Below the pieces are notes generated by a model. That model searched no databases and had not been told where the DNA came from. It saw only the letters and a program-made list of their open reading frames with translations. From contig OZ024756.1 in assembly GCA_964016885.1 (NCBI GenBank), forward strand, positions 32,240,001 through 32,304,000: a stretch of 64,000 nt of DNA, given 5' to 3'. Position numbers and translations under genes: made by a program. This stretch comes from Eledone cirrhosa. Taxonomy: Eukaryota. This document shows positions 1-64,000 of the stretch, piece by piece. How positions within the stretch are numbered: the first letter of the stretch is position 1; each line of letters opens with the position of its first letter.

Positions 1-75
1 GCAAACATATACACACCTCTCTCTCCTGATCTCATATATATATATATACATATATGTATATATATATATATGTAT

Positions 76-110
<35 letters not shown>

Positions 111-369
111 TTTAATTACATAATAAAAAACACAATATAATTATTCCTTTACCAAAGCTTTCAAGAAAGTAGACGAGCACTACAGGACCGAAACGTCTAT
201 TCCGTTAATCAGATGAAATAGTTACACATATATATATATTCTTTTACCTGTTCCAGCCATTCGGCTGAGGCCATGATGCTGGGGCACCGCCTTTACACAC
301 ACACACACACACACACATATACATATATATATATTTTGTGTCTCGTTTGTCCTCCATATTGCTGAACAG

Positions 370-410
<41 letters not shown>

Positions 411-480
411 AGTAAGTAAGACCCCGACGGCTGAGCTCAAGCCGTTTCGACGGCTAATTCTAATATATATATATATCAAA

Positions 481-698
481 TAGAAATAATAACAAATTTG
501 AAGACTAAAATCCAAAGAGGGCTCGAAAAGGATAAATATATATCAAATATATAAGAACCGTAGAGCAAATATTTATTAAAATAACAGATTAAAGTTTAAG
601 CAAATAATCGCTGCTTTCACCCTTAACGGGATCTTCAGAAGATCCCATTAAGTGTGAAAGCAGCGATTCTTTGCTTAAACTTTACTCTGTTATTTTAA

Positions 699-704
<6 letters not shown>
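481..704. mobile_element. Family C fold-back element (arms ~570-636 / 638-704) among (TA)n tracts
   Basis: AAGCAAATAATCGCTGCTTTCACCCTTAACGGGATCTTC-A-GAAGATCCCATTAAGTGTGAAAGCAGCGATTCTTTGCTT. Homologues at 4705-4764, 12537-12586, 31361-31563. Confidence 0.85.
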
Positions 705-728
<24 letters not shown>

Positions 729-730
<2 letters not shown>

Positions 731-786
731 TTGCAGTCCAGTATGCATTGTTTAGCCTTCTATCTCTTTCAACGTTATATATACAC

Positions 787-817
<31 letters not shown>

Positions 818-875
818 TATGTATATATAACGTTGAAAGAGATAGAAGGCTTAACAATGCATACTGGACTGCAAT
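729..875. repeat. Inverted repeat (~52-bp arms) with a (TA)n spacer
   Basis: TATTGCAGTCCAGTATGCATTGTTTAGCCTTCTATCTCTTTCAACGTTATAT / ATATAACGTTGAAAGAGATAGAAGGCTTAACAATGCATACTGGACTGCAATA. Confidence 0.9.
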
Positions 876-1453
876 ATGAGGTAACGAAAAGTAAATGTTA
901 CCAGGTAATCTTTTATTTTTGTTTTGTTCCAATTTCCTCTCTGCGGGATACAAATTTGATTTTGATTAAAATCCTTTCTAAGTCGCGCGTGTGTGTTCGT
1001 ACGTCTGTTTGTGTATGTGTGTGTGTTTGTGAATGTGTGTGTGTATGTTTATGTATGTGTGCGTTGTGTAACATACGACAGAACATGAAAATGGCTGCTT
1101 GTTTGTCTGCCCTTAAGAGTACTTTCTCAATTTTAAAACAAATTCATTGTATATATATAGATATAAATATTAAAACAATGAAATTAAACAAAAAACTGTT
1201 AATTAATAGTAAAACTCATTAATTTACGATCGTTTCTGGGGTGTGCACGCCGTATGTCCATTATCTGTGTGTATATATATATATATATATATAATATATA
1301 TATATATATTAAAGAGTTAAACAAGATTCAATGTGTATCTCAAAGAATGAGTTTTACAGTAGATTGGAAGCACTCTACAAAAAATTATTTTCCAGAGTTA
1401 TTAATATTAAAATACAAATATTAATAAAATAGATGTTCTTTTGATCAATTAAA

Positions 1454-1504
1454 TTTTATTAGACATATTTCAGAGGTACAACAGTACGTCCTCATCAGAC
1501 AAAA
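1454..1504 (-). ncRNA. Type I minimal hammerhead ribozyme (family D, one stem III mismatch)
   Basis: TTTTGT-CTGATGA-GGACGTAC[TGTT]GTACCTCT-GAA-ATATGTCT-A-ATAAAA. Confidence 0.7.
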
Positions 1505-2181
1505 TATAATGATACATGACATACCCTGAGATGTTAAATGGTTAATATTTAATCAAGGTAGTGATTAACCTAAGAGAAAACTCAACATTTATACCCTAAT
1601 AATGAGAAAATGCGAAAACATAATAAATTCAATAGAGGATGTATGAGTAAGAAAAACGTTGCTTAATGTGACAGCTATAGAGATTTTAAAATGTGGGATA
1701 CTACAAATTATGGTTATCTAGGAAAACGTCTCTTGAATTATAACTGTTTATGAAGGCCACTGATTTAAAGAGAGGAAAGATAAAGGGGAGTAATATGTGC
1801 AGAAAAAAAATTTGTTTTCCTCAAAGGCTAAACGGTTAAGTTTCAAAATATTTACTTTATGTTATTTTAAGGGTGAAGAATCAAAATTTTAGGTTTTTAA
1901 AAAAGTTAATGGTTATATTTATTAATTTTATAAATTCTATAAATGTGTTAACATTTCTAAACTTCTGAATTTTATGAGGACAAAATTAAAGGATTTACCT
2001 AACCAGCGAAAGGAAAATTTACACTGTTGAATATTTTTCCTAAATGTAATCTTTAACGAAAATTACCTATTAGAATGTCAACATTTTCGGCATGTAAAGC
2101 TTATGAACTACTTATTGTTAGAAATATCTAAAAATTAATTGTCAAGTAGTTAGTGTAATGATAACGCAGAGTTTTCACCAA

Positions 2182-2217
<36 letters not shown>

Positions 2218-2483
2218 GAATTATGGTAATACATTAATATTTGTTATATTATATTAAATCTCTATACAAGTTCTACTTTCATGATAGAAATAATAAATAT
2301 GCTATTGTACAAATATCTATATTTGCACAAACTATATATTTGTACAAACTATATATAGCGTTAAACCAAAACGGTAATTATGTTAGTATACACTATAGAT
2401 ATATATGCAAAAAAAACAAAAGCTGAGATATACATAACTAATAATAAGATTATGTTATACAGATACACTTATTTACAAAAATA

Positions 2484-3030
2484 AAAATTAGGTATAGAGT
2501 GATATACTAAATATTATTGAGCCAGTATACTTCAGGTAAATGATAACGAATATAAAATAATAGATTCAAACATGCTAAAGTTAAATAGATACATATATAT
2601 AAAAGATTGTAAAGGCATGAATTATTCACAGTTCAAAATAAATAATCTAAAAATTTAAAAGTTATCTAAAAATTAGGTATAGAGAGATATACTAAGTATT
2701 AGTGACACAGTATACTTTTGGTAAATGATAACGATTATAATCTTATATAATAGATTTCAACGTGCTAAAGTTAAATACATACATATATATAAAAAAATGT
2801 AAGCGCATGGATGATTCACAGTTCAAAATAAGGTCTATAAAAATTCACAGGTTGGATATTTGCACTATATTTAAATCATGGATAGAAAAATATAAAGGTA
2901 GGTATATTTAAAAACTTACAAAAGATAAGTACATACATATTATAAATAAAAAAGTGTAAACACATGAATGATTCACAGATAAAAATAACTCCGTAAAAAA
3001 TTACAGGTTGGATATTTAAACTAAATTTAA
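2484..3030. repeat. Tandem duplication, ~185-bp unit (two full copies, one partial)
   Basis: AAAATTAGGTATAGAG.GATATACTAA...GGTAAATGATAACGA...TGCTAAAGTTAAATA...ATTCACAGTTCAAAATAA repeated. Confidence 0.85.
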
Positions 3031-3260
3031 AACTTAGATAGGAAAATAAAGATATAGAAATAATTGTTTCTACTTTAGGCACAAGGCCAGCAATTATCCA
3101 GTGCATTACTGGTACTTTATTTTATCGACTCCGTAAGGATGAAAGGCATGGATTAAAGTCACTAATATTATGTCATGTATATCAACGTGTCAGCGTGTTA
3201 TTGAACAAGTGCCATTCATTCAAGCGTTATTCCTTCTATAGATAGTCATGTATCTTTATA

Positions 3261-3311
3261 TTTTGTCTGATGAGGACGTACTATTGTATCTCTGAAATAT
3301 GTATAATAAAA
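3261..3311 (+). ncRNA. Type I minimal hammerhead ribozyme (family D)
   Basis: TTTTGT-CTGATGA-GGACGTAC[TATT]GTATCTCT-GAA-ATATGTAT-A-ATAAAA. Confidence 0.78.
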
Positions 3312-3366
3312 TTTAATTGATCAAAAGAACATCTAATTTATTAATATTCGTATTTTAATATATATA

Positions 3367-3574
3367 TAACGTGGTAAGGAACCAGATGGACCATAACGCA
3401 CCAAAGTACTCAATACATAGGGTAGTAGAGTGGGTAATAGGAACGAGTAGGACCCCGACGGTTGAGCTCAAGCCGTTTCGACGGCTAATTCTGGACTAAA
3501 ATTCTGGACTAAAATGTTAGTCCAGAATTACCCGTAAAAACGGCTTGAGCTCAGCCGTCGGGGTCCTACTCGTT

Positions 3575-3578
<4 letters not shown>
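3367..3578. mobile_element. Family B fold-back element inside (TA)n
   Basis: Long arm GTGGTAAGGAACCAG...GACCCCGACGGTTGAGCTCAAGCCGTTTCGACGGCTAATTCTGGACT, then a short inverted arm ending GTTCCTA|(TA)n. Confidence 0.9.
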
Positions 3579-3651
<73 letters not shown>

Positions 3652-3720
3652 TATTAATATATATATACAAATCTTTATATATATATACATATATATATAT
3701 ATGTATGTATGTATATATAA

Positions 3721-3801
<81 letters not shown>

Positions 3802-4340
3802 TAAATATATATACATATTAATATATATACACAAATCTTTATATATAAATATATATATATTTAATGCGATTAAAACTTTTCGACTTTATGCTTCAGCTGC
3901 TGATTGTGAGTTATTCTTTACTTTTTCTATTCTAAATGTAATAAAATGAGTAGTGAGATTTTTATCTTGCTCGATATTAGCCTAGATACTCAAGTTCTAT
4001 TGTTAAATGGTTAATTTCTACAGAGAAATTCTAAGAAACTAAGTGTAGAATCAATATTGTTTTTCGTTGTTAGTTATCCAAACAAATCGATATATTCCGT
4101 GTTAATCGTACAATACTTTTTTTACATTCGAACAACAAATTTTTGAATATTTTTCTAATGTTCATTTATATGTTTGTGTCATATATAATTTATTATTATT
4201 ATTCTTTTTATTTATCTTCTTTTCTTTTCATTCTTTTCTGCCATGTACAAACACATATAAACCCTCTCATTCACGCCCACAATCACACACACACACACAT
4301 ACATATGTATACATACACACACATACACACATATATAAGT

Positions 4341-4417
<77 letters not shown>

Positions 4418-4509
4418 CATATTTACATACATACATACACACATACACACATATATACATATATTATAAATATATATATAGATATATATACTTATATATA
4501 TATATATAT

Positions 4510-4546
<37 letters not shown>

Positions 4547-4605
4547 TTATCCTTGTATATATATATATATATATTATATATATATACATATATATATATA
4601 TTTAT

Positions 4606-4702
<97 letters not shown>

Positions 4703-4752
4703 CATATATTTATCCTTATCGAGCACTCTTTGGATTTTAGACTTCAAATTTA

Positions 4753-4860
<108 letters not shown>

Positions 4861-5448
4861 CATATACATATACAGACATATACATAAATCCATATTTGAG
4901 CGTTTTTATATTTCGGTAAACGTTTTTTATTTTTATAGTATTCTATATCATTTAAATCAACTTTACGAAGGTAAATTGTTGACTACAACTGAAATCGATT
5001 GGTGGGTAGAAGTGTAGAGAGTCTAACAGAATGATTTGTAACAAATATTCCTAAGGAAACATACAATGTAGGCATTAGCAGAAGAAGAACAACTATAACA
5101 AACAGCTGCTTTAGGTGTGAGACGGAAAAAAGGAGACTTATATTATAGATAGAGCTGGTCAGAAGAAGATATTCGAGAATTAAGAGTAAAGAAGAGCGTG
5201 AAATGTTTGATAAAATGGGAGATAAATTGAGGAGGAAAAATAACAATAAAACAGACGTAATTTCAAAACAAGTAAATTTAATGTTTATGGAATATTTTGA
5301 GAGCTCTGGGGATTACTATTATTTTTTTTTTTAAATTGCAGACAGTCGTCTACAACATTCTATCATTCTGCATATGTATATTAAATAAATAAGCACATAC
5401 ATATATGTATATACATAAATACATACACACATATATGTATATATATAA

Positions 5449-5539
<91 letters not shown>

Positions 5540-5626
5540 AGTAGTCATATATATATATGTGCATATATATATATATATCCACATATATTTATATTCATAT
5601 ATATACATATACATGTATATATGTAT

Positions 5627-5659
<33 letters not shown>

Positions 5660-5978
5660 CATGCATACATACATGCTTACATACATACACACACACATGC
5701 ATATATATATATATATATATATGGCTGAGATATTGTATATTTTCTTTTAATTTTATCATGATATGACTTAATGTATGTCTATATGTAGAAAATAACCAGT
5801 TTATTTTATTCTATATTATATTTTATTCCCATCATATAGTCACAATATATATATCAACGTTTTGAATCTCATATTATTTTGAAGTTGTTTCTAGTTGTTT
5901 GTACCATTTTACTATTATATATTCTCAGCTCTTTGTTTTCCACTGTTATTTCTTCTCATAATATTATTTATAAATAAA

Positions 5979-6170
5979 GGGCGGTGGATTGGCAGTATCA
6001 GTAGAGAGTCGGACGCCATGCTTTCCAGCATAGTTACGTCCCTTTACGGTCTGAGTTCAAATCCCGCCGAGGTTAACTTTGCCTTTCATCCTTACGGGGT
6101 CGATAAAATAAAGTACCAGTAATGTACTGGGTAATTGCTGGCCTTGTGCCCAAAGTAGAAACAAATATTA
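5979..6170 (+). mobile_element. tRNA-headed SINE (family A, short form) with 16-bp target-site duplication
   Basis: A-box-like TGGCAGTATCAGTAG, B-box GAGTTCAAATCCC, body GCCTTTCATCCTTACGGGGTCGATAAAATAAAGTACCAG, tail TGCTGGCCTTGTGCC..AGTAGAAAC. TSD AATATTATTTATAAAT at 5960-5975 and 6164-6179. Confidence 0.92.
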
Positions 6171-6369
6171 TTTATAAATGATAAGTTATGGCCATGTACA
6201 AATATTAGCAGCCAATATTCTGAAGAAATATAACTGTGATAGAGTGCGAGAGTCGTTAACATATCAGACAATTGCTTAGCGACACAGAAGGGTGGGGGAG
6301 AGTGAAGGAAGAGAGAGATGGGCTCTGGGTTTATGGTACGGCAGTAATTGGGCTCCGCTCCGCGGACAA

Positions 6370-6560
6370 GACTTCAAAAGCATTCCTGCGAACGATGGCC
6401 ACCGACACACACTGCAACAGACACCCCGTCTCGCAAGCTTCCTCTTCAGACTGGATGCTGACGTTCCAATCTTGTGGAAGAGCTCGGCAATTTGGGGTCC
6501 AAGTACGCCTCAGTCCTCAATGGCGACCGACGGGAAGAGGAAGTATTTGTTCTAGTTCTT
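6370..6560 (-). pseudogene. Decayed C-terminal RLE region of a CRE-like non-LTR retrotransposon
   Basis: GC-richer island. The minus strand gives FLFPSVAIED*GVLGPQIAELFHKIG and, after a frameshift, LQCVSVAIVRRNAFEVL, resembling FxPxAxETxGxxG...QRxSVAIQRGNA of CRE-type elements. Confidence 0.55.
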
Positions 6561-7222
6561 TAACTTCTAAGTTCAATTTCTACCAACTAACAACTGTGCT
6601 TCTTGTTCTGCCGAAGAAGATAACATAATGTACCAGTCATATATTTATGTCGATATATTCGATTTGTTTCATTCTCGCCAAAATTCCTAGCATTGAGCTA
6701 TAATTGAAAAAAAAAAAAAAACATTATTCTGAAATATATATATAAAAATCTGAGAGACTTCCGTCTGTCAGACAATGTGTGTGTATGTGTGTGTATGAAT
6801 GTATGTTTGTGTGAAAGGAAGGAAGGGGTTGGTGAAAAAACTATAGCAAAACAGCGGCTGGTGTTCCATTTGATTCACTGTGTTTGTATGTGTGTGTTTG
6901 TGTAAATTTATGTGTGTGTGTTTAGGTGAATTAATGTGTGTGCTTGTGTGGCTGCATTTGTATTTGTGTGTATGTTTGTTTATGAATGTGTATTTTTGAA
7001 AGTGTTTGTATTTTTGAAAGTGTTTGTATTTGAAAGTGTGTCTGTATTTAAAAATATCGAAGATGATCAATTATATTCTCCTCGTTTATGTGTCATATAT
7101 TTTTGAATATAACAGTAAATTTAAATTATCTCTTAACACAATCTTGTAATGATTTTGCAGAACATATCTAAATATAGATGTCTTAACTCATATGTTTAAA
7201 ATATCATAATTTGTAGATGGCA

Positions 7223-7680
7223 GGGCGGTGGATTGGCAGTATCGGTAAGGGTCGGACCTCATGCTTTGCAACATAGTTATGACCCTTTACAATCTCAGTT
7301 CAAATAAAGCCGAGGATAGCTTTGCCTATCATCCTTACGGGGTCGATAAAATAAAGTACCAGTAATGCACTTGGGCCGATTTAATCGACTTTTCCCTCCC
7401 GCCAAAATTGCTGGACTTGTGCCTATATAAGAAACCATTATTTGTGGATGGGTTAGAGTTTGTTGATTGACAGTATCGGCAAGGCGTCGGTCATGGTACT
7501 TTGCGGCATAGACTTATGATATTTTACATTCTGAGTTCAAATCCCACCGAGGATAACTTTACCTTTCATTCTTACGTGGTCCACAAAATAAAGCACCAGT
7601 AATGTACTGGGTTCGATTTCATAGATATTTCTCCTCCCCTCCAAAACTGTTGGCCTTATGCCTAAATCAGAAACCATTAT
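7223..7680 (+). mobile_element. Two tandem family A SINEs (long form)
   Basis: Same head and body. CATWATTTGTRGATGG occurs at 7205-7220, 7436-7451 and 7675-7690. Confidence 0.9.
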
Positions 7681-8426
7681 TTGTAGATGGTGGGTTGACA
7701 GATTGGAATAAGAAATTTCTATTCATTTGAAAGTGGTTGCGGTAGAATTCACTCTATGCTGAAAATGGTCAGCTAGAGCATATCCCAATTTAGGGGATCA
7801 TGAACGTCTCTATCTACAAGAGCGTCATGCTTTACTTACTGCAAAGGTGGGGATAATAACAAAATCGAATTGAATCACATTATACAATGACACGGCACCT
7901 TTCATTTAAACAGAGTTAAATCTGGAGTTATTCAGTAGTTAGCGATGATGTTTATATGTAGTCGTACATTAGCATCCATTATCACACTGTGTTAATTTAT
8001 TTTTAGAAGACAGTGAAATGCTAACAATTCCCACAAATCTACATTTAGCTATGATATTTAGCTCAGGAAAGAGGAGAGACAAAATATATAAAATATGTTA
8101 GGCCTAGGATTCGTACTCGCATTTGGAGATATGAATCAATTCATAATACATGAATAATCTAAACTTGTATACGAATTTAATAATCTCGTATTAGATATCA
8201 AATTAAGGCGCAGAATTAAGAAATTGGATATGATTAGGGCTATGCTTTGGAATCTTTTACGTTCAGAGTTCAAATTTTACTGAACAAAATTTGACCTTTC
8301 TCTATTGAGAGTTCCATATAATTGACTCTACCTCCATCCTAAATAGCTAGGTCTTGGACAGTCAATGGTAAACGTTGTAAATATGACAGAGAACAAATAT
8401 CTTAAGGTTTTATATATGCTATTAGT

Positions 8427-8620
8427 AATAATTGTTTCTACTTTTGGCACAAAACCAGCAATTACCCAGTGCATTACTGGTACTTTAATTTATCGACCCC
8501 GTAAGGATGAAAGGCAAAGTTAACCTCGGTGGGATTTGAACTCAGAATGGCAAGGGCCGTAACTCTATACGTCAAAGCATGGCGTCCGACCCTCTACCGA
8601 TATTACCAATCCGCCGTCCT
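8427..8620 (-). mobile_element. Family A SINE
   Basis: Reverse complement of the family A consensus, with imperfect TSD GCTA..AGTAATAAT. Confidence 0.9.
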
Positions 8621-8957
8621 GGCTAGCAGTAATAATATAGTGTCGGTGATATTGGTATGCTGCTCTTTCAGTTGTTATATATATTTTTTTTTTTCCATGT
8701 ATATATATGTGTGTGTGTGTCTGCATATTTGAGTTCGCGTCTCAAGAATAAATTTAGCCTTTCTCTTTATACAGGAATAAAAAAATATGAAATATTTGAA
8801 GACATTTTTTTAAATTTCAATACACACAGATATACGTAAATACACATATATACGTAACGCATCGCTCGGTCAGAGAATCGAACTCACAACGTAACAATCA
8901 CGAATTCAATTCTATAACCACTGAGCCACGCGCCTTCACTGTCTACAATCATATATT

Positions 8958-8992
<35 letters not shown>

Positions 8993-9030
8993 ATATATAC
9001 ATATATATATGTATATATGTATATGTACAC

Positions 9031-9061
<31 letters not shown>

Positions 9062-9139
9062 TGTATGTATGTATGTATGTATGTATGTATGTATGTATGT
9101 ATGTACGTATGTATGTATGTATATATGTATGTATGTGTC

Positions 9140-10045
9140 AGGTCACCAGTTGGTGCTACTGGTAACATGTATCCCAGTACAACCTGTCTCATGGTCGGGT
9201 CGTTGGCGACTAAACTGGCAACCCAACCAAGGTTTCTTGGTGAGGAGGGTGACTTTGGACATCCTGCAGGACTAAAAACAAAACCTGTCAAAGGGCAAAG
9301 GAGGTCTTAACAGTCAATGGCCATCCAAAATCACCGGGAGAGATGACCTCTTAGCCGTTGTCAAGGCAGAATTCTAGAAGGAAAACTCTGATATAACACC
9401 TGCAACTCTGATGGTATCCAACGATGTTGACTTGTTCTTCTTTTTGGTAAATATCATCTTGGTTAAGAGAGTGGGACTGGCTTTGTGCAGTGCCTTTGCT
9501 CACTATAAAAGCTTCATAGCACGGGCATTGCTTTATATCTGGAGATCTCTCTGCACTTGTCGTCACATGGTACCATGGACCCAGCACTATGTGACAATAA
9601 TTGTCGCAAGTGTAGTCTTTGTACCAGAGTTTTCAAGTCGCTGGCTGGACTAAAAATTTACACTCGTTCAGCGCATTGGTAGGGGTTCTCCTGCATGGAT
9701 ATAAAGTAGTGGCCGTACTCGAAAACGAGTTGGCAGCCACCATGTATGTATGTATAGAGAGCGAAAGAACTTATAAGAGCCAACGGCCATCCAAAAGTGT
9801 GTAAATATGTGTATGCACATGAAGTGAAGGACCCCTAGCCTTTGTCAGGGCATTATTCTAGGATAAGACAACTCAGGAAACTGGGATAACTCCGATATAA
9901 CACCTGTGGCTCAGTAGTTACCGATGATGTTGAGCTTTTCTTCTTTTCGGGTTATAGCTACTGTCGCTCAGAGAGTGGGATTGGCTCAGTGCACAGTCTT
10001 TCCTCACTTTAAAAAATATCTTCACGCACAGGCATTGCACGATAG
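9140..10045 (+). repeat. Interspersed repeat with internal duplication (9315-9530 vs 9780-10040), possibly a LINE (RTE-type) 5' UTR
   Basis: Shared GGCCATCCAAAA...CTCYGATATAACACCTG...GATGTTGA...GAGAGTGGGAYTGGCT...GGCATTGC. 9175-9330 has an inverted homologue at 17100-17247. Confidence 0.6.
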
Positions 10046-10109
10046 AATTGATTAATAATTATTAATAATGGTATATCGTGCAATGGGCATACTCGATAAC
10101 AAGGGGGCA

Positions 10110-10238
<129 letters not shown>

Positions 10239-10257
10239 TGTGTGTTTGTGTATATAA

Positions 10258-10337
<80 letters not shown>

Positions 10338-10431
10338 ATATATACATATATATGTATGTATATTGATACATATATATGTATATAAATATATATATATATG
10401 TATATAAATATATATATATATATGTATATAA

Positions 10432-10529
<98 letters not shown>

Positions 10530-11255
10530 TTATATATATATATATATACACAGAAGCGGGTACACACGCATAAACACATATAGTATATGACTTTAATAAG
10601 CGTGTTCCTATATGTCTGTATTCCTGTAGTTTATAAGGTTGTTTCACATTTTTTTTTTTTTTAATATCTGGCAACTACTACACACATATATACGTATCTT
10701 TGATGTCGTTGTCATGGAAATACACTTGATAAAATATGATATACTTTATTTTAATAAATAATATATTTCATACCTACGTACATACAGACATACAGACTGA
10801 CTATCTACCTACAGCTGCAGAAACAGCAACATCAACAACAACGCGAATACAATATCATTCTAGGCAATGAATGAAAAAAAAAAACAGCGATATGAACAAC
10901 AACACCCACGACAACAACAACAACAAGAACAACAACTACAAACAACGACAACAACAATAATAATAATAACAACAACAAGGACTACTACAATAACAGCAAC
11001 AAGGAGAACATCAAAAACAACAACAACTAAAAAACAAGAGTTACAACAACAACTACAATAACGACATCAACAACAACAACAACAGGAAAAACATAAACGA
11101 CAGCAGCAACGAGACAAAAACAGCAACAGCAACAAGACAAAAATATATTGGAAGACCGAAGAAGTACTAGATCCTCCCAAGCAATTCAAAATACAAAATA
11201 TATATTTTATATTAGAATTTATCAAGATACCATTGATAAACTAAAAGCACAAGTG

Positions 11256-11372
<117 letters not shown>

Positions 11373-11517
11373 AATATATATATATATAGAGAGAGAGATA
11401 TATAGATATATAGATACATACATATATACATACATATTTATTAATACATATATATATATATATATATATAAATGAATATATATATATATACATAAATATA
11501 GATATGTTATAGATATG

Positions 11518-11548
<31 letters not shown>

Positions 11549-11984
11549 GCACATATATATATATATATATATGTGTGTGTATATACATATTTAGATATAC
11601 ATATACATATATATATATATATAAGTAAGTGTTTTGAAACAGTGAGCGAGTTTGAAATTAGAAATATAAGCTTTTACCGTATTTATGTCAATACTCATCT
11701 TTTTCCATTTCCCTGAGAGTTCTAAACCCCACTATCAGGCTAAACAATTTATTTAGTAAAAAATACGGTGAAAGCTTATATATATATATAATATACAAAT
11801 ATTAAATATATAAATAGATAAATAAATGCCATTGTTAAATAATAAATAAAGCAACTAATACTTTAACACTTCACACAAAGTAAAACTGTTTGTTTTAATC
11901 ATTTTCTAACCCAGAAAAAAGAGAGAAAAACAAAAAAGGGAATAAATATATTTTTCTTCCTAATAATCGTCTCTTTCTCCCTGC

Positions 11985-12028
<44 letters not shown>

Positions 12029-12059
12029 ACACACACAGACACACACACACACACACACA

Positions 12060-12099
<40 letters not shown>

Positions 12100-12226
12100 T
12101 TGAAATATGTCCTAAGGGAAATGACCATAATATATGTGTATCATTCAAAATGATACTTGAGGATAACGGGTAAAATTATTTCTCAAAAACTAATAAAACT
12201 CACCTATTATTATTAGGATGGTGAAA

Positions 12227-12420
12227 GGGCGGTGGATTGGCAGTCTCGGTAGAGAGTCGGATACCCTGCTTTGAAACATAGAGTTACGTCCCTTTATGAT
12301 TTGAGTTCAATTTCCGCCAAGGTTAACTTTGCCTTTCATCCTTACGGGGTCGATAAAATAAAGTACCAGTGATATACTGGGTATTTGCTGGCCTTGTGTT
12401 AATAGTAGAAACAATTATTA
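12227..12420 (+). mobile_element. Family A SINE
   Basis: Full-length match to the consensus. Confidence 0.9.
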
Positions 12421-12485
12421 CGCGTTAGTCCGCACAGCATTTCTAATTTTAAAATTTCGCCATGATTTTTAATTCATCCAGTATC

Positions 12486-12523
<38 letters not shown>

Positions 12524-12604
12524 CCTTTATATATATAGGGTGAAAGCAGCGATTCTTTGCTCACACTTTAATCTGTTATTTTAATATATATATATATATA
12601 ATAT

Positions 12605-12646
<42 letters not shown>

Positions 12647-13488
12647 CTTATATATATATACATATAATACACACCCACACACATATATACATATAAATAC
12701 ATATAAGTATATATATATATATATATATATATTTATTTATATTTATATATATATTTATATTTATATATATGTATATATATATATATATACAACAAAGAAA
12801 CCATATTAATTTTCTTAAGCTGAATAAAAAATAAAGTACCAATAAAAACAAAAATCTGATCATGGCGGAAAAATGGAAGAGAGGGGCGGAATGTAAAAAA
12901 CAAAATATTAGAGATAAGTATTTTTTGCATAAAACTTAAGTAAGATAAATAATAGTAGAGGGAAGAAAACAACATCAACCCTGGAAAGAAAAGAAAACTA
13001 GAAGTTCAAAAGGTAGGTGTGAATATAAAATATGTTGCTCATATGCTGAAACGAAGCTTCAAACGTATATAGAGATAGTGCGGCAGGGTGGGGGTGGTGG
13101 TGATGTTGGGGGTGGGGTGGGGGTTGTAAATATTGCCGTATTAAAAAAATATAATTTTCTTATTCTTTGTTATCATCTTTGAATTTTTTTTTATCCTCTT
13201 TGTGTAATTCTTTCTTTTTTTTGTTTGTGATTGTTTTTTTGTTGTGGCTGTTGATATTCATGTTGATATTGATGTTCTTAATGTTGCTGTTGGCATTGTT
13301 GGTTGTGGTGATGGCTTGTTTTTGTTGTTATTGTTTGTTTCTTTGTTTTTGTTGTCAGTGTTGTTTTCTCATATGAAAACATCCAGATATATGAGAACGA
13401 AAAAAAAACTTATGGTGGAATGGTGTGTATTTTAAAACGTTGAAAGCGTGGGAATATCGCAATACTTAACATATCGTTTAGTAACTTG

Positions 13489-13563
<75 letters not shown>

Positions 13564-14480
13564 AATGGGCGACTGGCATATCGAATGTGCTCAGGCGCTC
13601 ACAGTCCCATGGCAAACAGACCCGGCGATCAGTGGAGACTCCACTTCGACATTCTATAGAGGGTTGGTCCGCAGCAAGTGCGATGACACGCTCGGAGAAA
13701 CTCTAGGCGTAGAGGAGGACGAACTGGCCAGTCTGTTCGGTAGGACCTTCCGCCCGGAACCAATGGACAACTTCCAAATGTCCCTGGCCTGGCAGTGCTA
13801 CCGAGGAGCTCTACCAGTTCGAGACAAGATCTGTCCGAGATGCGTGCGCGACGAGGAAACCGTTGCACGCGCATTTGTACACTGCCCGGGCGTTACCGAC
13901 CTGTGGAGCTATGTAGAACGACTATTGTCACGGGTGGGACCAATCCAGTTGACCACCGAATCCATTGTCATGATCAAACCGCCACCCTCCTTCAAAAACG
14001 AGGGAGAGGCTGTTTTCCTATGTGTTATGGCTATGGTGAAAGAGGTTATATGGTGGACGAGGTTAAAAGGGCTGAAGTCAGACACCTTTCTTTTCGGCGA
14101 GCAACTGATTCGTTTTTTTCAAATATCATTTTGGAAGAAGAATCAGGATGGAGAGAGAGGTACTGTACCCCAGCACATTTTATAAAAGGTGGGTGAATGT
14201 GGCAAAGATGGCCCGAGTGGTTGGGCCTTCTCTCTATATAAGCCTGTAGGTTGAGGAAAAAGAGGAAGAGAGGAAGGGAGTACTCACTCTTGGTGCTCCT
14301 GGAGATGAGGGTTGTACATTTTTTCGGTGTGTATACAACCCCTGTGAAACACCTCCCCCTATTGGGGATTTCAATTGTTATTTGTTGTTTTATTAATAGT
14401 TTTATTTTCATATACCTGTATGTAAACTCCCCATTTGTATTTGTCCCCTTCTTTTGTGCCCTTGTGGCTAATAAAGAAAT
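13564..14480 (+). mobile_element. Tx1/L1-type LINE 3' fragment (zf-RVT-like C-terminus, one frameshift, 3' UTR with AATAAA) inserted in (ATCT)n
   Basis: ORF 13565-14185 has LAWQCYRGALPVRDKICPRCVRDEETVARAFVHCP (CCHC-like, H replaced by R). After a frameshift near the T-run at ~14113-14119 it continues IRMEREVLYPSTFYKRWVNVAKMARVVGPSLYISL* to 14249. It ends GGCTAATAAAGAAAT, with (CTAT)n on both flanks (13489-13563, 14482-14540). Confidence 0.8.
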
Positions 14481-14481
14481 G

Positions 14482-14541
<60 letters not shown>

Positions 14542-14547
14542 CATCTC

Positions 14548-14650
<103 letters not shown>

Positions 14651-14879
14651 GAAGTAATTCCGTCGGAAAAGTCCAGGAAAAAAGAGTGCTCTATGTAGGT
14701 AACAGAGCTTAATTATTATTATTATGTAATAAACAACATAAGGCAATTATTCTATTTACCAGTGGTTTCTTAAAAGCAAAAGGTTTTGCTTTCAATCCTC
14801 AGAATGAAAAAATCCTGGTTTGTTTATTGAATTTGGATTTTAAAAATATATATACATATACTTCAAATGCTCTAAATAG

Positions 14880-15340
14880 AGAAGCTATGCTCTGGATGAG
14901 TCGATTGTGCTGGGTGGCTTGCATCTCTGGATAAGCACCTAATATTCAGAAAAGGAGTCAAGGAAATTGTTCTAACCATGGAGGAATTTCCTTTTTAATC
15001 CTCCACAATAATGTCTGCAAAGTATCTGGCAACGAGATGTAGAGATATTGAGCATCACATGCCATCTGACAAACTATGTGGTTTTCTCACAGGTAGCCGC
15101 AGAGCCAAGCACGTATTCATACTGCGGCAGATCTTTGAGAAATCGTGGAAGTATTGCCAAGAAGTGTAAGCTTGTTTCGTAGACATCGAAAAGATCTATA
15201 AACGCATTCCAGAGGACTTGGTGTGGAAGATTCCTCATGAGTTTGGGTCGATGGACATCTTCTTGTTGCCTGGTAGTCCTTATAAAAACGCCCTAGTATC
15301 TGTGTTCAGATAAATGATGTTAATTCGAAACCATTTGCTA
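14880..15340 (+). pseudogene. Decayed RTE-clade (Expander/Rex3-like) reverse transcriptase fragment
   Basis: Manual translation gives NCSNHGGISFL ... CGFLTGSRRAKHVFILRQIFEKSWKYCQEV*ACFVDIEKIYKRIPEDLVWKIPHEFG. This matches the non-LTR RT pattern CSNYRGISLL / QCGFRPGRS..DQIF.LRQ..EK / FVDLEKAYD, with stops and frameshifts. Confidence 0.78.
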
Positions 15341-17280
15341 GGGCCGGAACACAAATTATGATAAATTACACATGACTTGTCTTGCCGCGGAAACGAACTC
15401 ACGCTCGTTAGCCTTCTACTCGAAAGTTAAGGAACACGCCTTTGTGCATGGTAGCAGTACACTACTTCAAAAATTCAATAATGGTTATAGACAAAAATAT
15501 TTCCAAAGATGTAGAGAAACTGTAAAGCAAAAGCACTGAATTTCATTTTCATTTCTTTTTTTTTAATATAAAAATATCAATTCTAACTCACGTATGACAA
15601 TACATATTCTTTATTAGTTGTAATCTCTTATCCACAGCTGTCCTTGTTTTTCACCTCTGTCCTATATTTTCTTAGAATGTCTTTGTATTTATTTGTCTTG
15701 TATTTGTGTCTTAATTGTACCAGCCATTATATACCTTTTCTAGACTGTTAGCCTGACACATAGCTTGCTAGTTCCACAAACCCTACAGAAATAAATAACT
15801 GAATAAACATATAACACTTTATTAGGAGTAGCTTCGATTAAAGCTTGGATCGAAAAGATAATTATTTAAAAAAATCATTATTATCATACACATGACTGCA
15901 GCCTATCTCAGGACGCAGTTGTCGTTAAGTGACGGTACTAACAATTATAAATTAAGAAAAATATATTTAGGCTGTTCATTGCATAGAATTTTGAAGTGGG
16001 TGTCTTTATATTCTATTCAACGTCTTTAAAAAACCCATTGTAATTAGCTTCACTGTATTTAAAAACGTAAATTTCTATAAGCTATCTTTCAGATCCAGTC
16101 ATTAATTCCCAATGCATCATTTGCCCCGTTTTTAACCTCAGCATCGTCGCCTAACTAGAAAGACAAGTAAGATGTTAATTTATCTTTCAATAAACTTGGA
16201 ATCGGTTCATGACTTCAAAATTCGTAAAACATTTATAATTGTAGAATATGTAAAGAAAACAAAGTGTGCTTCGATGAAAGAGTTTCTGTCCAAAATTTAG
16301 TTACACATGTTTCCATGTGTAACTAAATTCTTTCGCTATCGTCATATTCATTCATTCTTACAAACAGTACAATAAATTTAATAAAATAATAAAATCTATT
16401 ATTGTTAAGCTTTGCCAATAAAAACGCACGCAGCAGTTGCGTGAAACCCACATGGTGCGCGTGTTTTATTGGCTATAATACCCTCCCAATGTATAACAAT
16501 ATATGTTTCAATTCACGATTTCGTATCAAGAGCTTTGCAAATGTAAAATCCATTAAATTAATTTCAATTTATCAGTTCAAATTTATCTTAAATTCGTAGC
16601 CGATGTCTCAGGATAATCATTATTTGACCTTGAGTATTGACAGCAATTATATTTTCACTATATTATTTAGGGGGAAAAATTAAATGTAAAGCTCATACTT
16701 CAGCTGACCTACAAGTGTGTGTTTAGAAGAAGCTTTGTTTCCAATATTGTAAATACTTTAATGATAGAGAATGTAGCTTTATCACGAAAAAGAACATAAG
16801 GCTCTAATAAGGGTCATAGCACTACGCTCGATTCAAGTCTCCAGTTAGCTTTGTCTTTTATCCCTACGGGATCGATAAAATACTTCATATTTGTTTCACT
16901 TGCTGAATAGAATCAGGGGTCGATGTTTCTCCTGAAGGTCAATAATTCTCTTCTAAATCAAGCGGGAGAGCCTTTCCATTGTCAATTTGCATGGATCATC
17001 TTCAAAGCCGCATTGTTCTCAGAACGACTACACCAGTCTTTCGATGTGTGCAGCTGGAACTACTGCCACATATTGATTTGGCAGATTTTTTTTTTTTTAG
17101 ATAGCCGTTGACTTTTCTGAGTTCTTCCCCACCCTTTGTCAGGTTTTTTTTTCCTGCAGGGTGTTCAAAGCACTAACCCCACCAAGTTTACTTGGTGGGG
17201 TTCCGGTTTAGTCACTGACGACCCGACCGTGCGACAGGTTGTACTTTACCAGAAGCACTCAAGATTGACATGATTTTAAA

Positions 17281-17650
17281 TAAAGCACCAGTAATGCATT
17301 AGGGGCGATTTAATCGACCCTTCAAATTGGTGGTCTTGTGCCTAAATTAGAAACAATTATTATTATCCTTATTATTAGGGCGGTGGATTAGCAGTATCGG
17401 TATAGGGTCGGACACCATGTTTTGCAGCTTAGAGTTACGGTACTTTACGGTCTGAGTTCAAATCCCGCCGAGGTTAACTTTGCCTTTCATCCTTACAGGG
17501 TCGATAAAATAAAGTACCAGTAATGCACTGGGATAATTGCTGGCCTTGTGCCAAAAGTAGAAACAATTATTATTATGATGGGGTCGATTTAATCGACTGT
17601 CCCCTCTCCCAAATCGCTGGACTTGTGCCTATAAAAGAAAACATTATTAT
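17281..17650 (+). mobile_element. Family A SINE cluster: 3' fragment, full copy (17378-17576), 3' fragment
   Basis: Consensus match; the units are joined through ATT repeats. Confidence 0.88.
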
Positions 17651-18163
17651 CTTTATTATCATCTTCCTCATCGTCATCATCATCGTTCTTATCGTCAGTA
17701 ACTTTTGTTCCTGTAGTTTCTAGTTACTAACAGCAATAATAAATAGAGTCAGAAGTCAGAAGTGTAGTATTCACAAGAGAATCACCATAGTTGCAATGGC
17801 TACTAAGTGTTTGGAAGAAAGACGAAAACAAACAAAAACCAATGAGAGTTATGTAATGTTATTTTTTCACAATTCCATCGTGACCACTACCAATAACATA
17901 CACTCAAAATACCACTGAATAAATAGCAAATAACAAAAAAAAGAAAAAGCAATAATACAGACTCTTCGAATTATACTAATGGATGGTGCTGTCTCCAATT
18001 GCTATAAAGTGTAATTCCGTCTGGAATGTTTAGTCTTGCATCCGAATTATCGGATAATAATAATAATAACAACAGTAATGAATATAATAATAGACTTGAG
18101 TTTAGCAAATTTTTCATAAATCGGAGTGAACTGGGAAACTGTAAGTTAGCCACTTATCTATCT

Positions 18164-18311
18164 ATCGACTAACTTTTTAAATTGCATTTGTGATAACATT
18201 TTACACGTTTATATTGTATGTAAACTTCCCCCTTTGTATTTGTCCCCTTCTTTTGTGCCCCTGTGGCTAATAAAGAAACCTATCTATCTTTCTATCTATC
18301 TATCTATCTAC

Positions 18312-18362
<51 letters not shown>

Positions 18363-18595
18363 GATATCTAGATATCTGTCTATCTATCTCTTCGTACTCC
18401 TGGAGATGAGGGTTGCACATTTTTTTTTCGCGGGTATGTGTTACCCATATGTAATGTCCCCCCCCCCCCTATTGGGGAGAATCGATTAATTTTTAAATTG
18501 CATTTGTGATAATATTTTACACGTTTTTATTGTATGTAAACTTTCCCCTTTGTATTTGTCCCCTTCTTTTGTGCCCCTGCGGCTAATAAAGAAAC
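18164..18595 (+). mobile_element. Two tandem 3'-UTR-only copies of the Tx1-like LINE separated by (ATCT)n
   Basis: 18164-18278 and 18388-18595 match 14290-14480 (CTCCTGGAGATGAGGGTTG...TTGTATTTGTCCCCTTCTTTTGTGCCC...GGCTAATAAAGAAA). (TATC)n lies before the first and between the two. Confidence 0.85.
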
Positions 18596-18673
18596 AAATA
18601 TATCTTCACCTACATTATGCTCCTAGTTTTAACATCTCTCTCTATCTCTCTCTCTCTCCCCTCTCTCTCTCTA

Positions 18674-18746
<73 letters not shown>

Positions 18747-18776
18747 GTATGTATATATATATAAACATATATATCC

Positions 18777-18808
<32 letters not shown>

Positions 18809-18822
18809 AAACATATATATCC

Positions 18823-18853
<31 letters not shown>

Positions 18854-19450
18854 ACTCTGGATATAACATCGAAAACCTAACAAAATCTGGTTTCATCTGC
18901 AACCGCATTTCAGTAAATTTGTTCAATCAAATAATAAAATGCAGCTAGACATGACTTAGCCATAATCAGTAAATATTTTCTAGGCAGTAGCCAAGTACTA
19001 TAATTTATTTAATAGATCTAACATCATGTTTCATGAAATATATGTGTATGAAAAAAAAAAAAAAAAAAACTGTTGCAAAGCTCCACCTATATGCGGTCAG
19101 TACAAATAACGCAGGTACCCAAATGCAATTATGAGACGAAATGGCATCTTCCCTGAAGAACAAACTATAAAACATTTCCAGTGGATAACATTACATTTAG
19201 GAAAATTGAAGAGAAGATGACTAAAAAATTCATTTCTACATTCATAGAGCGTCGTTCAGGATGAAAAAAATATGGAACATCTTATTCATAACCGAATGGT
19301 ATTGATATTAAAAACCCTATCTATACTTGAAGAATTTCGTTACTGACTAGTAAACATCGATGATAGACTGAGAGAGGCGGAATCTACTCTGCACAGTGGT
19401 GAAATATCAAATCACTTCTATACAAATTTAGAACTAAAGCAATTGAACTG

Positions 19451-20040
19451 TAATAATTGTTTCTATTTTTAGTATAAGGCCAGCAATTATCCCAGTACAT
19501 TACTGGTGCTTTATTTTATCGACCCAGTAAGGATGAAAGGGGACGATAACTTCGGCGGGATTTGAACTCAGATCATACAGTGCCGTAACTCTATGCTACA
19601 AAGCATGGTGTCCGACGCTCTATCGATACTGCGAATACAAGGCCAAATGAACGGTAATAATTGTTTCTACTTTTGGCACAAGGCCAGTAATACACAGTAC
19701 ATTACTGGTACTTTATTTTATCGACCCCGTAAGGATGAAAGGCAAAGTTAACCTCGGCGGGATTTAAACTCAGATCGTAATGAGTCGTAACTCCATACTG
19801 CTAAGCATGGCGTCCGACCCTCTACCGATACTGCCAACTCACCGCCCTTCGATGAACGGTAATAATTGTTTCTACTTTAGGCACAAGGCCAGCAATTACC
19901 CAGTGCATTACTGGTGCTTTATTTTATCGACCCCGTAAGGATGAAAGGCAAAGTCAACCTCGGCGGGATTTGAACTCAGATCGTAAAGGGACGTAACTAT
20001 GCTGGAAAGCATGGCGTCCGACCCTCTACCGATTCTGCCA
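19451..20040 (-). mobile_element. Three head-to-tail family A SINEs
   Basis: Units 19451-19640, 19655-19848, 19860-20040, with (TGA)AC(G/T)GTAATAAT at all four junctions. Confidence 0.92.
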
Positions 20041-20512
20041 CGGTAATAATATCACGTATTCAGGGTTGGATTTAGTCCTTAGCGGGAGCGAGGCACGTCA
20101 GAATACACAGCAAAACATATCAAAGTTAGCTTTGCGCAAGTAATCGGAATTGAAAACTTATGCATACAGATATTAAATTAAAAAATTCTAACCATCCTAA
20201 AATTAAAAAAAGCCCAGCTGACGGCACAAATGTATTGCTACGGCCGTCACTGGTGGATCGCCGCTCCTCTGCGGGAGGTTTGAGGCAATTGACCCCATTT
20301 ACCCCGTTAAATTCGGCCCTGTTCATGTTACACTGTAACACATTTTACTACTTTACTTATATTAATGCAACGCCTGATTAGTATATTGGATAATAAGCCA
20401 GCATAACTCCTCCATAGTAACAGCAGTCCTTTACAAAGGTTTTTATCAGCAACCATTAAATGATCTAAGTTATGACGTAATTACTGCAGCGGAACTGTAG
20501 CTAAGACTAATG

Positions 20513-20576
<64 letters not shown>

Positions 20577-20589
20577 TCTCCTCTCTGTC

Positions 20590-20655
<66 letters not shown>

Positions 20656-21300
20656 TCCCCTCTCGTCTTTCTCTTTATGTCTTTCTGATTTTCTCTTTCT
20701 GTTTCATACAAACATACTTAGCTTTCATAGTGTCATTAATTGTCCATTTGCTGCTGTACTTTTCATTCCAATACTCATTTTCATCTATAATGCATATACA
20801 TATACATAGTTTCTCTAAATGATATTTGATATATTTAAGTATTTACTTTTACTAAATATAAATATGTGCTGCTATTGTTGTTCTCGTCTTGTTGTTGTTG
20901 AGATACAAGCCACCATTGGTAGGGATATATATATAGTAGTATATTATCTTCTTAGTCATTTTTTTAGTAAGAGCTGAATTTTGATAGAGGGAAAATTTTG
21001 CGGCGAGTTCTAGCATATCAAATGATGACGAAGAGGTTCTATTATTGGTGAGTGGGTGCCGACTAAATATATTATTTGATTTTAGTAGCACATATATGTT
21101 TTCTTTTTCTTTTGAGTATAATGATCTCTATAGACTGTTGATTGACAGATTAGTTTGAACGACTGTATTTGGTCACGTGCTTTCTGTCATGGGTTCAAAA
21201 CGTCTCGGGGTCAAATTTACCTTTTATCGTTTCAAGGTCGATACATAAAATACTAGCTTATTACAAGAATTGAAAATTCCTTCTGTGCCTCTTTTTCACT

Positions 21301-21511
<211 letters not shown>

Positions 21512-21946
21512 CTATCTGTCTTTCTTTATCTGTCTCTCCCACTCTGTATCTCCCTCTCACTGCTTCAATTACAAGAAGAAATCGGCTGTGTTCTGGCAGG
21601 GTGAGGGATTAATTTAACCACGTTTAAATCTCATGGCAGCGCCCCAATATCCATTATCGATCCATCTATGGACAGATGGTGGATGGATAATGGCCGTTAA
21701 AGCGGCATCATTTGATCTTGGATTGTTCTACGCTCAAATGATTCACGGAGGTTATTTTTCTAACAAAGAATGCATAACTACATAATACATAGACATTTTA
21801 CTTATATGATATTATACTTATATCCACCACATTTTAGTTATTTATGTTGATCATATCTGGTTTTGCGCTTCAGTTTTGTTCGATGAGATAGCAAAAATGC
21901 TTTTTCTATGCGCACACACTACATATATATATATATACATACATAC

Positions 21947-22021
<75 letters not shown>

Positions 22022-22243
22022 TATTGAAGTTTGCTTGAAGCATTGTGGAATAATAAGTTAAATTTCCCTAAGTCGTTTGGAAGCCTCGACAATGCAGATG
22101 GGTAAATCTCCGGGTAACAAGATCCGGTGGTGGAGAGAGAGATGTAAGTGGGTGTACGTTGAGATGCGTGGCGTGTATAAGACTGTAGCGTGTAGAGGAA
22201 TGAAGGAAAGAGCATAAAGGATAAAAATTAAAAATAACAACCC

Positions 22244-22355
<112 letters not shown>

Positions 22356-22361
22356 GCATAT

Positions 22362-22398
<37 letters not shown>

Positions 22399-22450
22399 TA
22401 TCTTTATATATATGTGTATATATAAGCATATATATATATATATATATGTA

Positions 22451-22535
<85 letters not shown>

Positions 22536-23198
22536 GTATATATATATACACACACACATATATATATATATATATGTATCTGTGCGTGTGTATATAATGA
22601 CTTTCTTCCACGCACACACACCATACATAGTCATAACATTACTCACATAATTTCCGTTAAAGATGTATTCCTCAATTTCTTTCAACACATCATGTTATAT
22701 ATCACACCAGTCCCCTTTTATTTATTGCCTACATTTCTTCACACCCTTCGGGCTATTCCTATATATCTTTCCTCATAGTTATCCCCCTTTTATAATTTAT
22801 TTATTTATATATCTTTTCTCTCTTTATTTCGGTTTTCTATTTATTTTCACCCGTCTATTCTCTTCAATTTTATTTTTTTTCTATTCTCTCTTCTATTCCT
22901 CTTTCTATCCCTCCCTTCTCTCTATTCTAATATATTATGGTTATATTTATTGTTTTCCTTCCCTTTTCTCTTCTTCTATATTTTTATCACCATTATCATC
23001 AACATCATCATCATCGTCGTCGTTATTATTATCACAATTATAATTATCACCATAATTATCACTATCATCACCAACATTATCATCACCATTATAATTATCA
23101 TCACCATTACAATCATTATCGTTATCATGATTTTTCTTCTTCTTCTTCTTCTTCTTCTTCTTCTTCTTCTTCTTCTTCTTCTTCTTCTTCTTCTTCTT

Positions 23199-23297
<99 letters not shown>

Positions 23298-23305
23298 GTT
23301 ATTGT

Positions 23306-25085
23306 TATTCCTTGAATCTCAGTCATTGATGTTGGTTAACTGGAAAGTCCGTTGGATTGAATATCAAGCCACTACCTGCAGCCTCAGATATTCAGGACGT
23401 ATCGGAGGGTTCTTGCCGTTCCAAGCAAGCATGCCTTTTGAAGCGTTCCAAAAAGCGTGAAGGGGCCGATTTTCTTTAACCATCCCTGGAAACCTTTGGA
23501 GATAGTCCCCAGTGCGCCTATGACAATCGGGATCACTTTGACTTCATGGCAGTTCCAAATCCTTTTCACCTCCCACTTTAGGTCCTGGTATCGGTTAATT
23601 TTCTCCCTCTCCTTCTCTTGCACTCTCGTGTCGAACGGGCAGGCCACATCCACAATCAGGCACGATCTTTTTTCTTTGTCCACAACCACCAGGTCAGGTC
23701 TATTGTGTTCCAGTTTTTTGTACGTCTGTATCCTAAAATCCCACAGCACCTTCACCTGACTGTTCTCTATCACCGCCTCTGGCCTATGCTCATACCATTT
23801 CTCAGAATGTGGTAGATTGTTTACTTTGCACAGGTGCCAGTGGATCACCCTGCCCATCACATCGTGTCTCCAGCCCTTATAGTGGGTCTGGGCTAGGTGT
23901 TTACACTCGGACACAATGTGAGCCACAGTCTCCTCTCTCTCTCCACAGATCCTGCACAGTGGGCTAGCCTCCTCCTTGTAGATATGGTGCTTCAACCACT
24001 TCGTTTTGAGGGCCTGCTCCTGCGCAGCCATTAGCATTCCTTCTGTAGCCTTTTTGAGGTCTCCTCTTCTCAACCAGTTCCATGTCTGTGGATCTCTAAA
24101 TTCAGTTTTCTCAAAGAAGGTACTATGAAGGGATTTTCCCTTAAGGCTGCTCTTCCTCCTTGATGTTATTTCCTCCTTGGATATCCCCTGGCCTACTGTC
24201 CCCCCCTTCAGTACAGCTCTGAGCATTGGCTCCTTACTATAGGTCACGTATTTGTATAGGTTGTTTTTCTCCATCTGAACACAGTCCTCTATGCTGATAA
24301 GACCTCTTCCACCCTCAGATCTCCTTAGGTAGAGTCTATCGACATCACTCCTCTTGTGGAACATGTTGTAGATAGTCAATAGCTTCCTAGTCTTCCTATC
24401 CATTTCTTTTTGTTCAGCAACATTCCATCTCAGAATTCCCGCACTGTACCTAATAATAGACACAGCTCGGGAATTTACTGCGCTTATGGCATTTCTGCTG
24501 TTCAGATGTGACTTCAATACGCTCCTTACTCTCCGAATGTATTCAGTTCTTAACAATTCCTTCATTTTTTTGTTCTTTATGCCATCAGCCTCCAGAACGC
24601 CCAAATACTTGTATCCTTCCTCAGAGTCAATTTCCTTTATCATCTCACCTGTTGGTATCTGGATCCCGTTACTTCTGCTCAACCTACCCCTCCTCATCAC
24701 AATGACTCCACATTTACCAATACCAAACTGCATACATATATCACTGCTGAAAATACGGACAGTGTCAACAAGCACATCCAACTCCTTCTCACTTTTCCCG
24801 AAGAGCTTAAGATCGTCCATGAAGAAGAGGTGATTGATGGTAAGCTCTCCCCTTCCCAACTTGTATCCTGCTCTCACTTTTCGCAGCATAATGGTCAAGG
24901 GCATCAGGGCAAGGACAAACAACAGAGGGGACAGGCTATCTCCCTGGAAGATACCTCTCTTGATCTTCACGCTTCCCAAGGATACTCCAGTTGATGTCAA
25001 CTCTGTCTCCCAGGACCCCATACTCCTGCCCAGCAACTGTCTGATGTTATCTGCCACCCTGAAGATCTCCAGGCTTTTGGTGATC

Positions 25086-25087
<2 letters not shown>
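23306..25087 (-). mobile_element. R4/Dong-like LINE insertion (ORF + ~80 bp 3' UTR) inside a (TAA)n microsatellite
   Basis: (TAT)n tracts abut both ends (about 23228-23300 and 25088-25132). Dong/Rex6-type R4-clade elements are known to target (TAA)n. Confidence 0.88.
23384..25087 (-). CDS. 5'-truncated ORF of an R4/Dong-clade (R2 superfamily) non-LTR retrotransposon: reverse transcriptase + CCHC zinc knuckle + restriction-like endonuclease
   Basis: The 557-aa ORF extends 10 more codons in frame to the (TAA)n junction at 25087 (WITKSLEIFR). RT motifs GIFQGDSLSPLLF, HLFFMDDLKLF, YKYLG; GGRGL; CRICGEREETVAHIVSEC; RHD; RLE motifs RPDLVVVD, IVDVACP, EKINRY, IPIVIGALG. No internal stops. There is no native start codon. 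Confidence 0.93.
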
Positions 25088-25134
<47 letters not shown>

Positions 25135-25574
25135 TTTGTTGTTACCGGTAGTGATGGAGGTGGCGGTGGTGGTGTTTTGTCATTATCATTTAAAATATTT
25201 TTTATATTTTCTTTCACTCTTAGCAAAAATCTGTTTGGCTTTCTTGTGTTATTAACTGACTTCCCAAGTTGCCAAGATACGTGTAATAGGTCTATAAATC
25301 TTAATATATATCATCTAATTTATTCTCGTTATAACTTTCATCATAACAATACACTCCTTCATTTGATCCTTCAGAAGGAATAAATAACAAACACCAACAG
25401 AAACAAGAAAACAAAAACAAAGTGACAGCAATAGTAATAATGGAACAAAAACAAAACAAAACAATAACAACACCAGAACAAATAATCTGCCCCCCTAGTA
25501 AAACAAAAACACGAAAACAAATAGTACAATACCCCCCCCCCAAAAAAAATAATTACAACAGTAACGACAGCAAC

Positions 25575-25798
25575 AATAATGGTTTCTTATATAGGCACAA
25601 GCCAGCAATTTTGGAGGAGAGGAAAGTCAATTAAATCGGCCCCAGTGTGGTGTGACTAGTACTTTATTTGATCGACCCCGTAAGGATGAAAGGCAAAGTT
25701 AACCTCGGCGGGATTTGAACTCAGATCATAAAGGGCCGTAACTCTATGCTGCAAAGCATGGTATCTGACGCTCTACCGATACTGCCAATCCACTGCTC
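25575..25798 (-). mobile_element. Family A SINE (long form) with 12-bp TSD
   Basis: AGCAACAATAAT at 25569-25580 and 25806-25817. Confidence 0.9.
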
Positions 25799-26154
25799 TA
25801 TCGAAAGCAACAATAATAACAAAAAAAAAAAAAAAAAACCTACGGCAATCATAGCAAAAGAAAAAGAAAAAAAAATCTATGACAACAATAGCAACAGCAA
25901 CAATAAAATTACTGAAAATTATTTAGAAAAACAGGAAAAGATGAGATCATAAAAATATATTTTCTATTATCAACAAGAAAATTCTTAAAAATTTCCTTTT
26001 TATTTATAAACATTGATGCGATTGTCAATTACTATTGTTGTTGTTGCTGTTGTTGTTGTTGTTATTGTTGTTGTGATTGTTGTTGTTGTTGTTATTTCAT
26101 TATCAGTAGTAGTAACAGCGACACCAGCATCCCCTCCTTATCATTTCTATCGTC

Positions 26155-26185
<31 letters not shown>

Positions 26186-26320
26186 CTTCTTCTTCTTCTT
26201 CTTCTTCTTCTTCTTCTTCTTCTTCTTCTTCTTCTTCTTCATCGCCGTCATTCTTCTTCTCCCTATTCTCATCATCATCATCATCACCACCACCATAATC
26301 ATCATCATCATCATCCTCAC

Positions 26321-26381
<61 letters not shown>

Positions 26382-26489
26382 TCCATCATCTTCATCAAAC
26401 GTCATCAGTCTCATCCTTCCCTTCTTATTCTCATCATCAACAACATTAATAATATAAAATTTTAAGGAAATTAAAAACCCATTTAATAA

Positions 26490-26900
26490 AAAATATATAT
26501 TGTATATATCCATATTACAAATATATATTGTATATACATGTTACAAACATACATTGTACATACATATTACAAATATATATTGTATATATCCATATTACAA
26601 ATATATATTGTATATATCCATATTACAAATATATATTGTATATATCTACATTACAAATATATATTGTATATATCTACATTACAAATATATATTGTATATA
26701 CATGTTACAAACATAAATTGTACATACATATTACAAATGTATATTGTATATACATATTACAAATATATATTGTACATACACATATATATTGTATATACAT
26801 ATTACAAATATATATTGTATATACAAATCTACATTGTATATACATATTACAAATGTATATTGTATATGCATATTACAAATATATATTGTATATAGATATT
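26490..26900. repeat. Minisatellite, 26-28-bp unit CATATTACAAATATATATTGTATATA(TC), ~15 copies
   Basis: Direct tandem units, each containing a TACAA/TTGTA inverted pair. Confidence 0.93.
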
Positions 26901-27029
26901 ATAAATACATCTATTTAGGAAACTGGAAAAAGGATGTTTTTTTTTTCAATATGGGTGGAGAGATTTTATTGCTATCAATTTAAACTTCATATTATTACTG
27001 TTGTTGTTATTATACTTATTGTTATCGTA

Positions 27030-27766
27030 ATAATAATTGTTTCTACTTTTGGCACAAGGCCAGCAATTAACCAGTCCATTACTGGTACTTTATTTTATCG
27101 ACCCCGTAAGGATGAAAGGCAAAGTTAACCTCGGTGGGATTAAAACTCAGATTGGCAAGGGCGGTAACTATATAGGTCAAAACATGGCGTCCGACCCTCT
27201 AACGATACTGCCAATCCACCAATAATAATATTATTATTTCTATTAGTATAAGTAGTAGTTGTAGAAATATAAGTAGTAATAGTAATAGTGGGAGTAATAG
27301 TAATGGTAGTAGTATTAATAGTTGTAGTAGTATATTGTATTATAATTATTATTATTGGGGTGTCGGATTGGCAGTATTGGTAGAAGTAGGACGCCATGCT
27401 TTGCAGCATAGAGTTACGCCTCTTTACAGTCTGAGTTTAAATCCTGTCGAGGTTAGCTTTGCCTTTCATCCTTAGAGGGTCGATAAAATAAAGTACCAGT
27501 CAGCGACTGGGGTCGATTTAATCGACTGTGCACTCCACCAAAATTGCTGGCCTTGTGACTATATAAGAAACCATTAATATTGGATTGACAGTATCGGTAG
27601 AGGGTCGGATACTATGCTTTAACGCATAGAGTTAAACCCCTTGCCATTCTGAGTTCAAATCGCGCCGAGGTTAACTTGGCCTTTCATCCTTACCGGGTCG
27701 ATAAAATAAAGTACCAGTAATGTACTAGGTAATTTCTGGCCTTGTGCCAAAAGTATAAACAATTAT
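27030..27766. mobile_element. Three family A SINEs (27030-27220 minus; 27357-27580 and 27582-27766 plus)
   Basis: Consensus matches. Confidence 0.9.
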
Positions 27767-27805
27767 ATCTTAAGAGTTACGTCCCTTTATTAGTAATAGC
27801 AGTAA

Positions 27806-27861
<56 letters not shown>

Positions 27862-28243
27862 ATATTGGTAGTGGTAGTAGTAGTAGAGGTAGTAGTAGTA
27901 GTATTTTGTTCGATTGTCAGTTCTGTTTAGCTTTGTGAAAACAATATAACATAAAATTAATTTTCTTGTATTGTTGTTGTTTCCCTTATATATTCCAATA
28001 AATATGTTTCCAATTGCTTTTCTGTTTGTTTATGTGTGTATGTATGCTTCCATCTCTATATCCATACTCATACATCAATGTTCTATATTTTTTACTGTTC
28101 GACATCCCCTAACACACACATAAATATATATATACACAAATATATTTATTTATGTATATCAGTTATCAGTATACGTGTGTGTGTATGCATGTTCATAAAT
28201 ACATGTGTATATATAAATATATAAATATTGATATACATATCTC

Positions 28244-28409
<166 letters not shown>

Positions 28410-28464
28410 AAATATGTGTGTACATACACACACACACATATATATATATATAATATATATATAG

Positions 28465-28495
<31 letters not shown>

Positions 28496-28729
28496 TGTAT
28501 GTATGTATGTATATTTATGCGCTGTGCGCTGTGCGTATATGCAGTCAATTTTATTGATTGTAAATTATATATTTTTTAATGCATTTCCCCTCTTAAAAAT
28601 TTCAATTAATTACATAAACCACTCCCTCCTCCACAATCTTGTGTTCCGTAGGTGTGCTTGCCTATACACACACACATACACACACACACACACACACATG
28701 TACATATATGAATATATAAACCCTCACAC

Positions 28730-28848
<119 letters not shown>

Positions 28849-29402
28849 AAACGAAGCTGTCTCTGTAGCTACTGTAAAAAAGATGGTGATATGGACAAAA
28901 CAAGAGAATAACTCCTTCATCAGCTGTTAACTGCAGATCATAGATCTTTCGGCGCTTAAATCAGGACATCGAAAGCGATCAGCAGCGCGCCCAAGGCCTT
29001 TTATCGATCAAAAGGTCATAAGGGAAAGAAAAGAAAAAATAGTGAAGAGAGAAGAAGAAAGAGGAGAAAGGAAATAGGAAAACACGAAGTAATCAAATGG
29101 AATGGAGAGGGGCTACATGGATACAAAGAAACATGCACGTGAGTAACCGTGGAAAAAAATAGAATTAGTTACAACGAACTGATTACACTTAAGTCTTGTG
29201 GTGTAATAATTAGGATCGATGTTGTTCAGTGCGATCTCAGCAGCGTGTGGGTAGAGAAAGAGAGACGGAGCAACCGGAAATTAGAGGGAGAAGGGAAAGG
29301 TAGATAATCCAAAAGAGTTTTACGACCTGTGTGAAACATTTCGTGAACGATCGAATCCCAAAGAGTTTTACGATAAGTGTGATCGTAAACGATCGAAAAC
29401 GA

Positions 29403-29493
<91 letters not shown>

Positions 29494-29741
29494 AATAGAG
29501 AGAGAAAGAGAATGAGAGAGAGAAAAAAGGGTAGAGAGAGAAGAAGAGAGGCGATATGTAAGCGTGATGGGACTACACATCGAGCAAAACTGGTACAGGG
29601 AGGTCACAGCGGTAATTCCAAAATTACAAGAAACGAAGCTGGCTCGGTGGTTCTGCAAACAAGGTTTAAGATGGTAATATGAACGAAACAAGAGAAGAAC
29701 CTCTTCATCAGCTGTTAAATGCAGATCATGAGTTTTTTTTC

Positions 29742-29916
29742 CAAATTGAAAAATAAAAAACAAGATGTCCTACACGAGTGAAAGTATAACGAAAAAAGAT
29801 GACTTCGAACATTTATTTATGTGTTTCCTTTATCGGTTTCACGCTTCTTATGCTTTTCAAAAATAGAATTGAGATGGAGGGTTTGTGCAAAACCACAAAC
29901 CCTCAATCTCAATTCT
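29742..29916. repeat. Family E copy with short terminal fold-back (29865-29916)
   Basis: GTCCTACACGAGTGAAAGTATAA...TGCTTTTCAAAA.AGAATTGAGATGGAGGGTTTGTG / CACAAACCCTCAATCTCAATTCT. Confidence 0.8.
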
Positions 29917-30507
29917 TTTTCCTATATATAATAGGTTACAGTATCGTAAAAGACGATAGAAAGAAGAAGTATAATGAGGTGCGATACAGAATAGTACATG
30001 CCAAAAGCGGATGCATAAGTGCTCGATGCTTAGATTATCAGGGTTAAATATTAGAGAAAATTATCGAGTACTCTGGTGCGTTATGGTCCACCGTGCACCT
30101 TATCACACATTCTTTCTTATATATATATATAAGTATTTTAGCAGTGGTTATTTAGTTAATGTATTAGGCACTACTGAAGATCGACTCCAACCGTGACTAA
30201 CCCCACTGAAAAGTTTCGTGAAATGGTCTTTTAAGACTATATAGTGCATTTGTAGTTTTCCCCAAATTGACAGTTAAGTATTACTTCTTGATTTTATTTT
30301 GAATTAAAATTGTATTGCTTTTTCCCCAACTTACACAAAGTTTGATGACAAAGTTTTTCTTCTTGATTCGTTTTGAATTAAGATTGCATTACTTTTCCTT
30401 CATCTTACATTAAATACTTTTTCCTCTTGATGGTATAGTCACTTATATACCTGAATTATTGTTGGCATTTTGCTTACATTAATTTTATTTTCATATATAT
30501 ATATATA

Positions 30508-30660
30508 TAGGAAAAAGTATGACCCCGACGGCAGAGCTCAAGCTGTTTCGACGGCTATTTCTGGACTAAATTAGAATTTTTATCCCACTCTACTACCCTA
30601 TGTATTGAGTACTCTGGTGCGTTATGGTCCATCTGGTTCCTTACCACAATTCCTTTGTTA
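30508..30660. repeat. Family B rearranged copy in (TA)n (further fragments at 407-462, 30066-30119, 39740-39782, 59254-59362)
   Basis: GACCCCGACGGCAGAGCTCAAGCTGTTTCGACGGCTATTTCTGGAC followed by the inverted distal part CCCACTCTACTACCC...GGTTCCTTACCAC. Confidence 0.85.
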
Positions 30661-31291
30661 TATATATATATATTGCCAGTATACGACATGCAAATCATCA
30701 TTATGACGCCCATGTGTGGTGGAGGAAGTGCCGGATATGTAAAGTATCCCAGCAATGTTTGCTTGGTCACACTTCTTTCTAAAATGTAACAGCGAAATAC
30801 CTCTATTTAGAGAATATATATAAAAGGCATGTTAAAAACTTTTTTCCGATGAGGAATTTACTCCAAACATCAAGATGTTGTTTATCTCCTAACGGCGTAT
30901 GGACTGATAAAAACTAACCAATTTTACTAAATTAATTCTGCCGTCGCAGACAACCAGCAATATCCCTGCAGACAGATTTATATTCAGATGAAGTGTATTC
31001 TGTTTTTTCTTTAGATAATTCTTATAATTTCTGTGTTTTTTTGTTTATTTCTTCGAGGCACTTTGTCATTACTGAAATCTTTCCATGGTGTATGCTTTGC
31101 GGGTAGTGTCATTGCTGAAGGTTGTAATAACATGTAAGGTAATATAGCATAATGAAACGATGTATCAAAGATATTGATGCTTTGAGATAAATCCTGCATA
31201 CGATAGGGCAGATTTAAGAATATGTATATACATACATACAGACATACATACATTCACACACACACACACATACACACATATATATATATAT

Positions 31292-31360
<69 letters not shown>

Positions 31361-31368
<8 letters not shown>

Positions 31369-31559
31369 TAATAGATTGAAGCTTAAGCAAAGAATTGCTG
31401 CTTTCCACCTTAGGTGAAAGCAGCGATTCTTTGCTTACACTTTAATCCGTTATTTTAATAAATATTTGCTCTATGGTTTTTATATATTTGATATATATAT
31501 TATCATATATTATCCTTATCAAACCCTCTTCGGATTTTAGTCTTCACGTTTATTATTAT

Positions 31560-31563
<4 letters not shown>
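31361..31563. mobile_element. Family C fold-back element (short left arm, long right arm) inside (TA)n
   Basis: Centre CACCT-T-AGGTG at ~31406-31416. The long arm is the reverse complement of 481-620. Confidence 0.85.
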
Positions 31564-31619
<56 letters not shown>

Positions 31620-32245
31620 TAACAAGAACAACTTAATATCTTAGAAGGTGACCACTCAGTCAGATGGTTTCGGAGTTAATATATAATGTCTCGATCATAA
31701 GGGACGTGAGTTTGATTCCTGAAAAAAGAGACGTATTGACTTATTAATCAAAATACTTTATCTCATGTTAGTCGTTCTGCTAGAAGTAGCGACCGGCAGA
31801 TAATATTAACAATGGAAAGATCGTTAAGATTTACTGATAGACTCTTTACTCGTCAGGACAATACTCTATATAAGCGCGCAGCGACTGGTACAGTTAGTTC
31901 TTATATGAATCCGTGCATTTATATTAGGTAATCATTTTCAACACATATGTTAATATGTACAGACATTCTCTATTCAATATCATTAAACTGGTTTGTATTT
32001 ATTTGTACATAGTTATAAAGCACCATTGTTATACTTGATTATTAACTACAAATTACGTCTACAGACAAAAGAAGAAATCAGATGTAGCAACAATAATGGA
32101 AAAGAAGGAAGGAGAGGCAGACTACATCCTAGTTTAATCTATATGTCTAAACATGTAATAATACATACAGCAATCGCAAACACAAGGTTCTTATATAGTT
32201 ATAATTTCTCTATTAATTTTCAAGATATATTGTCGTCTAGAGTAT

Positions 32246-32390
32246 GTGAAGGCGCTTGGCTTAGTGGTTAGAGAGTTGGATTCGCAATCCTGAAATTGTG
32301 AGTTCAATTCTCGGTTGCGTTGTGTCTTCTGCCAGGAAGTTGCGACCGGTAGATAGAATCAGCAATTGAAAGACCAGTGGAAACATTGTT
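32246..32390 (+). mobile_element. Second tRNA-headed SINE family (copies at 8868-8939 minus, 42826-42990 plus; decayed ~31690-31830)
   Basis: GTGAAGGCGCTTGGCTTAGTGGTTAGAG (A box) ... GTGAGTTCAATTCTCGG (B box), recurring with divergence. Confidence 0.7.
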
Positions 32391-32726
32391 TGCTTGGTCT
32401 GATTTGACGAGGACCACCCCACTCAGCAAGCGATATGCGTCCTGGGATCTTGTCGATCGATCAGAGCGTGAGATAGGGTATGTTATTTCGATTATGAGAC
32501 ACTTTCATTCACGGCGTTATTTACGTTTCATTCAAAGTTATATCCAGCCAAATATCCTAGATGTTCATGAATGTTGGGATTGGTATATCTCATAGAATAA
32601 TTGTTATTTTCTGACGTATATTCATACAGCCTCTCTTCTATTGGTATATAGTTGTAGCAGCATAAGATCCAGTGTGTAAAAGCGCAAAATGATATGCCTG
32701 GTGATCTATACTTTCATGGTTAGACT

Positions 32727-32888
32727 GACCATACCCTATTGGGGAATTTTTCTTGTTGTATTTTTATTGTTACTTTGTTATTGTTATTCATATTTGTTTA
32801 CCCGATTTATCTGTAGAACCCCACTGTCCCAGTCTTTTGTATTGTCCCCTACATGTTGGCCCTTGTGGCCAATAAATGAAATCATTAT
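32727..32888 (+). mobile_element. Divergent Tx1-like 3' UTR fragment
   Basis: CCCTATTGGGGAATTT...TTTGTATTGTCCCCT...GGCCCTTGTGGCCAATAAATGAAA, matching the other tails. Confidence 0.65.
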
Positions 32889-33858
32889 GTGTCGCATTGA
32901 ATAATTCGAAATTCTCAGGTTTTCAATCAGCTTTATTTTCTTCTTTTTCTTTTTAAAGTATATTCCCACACACGGAAACAGATAGGAAATAAAAAAGAGA
33001 GTCGGAAAAATGACTGTAATACATTTTAATCTATATCCAAACGATTCTCTCAAACCATTGACTATTACTGTCTAGGCTGCCTGAATGATCTATTCAGGAC
33101 TTATACAAGCCGGATCGAGTGAGCAGGTTTGTATCTAAATAAATAAATCTATTAGTTATACGGAAAAGAAAGTTTAAGTCACATTGTTCACGATTTAGAT
33201 TCGAATCTAACACCACATGATTACGAAACAGAATTTTAACCAGCGAAGTTGTCTCATACACAGTTCTACTGTTCTCGACATAAATATGAGGTGATATACG
33301 TTCTTGTCTAGCTCACTGGTCAGGTATAGAAAAAAAAATATATATATAAGCGAGAGAAAGAAGATATAATTTCTATGTTTAAGCGTAGCTAATATTAAAC
33401 CAAGTTGGTGAAGAAGTGAAAATGTGGAGAAGAAGACGAAGAAGGAATAAGAACGAATCAGAAAAAGGACATTTATTCGGCCAAAATGATATAGAAGATG
33501 CCTGATTTTTCACCATACCATGTGCAGTTATGCTGAAAATAAATATCCCTGTCTCTCTATCTCTCTGATCACTGCTTAAATTGACAACACCATAAATTGG
33601 TGTTTCTATACATTGCTAAATGACTTAGACTGAATGAATGTCTTAGAGAGAATAAAATCTTAAATGTAGAATGTTAAATCTGGTGTAAGAAATAGAAAGA
33701 AAAAAAGAGAAAAAGAGAATAAATACACCTATTTTTGTTCTCTCTGTCTTATAGCATAATGGCACGAAATATTACTGACAGTCAGTCCCGAAGAATATAT
33801 AATTCCACATAATTTTCGACTCAACTGAAATACTGTCCCAATAAAACTACTTTCATAG

Positions 33859-33943
<85 letters not shown>

Positions 33944-33947
33944 ACTG

Positions 33948-34026
<79 letters not shown>

Positions 34027-34242
34027 AACAACTACTACTACTACTACTACGAAGATGTCGGCAACTAAGATGAAGGAAGTGACCATCACCATCACCACAA
34101 CCACTACTACTACAACCATTATTATTATTATAATTGTTATTTATTAGAATTTTGTGGACGTGTGTATAACTTGTATGGGACACCCTGATACATATATATA
34201 TACATATACGAGATATATATAGAGAGATAGAGGGAAAGACAT

Positions 34243-34291
<49 letters not shown>

Positions 34292-34324
34292 GTATATATG
34301 TATATATGTATATATATATATGTA

Positions 34325-34369
<45 letters not shown>

Positions 34370-34403
34370 GTATATATGTATATATATATATATGTATATA
34401 TGC

Positions 34404-34528
<125 letters not shown>

Positions 34529-34649
34529 GGAGGTGAGTTTTATTGTAGTACAATAAAGCAATGCAGATATCGGATAAGCAACACTCTACAGTTTGTGGGA
34601 CTGGAGTATAAATAATATAAGATCAAAAGATGGTTGAAAGAGTTCCATG

Positions 34650-34720
34650 TATTTTATTATGCGCATTTCAAAAACAAATATCTTCATGCGATGATATTTG
34701 CGTTTTCGTCAGATAAAATA
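34650..34720 (-). ncRNA. Type I minimal hammerhead ribozyme (best-formed copy)
   Basis: TATTTTAT-CTGACGA-AAACGCAAATATC[10 nt]GATATTTGTTTTT-GAA-ATGCGCAT-A-ATAAAATA: perfect 8-bp stem I, ~13-bp stem II with one mismatch, perfectly palindromic stem III, NUH = AUA. Confidence 0.85.
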
Positions 34721-34851
34721 GGGAGACATGATATGAAGGTTAAAAAACACTTGTGAATAGTGCAGTTTTAAATCAACATATGTTGATATGTTGACTTAAA
34801 ACTGCACTATTCACAAGTGTTTTTTAACCTTCATATCATGTCTCCCTATTT
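34716..34851. repeat. Near-perfect inverted repeat (~60-bp arms) adjoining the 34650 hammerhead
   Basis: AAATAGGGAGACATGATATGAAGGTTAAAAAACACTTGTGAATAGTGCAGTTTTAA followed by its reverse complement. Confidence 0.92.
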
Positions 34852-35464
34852 CGCAGTTCTTGTGCTTTTCAAAAGTAGAATTGAGATGGAGAGTTTGTAG
34901 TTTTTCTCACATCTGGTTGGTGTTCGAATGTTACTTATGTTTTATATGGAAAACACTGGCTCGAAATGCTAGGTTTTTAGAGAAGTAACTTGGTTGGCTA
35001 ATGACTGTCATGTGAATAAGTATAATAAATTTCGCGCCAGTTCTTATTATATTTGCCTTTAAAAAAAGGGGGGTGGGGGTGGGCTCATATTGTTTTTTCA
35101 TATATGTGTGAAGTTTGGTTGGTTGATGCAGTCACCTGAATAAGCACATCAGCTTTCGAGCCAGTTTGTGTTTGAATTTCTTTTTACTTAAAAAAAAAGT
35201 GGCTCACGAAGTCTTTTTTTATAAATGTAATTTGATTAGTTATAAATGAAATTATGACTGTCACGAGAACAAGTACATTAAATTACGCGCCCATATTTTG
35301 GAATTTTTTTGTAGCCATTTAGAGAATTTTGTGCCAAACAAAAGATAATGGTCAAGAAAAACGGGATGGGGAGAATTGTTCTGGTTCAGTGAGTATGGCT
35401 GGTGTGCTGGGGTGTCAAAATTCGGAAATAAAGTAAGTAGAGATATGTATGTTTATTTGTGTGC

Positions 35465-35557
<93 letters not shown>

Positions 35558-35814
35558 TGCGTATGAAGATAATTCTATTAGTAGAAATGGGGGATCGAGT
35601 TGTGTGTGTGTATGGGTGTTATATGTGTGTATGTATGTGTGTGCGGAAGTATGGTTAGCATGTTAAGATGGAGAGAATATATATATATAGATATAGATAT
35701 AGATATAATTTTGAAAACCAAACAATGCATTAGAAAGAAAATTATTTATATTTGTGTTTCCTATTCAACAATGCTTCAGGAAAGCTAATACATATGCACA
35801 TATATATATATTAT

Positions 35815-35897
<83 letters not shown>

Positions 35898-35901
<4 letters not shown>

Positions 35902-36091
35902 AACCAGTAAGACCCCGACAGCTGAGCTCAAGCCGTTTCGACGGCTAATTCTGGACTCCAGAATTAGCCGTCGAAACGGCTTGAGCTCAGCTGTCGGGGT
36001 CTTACTGGTTCCTATTACCCACTCTACTACCTCAAGTATTGAGTACTTTGGTGCGTTATGGTCCACCTGGTTCCTTACCACACTTCCTTCG

Positions 36092-36094
<3 letters not shown>
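35898..36094. mobile_element. Family B fold-back element: perfect 58-bp arms around a single base (35956) plus 80-bp extension, inside (TA)n
   Basis: 35898-35955 is the exact reverse complement of 35957-36014. Confidence 0.92.
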
Positions 36095-36141
<47 letters not shown>

Positions 36142-37297
36142 GATAACATTCATATAATCAAGTTAAACATGATTTAAAAAAATGTGGTTTTATGAATTGA
36201 ACAGAATATTTTATCAGTCAAAACTTTGACATGTTATTCACTAATGATGTGATAAGGCTATGTGCATGCTTGACACACAAACTACCGATATAGTTTAAGA
36301 TGTCTCTTACTATCTATTATCTATTTTAATTGATTTTACTTTTTTATTTATTAGTTATTTTTTTGCCAAATGATATCGAATTTCTCGCAGCAGCCGAGAC
36401 GGATGTATAGCGATTTTCTTTAAAAATTCATTCTTATCTTTATCGATAATATCTGGACATGGAAACATTATTGTTTTCTCGATTCAAAATGATTGATATT
36501 TGGTTGTAGAAAATGTCTATTGCAACAGACAGTTATCTGCAGTTATTTACTAGTATCCTTTTTTTTTCCTCCTTTTTTTTTACTTGTATTTGTAAGGATA
36601 TATTCTTGGCGTGGATATATTCTTGGCGTGGAGTCCAGCTCGGAGGAAATTGCAAAATGTATATGTGTGTATACCAGGGCATACAGATATGCTATTGTTT
36701 ATTTTCCTGTTTAGTCAGAGAGGGAGGACATTACGCATGGCCTTTTCGCCTTCTACTGAGATAAGTCACAGTAAGAAGTTGACATTACAACGAAGATATA
36801 TCAAGAACACTTGATAATGGTAAATAAACGTCAGCTGTTGGTGGTATTATACCAAGCGATGCAATTAATAATGTGCAACTATTTCTTCTTCATTTTATTA
36901 TACACTTATATACTTTTTTATATTTTGTAACTTGAAGTTTAATCTGAGGTGAATAAATAGCTTTTCAATAATGACTGATTATTACTTAAATAAAAAAATT
37001 ATATGTATCTAGAAAATATTAAAAAACAGATATTTGTATAAACTTTTATTTATATGTCTAGTTTCTAGGCGCGAACGTGTATGTGTAATTGAACTATGTA
37101 TGTTAATATACATGTATATGAAGGTACACACATACACACGAATGCACCCACCACATGCTCATATACATAAATTTGTCGATCGTCTTTCGTAAAATCGGAC
37201 CGAGGAAACAATGTTTCCATTTGTCTTTCCAATTGCTAATACTATCTTTGGGTCGCAACTCCAGGTAGAAGGAGCAATATATATATATATATATTTG

Positions 37298-37366
<69 letters not shown>

Positions 37367-37511
37367 GATTGTTTGTGTATGGAAGGAATACAAAAGTATA
37401 ATGATGAAGAGGGAAGAAGTAGAAAAAGCGGATTAAAGGGAAAGAAATGTGAGTTCGTGGATTTTGTAAAGTCTATTTTTAGATAGAAGTCAAAAAGTCC
37501 CGTGTAACCAA

Positions 37512-37876
37512 GGCTATATCGAACATCAAATCAATCAAAACAGGGGCGCGCATAAGACATAGTAAAGATACTTCAGTTATTGTAGTCATAGATATATTGT
37601 GACTGAATAAAAGATATGCAGGCCAGGATAGGTACACAGGTGAGGGTAAAGCTGATAGATCAGAGTGGCGTGTTCCTTAAACAAAACGTCCCCTGCAGCT
37701 ATGGTCATATCGAATATCAATCAAAATAGGGGCGCACATGATTCGGTAGAGATAGGTCAGGAATTGTGGTTAGATATATAGTGATTGAATGAATGATATG
37801 CAGGTCAGGATTGGAATATAGGTGATGGTAAGTCTGATAAATCAGGGTGGAACGTTCGTTAAACGATATATCTGCA
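37512..37876. repeat. Diverged tandem dimer, ~180-bp unit
   Basis: ATATCGAA.ATCAA...ATCAAAA.AGGGGCGC...GATATGCAGG.CAGGAT...CTGATA.ATCAG.GTGG...CTGCAG twice. Confidence 0.8.
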
Positions 37877-38901
37877 GAAGATGTATCTGTATCGATATAT
37901 CTGCTGAAGATAGTAAATCTGATTCTTAACCTTAAAACCAAATCATTTATAGTAGATACCTTCAAATACATGTATATATTGATTGAAAGATTGAACAGAT
38001 AATTTAATAGCACATATTATAAATTCAATGTTCTACTCCAGTCCTGTCTTTGATCGTTTAATAAACATCTGAAGATGAAGAAGCGATATCTTTAAAATCC
38101 ATTTTACTATTGGATAGTGGTTAATAATAAACAGTTCTTTCGAAAAATAAAGTCGTGATTAAAACCTTTATAACTTCTTAGGACATCAGCTTTCTGGAAC
38201 TGGATTTTGAAGTGTCAATCGATTTTAAAACGAAACAGAAGTACTTCATAGAGAGCCATTTTGTAAAACGAAAGAATCACTTTGTGCTAACAGAAAATAA
38301 AAAGCATTTTCAACCATTTTTTTACTTGAAAAAATCAATTTTTAAATCAGAAACAATTTTAAATAACAGAAACCCAAACTCAACTGTTATTTGTCTCGGA
38401 TTTCTTATAAAATATTAAATTGGAAACATTAGGACGACGCTCGTTGTAAATTATAATGTCTAATCGTTTTTGCAAGATACTGCACTTTCAAAAAAAAAAT
38501 ACCAAAAAAGAATTCGCGAAAATGAAATAATGATATTTTCTATACGACAGTGAACAATATCAAGCCAATGCGTTAGGAAAAAATAATAGTAATAACAATA
38601 ATAATAATAATCAAAGGCTGAATAGAAGAAAGAAATTAATGCTGACAAAAAGATAGAAAGATCGAAAGAATAGAAGAAAAAAAAAAGTCAAGTAATTGAA
38701 AATCGCTTTTTCTTTGAAATTCTGTACTATTAATTATTTTTATTCAGTGTGAAAGATTTTATTTTTATTTTCAAAGAGAAAACAAGTGAATATTCTATGA
38801 TCTAATGTGAGTGAGGATTTCACCTATCTTCACTTTAGATTATCATTCCATTCAGACAATTAAATACCACCTACGTTGTAGTAGATTCAATAAATTATGC
38901 A

Positions 38902-38969
<68 letters not shown>

Positions 38970-38972
38970 CAA

Positions 38973-39050
<78 letters not shown>

Positions 39051-39051
39051 T

Positions 39052-39083
<32 letters not shown>

Positions 39084-39239
39084 CACACTCATATATATAT
39101 ATATATATATATATATTGACTATACCCCATCAACATATTTTGAAAGAATATATAACACCACGAACGCAAAAATGGTAGTCTATAGTCAATAATATATAAA
39201 CATATATATAGATATATACCGATAGATGCATACATATAT

Positions 39240-39285
<46 letters not shown>

Positions 39286-39286
39286 A

Positions 39287-39388
<102 letters not shown>

Positions 39389-39644
39389 CATACACACATT
39401 TGGCTGATCTTTGACTGTTTAACTCTAGATATATAAAAGAACTCCAGGAAATATGTAACTGTTGAATGATAACAGTTTTTTTAAAAGTGTGCCGTTATTT
39501 ATTTAGTTTTTAATGCTATCTCTTCTCATAACAAACACATTTTGCCGCAAGAACAATTTTTTTCTCGAAACATCAATACTTATATTCAGTGTAATGTCTC
39601 GCCTGTTATTCACTAAAAACATATATTCCTTGCCTTGCAATTTA

Positions 39645-39723
<79 letters not shown>

Positions 39724-39875
39724 TTTAAAACGGCGGGTCGCGAAGACTGAGCTCTTGCCGTTTTAACAGCTAGTTCCAGACTATGTATATATCTATCTAT
39801 ACATATTTATATAAATATGTATATAATTGCACACACACACACATGTATACATACATATATGTATATATATCTATG

Positions 39876-39992
<117 letters not shown>

Positions 39993-40036
39993 GTATATAC
40001 ATACCCTCGCTCTCTTACGCACTCATACACACACAG

Positions 40037-40096
<60 letters not shown>

Positions 40097-40683
40097 ATAT
40101 ACACAATTATTCCGCAAATGATACAATGACATCAAAGGAGATTTTTCTAATTCTTACTATGTTTTGTAACCTTAACGATAATTAGTATACACTTTCTTCA
40201 TTAAGCCTGTATTTCAAATTGAATAAATAATCGTCTGCCGCCGATGTGTTTGTAATATTTTATTTAATTATACACTAAATAGCATTGGTTATGTTGTATG
40301 TCTGTGGTTTGGTGCAAAATAGAATAGAAATTGAGCGCTGACTGAGCGCAGACTGAGCGCTGGTCGAGCGCTGGTTGAGCGCTAACTGAGTGTTTACTCG
40401 TTTGTAAATACATATGCGGATATTTGCACAAGAAATTAGACGTAGTGCGGCGTCGAATTAAAACGTTTGACCTTCTATGTTGTCAGGTGACATCAACGAT
40501 TGCTTGAAACCCCTATATCACTTCTTCGAAGTTTCTTTTTCTTAACTGCTCTTGCAGTTACACGTCTTTGTGTTATATACACGCCGTATTTGTTGCTTGG
40601 TATTCTCGTACTATTTTTTCTGTGTGACGATGGATGTGTGTTATCAACGCCAGATGTTTGATCACGACGCTCCTGATCTCACT

Positions 40684-40816
40684 TTGCTGAAGTTAGCTTT
40701 GCCTTTCATCCTTATCAGTGTCGATAAAATAAAGTAGCAGTAATGCACTGGGGTCAATTTAATCGACTTTTCCCCCAAGAAATTGTTAGCCTTGTGCCTA
40801 AATCAGAAGCCGTTAT
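40684..40816 (+). repeat. Family A SINE 3' half (other fragments at 3061-3148, 16845-16882, 21160-21255, 43084-43238, 53084-53152, 61485-61560)
   Basis: GCCTTTCATCCTTA...GTCGATAAAATAAAGTA body and tail. Confidence 0.8.
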
Positions 40817-43359
40817 TTAGAATGACATGTTATTCTTATTTTGTTCAAATTTCTTTTGTATGTCAGCGTCTAATGGTATCCGATGTAGAATTTGAGATGT
40901 ATGCTAGATCTTTTATAAACGAAAATATCTTCCTTATTCTTCTAGTGTTGGTTTCTGGCAGTGTATAAGAATGTAACGTTGTTTAACTCCACATGCTCCA
41001 GTTGAAGTTGTTTGGCAGCTAATTAATTTACGATACTTTGAAAATCTTCATGCGTCTTTATTTCTAATATATTCTTCAGCATGTGTATATAATCTATCTT
41101 GTTTTTAAAGACATTTGAACAGCCAAATTAAAAGACATATTATGGAAAGCAGTGCATGTGTACAGCCGGACGTGATAAAACATGTACAAGCTTTTATACA
41201 ATAGCTCATTCTCTACTACATTGCAGATTTCTATAGGATCAGAGTATAAATGTTCAATAGGAACGTTGATTTAATGTCTAAGAAGAGAATTGTTGTATCT
41301 CTCTAGGGAAATATTGCTGAACAGGCTAATACACAAACGTTTCTCATGTCTAACTGGAATACGACTCTCGACAAATAATTTCCTTTTGTGTATGTAGTTT
41401 CTACTTGAAGAATAATTATATACAAACAATCCTATCAATTTCTTTCTAGATAGCAACATTAATTCTAGAATCCTTAGCTTTTCCATTGGAAGACAAATGA
41501 CCGCCTTTATTGATTTAATTTCTTCACATAAGCAGATCCATATGCAGTAGTAACATCTAGGCACTGTAAACGAAGTCGTTACTATTAAAAGTGATAAAGA
41601 CTTGGATTACTGGCTGAAGGATCTGGATTCCACGCTTGAAAATTGTGCTGAGGGTAACATAATAACTCTCTATTAAGAAACAAACATTTCCTTTTCTCTT
41701 AGTAACCCAAATATGAACCATACGTTATCACAAATCGCTACTACAGCTTAATTGGTTATTTTTTAATTAATATGTTCTTGTGATTGGTTATATTTTAATT
41801 AACATGTTCTTGTTTGGCTTTCAATATAGGCTTATCTCATAGGGAGAATAATACGATGCGGCAAACAATTTTTGGCCAATAAACGTTCAATATGTTAGAA
41901 ATGGCAGCCCTATTTGTATAATACACTTTCTACGTCATCACTGAATTATATCATCCTAATTCAGAAATCCCCGAGTAGAAGCCGGCAATGTTCTCTTTAG
42001 CCAGGAGTCTATCCCAATTCTCCAAGTGCTAATCAGTAAATAGATGCCCTAAGGTCACTATCAGGAGGGGATGTTCACGACTGGAATGTCTTGATCACTG
42101 GTCTTCTCAGTCAGCGCGAAAGTAGTGTTAAACAAGAATACATCAACGACTTCTATCCTGATCTTATTAAACCAATTTATTATTGATATTTCCACTTGAT
42201 TTCATGCAAAAGCTTTCCATCCTGTTAAACAAGAACAAAGAAATATTTCCTTGAAATGTATGCTTTTGTGTTTAGAATGAAAATGCTTGCATGAATGAAA
42301 TATGCCACACTAAAGACATTTCCAGTTAACCTACTTCAACGTTTTACCTAGAGGGCAGTAGAACCATATTCATGAAAAGATGGCTGACCAGAGGGGAATG
42401 AATGTATGTGGTTGTGTTTTGCGATGGAATATATCAAAGGGATGCAATGGAGGATATACATTTAGATTCTTATAAATTGATTTGAATTAAATTGATGTAG
42501 TGGATATCTTTACCGGCAATATTTTTAAATTCAAAACCTGCTAAATTTTTATTCTTTCGCTTCTGTGTTAAAAGCTTATCTCAACAGACTACAGGTTACT
42601 TGTGTTTCTGGAAATGTATCCACATTCCTAAAGAAAGTAAAAAAAAATAATACAATATCATTCAAATGTATTTTCCGCTTATATAATATAGTTGTTATGA
42701 CTAGGTCAATGCTGATTAAATATATAACCTCACGATCAAAAGCATTCTAACGATTACCACACTATCATTTTAAGAGCATGTCGAACTCCATATGTTATGT
42801 TCTAGCATATGAAATAAAGTTAACTGTGAAGGCCCATGACTTAATGATTAAGGTCCAAAACACATATTTATAAAGCCAAAGGTTCGATTCTTGGACCAGG
42901 TGAAAAGTTGTGTTCTTCACCAAAATACATTATTTGACGTTGCTCATTTTACTAGGACTTATAACCGGCAGATCATATCAAGAATGAGAAGATTAATGGA
43001 AACATGTTCTCATCAGACGAACTGTTCTTTTCCATTTAAGGCTTCTTTATAATACTTTATAATATGTCTTTTCTTATTTACGTCCTGAGATTAAATCCCG
43101 CCAAGGGATTTGATCTCAGCTTTGCCTTTCATCCTTAGGGAATCAATAAAATAAAGTACCAATATCATACTCGGGTCGATTTAATCGAATTTTCCATGCC
43201 GTCAAAATTGCTGGTCTTGTGCTTAAATCAGTAAACGTTATTTATACTGGTCGGTTATAATTGAAGGTAAATATTGCTTCACATTTTAGCAGTTTTGAAT
43301 ACACCTGAGATACTTTATATTTGGACCTAATCATGAACAGTAAAATTACTGTTCGTTGA

Positions 43360-44130
43360 TCAACAACAAAAAAAGCAGCAAAGAGCAAAAACAACAACAA
43401 TATCAACAACAACAATATCAACAACAACAATATCAACAGTCACAGTAACAACAACAACAACAAAAACAACAACACCAACAACAATATCACCAACAACAAC
43501 AGCACCAACAGCAATAGCAAATACAACAGCATCAACAGCAACAACAGCAACAACAAAAACAACAGCATCAACAGCAACAACATCAAAAACACCACAGCAC
43601 CAACAACAACAACAACAGCAACAGCAACAACAACAAAAACAACAACAACAAAACAACAGCACCAACAGCAACAACAACAAAAACAACAACAGCACCAACA
43701 ATGACAACAACAGCAACAGCAACAACAACAAAAACAACAACAACAAAACAACAGCACCAACAGCAACAGCAACAAAAACAACAACAGCACCAACAACGAC
43801 AACAGCACCAACAGCAACAACAACAACAACAACAACAGTATCACCAACAACAATATCACTAACAACAACGGGACTAACAGCAATAGCAAATACAACAGCA
43901 ATAACAGCAACAACACCAACAACAAACACAACAACAGCACCAACAACGACAACAACAGAAACAACAACAAAAACAACAACAACAAAAACAACAGCACCAA
44001 CAGCAATAACAAAAACAACAGCTAGAGCACCCTCACCAACAACAACAGCTGTAACAGCAACAAAACAACAGCAACAACAGCACCGCATCAACAATAGCAT
44101 CAAAAGCAACAGCACAACAGCAACAACCGT
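43360..44130. repeat. Long degenerate (CAA/CAG)n low-complexity tract
   Basis: Cryptic trinucleotide repeat. Similar tracts at 10860-11140, 22990-23300, 26030-26420 and 33857-34050. Confidence 0.9.
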
Positions 44131-44531
44131 GTACACTACTCTAAAGAATATTGAATTCAGTGATAATATACCAACCAGCAAGTCAGTATTAATCTATAGT
44201 AAATGGAAACAGAATTCCACATACACAGCTTAAATAAATTAACATCAAACAATAACAAAGCGGTAAGAAGATTGATCATTGTAAGGAATTTGTAAGAATA
44301 CGTTTAAAGGTATGCTTTTAATACAACATTTAATGGTATCGTTGTCTGTCCCCCTTTGATCTATTCTTAAAGCCAATCTATGGAGATGAAAGAAGATTCG
44401 GGTATAACTGAATGAATGAACGAATGAATGAATGAATGAATGCACATTTTGGTAAATGTTACAACACTCAAATATACGTATATCAATCATGTACACTGTT
44501 TGTATCTATGTATGTATATATTATATATATG

Positions 44532-44612
<81 letters not shown>

Positions 44613-44800
44613 TTATATATATACATATAATGTACATATATATATATGATGTATATATAAATAAATATATACATATATATATATGTGTATATTTATTTAT
44701 ATATACATCATATATATATATGTACATTATATATATGCATATATATATACGTATATGTATATATTCATATATAAATGCATCATATATTTACATATGTATA

Positions 44801-44907
<107 letters not shown>

Positions 44908-45702
44908 GTGTGTGTGTGTGTGTGTGTGTGTGTTAGCTAATTGAACGGAGGTTTATATGTTGTGAAATTAGTTGAAATATCTCTTAAGCAAAGTAAGTAC
45001 TGTTTATACAACACAAATGCATTAATAAAGGTACACTGCATTGTTTTCTAGATTTTCACCACAAGAGTTGTTTCAATAATTCCCTATACGGACGTCTCGT
45101 TCGTTAGCTTATGATATTTCAACGTTAAATGTTTAAATACTACTGACGTTCGTAGACATTTATATTATTGAACTTTTTTCTCCTCTGCAGATTTAGCATC
45201 AGCATAATTTTCATTATACAGCAAGCATTCTTGAGAATAAAAGCGCTTAAACAGGTTTTATTTCAAAAAAACATGGCAGCCTCTTTTTCCGTTCTTGAGA
45301 AATAAAGAGACAGCTAGATATTGTAAATGTTCGGATATTGTTAAGCAGTATAAATATTTATTTTTATATGTATTTTTATTTGGTTAACAGAATAGAAACT
45401 TGACTAGATTTTCTCATCGATTTTCTCTAAGTAGATTAGCATCGTTAATGAAGTGAATTAATTACAGCAGCCTTAAACGAGATATAGTTACGTGATTAAA
45501 ATTCGCCATAAACATTACCTCATTTTTCTGATTTATTATCACGCACAAATATATTTATTAGAAGTGGGAATATGCACAAACTTCTACCCCAACCACGCGA
45601 AACATCAATATTATTGAAGCAATTAAATTATCGGTAAAAATTGAATCTCACGGAGGGAATAATTTTAGATTCTTTTGGCATTAGTTGTCGTAAATGTAAA
45701 GT

Positions 45703-46108
45703 TGGTGGGTTGGCAGCATCGGTAGAGGGTCGGACGCCAGGCTTTGAAGCATAGAGTACGGCCCTTTATTATCTGAGTTCAAATCCCGCCGTGGTTAACC
45801 TTGCTTTTCATTGTTACGGGGTCGATAAAATAAAGTACCAATCACGCATTTGGGGTCGATTTAATCGACATTCCCCTTCCCCAAAATTGCTGGCATTGTG
45901 CCTATATTAGAAACAATTTAAGGGCGGTGGATTGGCAGTATCGGTAGAAAGCCGGACGCCATGCTTGCAGCATAGAGTACGGCCCTTTATGATCTCAGTT
46001 CAAATCCCGCCGAGGTTAACTTTGCTTTTCTTTCTTACGGGGTCGATAAAATAAAGTACCAGTCACGCACTGGGTTCGATTTAATCGACTTTCTCCTCCC
46101 CCCAAAAG
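45703..46108 (+). mobile_element. Two tandem family A SINEs (long form, second lacks its tail)
   Basis: Consensus matches including the GTCGATTTAATCGAC hairpin. Confidence 0.9.
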
Positions 46109-46805
46109 AAAGCATTTAGTCGTCGTAGTTTTTGTTGTTTATATTAACTTTAGTATTAGTGAAATATTATGGTTGTTGTAGTTGTTACTTTTATTAATGT
46201 TGGGTGTTGTTGTTTCGTTGTTGTTAGTTGGTCCCAGGTTAACCCTTATGGAATATAAAGACTTACGATCAAAAACATTTCAGTTTTGAACATCTCAGCA
46301 TGTTAATATAACTTCTTTACTTTCTTTCCAATAATGTCGTTAGAAAGTGTACTAAAATATTTTGATGCAGTATTTCCACTCATCTCTTTATCAAGATTTC
46401 TCTCTGTAAATCGACACTGTTCCTACCTGCACAAGGAGGTATGAGACCCGATATGTTAACAAATAATCAAATATATGCTGTATGTCATCACAATGACCCT
46501 AGGTTTGCTTAAGGCGTTAAGAGCACATTGATAGCTAGACTTTATCCAATGGGAAGTTCGTTTCTGAATACATCTTTGTGAGATTAAATCTGAATCTTAT
46601 TTAAAAGTATAAGGTTTCTAGTCGTGTTTTCATACAGGGTGAAATAACAGGAAATATATAAGCCTGAAATAAGTATAATATAATCGACTTAACTATGTGC
46701 AGTAAGTGTGAATATTTTCTCATAATGAAAGGTTGACGTTTCTTTCGGTGGATAAATCTGAAATAATACACACACATACCTACACACATATATCTACACA
46801 CACAC

Positions 46806-46877
<72 letters not shown>

Positions 46878-47014
46878 GTAGGTCCCGGGTTGAGTCGGGG
46901 ATAACCACAGTAAGTAAGGTACTCAATACATGGCAGAGTAAATTTTTTTATTTTATAGAAGGAGCTTCTACAGGACTAGTACTGTTTCATTCAGATATGT
47001 GTATATATATATAT

Positions 47015-47249
47015 ATATATATGAACATGTATATATTGTGTGTGTGAATATGAGGGGGACATGTGAAAAAGTGGAATGATAAGAAGTTGATGCATGGAAT
47101 TACGCCTTAAGATGTATGTAATTATATATATATATATTTATATATATGTGAATATGTATATATTGTGTGTGTGAATGGTGAATATGGGAGGGGCGCATGT
47201 GAAAAAATGGAAAGATAAGAGGTTGATGCATGGAATTAGGCTTTAAGAT
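47015..47249. repeat. Tandem duplication, ~120-bp unit
   Basis: ATGTATATATTGTGTGTGTGAAT...CATGTGAAAAA.TGGAA.GATAAGA.GTTGATGCATGGAATTA...TTAAGATG twice. Confidence 0.85.
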
Positions 47250-47655
47250 GGCAGAAGAGAGAATTAGCTGTGAAATTTATACATTAAAAGCAATATTCTT
47301 TTCTCCTTTTATGAAATATGAACAGACTCATCTGAATTTCGCTCTGTGTCTTATATATGTTTTGTCTGTATATATGTATGTGTCTGTATGTATGCATATA
47401 ATTACGATATATATATATATATATATATATTTATGTATACAAGTATAAAATCACCTGAGGTTTAGAAGATGGCAGCGATTTGAATTTGAAAATTGAATTG
47501 AATTAGCAGCTTTCACAGTAAATGGTTTTATTAGAGAACATATTCTAATAGCGATAACGAGGCGTAAAATAGCCCACATATGGGAATCTGCACGCCTGGG
47601 ATACGAACAGACAATTCTAAGCGGCCTAAAAGTTGGGCAAGGTTGTGTGATCGGC

Positions 47656-47931
47656 AAAGAAATTGTGGTAAGAAACCAGGTGGACCATAACACATCAGAG
47701 TACCCGATACTTAGAGTAGTAGAGTGTGTCATTGGAAAAGAGTCAGGACCCCGACGCCTGAGCTCCGGCCGTTTCGACAGCTATTTCAGGACGTTTATTC
47801 CTGAAATAGCCGTCGAACGGCTTGAGCTCTGCCGTCCGGTCATACGTTTTCCTATTTCCCACTCTACACCTTAAGTATTGAGTACTCTGGTGCGTTATGG
47901 TCCATTTGGTTCCTTCCCACAATTACCTTTG

Positions 47932-47934
<3 letters not shown>
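47656..47934. mobile_element. Family B: two long, mutually diverged arms in inverted orientation
   Basis: 47656-47792 and 47799-47934 are homologous and inverted. Confidence 0.85.
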
Positions 47935-48026
<92 letters not shown>

Positions 48027-48333
48027 AGTGTGTGTTTGCATTCAAACATACATACATACTTATACACATTTGAGAATACTGAATAAATGAAGTGATCGTG
48101 GGCGTCTGCCGTTTACCTTAGTAACGTTCAAAATGTGGAGAAGAATTTAAACATAGCTATAGGACTACTGTTATATTTGTCAATGTTTGTATGGCTCTAT
48201 TTTACAGACTGGCATGCACGCGCACAGACAAGCGCATATTTATATATATATGTATATACATATATATACATATATATATATATAAATACATGTATGTATA
48301 TATATATACATATATATGTATATATATATATAC

Positions 48334-48374
<41 letters not shown>

Positions 48375-48377
<3 letters not shown>

Positions 48378-48588
48378 CGAAGGAAATGTGGTAAGGAACC
48401 AGGTGGACGATAACGCACCAAAGTACTCAATACTTAGGGTAGTAGAGTGGGTAATAGGAACAAGTAAGACCCCGACGGCTGAGCTCAAGCCGTTTCGACG
48501 GCTAATTCTGTACTGAATTAGCCGTCGAATTGAGTACAGAATTAGCTGTCGAAACGGCTTGAGCTCAGCCGTCGGGGTCTTACTTGTT

Positions 48589-48592
<4 letters not shown>
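48375..48592. mobile_element. Family B fold-back element inside (TA)n
   Basis: Same long-arm/short-arm layout, with a rearranged centre at 48510-48540. Confidence 0.9.
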
Positions 48593-48653
<61 letters not shown>

Positions 48654-48755
48654 ATATATATATATATATATATACTCTAGATTAAAAAATATTTTCCAGA
48701 GTTATTAATATTAATTCAAATATTAACAAAATAGATATCCTTGTGATCAATTAAA

Positions 48756-48818
48756 TTGTATTATACATATTTCAGAGATACTGAATTAAGTTGAACAGTA
48801 CGTCCTCATCAGATAAAA
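48756..48818 (-). ncRNA. Type I minimal hammerhead ribozyme (family D, left arm of palindrome)
   Basis: TTTTAT-CTGATGA-GGACGTACTG[12 nt]CAGTATCTCT-GAA-ATATGTAT-A-ATACAA. Confidence 0.75.
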
Positions 48819-48927
48819 TAAAATGATACATGACATATCCTGACATGGTAGATGGTTAAGATTTAACCAAGGTACCTTGATTAAATTTAACCATCTACCA
48901 TGTCAGGGTATGTCATGAATCATTTTA

Positions 48928-48990
48928 TTTTATCTGATGAGGACGTACTGTTGAACTTAATTCATTACCTCTGAAATATGTATAATAAAA
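48928..48990 (+). ncRNA. Type I minimal hammerhead ribozyme (family D, right arm of palindrome)
   Basis: TTTTAT-CTGATGA-GGACGTACTG[12 nt]CATTACCTCT-GAA-ATATGTAT-A-ATAAAA. Confidence 0.77.
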
Positions 48991-49037
48991 TTTAATTGAT
49001 CACAAGGATATCTATTTTGTTAATATTTGAATTAATA

Positions 49038-49095
<58 letters not shown>

Positions 49096-49228
49096 TATAT
49101 ATATATACATATACATATTAACGTACGTGTGTCTGCATTTCACAGACAGACACACACACCCATACGTATATAAATATATATTTAGTCTTCACATTTATTA
49201 TTATTACTATATATTATATATATATATG

Positions 49229-49324
<96 letters not shown>

Positions 49325-49838
49325 CGCGCGTGTGTGTGTGTGAGAGAGAATGTATTGATATTCTTCTCTAAAGATTATCTTCAATGCCTGGTAGCAAGAG
49401 GACGCATTGTAAGCTATCATATAATAAAAATAATAATTTTTGCTCGTCCATCCGATTCTTCTTCTTCTTCTTCTTCCTCTCTTTCTTCTTCATTAATTAT
49501 AGTCATTGGCTTCTTTCAGTTTTCCTTCGCTGATTGTTCGTTTATTCAATTCCATTCAACTCAGAATCTTATGTAAGTATTCATGTGACTTGACATATAA
49601 ACCATCACTCCTTCCACCCCTCCCCAACTTTCGTTGCTCCTCCCACATACCATCATAAATAGTTACCCCCACCATTCAGCACTCCTCCTACCCTAATTGT
49701 GTCATCACTCCTCCCTCTCATCCCACACACCACCATAGCTACCCCCCCCCCATTTCTCATTCATCAACAATCTCATTTCCTACGATATTCCTCGCTCTCA
49801 GACCCTCATCATGCTATATATATATATATATATATAAA

Positions 49839-50187
49839 AAAAAGATGAAATCGAAAATGCAACTGGAGTCTTCTTTAAAAAAAATATATATATTTATTTG
49901 GTTCCTTTACCGGTTTCTCAGTTCTTCTGCTTTTCAAAAGTAGAGTTGAAATGGAGGGTCTGTGGTTTTTCTCACAGATGAGAAAAACCACCGACCCTCC
50001 ATCTTAACTCTACTTTTGAAAAGCAGAAGAACTGCGAAACCGGTAAAGGAACCAAATAAATATATATATTTTTTAAAAATAAGACTCCAGTTGCATTTTC
50101 GATTTCATCTTTTCTTCTTTATACTTTCACTCGTGTAGGACACCTCGGTTATTTTTCATTTTGTAAAAAAAACAAAAGAAACCTTAC

Positions 50188-50192
<5 letters not shown>
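49839..50192. mobile_element. Family E fold-back element (~135-bp arms plus ~80-bp unpaired extension) inside (TA)n
   Basis: 49839-49973 pairs with 49979-50113. Homologues at 29742-29916 and 34849-34915. Confidence 0.88.
50013..50048 (+). ncRNA. Minimal hammerhead-like motif with U3-A8 core variant (family E)
   Basis: CTT-TTGAAAA-GCAG[AAGAA]CTGC-GAA-ACCGGT-A-AAG. Inverted twin at 49905-49940; decayed relatives near 29828-29863, 34849-34875 and 52566-52601. Confidence 0.6.
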
Positions 50193-50238
<46 letters not shown>

Positions 50239-50842
50239 AGATGTTGGAATGAGTTGGTACTGATCCTGAACCAACTACTCAACGAACTCGTTAAACACCC
50301 AGTCATACCTGCTTCTATCTTATATATTATATATTATATAGTATATAATATGTATTATATAGTTTATATCATATATTGTGTGAAGAATGTAGAATAATAC
50401 ATATATATTATTTATTTAAGTTGATGTTATCAAAATAAATTTGAAATATTCTGGTAGAAAAGGCATTTAAAACTCGGTCTATAAATTATGTATGTTTAAT
50501 CCCACGAAGTTATTTAAATATGCACATCTACACATAAAAATAGATACACATACACACCTACATACATACGTTCATATATACATGAATACATACATAAATG
50601 CATATATGCATACATATAAACATACGTACATAGACAAATATATACATAAATACATACATATATGCATACATAAATACATATATACATTTACACATAAATA
50701 CATGCATACATACATTAGAAGTATATAACCAATTATAAAATTTGATGACATTTATTTCAAATGCTCACGCACAAACACACACAAACACACACACACATAT
50801 ATACATGCCTGTATACAATGATGCACATATATATGTATATAT

Positions 50843-50918
<76 letters not shown>

Positions 50919-51099
50919 ATATATATGCGTTTATGAACGTATATATATAAATATATATATTATATATGTATATATATTATATATATGTATATATATGTAT
51001 ACTCTTATATATATATATATATAAATATATATATATATGTGTGTATGTGTATATATTTAGGTATACGTTGATGTACGTTATGCATACGCCCCCCCCCCC

Positions 51100-51130
<31 letters not shown>

Positions 51131-51182
51131 TATATATATATGTGTATGTATATATACAGGTGTACTTTTATGTACGTTATGA

Positions 51183-51227
<45 letters not shown>

Positions 51228-52139
51228 TATATATATATAAACCTAACGCATATAAATATCTTATATACATTTCTTCTGTTCACATATTATCTCGTACACA
51301 ATTCGTATCAAGCAGCAATATTTGATGATGTCTTCTTCTTCTTCAAAAAAAAAATCATATAATGCGTTTGATGAAACAAAGATATTTTGAAAAAACGATT
51401 CTCCCATACGCTTACGCAGCAAAAATAATTAGATTTAAGTTACATGCTGTTCTGGAAAGGAGCAAAGAAATACAATATCGGAAAATTATCAGGAAATAAC
51501 GGATGCTACTGGAAGAATATAGTGCGTTACTTTTATGTACATGCGAGTTTTTTGCTTATTATGTACTGTAAGATTATTTGCCACACAATATATGTATGTG
51601 TGTGTGTGTGTGTGTGTGTGTTTATGTGTGTGTGGGTGTGTATATGTGTGTGTATGTATATATATATATATAAGAAACAGAAACATATACACAAGGACAT
51701 ATGTGTGTATTTATATATATATATAGAGAGAGAGAGAGAAGCAGAGAGAGAGAAAGACAGAGAGACAGCGACAGAGAGGGAGAGAGAGAGAAAGAGAGAG
51801 GTAGAGAGAGAGAGAGAGAGAGAGAGGGGGGATCTTGCGTATTAACATATGTATGGATAGTGAAGTCGCAAGGTTTAATGGCTACAGTGCTAGGCTCACC
51901 GATATGATGACAATATTTCAACTCAAATGAAAAATGATTTGAAGCTTTAATTTGATAGCCAAGCATTGTCAAACGATCTGTCATGCTAAAGTTTAACTTA
52001 TCTATGGAACACTTAGTCAATTTTATGCGATATTTTCAAGAACAGGGAGTTTTGTTCATTAAACAACTGAAACACTCTTCACTGAAAACAAAATATATAC
52101 CAAACTTATAATATATATACCAAATAAATATATACCAAA

Positions 52140-52182
<43 letters not shown>

Positions 52183-52407
52183 GTTTGAGTATGTGTAATA
52201 AAGCCAAAACAATGCAGGTATGGACATAGAAAAAAGAATGCAATTGTAAAAGATATTGTTGACAATTCGTCCTTTACCTTAGATTTATTTAAATGTCCTT
52301 AATTTTCGAGATAATATCTCTTCTTCAGAGGGAAATAAAGGTCTCAAACCAGCGTTCTAAATATCTTGCCAAGCCATGCTGACAGGAAATAGTATAGAGC
52401 CTCCTCC

Positions 52408-52526
<119 letters not shown>

Positions 52527-52716
52527 ATATACATATATATATATATACGCTGTATCATAAAATTATTTTTGAAAAGCATTAGAAGTGCGCAACCGGTAAA
52601 ACACTTAAAACTAACACTGAATACTAACCATTACTTATTACTAATTTATATTTATTCCTAATTAAACTATTTTTCACTGGAAAAAATCTGTCAGCATTTT
52701 CTTTTCCTTTTTATTA

Positions 52717-52787
<71 letters not shown>

Positions 52788-52928
52788 TAAATCTACCAAA
52801 AGTTTACGGTAGTGTCCAATATGCATGCCAATTCTAACACATATATGTCCTAGAAACGATCGTTAAATAATGAACTTTTTTTGTTTAATATAAGGAACTG
52901 TTTCATTGTTTTATTAATTATTTTTTAA

Positions 52929-53016
<88 letters not shown>

Positions 53017-53247
53017 TATAACGTGAGTATACGATGTTTAGGTTCACGTTAGTGGCGAGGTGTGGAGGTAGACAGAGTGTACTATAATTGTTTCTACTTT
53101 TGGCACAATGCCAGCAATTAATCCAGTGTATTACTGGTACTTTATTCTATCGCCAGACACCGCCAGACAGATTATAATATATTGATACAAGGACGATTTG
53201 TTAAGCTTTCATTAGGTTGATACATGTAATGAAGGCCTAAAAAAAAA

Positions 53248-53308
<61 letters not shown>

Positions 53309-53479
53309 GAGAGAGAGAGAGATGGAGAGAAAGTAAGTGAGATAGGTTAATACTTATGTGATGATGTAAAAATTCCATTCATCATACGTTGTTGAATTCA
53401 AGTGTTATACCTATTTTTCGGTGGGTCACTAGTTCAAGTAGGCATAACTAAATCTGACTCGGCACCGAATAGATGGCCA

Positions 53480-53720
53480 TAGCATTGGAGAAAGCTGCAC
53501 GTCAAGGACCTAAGTATATCATACAACGACAACATGTAGAAAAGTTCGTACCACTTCGCATCGCTGCATCCAAAAGATCGTAAGTGTATTAGGCATGAGG
53601 GAAACAATATACAGATCATAAACAGCGAGATTCAATACAAATATTTCAACACCACGATACACAATGACAAGACTCTTATATGGTAAACCTGTTAATACAA
53701 CGAAGAAACTGTAGAATATC
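53480..53720 (+). pseudogene. Possible heavily decayed RTE/BovB-like C-terminal fragment
   Basis: Broken peptides RQHVEKF, HRCIQKIVSV and TRLLYGK resemble RHIxxLExFHxRCLRxIL and KRLLYGEL. Confidence 0.35.
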
Positions 53721-54024
53721 AAGAGTCAACTCTTAGCCTTAATAAAGAATACTTAAACTATATGTATATAGTATTATTAAACAAAAAGACCAAAACTCTA
53801 GACAGTAATTGACGAAATTAGTATATATCTACACGCACAAAAATATGTATATATATCTAAATTTATACACACACAAATATATATATATATATATATAAAT
53901 TATATATAATTATATAAATGATTTTCAGCAGATGATATATTGTCAGGTTTATAAATATTAAATACTGGTGCAATGGATATAAGCCATGTATACATACATA
54001 TACACACATACACCCACACACGCA

Positions 54025-54086
<62 letters not shown>

Positions 54087-54190
54087 AATATATTATATGG
54101 TAGTAACAAGTCTTGCTTTGAAAGATGTTGGCCATGAATACATACACATCCATTCACACACATTAAATTTATATACACACACACACACAC

Positions 54191-54234
<44 letters not shown>

Positions 54235-54553
54235 ATGTGTGTGTGTGTGTGTGTGGGTGTGATTGTATATATTTATGTATATATATATATATATATATCA
54301 ATATATGTATATACATCGATATATTTATGTATGTTTGTATTTATGTATGTATATAACTATGTATGTATCTATATATGTGTATGAACGTGAGTGTGCGTGA
54401 GTACTTTGTGTCTTGAAATTTGTTGGTCATAAATAATCGCATTACACGAAGAAGAAAACATATTTGAATAACGAAAAAGAAAATTGAACATCGTTATGAA
54501 TTTATGATAACTTTCCTTATAAAATATATACTTACACATACTTATATACAACT

Positions 54554-54616
<63 letters not shown>

Positions 54617-54824
54617 TACGTGCACCAGTATGAATATATACACTCACACACATATATATACATGTATATATACACATATATGTATATACACATATATGTA
54701 TATACACATATATGTATATACACATATATGTATATACACATATATGTATATACACATATATGTATATATACATATATATATGTATATATATACATATATA
54801 TGCACACAGACATACACACACACT

Positions 54825-54892
<68 letters not shown>

Positions 54893-55202
54893 CATAAATG
54901 TTATATTTTCCATTCTTCACTTTATTCACCAATATATTTTTTGGTTGCTTTGTTTTAAAACGTAAATGTGGAATTTATCTATTCATCAAAAACACTGACC
55001 TCGTCTTCTAGCACACTCTCAATACACGAAACACACACTTCCCCGAAGTAGAATGACAGAGAGAAATAACTTATTTTTCTCTCCTCTGACTTAACCTATT
55101 TTCAGACTAAAGGCAATACAAAAAATATAACTAACAATTTAAATGAACCCACAAGGGTGCCTCTTTTCAAAATTCCCCTCTAAGCAACATTTACTGTCTT
55201 GT

Positions 55203-55291
<89 letters not shown>

Positions 55292-55294
55292 ATC

Positions 55295-55347
<53 letters not shown>

Positions 55348-56685
55348 AAAAAGTTTGTTTTTTTAAGTTACTTCGTCTGAAAACATATTGGCTCGATGAA
55401 GTGTGAGTATATATCTCCGTTTGTGTGTTAGAGGTGTATCTGTCTATGTATTTCTATGTACGTTAGTATGTATGTATTTGTAACGTTGTATGTGTGTGTG
55501 TATTTGTGTGTCTGTTTGTATGCTGTTGCTGTTTGAGCAACTAATCATTTCCCACTGGAATAAATCATCGGAGTACGATCAAAGATTTGTTTCTTCAGCG
55601 AATACCAGTCCTTGTTTTCATAAATAATATAGTTAGGACCACATTATACAATGTAACAATATTTTATATGAAATATATATAGATGTTCACTTTATTTACT
55701 CCCTGTGGAAAAGATAATTAACGTTTCGGACTTCGGCTGTTTATCACATTATAGAAAGGAAAACGTTTTCTCTGTTTAAAACATATAGTTATTCTAACCG
55801 ATTCATTCCAATAAGTAAATGTATTGGATTCTACATTCCATATTAAATTAATCACTATTCCTTTTCTTTTCTGAGAAAAGAGATTGGAATTTGAAGTAGA
55901 TTTGTCTACTAATTCTAGTACAGCATCATCTCGCTTCAGTACCTACATTTCCAATTCTGTATTTCTATGAGATTGTGTGTATGTGTGTGTGTGTGTTTCA
56001 ATGTATGTGTGTCTGTGTCTGTGTCTGTGTCAGAGTGTGTGAGTTTATGTGCGTATGTGTGTTTGTATGTATGTGTGTCTGTAGTATGTGTATGCGCGTT
56101 TGTGTGTGTTTGTATGTATTTGTGCGTGCGTGTGTATGCGTGTGTGTGGATTTGTATGTATGTGTGCGCGTGTGTGTTCATGTATGTATGTGTGATTGTA
56201 TGTATGTGTGTTTGAATGTGTGCGCGCGTGTGTGTGTGTGTGCATGTGAGTGTGTGTTTTATTCCTCTGTGTGTTATTCGAATTTATATGGTTAAAAAAA
56301 AAAAAAGACTGTGTTTAGAAAAAAAAAAAACCTATAATATTTATTGACAAAGGAATAATTTCCATTTTACATAAACACAATAGATGAATAAATCTAACAA
56401 ATAACCCAAATAAGAAAAAAATATTAATGAGACTGTTTTCTTTCTTCAGAGTTTAAGGATAATATATTGTGGAAGAAAAGGTTCAGGTTCGAATGATAAA
56501 TGAGAAACAGGGGACGACTCATGGAATGCTAAGATCTTGAATTCAATGTTGCACATGCATGCCAACATGGTTTAAAAGTTTAGTTTATTTTACATTAATA
56601 TGGTTCCGGTTTCCATTATACTTTGTGGGAATCTAAGCAATTTTTTGTTTTCGGTATCCTAGTTTGGTGTTGAGATTTGTGAGCG

Positions 56686-57092
56686 AAAATGGGTAGAGTC
56701 TATTGTGTGAAAATATGTAGTCTTTTGTGTGAAAATGGGTAGAGTCTATTGTGTGAAAATGGGTAGTCTTTTGTGGGGAAAATGAGGAGAGTCTATTGTG
56801 TGAAAATGGGTTGAAGCTTTTGTGTGAAAATGGGTAGAGTCTATTGTGTGAAAATGGGTAGTCTGTTGAGAGAAAATTGGTAGAGTCTATTGTGTGAAAA
56901 TGGGGAGAGTCTATTGTGTGAAAATGGGTAGAGTCTATTGTGAGAAAATGGGTAGAGTCTTTTGAGAGAAAATGGATAGAATCTTTTGTGTGAAAATGGT
57001 TATAGCCTTTTGAGAGAAAATGGGTAGAGTCTATTGTGTGAAAATGGTTATAGCCTTTTGAGAGAAAATGGGTACAACTTTTTGAGAGAAAA
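56686..57092. repeat. Minisatellite, 22-24-bp unit GAAAATGGGTAGAGTCTATTGTGT, ~17 copies
   Basis: Direct tandem units with point variants. Confidence 0.95.
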
Positions 57093-57609
57093 GGAGTAAA
57101 CAGTAGTTGACACGTGTAAAGGTTTGTCAGATGGAATGTGCACGTCCTTGGGTGAGTGACTTAACATGTTCACAGCCTCACCGGGCCTTTGGATTACTTT
57201 ACCTTTTGTGAAATTTGCGGACCAAGTTTTTTTTGTCTGTTTGAAAAGAACTTTCCCATCGTAGATATATTAGAAAAACCTACGTGGCATAGTTTATTCC
57301 CCCTTCACTTAATTAGTTTCATCAGACCCCTAAATTGGCAACAGTTTTGCCTCTATCCCTTCATGAAGTCTTAAACATGCAAAATGAAACTGATACTTAT
57401 TTGAACTACAAAAAAGAAAGACGATAGCTGTAGAAAACAAATAGAAAACGTATATTACGCTCCGGTGTGTATAAGTTAATGAAGCTAAAAGAGGGATTTG
57501 CGGAAATATATATCATATCAGCTGTAGATATATCACCAGGTAGAACTTTCATTAAAATACCTCAGGCTACATACAGAAGAGATGATGGACAATACCCCAG
57601 AAGTACTAT

Positions 57610-57811
57610 TTGAGGGTCGACAGAAAAGTTCATAAGCTGACCAAGATACTCTCATACCAGGACCAAATTATATCAATTTTTCAACATAGTCCCTGGAAGG
57701 AAACAATGCAGTTATTAATGAGAAGAGTCGAAATTAATGCATACAAGTTTTCATAGCACTAACATCACCCTGCCATAGTCGTACTGTAAAAGTTTCAGCT
57801 GACTTTTGTAT
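57610..57811. mobile_element. Possible decayed mariner-type MITE
   Basis: GAGGGTCGACAGAAAAGTT at the left and weakly complementary AAAGTTTCAGCTGACTTTTGTA at the right resemble mariner TIRs (recalled, not verified). Confidence 0.3.
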
Positions 57812-58997
57812 AATACGAGACCTTATTTAGAATTGTAATCATAAAACCTTATATCTAACATATATCTGTGTTCTTGTGTCTAAGTAAAACGCAGTGACAG
57901 ATGCCGGACCAGTGAGACTATTGAGAACACCTTGATGTGCATAAAAGGCTACCATCACAAGAGTGGCATCATATAAATTTGTGTATAATTTCTTCTTCTT
58001 CTTCTTGGGACGCGTGTGTAGGTGGAGTCCACTGACATGACTTTCAGAGAGTTCTATCAAAAGCAACCATCTCCACGTGTTTTCGGGGGGCAGCGTGCAG
58101 GGGGGGGGGGGGTAGTCAATCATATTGCAAGTGATCTACTTCTGATTCCCCTGTTTGGGTTTTCCGGTAAATCTCTGCTACAAATCTTTTCTTAGACATT
58201 CTAAATAACATTTAGAACCATAATCAATATTCCTGGGTCTAAGTGAAAACAATAAGTCAGCGACATTACAGTTGATTCAGTGACTTCAAGTCTAAGCCAA
58301 CTCAGTTTTCGTTTGTTCACATAAATAATCTGGAAATAGAAATGAATTTCCTTATGCTTAAATTTGTAGCAAAGAAGATTTTGGCTCTTTGCCGAATTCA
58401 CAAATTAATATTTGATCAGCTCACAGAACCTAGTAATTGAAAAAAAAAACAAAAAAAACACACCAGCAAAAACAAAAATTTCGTGAGACAGAAGACAAAT
58501 TAAAATGAACTGTGTAAGATCTTATTCAGGTCTAACGTAATATCACATACACATTCAGGAATCGTCACTAAATTCGATACAATTGTTTTCGTGTTTGTGT
58601 TTTTTATTTAATGTGATTTTTTTAATATATTTATAGATATGAAGCATCACTCATAATATACTACAATATATAGGCTTTGATCTTTCTCCTACTCCAGCAA
58701 ACAGTCTTCTTATCGACTATTGCAATTCCCTTGTCGTAATGGGAATCTGATAGCAAGCATTGTTTGGCAAATATACGTTTCTTCAGAGTAATTGTGTTTT
58801 TTTTTTCATATTTCCTTCATTAAACTATGTTTTCCCATCCTTCCTTGACTTGTCTTTTAACACCGCTTCTTCTCTGGAAGAAGTCGACGTGAAATATTTG
58901 CAGATGTCTGATTGTGACGCACATTCCCAGCTACATACAGCTATGCGAAACATACATGCCCTCTATAACATAAACGTGCATATATATATATATATAT

Positions 58998-59077
<80 letters not shown>

Positions 59078-59119
59078 GATATTAAACAAATGGAAACTAT
59101 ATTTATAAAACCATATTTA

Positions 59120-59181
59120 TTTCAATATACGTATTTCAGGGATACCATATTAAAAATATGGCATGCCTTCGTCAGATAAAA
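59120..59181 (-). ncRNA. Type I minimal hammerhead ribozyme
   Basis: TTTTAT-CTGACGA-AGGCATGCCATATT[TTT]AATATGGTATCCCT-GAA-ATACGTAT-A-TTGAAA: 14-position stem II with one mismatch, palindromic stem III, one mismatch closing stem I. Confidence 0.75.
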
Positions 59182-59213
59182 TACAATATATAAACAATTT
59201 TAAATAAAACTTT

Positions 59214-59257
<44 letters not shown>

Positions 59258-59568
59258 AAAATGTTCAAGACCCCGACGGCATTTTCCTATTACCCACTCT
59301 ACTACCCAAAGTATTGAGTACTCTGGTGTATTATGGTCCACCTGGTTACTTACCATACTTCCTGCTACTCGTGTGTCGAATGAAGCGAGTAAACTGGTTG
59401 GCCTCATAAACAAACATATTGTACAACTGACAAACTTAAATAATTTGAAATATGTGTATATCTATATAAATATACCAATACATATACTTATGCTTCTACC
59501 TATGTGTATACGTGTATACAGTGTATATACACACTCATGCACACTATAAACTCATCCACACACACATA

Positions 59569-59603
<35 letters not shown>

Positions 59604-59634
59604 TTATATATGTATACATACACACACACACACT

Positions 59635-59750
<116 letters not shown>

Positions 59751-59897
59751 TATATGTGTGGGTGTGTGTATATATAATGATATATACATATATATATACA
59801 TTCATAAATATATATATATATAATTATATATCTATATATCTATATGTATATAATATATAATATGTATGTTCATAAGTATATATATATACATAAATAT

Positions 59898-59958
<61 letters not shown>

Positions 59959-60264
59959 ATGTGTGTGTATGTATGTGTGTGCGTCTGTGTGTATGTCATT
60001 ATGTATATATCCATAGAAAAGAAAGAGGGAGAGAGAGATTATGTGTTGTAATAACTCAATATTTTAGAGAATCTCTTTCAACAGTAAGTTAGTCATTTTG
60101 TAACAGCTGTCTAATAAAAAGCATTACAACCTAATTTACTTCTCTCTGTGATGAATATTAATCTCCATATATCATTATATACTTCATCATTGTAGCAACA
60201 TTTACATACAATTACAGCAGTACTATCAGCATTAATAAACCTAACACTAAATATATATACTCAA

Positions 60265-60936
60265 TAATAATTGTTTCTACTTTAGGCACAAGGCCAGCAA
60301 TTACCCAGTGCATTACTGGTACTTTATTTTATCGACCCCGTAAGGATGAAAGGCAAAATCAACCTCGGCGGGATTTGAACTCAGATCGTAAAGGGACATA
60401 ACTATGCTGGAAAAAATGGTGTCCGACCCTCTACCGATACTGCCAATCCACGCCCTAATATATATATACTCAATAATAATGGTGATAATGATAATGATGA
60501 TAATGATGATGTTAATATTAATAATTGTTTCTATTTTAGGCACAAGGCTAGCAATTACCTAGTACATTACTGGTACTTTATTTTATCGACCCCGTAGGGA
60601 TGAAAGGCAAAGTTAACCTCGGCGGGAGTTGAACTCAGATCATAAAGGGACGTAACTCTATGCCTCAAAGCATGGTGTCCGACTATCTACCGGCACTGCT
60701 AATTAATATTAATAATAATTGTTTCTACTTTGGGCACAAAACCAGCAATTTTGGGGAATGGGAATGTCAATTAAATCGACCCCAGTGCATTACTGGTATT
60801 TTATTTTATCGACGTCGTAAATGATGAAAAGCAAGGCTAACCTCGGTGGGATTGGAAACTCAGAACATAAAAGGCCATAATTCTATGACGCAAAGCATGG
60901 TTTCCGATGCTTTACCGATTCTTACAATCGACCGCA
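60265..60936 (-). mobile_element. Three head-to-tail family A SINEs
   Basis: Units 60265-60455, 60520-60700, 60714-60936. The first is flanked by a duplicated ATATATATACTCAATAATAAT. Confidence 0.92.
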
Positions 60937-60937
60937 C

Positions 60938-60986
<49 letters not shown>

Positions 60987-60987
<1 letters not shown>

Positions 60988-61385
60988 TTTTCTTTATTAA
61001 CCACAAGGGTTCACATAAAGTAGACATTAAGGACAGTACAGGACAATACAGGACGGTACAAATGGGCATTTCTGCGTGTAAAAAAACAAAAACAGAGGAT
61101 GTAACAAAAATAACAATGAAAATAACAATGAAAAATTCCCCAATAGGGGGGAGACTTCGGAGGGACATTTGTGGAGAAAGCCCAGTAAAAAGCCACAATG
61201 ACCCTGACCACCAAGGCAAGTGCCCTCTCCCAGTTTTCCACCTTTAGTTTACAGACACATACTCAGAGTAGGCCCATTCACTCGGGCTATTCTTGCCTCT
61301 CTCACCCATCTTTCAACAAAATGCTGGGAAGAGAGCACGTCCCTCTCTACCCTGATTTTCCTTTTCAAATGAAATTTGAAAAAGT
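60987..61385 (-). mobile_element. Divergent Tx1-like LINE 3' fragment ending in (ATT)n
   Basis: The minus strand reads FKFHLKRKIRVERDVLSSQHFVERWVREARIARVNGPTLSMCL*, homologous to the end of the 13.6-kb element. The UTR shares CCCCTATTGGGG and CCTTGTGGTTAATAAAGAAA. Confidence 0.75.
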
Positions 61386-62223
61386 TAATCAGGGCATCAT
61401 AATTAATGACAAGCGATTCGGCACATTTGTCGAACGTGGGATGGGATGCTTCGTAATAAACATTCCGGCTCCCTACACCACGACTTCAAATTCCTCAGAA
61501 GTCAACTTAGTTTTTAACCATTTTGAAGTCGATAAATAAAGTAGCAGTCCAGTACTGGGGCAGATTCTTCCCATATATCATGTCCTCATCACCACTATCT
61601 CTCTCAATTTTTTCTTTCTCCTTCTTTCTCATTCACGCTTTCTCCTCTTCCTCCTCTACCTCTCTCACCCTGTCAAGCTTCGAAGAAGAATAGGTTCCAC
61701 CAGTGTTCAATGCCCACGTCATATCCTAGTACGTATCCACCACAATGCCCTTTTGAACCCATCAAGATTTCAGGGTCGATTTAAATGTAAGAAAATAGTT
61801 AGTAACAATCATTTTAACAAGAATATTTACGCTAATGTTTTCGATTGCTGCAATTGTAACATAAAAAAAAGATAACTATCAATATTTGTAACACCCTGAT
61901 TTGGATAAAAGGAAATCTCTGAAACTGTGTTGACGATAACATATTGAACTTAAAAATCGTTAAACTAAGTGAAATCTTAGCTGAAATTTCGGAAGTTAAG
62001 ATTTTAGTATCTCATCTTCTACTCAGTATGTTGTCACCTTGTATAGATTGTTTTGATAAATCACATGAATATCATGCCAAGCCCTATTTATCTACTTAGT
62101 GTCATGCTTAAGACGAAAGCCGATAAATAAGATCCTGTGTGACTGCTAGATAAATGTAATGAATGAACGTTTGTAGAAAAATATGTTAGTTTCACTCTGT
62201 ATCTCACTTCAAATCTCAGATAC

Positions 62224-62291
<68 letters not shown>

Positions 62292-62399
62292 GTATATGTA
62301 TACATATATACGTATATATAGGTATATATATGTATATATGTATACATATATAAATAGGTATATTTATAGTTATAGGTATATATATGAATATATGTATAC

Positions 62400-62446
<47 letters not shown>

Positions 62447-62731
62447 CTTATCTGACGCAATGATAGAACACCATCTTTTGATGAATGTAAAATCAGTTTT
62501 AATTATTTATGCGTTCAACTACTTCCTGGATGTACAACATTCCCTTCAGTACTATTTTATTTGTTATTGATTTATTTGTACATGTACTTACATTTGTTTA
62601 TGGAAGCCATGTTAAAGTAAAAAATTAAAAACAGGAAAGCTAAATAGAAATTCCGAGAGGTTTGGCACTCCTTGGAATTAATTCTGAGATGTCTTTTACC
62701 CTTTCCTATTTTGTTAAATTAATGATGTCAG

Positions 62732-62943
62732 TCAGTAAACCGCGCCATAATGCGACACTGCTTTTATTTAGTCGATCGTTTCGACCCTTGTAATTGTATT
62801 TTGAATCTGGTCCTTATTTTAGCGATCTCGTTTTTGTCGAAGAGACATAAACATACAAATATACCAGATTCAAAATACAATTACAAGGGCCGAAACGATC
62901 GACTAAATAAAAGCAGTGTCGCATTATAGCCGCAGTTTACTGA
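62732..62943. repeat. Inverted repeat (~80-bp arms, ~50-bp spacer) made of a SINE-like sequence
   Basis: TCAGTAAAC...ATAATGCGACACTGCTTTTATTTAGTCGATCGTTTCGACCCTTGTAATTGTATTTTGAATCTGGT and its reverse complement at 62863-62943. Confidence 0.88.
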
Positions 62944-63082
62944 AATTATTTAGGCGGCATCTCGATTGTGGTATAACATCGGCTTGGCTACCGTATTGTG
63001 AGTGGAAATTTGCAAATGAATATTGTCGAAACAGGGCTTTATATATATATATATATATTTATTTATCTATATATATATATGA

Positions 63083-63143
<61 letters not shown>

Positions 63144-63148
<5 letters not shown>

Positions 63149-63935
63149 ATATTTGGGGAGGGTCATATTTGCGTAATATTGCCAGAATTAATAACAGAAC
63201 ACACTCACTGTTTGGTTGGTTTTCGCTTCTCGCTGTCTTTTATATATATATATCTGCGATCTAACTTACTCGGTCCTCAATGTTGCCATTGACTGACCGG
63301 CGGTCAAAAATAATACAGATACAATATAGACACAAACACATATATATAGTTTACATAATTTACATAAATCTTTCGTTGCACATCTGCAACATCGTCAGTG
63401 GTGTTATATTCATTGTTCCTCCTGTTGTGTTGTATGTCTACGCCATTTTTTTTTTTGTTCAGTCTGTCTATATATTTATTTATTTATTTGCTTGTTTGTT
63501 TATCTTATTTTATTTTGTCTTCTTTGCGCATGCGTTTGCGTGTGTGTATAGTGTTATGTGTGATGTGTGACTAGTGTGTATAGTGTTGTGTCTGCTGGGT
63601 GACTAGTGTGTGTTTATGTGCTTGTGTATGTATTTGTTTATCTTATTTTATTTAATTTTATTTACTTATTTATACTTCTCTTAGGTCAGTGTTGTTTGTT
63701 TGGGTGTTGTTGTTGTTCCACTCATTCTTTCTGTTTAGCTTTGGTCTTCTAATTTCTATTTCACTGGCCTCTCTGATTTGCCTATCTGCTGGGTCATTCC
63801 TATGTTTAGATATTATTCTAATTTCTATGTTGTCTATGTTACCGTCATGTTGTTGTCTAGCATGTTCTGTTATTAATTCTGGCAATATTACGCAAATATG
63901 ACCCTCTCCAAATATAACAATATCTGTTTCGACAC
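63144..63935 (-). mobile_element. 5'-truncated Penelope-like element: GIY-YIG endonuclease C-terminus, downstream pLTR region with hammerhead, inverted copy of the 3' terminus at the 5' end
   Basis: ORF 63670-63945 contains EHARQQHDGNIDNIEIRIISKHRNDPADRQIREASEIEIRRPKLNRKNEW (H..H / RxIxEAxxI / PxLN pattern). 63142-63200 and ~63862-63922 are reverse complements. Hammerhead at 63363-63400. Confidence 0.75.
63363..63400 (-). ncRNA. Minimal hammerhead ribozyme (Penelope-type)
   Basis: CTGACGA-T-GTTGCA[GATG]TGCAAC-GAA-AGATTT-A. Core and 6-bp stem II are intact, but stem I is only ~2 bp. Confidence 0.62.
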
Positions 63936-64000
63936 ACGATTTCATATAAAAAACCTCGCAAAACTAATTCATCGCCGCTATATATATATATATATATATA

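What the first reader, a model, noticed from the sequence alone, without database searches (positions are those of the whole stretch)
34650..34720. Hammerhead covariation across dispersed copies: stems II and III change sequence but keep pairing
Seen: the copies at 1454, 3261, 34650, 48756, 48928 and 59120 keep TTTTRT-CTGAYGA ... GAA-A....T-A-(A/T)TNNAA. Stem II differs completely between groups (GGACGTAC.., AAACGCAAATATC.., AGGCATGCCATATT..), yet the fourth position is a mismatched C in all of them. Stem III switches among the self-complementary ATGCGCAT and ATACGTAT and the near-palindrome ATATGTAT. Known: palindromic short stem III is typical of hammerheads that cleave as dimers. Inference: structure is under selection, and the shared stem II mismatch may be a tertiary or protein contact.
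Basis: partly seen in the sequence, partly recalled or inferred. Interest (0 to 1): 0.75.

Follow-up and report, generated by a model that had tools for sequence, protein, structure and literature searches.

The report
Retrotransposon hammerhead keeps one unpaired cytosine
These are copies of a predicted self-cutting RNA motif at the end of a known kind of jumping gene, present over 70,000 times in this animal genome; its second helix changes sequence but keeps its pairing, except for one cytosine that stays unpaired, likely as a contact point for the element's own protein.

Summary
The six motifs are real (four on the minus strand) but come from only three lineages. They are type I hammerheads at the 3' end of Hydra-clade Penelope-like retrotransposons: relatives lie 0.8-2 kb downstream of RT/GIY-YIG ORFs, with 72,787 pattern matches genome-wide (control 1). 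Stem II covariation holds: across 25-26 subfamilies, pairs 10.2/3/5/6 are never mismatched (tree-aware null P about 2-6e-4). C10.4 is fixed in 25 of 25 subfamilies. Its partner is C, U or A in amplified families and G in only 251 scattered copies. None of 26 published Hydra-clade hammerhead rows shows this mismatch; 16 have C10.4 paired with G. Stem III stays self-complementary, but its covariation is not significant (P 0.07-0.24). Almost no copies end at the cleavage site, and no RNA data or cleavage assay was available. Best reading: a weak, dimer- or protein-dependent hammerhead whose unpaired C is a recognition point. A tertiary contact, an alternative fold with a conserved upstream GGUAYGUC motif, or drift remain possible. 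This scan has noted the same mismatch several times elsewhere in this genome. Verdict: a new variant of a known kind.

The parts
34650..34720 (-). Type I hammerhead motif, family B (8-bp A-U stem I, CUGACGA core, 36-nt stem-loop II, GAAA, palindromic AUGCGCAU stem III)
34713..34720 (-). Stem I 5' strand (2.8-2.1)
34706..34712 (-). Catalytic core C3-A9 (CUGACGA)
34670..34705 (-). Stem-loop II; C10.4 at 34702 opposite U11.4 at 34673
34659..34669 (-). G12-A15.1, 6-nt palindromic insert and U16.1 (stem III, 8 bp only as an intermolecular duplex)
34657..34658 (-). Predicted cleavage site after AUA (A17 at 34658)
   Evidence: inferred from hammerhead numbering; not tested
34650..34657 (-). Stem I 3' strand (1.1-1.8)
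34526..34782 (-). 5'-truncated 3' end (pLTR plus tail) of a Hydra-clade Penelope-like element, ending at the (TA)n array 34245-34525; 92% identical to the 3' end of the intact-ORF element in L031
34783..34851 (+). Inverted partial copy of the pLTR, stopping just before the hammerhead
1452..1506 (-). Family A hammerhead copy, stem III broken at 16.2; family A 3' UTR extends over 1272-2156
3259..3313 (+). Family A hammerhead copy (short stem-loop II)
48754..48820 (-). Family A hammerhead, left arm of the inverted insertion 48608-49118
48926..48992 (+). Family A hammerhead, right arm of the same inverted insertion
59118..59183 (-). Family C hammerhead copy

Best explanation
The motifs are hammerhead-shaped RNA elements at the 3' end of Hydra-clade Penelope-like retrotransposons, and their fold is kept by selection on replicating element lineages; they are predicted to cut poorly alone and likely need pairing with a second copy or the element's own RT-endonuclease protein, with the unpaired C10.4 likely serving as a recognition point for that protein. 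Shown: location downstream of Hydra-type ORFs, two fixed 3' ends at (TA)n, stem II covariation, fixed C10.4 with a free partner. Inferred: dimerisation through the self-complementary stem III between hammerheads of tandem units, protein assistance, the role of C10.4, and cleavage itself. Most genomic copies appear to be reverse-transcribed from uncut RNA and then decay.
For: L031 holds an intact 821-aa ORF (YRDD, DKT, RLRW, CxCX5C, CxxC/CxH, C-terminal endonuclease) with the same hammerhead family about 1.06 kb downstream on the sense strand and an inverted copy upstream. These motifs match the Hydra clade definition. Lineages A, B, C, E and F each have an endonuclease 0.8-2 kb upstream; A, C, E and F are mostly 45-50% identical to B. 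Stem II pairs 10.2/3/5/6: 104 of 104 cells canonical on the flank tree (null 24-25 mismatches, P=5.5e-4); 100 of 100 on the protein-guided tree (P=2e-4); slid registers give 37-63% against 96%. C10.4: no change in 25 subfamilies against a mean of 3.1 for neighbouring 5' positions (Poisson P about 0.04); non-C in 3,127 of 72,787 copies (4.3%) against 2.1% at catalytic C3. Position 11.4 is C, U or A in amplified families (2,786 A copies, mostly one family) and G in only 251 scattered copies: one base fixed, its partner free, as expected of a recognised unpaired base. Closing stem III within a monomer costs about 2-4 kcal/mol, whereas the palindrome forms a duplex of -2 to -10.5. An anole Penelope-like hammerhead cut only in the presence of the element's protein and was not needed for insertion in vitro (PMC11167929). 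Here 1 family B copy ends at the cleavage site against 2 at a control site, and 5' breaks number 150 near the site against 101 at a control site.
Against: No cleavage, binding or expression data. The fixation of C10.4 is only borderline (P about 0.04), and 10.6 and 10.7 also change little (1-2 times). With only about three family-level changes at 11.4, the absence of G there is not significant on its own (my estimate). 16 of 26 published Hydra-clade rows have C10.4 paired with G, so the C may simply be ancestral. Stem III covariation is not significant (P 0.07-0.24) and rests largely on one lineage. The U.G versus C.A asymmetry at its centre (27,765 against 578) could also come from an A-to-G bias, although private changes show none (11 A>G, 9 T>C). 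Subfamilies were assigned by hand-made patterns, 24 of 278 motifs were left unassigned, and the null is my own simulation, not R-scape.
Confidence: 0.45

Rival explanations
1. C10.4 makes an RNA tertiary contact, or a kink that lets stem II dock on stem I, replacing the loop 2 to stem I contact of canonical hammerheads.
For: In canonical hammerheads stem II has 4 bp and its capping loop contacts U1.7 (PMC11875169 passages), so 10.4/11.4 lies where the helices meet. Stem I here is almost invariant, and U1.7 is kept in 25 of 26 subfamilies.
Against: U1.7 is paired with 2.7 in a continuous 8-bp helix, and stem I has no invariant free G. The partner 11.4 changes among C, U and A with no matching change in stem I.
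Confidence: 0.2
2. C10.4 pairs with the G of a conserved upstream GGUAYGUC motif in an alternative, ribozyme-off fold. The mismatch weakens stem II so that the RNA can switch.
For: The motif is kept 10-31 nt upstream of stem I in lineages A, C, D, E, F and G although the spacing changes. In 11 of 27 subfamilies it, or a GUGUU stretch in B1a, is the best flank complement to the 5' strand of stem II. It wins in the predicted fold of 4 of 12 tested subfamilies, in some also sequestering the core. A G at 11.4 would add roughly 4-7 kcal/mol to stem II in most families.
Against: No compensatory change: D1-D4 have C10.6 opposite the motif's A, C1/C3/C5 have the motif's C opposite A10.5, and E/F break the 10.8 pair. 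In B the pairing is weaker than stem II, yet C10.4 is kept. The motif could equally be a promoter, protein site or splice donor.
Confidence: 0.15
3. The mismatch is a tolerated frozen accident: an ancestor lost the G partner of an ancestral C-G pair, and a long stem II made repair unnecessary.
For: 16 of 26 published Hydra-clade rows have C-G at this place. Isolated fourth-pair mismatches occur in the published alignment of 56 Penelope-type hammerheads (sea urchin C.A, Clonorchis U.U). P for no change at 10.4 is only about 0.04.
Against: An unpaired C, followed by G in 17 of 26 subfamilies (a mutable CpG), stayed fixed across lineages whose proteins are about 50% identical, while unpaired N7 changed 4 times and neighbouring pairs changed repeatedly. 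A C-to-U change would be structurally neutral, yet no subfamily fixed it.
Confidence: 0.2

Closest known systems
Hammerheads of Hydra-clade Penelope-like elements, incl. Hydra-1_Obim (Craig et al. 2021, PMC8557442; section 11, passages, File S1/S2 tables and alignment passages read)
   Same: Same ORF signature (DKT, RWK-like, CxCX5C, CxxC/CxH, C-terminal endonuclease), (TA)n insertion, type I hammerhead near the 3' end with a 3-4-bp palindromic stem III and a loose 10.1-11.1 pair.
   Different: None of the 26 Hydra rows in File S2 has an internal mismatch at 10.4. Stem I here is 8 A-U pairs, pair 15.2-16.2 is U-A giving an AUA triplet, and the full element is about 3.7 kb against generally under 3 kb.
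Minimal hammerheads (min-HHR) in pLTRs of metazoan Penelope-like elements (Cervera and de la Pena 2014, PMC4209133; main text parts 1-2 of 4, supplement parts 1-2 of 3 read)
   Same: Long helix II, palindromic 15.2-16.2 and loop 3, many consensus families with compensatory changes per genome, mostly truncated solo copies and inverted pairs 100-700 bp apart, proposed dimer cleavage with low activity.
   Different: Their consensus has an extra base after A9 and a G10.1-C11.1 pair; here 10.1-11.1 is mostly A-U or G.U. The largest count they give is about 9,000 per genome against 72,787 here. They describe no conserved internal mismatch.
Poseidon element hammerhead of the green anole (Frangieh et al. 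2024, PMC11167929; parts 1-2 of 4 read)
   Same: Penelope-like hammerhead, two reverse-transcription start sites defining a tail, no ends at the cleavage site.
   Different: There the ORF starts in stem II and the tail is 30-40 nt. Here the hammerhead is non-coding, about 240 nt upstream of the likely ATG in a tandem unit, and the two end sites are about 85-95 nt apart. Protein dependence is shown there and only inferred here.
Dimer-cleaving small hammerhead variants associated with Penelope-like elements (Lunse, Weinberg and Breaker 2017; not held, known through passages of PMC6765202 and recall)
   Same: Short stem III, type I, dimer cleavage.
   Different: Could not check whether its alignments contain a 10.4 mismatch class.

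Membership tests
Type I hammerhead ribozyme | Core CUGANGA, GAAA and UH in order around a three-way junction with open stem I | tested here: met
   core invariant at subfamily level except N7 (C3 changes come from copies I picked for that mutation)
Type I hammerhead ribozyme | Stems I and II base-paired, with covariation | tested here: met
   stem II P 2-6e-4; stem I paired in 206 of 208 cells but only one-sided changes
Type I hammerhead ribozyme | Stable stem III in the monomer | tested here: not met
   2 bp plus a 4-nt loop, unfavourable by about 2-4 kcal/mol; 8-bp self-duplex possible
Type I hammerhead ribozyme | Canonical G10.1-C11.1 pair | tested here: not met
   A-U 14, G.U 8, G-C 2, A.C 1, U.U 1 of 26 subfamilies; published Hydra rows are also loose here
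Type I hammerhead ribozyme | Mg2+-dependent self-cleavage after H17 | not testable with these tools
   no assay; copy ends show no footprint at the site
Rfam hammerhead families | Match to an Rfam hammerhead covariance model | tested here: not met
   none among the 9 matches at E<=10 for 34600-34740
Hydra-clade Penelope-like element | Single ORF with RT and C-terminal GIY-YIG-type endonuclease | tested here: met
   L031 821-aa ORF matches the Hydra alignment by eye; Pfam gave no hit
Hydra-clade Penelope-like element | DKT, RWK-like motif, CxCX5C linker, CxxC and CxH around conserved E and N | tested here: met
   SDKT, RLRW, CNCRIKNKC, CNLC, CLH in L031
Hydra-clade Penelope-like element | (TA)n insertion, pLTR with tandem or inverted arrangement, optional tail | tested here: met
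   223 of 254 assigned motifs have (TA)5 within 200 nt, in two peaks; L031, L034, L036, L104 arrangements
Hydra-clade Penelope-like element | Placement in the clade by RT phylogeny with reference elements | not tested
   reference sequences were seen only in a paper supplement and compared by eye
Non-LTR retrozyme | Non-coding tandem repeats of 150-400 nt (size recalled) with one hammerhead per unit | tested here: not met
   copies are solo or inverted 3' ends of ORF-bearing elements

The most novel reading that the evidence does not exclude
A protein-triggered ribozyme switch: in nascent element RNA the conserved upstream GGUAYGUC motif captures C10.4 and part of the core to keep the hammerhead off, and the element's RT-endonuclease refolds it and reads the unpaired C, so that cutting is timed to retrotransposition.
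Probability: 0.12. Interest if true: 0.7.

Novelty: new variant of a known kind. Interest (0 to 1): 0.42.

Why it matters
Why Penelope-like elements keep hammerheads that barely cut in vitro is an open question (PMC4209133, PMC8557442, PMC11167929). A fixed unpaired base in an otherwise covarying helix, in a lineage with apparently intact ORFs and tens of thousands of copies, gives a single-nucleotide handle for testing protein assistance, dimer cleavage and the need for the hammerhead in retrotransposition. The setting itself is known, so the gain is a testable detail and not a new system.

Tried and rejected
Rfam: no hammerhead model among the 150 listed of 407 window matches or the 9 local matches. 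Pfam and PDB searches of the ORF gave nothing useful, so the clade call rests on motifs. No RNA holder listed; this says nothing about expression. Coding constraint on C10.4 rejected: stem-loop II lengths vary from 20 to 36 nt and not in multiples of three. Spliced, intron-less copies starting at the upstream GTAYGT motif: no joint listed for family C, and no GT..AG joint for family B; contigs cannot show absence. Cleavage footprint in copy ends: none clear (about a fifth of the listed rows are 3-nt deletions, and the two patterns are only roughly matched). A register with an extra base after A9 was rejected by hand for most families because it breaks stem II; slid registers pair far less. An outgroup hammerhead beside three more distant Hydra-like endonucleases was not found. 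Monomer folding is no better than shuffles for 4 of 6 window copies. Dropped rows: subfamilies B1b and F2 (fewer than two unbiased loci), and B4 (two-member tie); copies picked for mutations at 10.4, 11.4 or the stem III centre were flagged and left out of the consensus. Literature searches for the mismatch ('hammerhead ribozyme' + 'mismatch in stem II'; 'hammerhead' + 'Penelope' + 'C-C mismatch'; 'octopus' + 'hammerhead ribozyme') found no description. Lunse et al. 2017 and its supplements could not be seen and may bear on novelty.

Full report
Observation. All six motifs are present, four on the minus strand. The focal copy reads on the minus strand: stem I 34720-34713, core CUGACGA 34712-34706, stem-loop II 34705-34670, GAAA, the insert UGCGCA, U16.1, A17 (34658) and stem I 34657-34650. 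Four copies share one stem II type (family A), so the window holds only three lineages, and three A copies carry private lesions. A pattern for the class matches 72,787 places in the 3.0-Gb genome against 1 for the control. The host is an animal; the (TA)n-rich DNA and zinc-finger arrays suggest an octopod, which is my inference.

What it is. The focal copy is the 3' end of a retroelement: 34465-34782 is 92% identical to the end of L031, and 34783-34851 is an inverted partial arm. L031 holds an intact 821-aa ORF with the same hammerhead family about 1.06 kb downstream on the sense strand and an inverted copy upstream. The ORF has YRDD, SDKT, RLRW, CNCRIKNKC, CNLC and CLH, the features that Craig et al. 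2021 give for the Hydra clade of Penelope-like elements (section 11; alignment passages). Lineages A, B, C, E and F each have an endonuclease 0.8-2 kb upstream; A, C, E and F are mostly 45-50% identical to B, and together they group apart from three other Hydra-like endonucleases. 223 of 254 assigned motifs are followed by (TA)n at about +40-55 or +130-150 nt, the two-ended tail that Frangieh et al. 2024 trace to two reverse-transcription starts. Hammerheads in these repeats, their many covarying families, inverted pairs and palindromic stem III are described in Cervera and de la Pena 2014.

Covariation. From fetched loci I extracted 281 motifs, kept 278, assigned 254 to 31 patterns and left 24 unassigned. 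Consensus used only copies not picked for stem II or III mutations. In 26 subfamilies, pairs 10.2, 10.3, 10.5 and 10.6 are canonical in 104 of 104 cells, with two-sided changes (A-U/G-C, U-A/C-G) and G.U intermediates. Columns re-evolved independently on the flank tree give 24-25 mismatches, P=5.5e-4; on a protein-guided topology with 25 subfamilies P=2e-4. Pair 10.1 is looser (A.C and U.U once each). Stem I is paired in 206 of 208 cells, but only through one-sided changes. Stem III stays self-complementary (AUGCGCAU, AUAUGUAU, AUAUAUAU, AUACGUAU), but covariation is not significant (P 0.07-0.24). Its centre is U.G-compatible in 27,765 copies and C.A in 578 scattered ones. This fits dimer pairing but could also reflect an A-to-G bias; private changes show no such bias (11 against 9). 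The null is my own simulation, and the subfamilies are related and hand-defined.

The unpaired C. C10.4 is fixed in 25 of 25 subfamilies, against a mean of 3.1 changes at neighbouring 5' positions (P about 0.04). Genome-wide 4.3% of copies lack it, against 2.1% for catalytic C3; many listed exceptions are C-to-T before G. The partner is C (20 subfamilies), U (4) or A (1; 2,786 copies), and G in only 251 scattered copies. With about three family-level changes, 'never G' is not significant by itself. By my reading none of the 26 Hydra rows in File S2 of Craig et al. has this mismatch, and 16 have C-G there. Two isolated fourth-pair mismatches appear among 56 published motifs. Three literature searches found no description; Lunse et al. 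2017 could not be read.

How it most likely works. An all A-U stem I, a weak 10.1 pair, an AUA triplet and a 2-bp monomer stem III predict poor cutting alone; the effects of pair 10.1 and of AUA on rate are recalled. Tandem units put two same-strand hammerheads 3-4 kb apart (L036, L104), which would allow a dimer. The one reconstituted Penelope-like hammerhead cut only with its protein and was dispensable for insertion. Copy ends here show no footprint at the site (1 against 2; 150 against 101), so uncut RNA appears to be the template. A fixed base with a free partner fits a recognised unpaired base, so I favour protein recognition (0.45) over a tertiary contact (0.2), drift (0.2) and an alternative fold (0.15). 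The last rests on a conserved upstream GGUAYGUC motif whose G can pair with C10.4: it, or a GUGUU stretch in B1a, is the best complement in 11 of 27 subfamilies and wins in 4 of 12 folds, but it shows no compensation and fails in D1-D4, F and most of B.

Verdict. It works like, and its carrier meets the tested features of, Hydra-clade Penelope-like elements and their hammerheads; the fixed unpaired C makes it a new variant. The scan has recorded the same feature on other pieces of this genome; those notes are not independent evidence. Interest 0.42.

Noticed in passing
L032:4190-4290 and L031:4820-4930: Run X4 (not on record as RNA, a different sample from X1) shows many A-to-G differences on the element's sense strand in and around the family C hammerhead that are nearly absent from X1; family B shows both A-to-G and T-to-C. 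A hint of A-to-I editing of element transcripts; it needs DNA of the same individual.
   Followed up: partly
10-31 nt upstream of stem I in lineages A, C, D, E, F, G (e.g. window 1517-1526, minus strand): Conserved GGTAYGTCA motif with variable spacing; could be an anti-ribozyme strand, splice donor, promoter or protein site. In several lineages an extended stem I begins just after it.
   Followed up: partly
window 406-461, 3358-3576, 35897-36100, 47655-47950, 48378-48593, 59284-59363: A second abundant (TA)n-inserted repeat family, often palindromic, ending in what looks like the 3' half of a hammerhead with a longer stem III; often next to the Hydra-type copies.
   Followed up: no
window 23384-25087 (-): 567-aa open frame of a non-LTR retrotransposon reverse transcriptase with a C-terminal zinc-knuckle and restriction-like endonuclease motif (read by eye).
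   Followed up: no
window 3059-3148, 60263-60420 and about 20 other places: Abundant SINE-like repeat with tRNA-like boxes, sometimes in tandem (19440-20040); in some loci it interrupts the hammerheads just after the AUA site.
   Followed up: no
window 569-705, 729-876, 49837-50116, 62739-62936: Further near-perfect inverted repeats, probably fold-back insertions of other elements.
   Followed up: no
run X5 (organism B): Families B and C are also present in a run labelled as another organism, with no variant listed at C10.4.
   Followed up: partly

What the first reader, a model, noticed from the sequence alone, without database searches (positions are those of the whole stretch)
50013..50048. 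Hammerhead variant with U3-A8 in place of C3-G8 (core UUGAAAA)
Seen: CTT-TTGAAAA-GCAG[AAGAA]CTGC-GAA-ACCGGT-A-AAG, with the TTGAAAA-GCA...ACCGRTA frame repeated at 49905-49940, 29828-29863 and 52566-52601 (the last has a different paired stem II, GCATT/AGTGC, and GCAA for GAAA). Known: positions 3 and 8 pair in the active hammerhead fold, so U3-A8 is a compensatory double change. Inference: a whole repeat family uses this rarer core and would be missed by CUGANGA searches.
Basis: partly seen in the sequence, partly recalled or inferred. Interest (0 to 1): 0.7.

Follow-up and report, generated by a model that had tools for sequence, protein, structure and literature searches.

The report
Penelope transposon hammerhead, U3-A8 core
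This is one of more than 11,000 copies of a Penelope-like jumping gene's end repeat, carrying a small hammerhead-shaped RNA motif that is predicted to cut itself slowly as a pair; its U-A core is already published from blood flukes, and only a sister family with a further fixed core change is unusual.

Summary
The motif is real: a minimal type I hammerhead layout with core UUGAAAA (U3-A8) at 50013-50048. It lies in the pseudo-LTR of a Penelope-like retrotransposon. A full-length copy elsewhere in the genome has the motif on both sides of an RT plus GIY-YIG frame, 4,915 nt apart. The genome holds 11,174 exact matches; 89 differ at position 3, 39 at position 8, and none listed has C3-G8. Three sister families keep the U3-A8 core while position 7 and the stem I pairs change, as a hammerhead should. 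The 49905 copy is only the inverted arm of the same insertion. U3-A8 hammerheads in Penelope-like elements, with this same heptamer, were published for Schistosoma (PMC4209133), and this scan noted such motifs on other DNA. New here: the GCAA at 52566 is not decay but the fixed state of a sister family (11,078 against 46 with GAAA), which I did not find in print. Cleavage is untested. Copy 5' ends cluster about 70 nt upstream of the cut site (50 of 90), not at it, and this locus would fold into a long hairpin that hides the motif.

The parts
50013..50048 (+). Minimal type I hammerhead motif, family A, U3-A8 core; predicted cut between 50045 and 50046
49977..50194 (+). Solo pseudo-LTR of a Penelope-like element (family A), including the roughly 65-nt 3' tail
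   Evidence: 94% identical to the 3' end of long copy L032; the same repeat flanks the RT-EN frame in L375
49837..49976 (-). Inverted, tail-less second pseudo-LTR of the same insertion
49905..49940 (-). Hammerhead motif in the inverted arm, with C11.1 changed to A (stem II closing pair broken)
49816..49836 (.). (TA)n microsatellite, left flank (target)
50195..50234 (.). (TA)n microsatellite, right flank (target)
29732..29916 (-). Older subfamily A' pseudo-LTR with a short inverted stub; decayed motif at 29828-29863
34849..35688 (-). Family A-type 3' UTR and pseudo-LTR, cut off inside the motif after GAAA
52550..52795 (+). Family B pseudo-LTR fragment; motif at 52566-52601 with U3-A8 and the family-wide C13 (GCAA)

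Best explanation
The motif is the minimal type I hammerhead in the pseudo-LTR of a Penelope-like retrotransposon with a Neptune/Nematis-type linker, and in the parent element it likely cleaves slowly after GUA as a dimer, while this solo, mirror-image copy is probably an inert insertion. Shown: the motif sits in both direct repeats around an RT plus GIY-YIG frame, about 70 nt after the place where most short copies begin and about 170 nt before the ATG. Inferred: two motifs pair through the ACCGGU palindrome to build stem III, U3 pairs with A8 in place of C3-G8, and cleavage trims or helps circularise a minority of transcripts. Inferred: most new insertions were copied from uncut or re-joined RNA, primed at (TA)n targets, and a template switch made the inverted arm.
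For: Host element: L375 has motif-ORF-motif on one strand with 4,915 nt spacing, and L377 (family B) the same with 4,852 nt. Pfam GIY-YIG 31 bits (cut-off 22.6) and RVT_1 E 1.5e-5, below its cut-off. A CX4CX2C linker precedes the nuclease. Motif signature: five groups (A, A', B, C, D) keep UUGA-N-AA, a GCA/UG(C,U) stem II and G(A/C)AACCGGUA, while position 7 is A, A, A, U, C. Stem I pairs change on both sides: U-A to A-U at pair 1 (D) and pair 2 (C, D), C-G to U-A at pair 3 (B). Upstream flanks of A against C and D agree at only 10-11 of 40 places ungapped while the cores agree at 16 of 17. C and D open stem II with a U-U mismatch, a known tolerated form (PMC3088659). Co-folding two copies gives both stem II hairpins plus a 6-bp ACCGGU duplex as the minimum-energy state, -19.1 kcal/mol. 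The same heptamer is in an S. mansoni PLE hammerhead (PMC4209133 Fig. S3 text).
Against: No cleavage or RNA data. 5' ends of 90 copies show no peak at the cut site (1 within 3 nt, 1 more at +4); 80 of 90 span it. Family B spread to about 11,000 copies with C13, a position where mutation is reported to slow cleavage 10-100 fold (PMC4075628). Subfamily A' has a 3-bp stem II with a G-U closing pair, and C has a C-A mismatch at stem I pair 3. The first three stem II pairs do not covary among A-D. The slid control for stem I is weak: 14 of 18 paired in register against 11 and 12 when slid by one. The monomer folds no better than shuffles (z -0.55 and -0.11). In one deep scan only the G-C swap rescued the 3-8 pair (PMC9901934). 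In the anole element, hammerhead mutants did not affect insertion in vitro (PMC11167929).
Confidence: 0.8

Rival explanations
1. The motif descends from a hammerhead but is now kept for a non-catalytic job, such as pairing two element RNAs through the palindrome or binding the element's protein, and cleavage is negligible in the cell.
For: C13 is fixed in a successful young family (11,078 against 46; median divergence 3.7% against 4.6% for A). No footprint of cleavage in insertion ends. The palindrome is the best-kept part across A-E. Published minimal motifs cleave poorly (PMC4209133).
Against: U4, G5, A6, A9, G12, A14, A15.1, U16.1 and an H17 are kept in all five groups while only position 7 drifts, which is the pattern of catalytic constraint. 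Rare cleavage would leave little trace among insertions.
Confidence: 0.15
2. The conserved island is a DNA or splicing signal (promoter element, nuclease site, or a GUA splice donor overlapping the palindrome) that only resembles a hammerhead.
For: It lies near the start of the pseudo-LTR in the 5' UTR; introns overlap hammerheads in Drosophila Penelope (PMC4209133); every family has GGUA there.
Against: It does not explain two-sided stem I changes, the stem II hairpin or the free position 7. The bases after GUA differ in every family. Insertion ends fall at about -70, +79 and +145, not in the motif.
Confidence: 0.04
3. Chance resemblance in A/T-rich repeat DNA.
For: The motif is short and its stem I has only 3 pairs.
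Against: Position in the pseudo-LTR of an element class known to carry such motifs; conservation across families whose nuclease domains are 51-76% identical; 0 control matches in the genome.
Confidence: 0.01

Closest known systems
Minimal hammerheads of Penelope-like element pLTRs, U3-A8 form of S. mansoni Cercyon elements (Cervera and De la Pena 2014, PMC4209133; main text parts 1-2 of 4 and supplement parts 1-2 of 3 read)
   Same: Type I layout, short palindromic stem III, place in both pLTRs, opposite-strand pairs 100-700 bp apart, thousands of solo copies, and the same UUGAAAA heptamer in the S. mansoni(4) row of Fig. S3.
   Different: Families A and B lack the extra base between positions 9 and 10.1, have 4-5 bp stem II and 3 bp stem I, a 6-nt palindrome, and far more copies. 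Family B has C13; the 3' core column of Fig. S3 reads GAAA throughout in the extracted text.
Neptune/Nematis EN+ Penelope-like elements (Craig et al. 2021, PMC8557442; passages read)
   Same: RT then CX2-5CXXC linker then GIY-YIG; pLTRs; inverted 5'-truncated copy; tail at one end only; (TA)n target bias.
   Different: Tail here is about 65 nt, not 30-40. No tree with reference elements was built, so Neptune against Nematis is open.
Natural U3-A8 core variants (Perreault et al. 2011, PMC3088659; core-variation section and passages read)
   Same: Covariation of the 3-8 pair, described as active in vitro; U10.1-U11.1 mismatch as in families C and D.
   Different: The text I read lists no A13C variant; its figures 5, S6 and S7 could not be seen.
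PAc Poseidon element of Anolis (PMC11167929; passages read)
   Same: Two preferred 3' ends that define a tail; no sign of ends at the hammerhead cut site; uncut RNA as the main template.
   Different: PAc has C3-G8 and its ORF starts inside the motif; here the ATG is about 170 nt downstream.

Membership tests
Hammerhead ribozyme (type I, minimal) | Core C3 U4 G5 A6 N7 G8 A9 or a paired 3-8 variant | tested here: met
   U3-A8 in 30/30 A, 30/30 A', 30/30 B, 13/13 C (2 of 15 loci gave no motif) and 28/29 D (1 of 30 gave none); position 7 varies by family
Hammerhead ribozyme (type I, minimal) | G12 A13 A14 A15.1 and U16.1 H17 | tested here: met
   Met in A, A', C, D. Not met in family B, where 29 of 30 flank-anchored loci have C13
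Hammerhead ribozyme (type I, minimal) | Stem II with G10.1-C11.1 | tested here: met
   4 bp in A, 4-5 bp in B with pair 4 changed from G-C to U-A; weaker in A' (G-U closing, 3 bp); U-U then G-C in C and D
Hammerhead ribozyme (type I, minimal) | Stem I next to the core | tested here: met
   14 of 15 first-three pairs formed in A-D with two-sided changes at all three; slid control weak because of A/U runs
Hammerhead ribozyme (type I, minimal) | Palindromic stem III allowing a dimer | tested here: met
   ACCGGU in all groups; 6-bp duplex in the co-fold minimum; prediction only
Hammerhead ribozyme (type I, minimal) | Match to an Rfam hammerhead model | tested here: not met
   No hammerhead family up to E 10 on 49985-50075; a 36-nt minimal motif lacks most of what those models score
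Hammerhead ribozyme (type I, minimal) | Self-cleavage after N17 | not testable with these tools
   No assay; insertion ends give no sign of it
EN+ Penelope-like element | RT followed by GIY-YIG nuclease | tested here: met
   (frames broken in the copies seen; RT below the Pfam cut-off)
EN+ Penelope-like element | Direct pLTRs on both sides of the ORF, each with the motif | tested here: met
   2 of 6 picked same-region pairs are full units (L375 family A, L377 family B), a third (L379) a partial one
EN+ Penelope-like element | Inverted 5'-truncated pLTR and one-sided tail | tested here: met
   Window locus; two 3' end classes, 28 of 90 at +70 to +79 and 58 of 90 at +140 or beyond
Neptune clade | CX2-5CXXC linker and (TA)n targeting | tested here: met
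   the linker is shared with Nematis
Neptune clade | Placement in an RT tree with reference elements | not tested
   No reference set was on hand
Non-LTR retrozyme | Non-coding tandem 150-400 nt units with a canonical hammerhead (recalled) | tested here: not met
   Copies are solo or inverted pLTRs or run into a coding element

The most novel reading that the evidence does not exclude
Family B, with U3-A8 plus a fixed C13 in about 11,000 copies, is either a working hammerhead with a core not described before, or proof that a Penelope-like element keeps the hammerhead fold for RNA pairing or protein binding after giving up cleavage; the A/B pair in one genome would make the open question of what these ribozymes do directly testable.
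Probability: 0.25. Interest if true: 0.6.

Novelty: new member of a known kind. Interest (0 to 1): 0.3.

Why it matters
The U3-A8 core itself adds little: it is published for Penelope-like elements. The locus does give a very large natural series (at least 23,000 exact motif copies in families A, B and C) with position 7, both stems and position 13 varied between families. The role of hammerheads in these elements is still unclear in the papers read. Two equally young families, one with A13 and one with C13, plus the lack of insertion ends at the cut site, offer a simple test of whether cleavage matters.

Tried and rejected
Rfam on the whole window: none of the 150 rows shown (of 461) was a hammerhead; the targeted scan found none. 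Sequencing runs: no RNA holder listed; the two lays were contigs only and say nothing on expression or ends. Search for a C3-G8 sister family with the same palindrome: 24 matches against 6 in the control; 8 are the reverse strand of what looks like a coding repeat (my reading), 2 are outliers of family D, whose majority is U3-A8, and 2 have A' flanks and may be chance double changes, so none is counted as covariation. MAFFT put the 5' core of C and D out of register by one, so pairs were counted on a core-anchored alignment. The hairpin at 50236-50325 is single-copy and was dropped. Papers not held: Lunse et al. on small PLE hammerhead variants, Przybilski and Hammann 2007, Nelson and Uhlenbeck 2008; any of them may bear on C13 or on U3-A8 rates. 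Searches that found nothing on C13: 'hammerhead ribozyme' with 'A13C', 'hammerhead', 'Penelope', 'GCAA'; one search gave one unrelated paper. The Octopus vulgaris repeat paper has no mention of hammerhead or ribozyme in its main text. bioRxiv supplements were closed.

Full report
Observation. It is not a chance match. The 49905 copy is on the minus strand and is the mirror arm of one 280-nt palindrome, 49837-50116, set in (TA)n. It has lost C11.1. The 29828 copy is also on the minus strand and decayed. A fifth, cut copy lies at 34849.

Host element. The window comes from a 3.0-Gb genome; its repeats look octopus-like to me, which is recall and not a call result. Thirty close copies share a unit of about 210 nt that ends in (TA)n, is often doubled in inverted form, and in some copies runs upstream for kilobases. 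Four such copies were extended; three reach broken frames with RT, a CX4CX2C linker and a GIY-YIG nuclease on the motif's strand. Of six regions picked for having two nearby motifs, L375 is a full unit, motif-ORF-motif with 4,915 nt spacing, and L377 is a full unit of family B with 4,852 nt. In L375 the ATG lies about 170 nt after the cut site. This is an EN+ Penelope-like element of Neptune/Nematis type as described in PMC8557442 (passages). The window locus is its typical stub: a pseudo-LTR with tail plus an inverted one without.

Is U3-A8 the family state? Yes. With positions 3 and 8 free there are 11,174 exact matches and none in the control. 89 have a non-U at 3 (by my count 43 C, 23 G, 23 A, all with A8) and 39 a non-A at 8 (16 G, 10 T, 13 C, all with U3). 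No C3-G8 copy is among them. These single changes look like neutral decay, so the family alone says nothing on pairing.

Is it a hammerhead? The evidence comes from sister families found through a GIY-YIG search (150 of 10,596 candidates scored, 30 fetched) and follow-up searches. Their nuclease domains are 51-76% identical between families. Groups A, A', B, C (816 exact matches) and D all have U3-A8; position 7 is A, A, A, U, C; the 3' core and palindrome are kept while flanks of A against C and D are largely unlike. Stem I shows two-sided changes at all three inner pairs, and stem II pair 4 is G-C in A and U-A in B. Against this: pair 4 is unpaired in A', C has one stem I mismatch, the inner stem II pairs never covary, and the slid control for stem I is weak. 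The monomer folds no better than shuffles, but two copies co-fold through the palindrome with both stem II hairpins intact, the dimer form proposed for such motifs.

The GCAA copy. Family B has C at position 13 as its fixed state: 11,078 exact matches with GCAA against 46 with GAAA, and 29 of 30 loci picked by flanks alone. Contigs of public runs under two organism labels show no other letter there at 3% or more (one sample may be the source of this assembly). The motif follows its own nuclease family in 8 of 9 loci. B is about as young as A (median divergence 3.7% and 4.6%, both low because the anchors were exact). PMC4075628 (passages) cites 10-100 fold loss for A13 mutants. I found no report of natural A13C (Fig. 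S3 text of PMC4209133), but three relevant papers and all figures were out of reach.

Does it cut in the cell? I mapped the ends of 90 family A copies picked by an anchor downstream of the cut site (the first 90 of 10,949 matches, all on one contig; inverted arms are not independent). 50 begin 64-75 nt upstream of the cut site, 27 further upstream, 3 inside the motif, 2 at +3 or +4, and 8 further down. So 80 of 90 span the site and no peak marks it. Templates were mostly uncut or re-joined RNA, as reported for the anole element (PMC11167929, passages). At this locus a read-through transcript would form a hairpin of -207.7 kcal/mol that hides the motif.

What is known. PMC4209133 (text parts 1-2; supplement parts 1-2) reports U3-A8 minimal hammerheads found through S. 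mansoni Cercyon elements, about 1,300 hits, one listed with the same UUGAAAA heptamer, and low in vitro activity for the minimal motifs tested. PMC3088659 (section) reports natural U3-A8 cores. PMC9901934 (passages) found only the G-C swap rescued that pair in its ribozyme, so U3-A8 may be slow. Four earlier notes of this scan describe like motifs in other genomes; they are unchecked and came after my reading was set.

Verdict. The observation and the family-wide inference hold. It is a new member of a known kind, interest 0.3. The fixed C13 family is the part worth a bench test.

Noticed in passing
window 52294-52331 (-), in a repeat at 52107-52399: A canonical C3-G8 minimal hammerhead motif of another family, 704 exact copies in the genome; host element not checked.
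   Followed up: partly
window 1498 (-), 3267 (+), 34712 (-), 48812 (-), 48934 (+), 59175 (-): More C3-G8 hammerhead-like cores in repeats; 48812/48934 form an inverted pair.
   Followed up: no
L249-L278 (family E), motif near 1590-1645 in L250: A related repeat has G8 with A at position 3 in 23 of 30 copies and a C one base upstream, so possibly C3 plus an inserted base; only 1 of 30 loci showed a sense nuclease upstream.
   Followed up: partly
Families A and B (L113, L121, L127): B's nuclease groups with C and D (71-76%) not A (52-57%), yet its motif and upstream flank are closer to A (24 of 40 against 10-13), which may mean a pseudo-LTR swap.
   Followed up: no
L375 5720-5640 (-) and 90 sampled copies: A sharp 5' end and fold-back point 64-75 nt before the cut site, shared by A and apparently B; likely the transcription start or a strong RT stop.
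   Followed up: partly
window 23384-25087 (-): 567-codon frame with RT and zf-RVT matches, a non-LTR retrotransposon fragment.
   Followed up: no
window 19440-20040 and about 20 other places: A roughly 200-nt SINE-like repeat, in places tandem.
   Followed up: no
window 733-872, 34736-34831, 62738-62936: Other long fold-back repeats that score on miRNA models below their cut-offs; probably similar inverted insertions.
   Followed up: no
window 50236-50325: A single-copy hairpin-rich stretch next to the insertion; no other match in the genome.
   Followed up: yes
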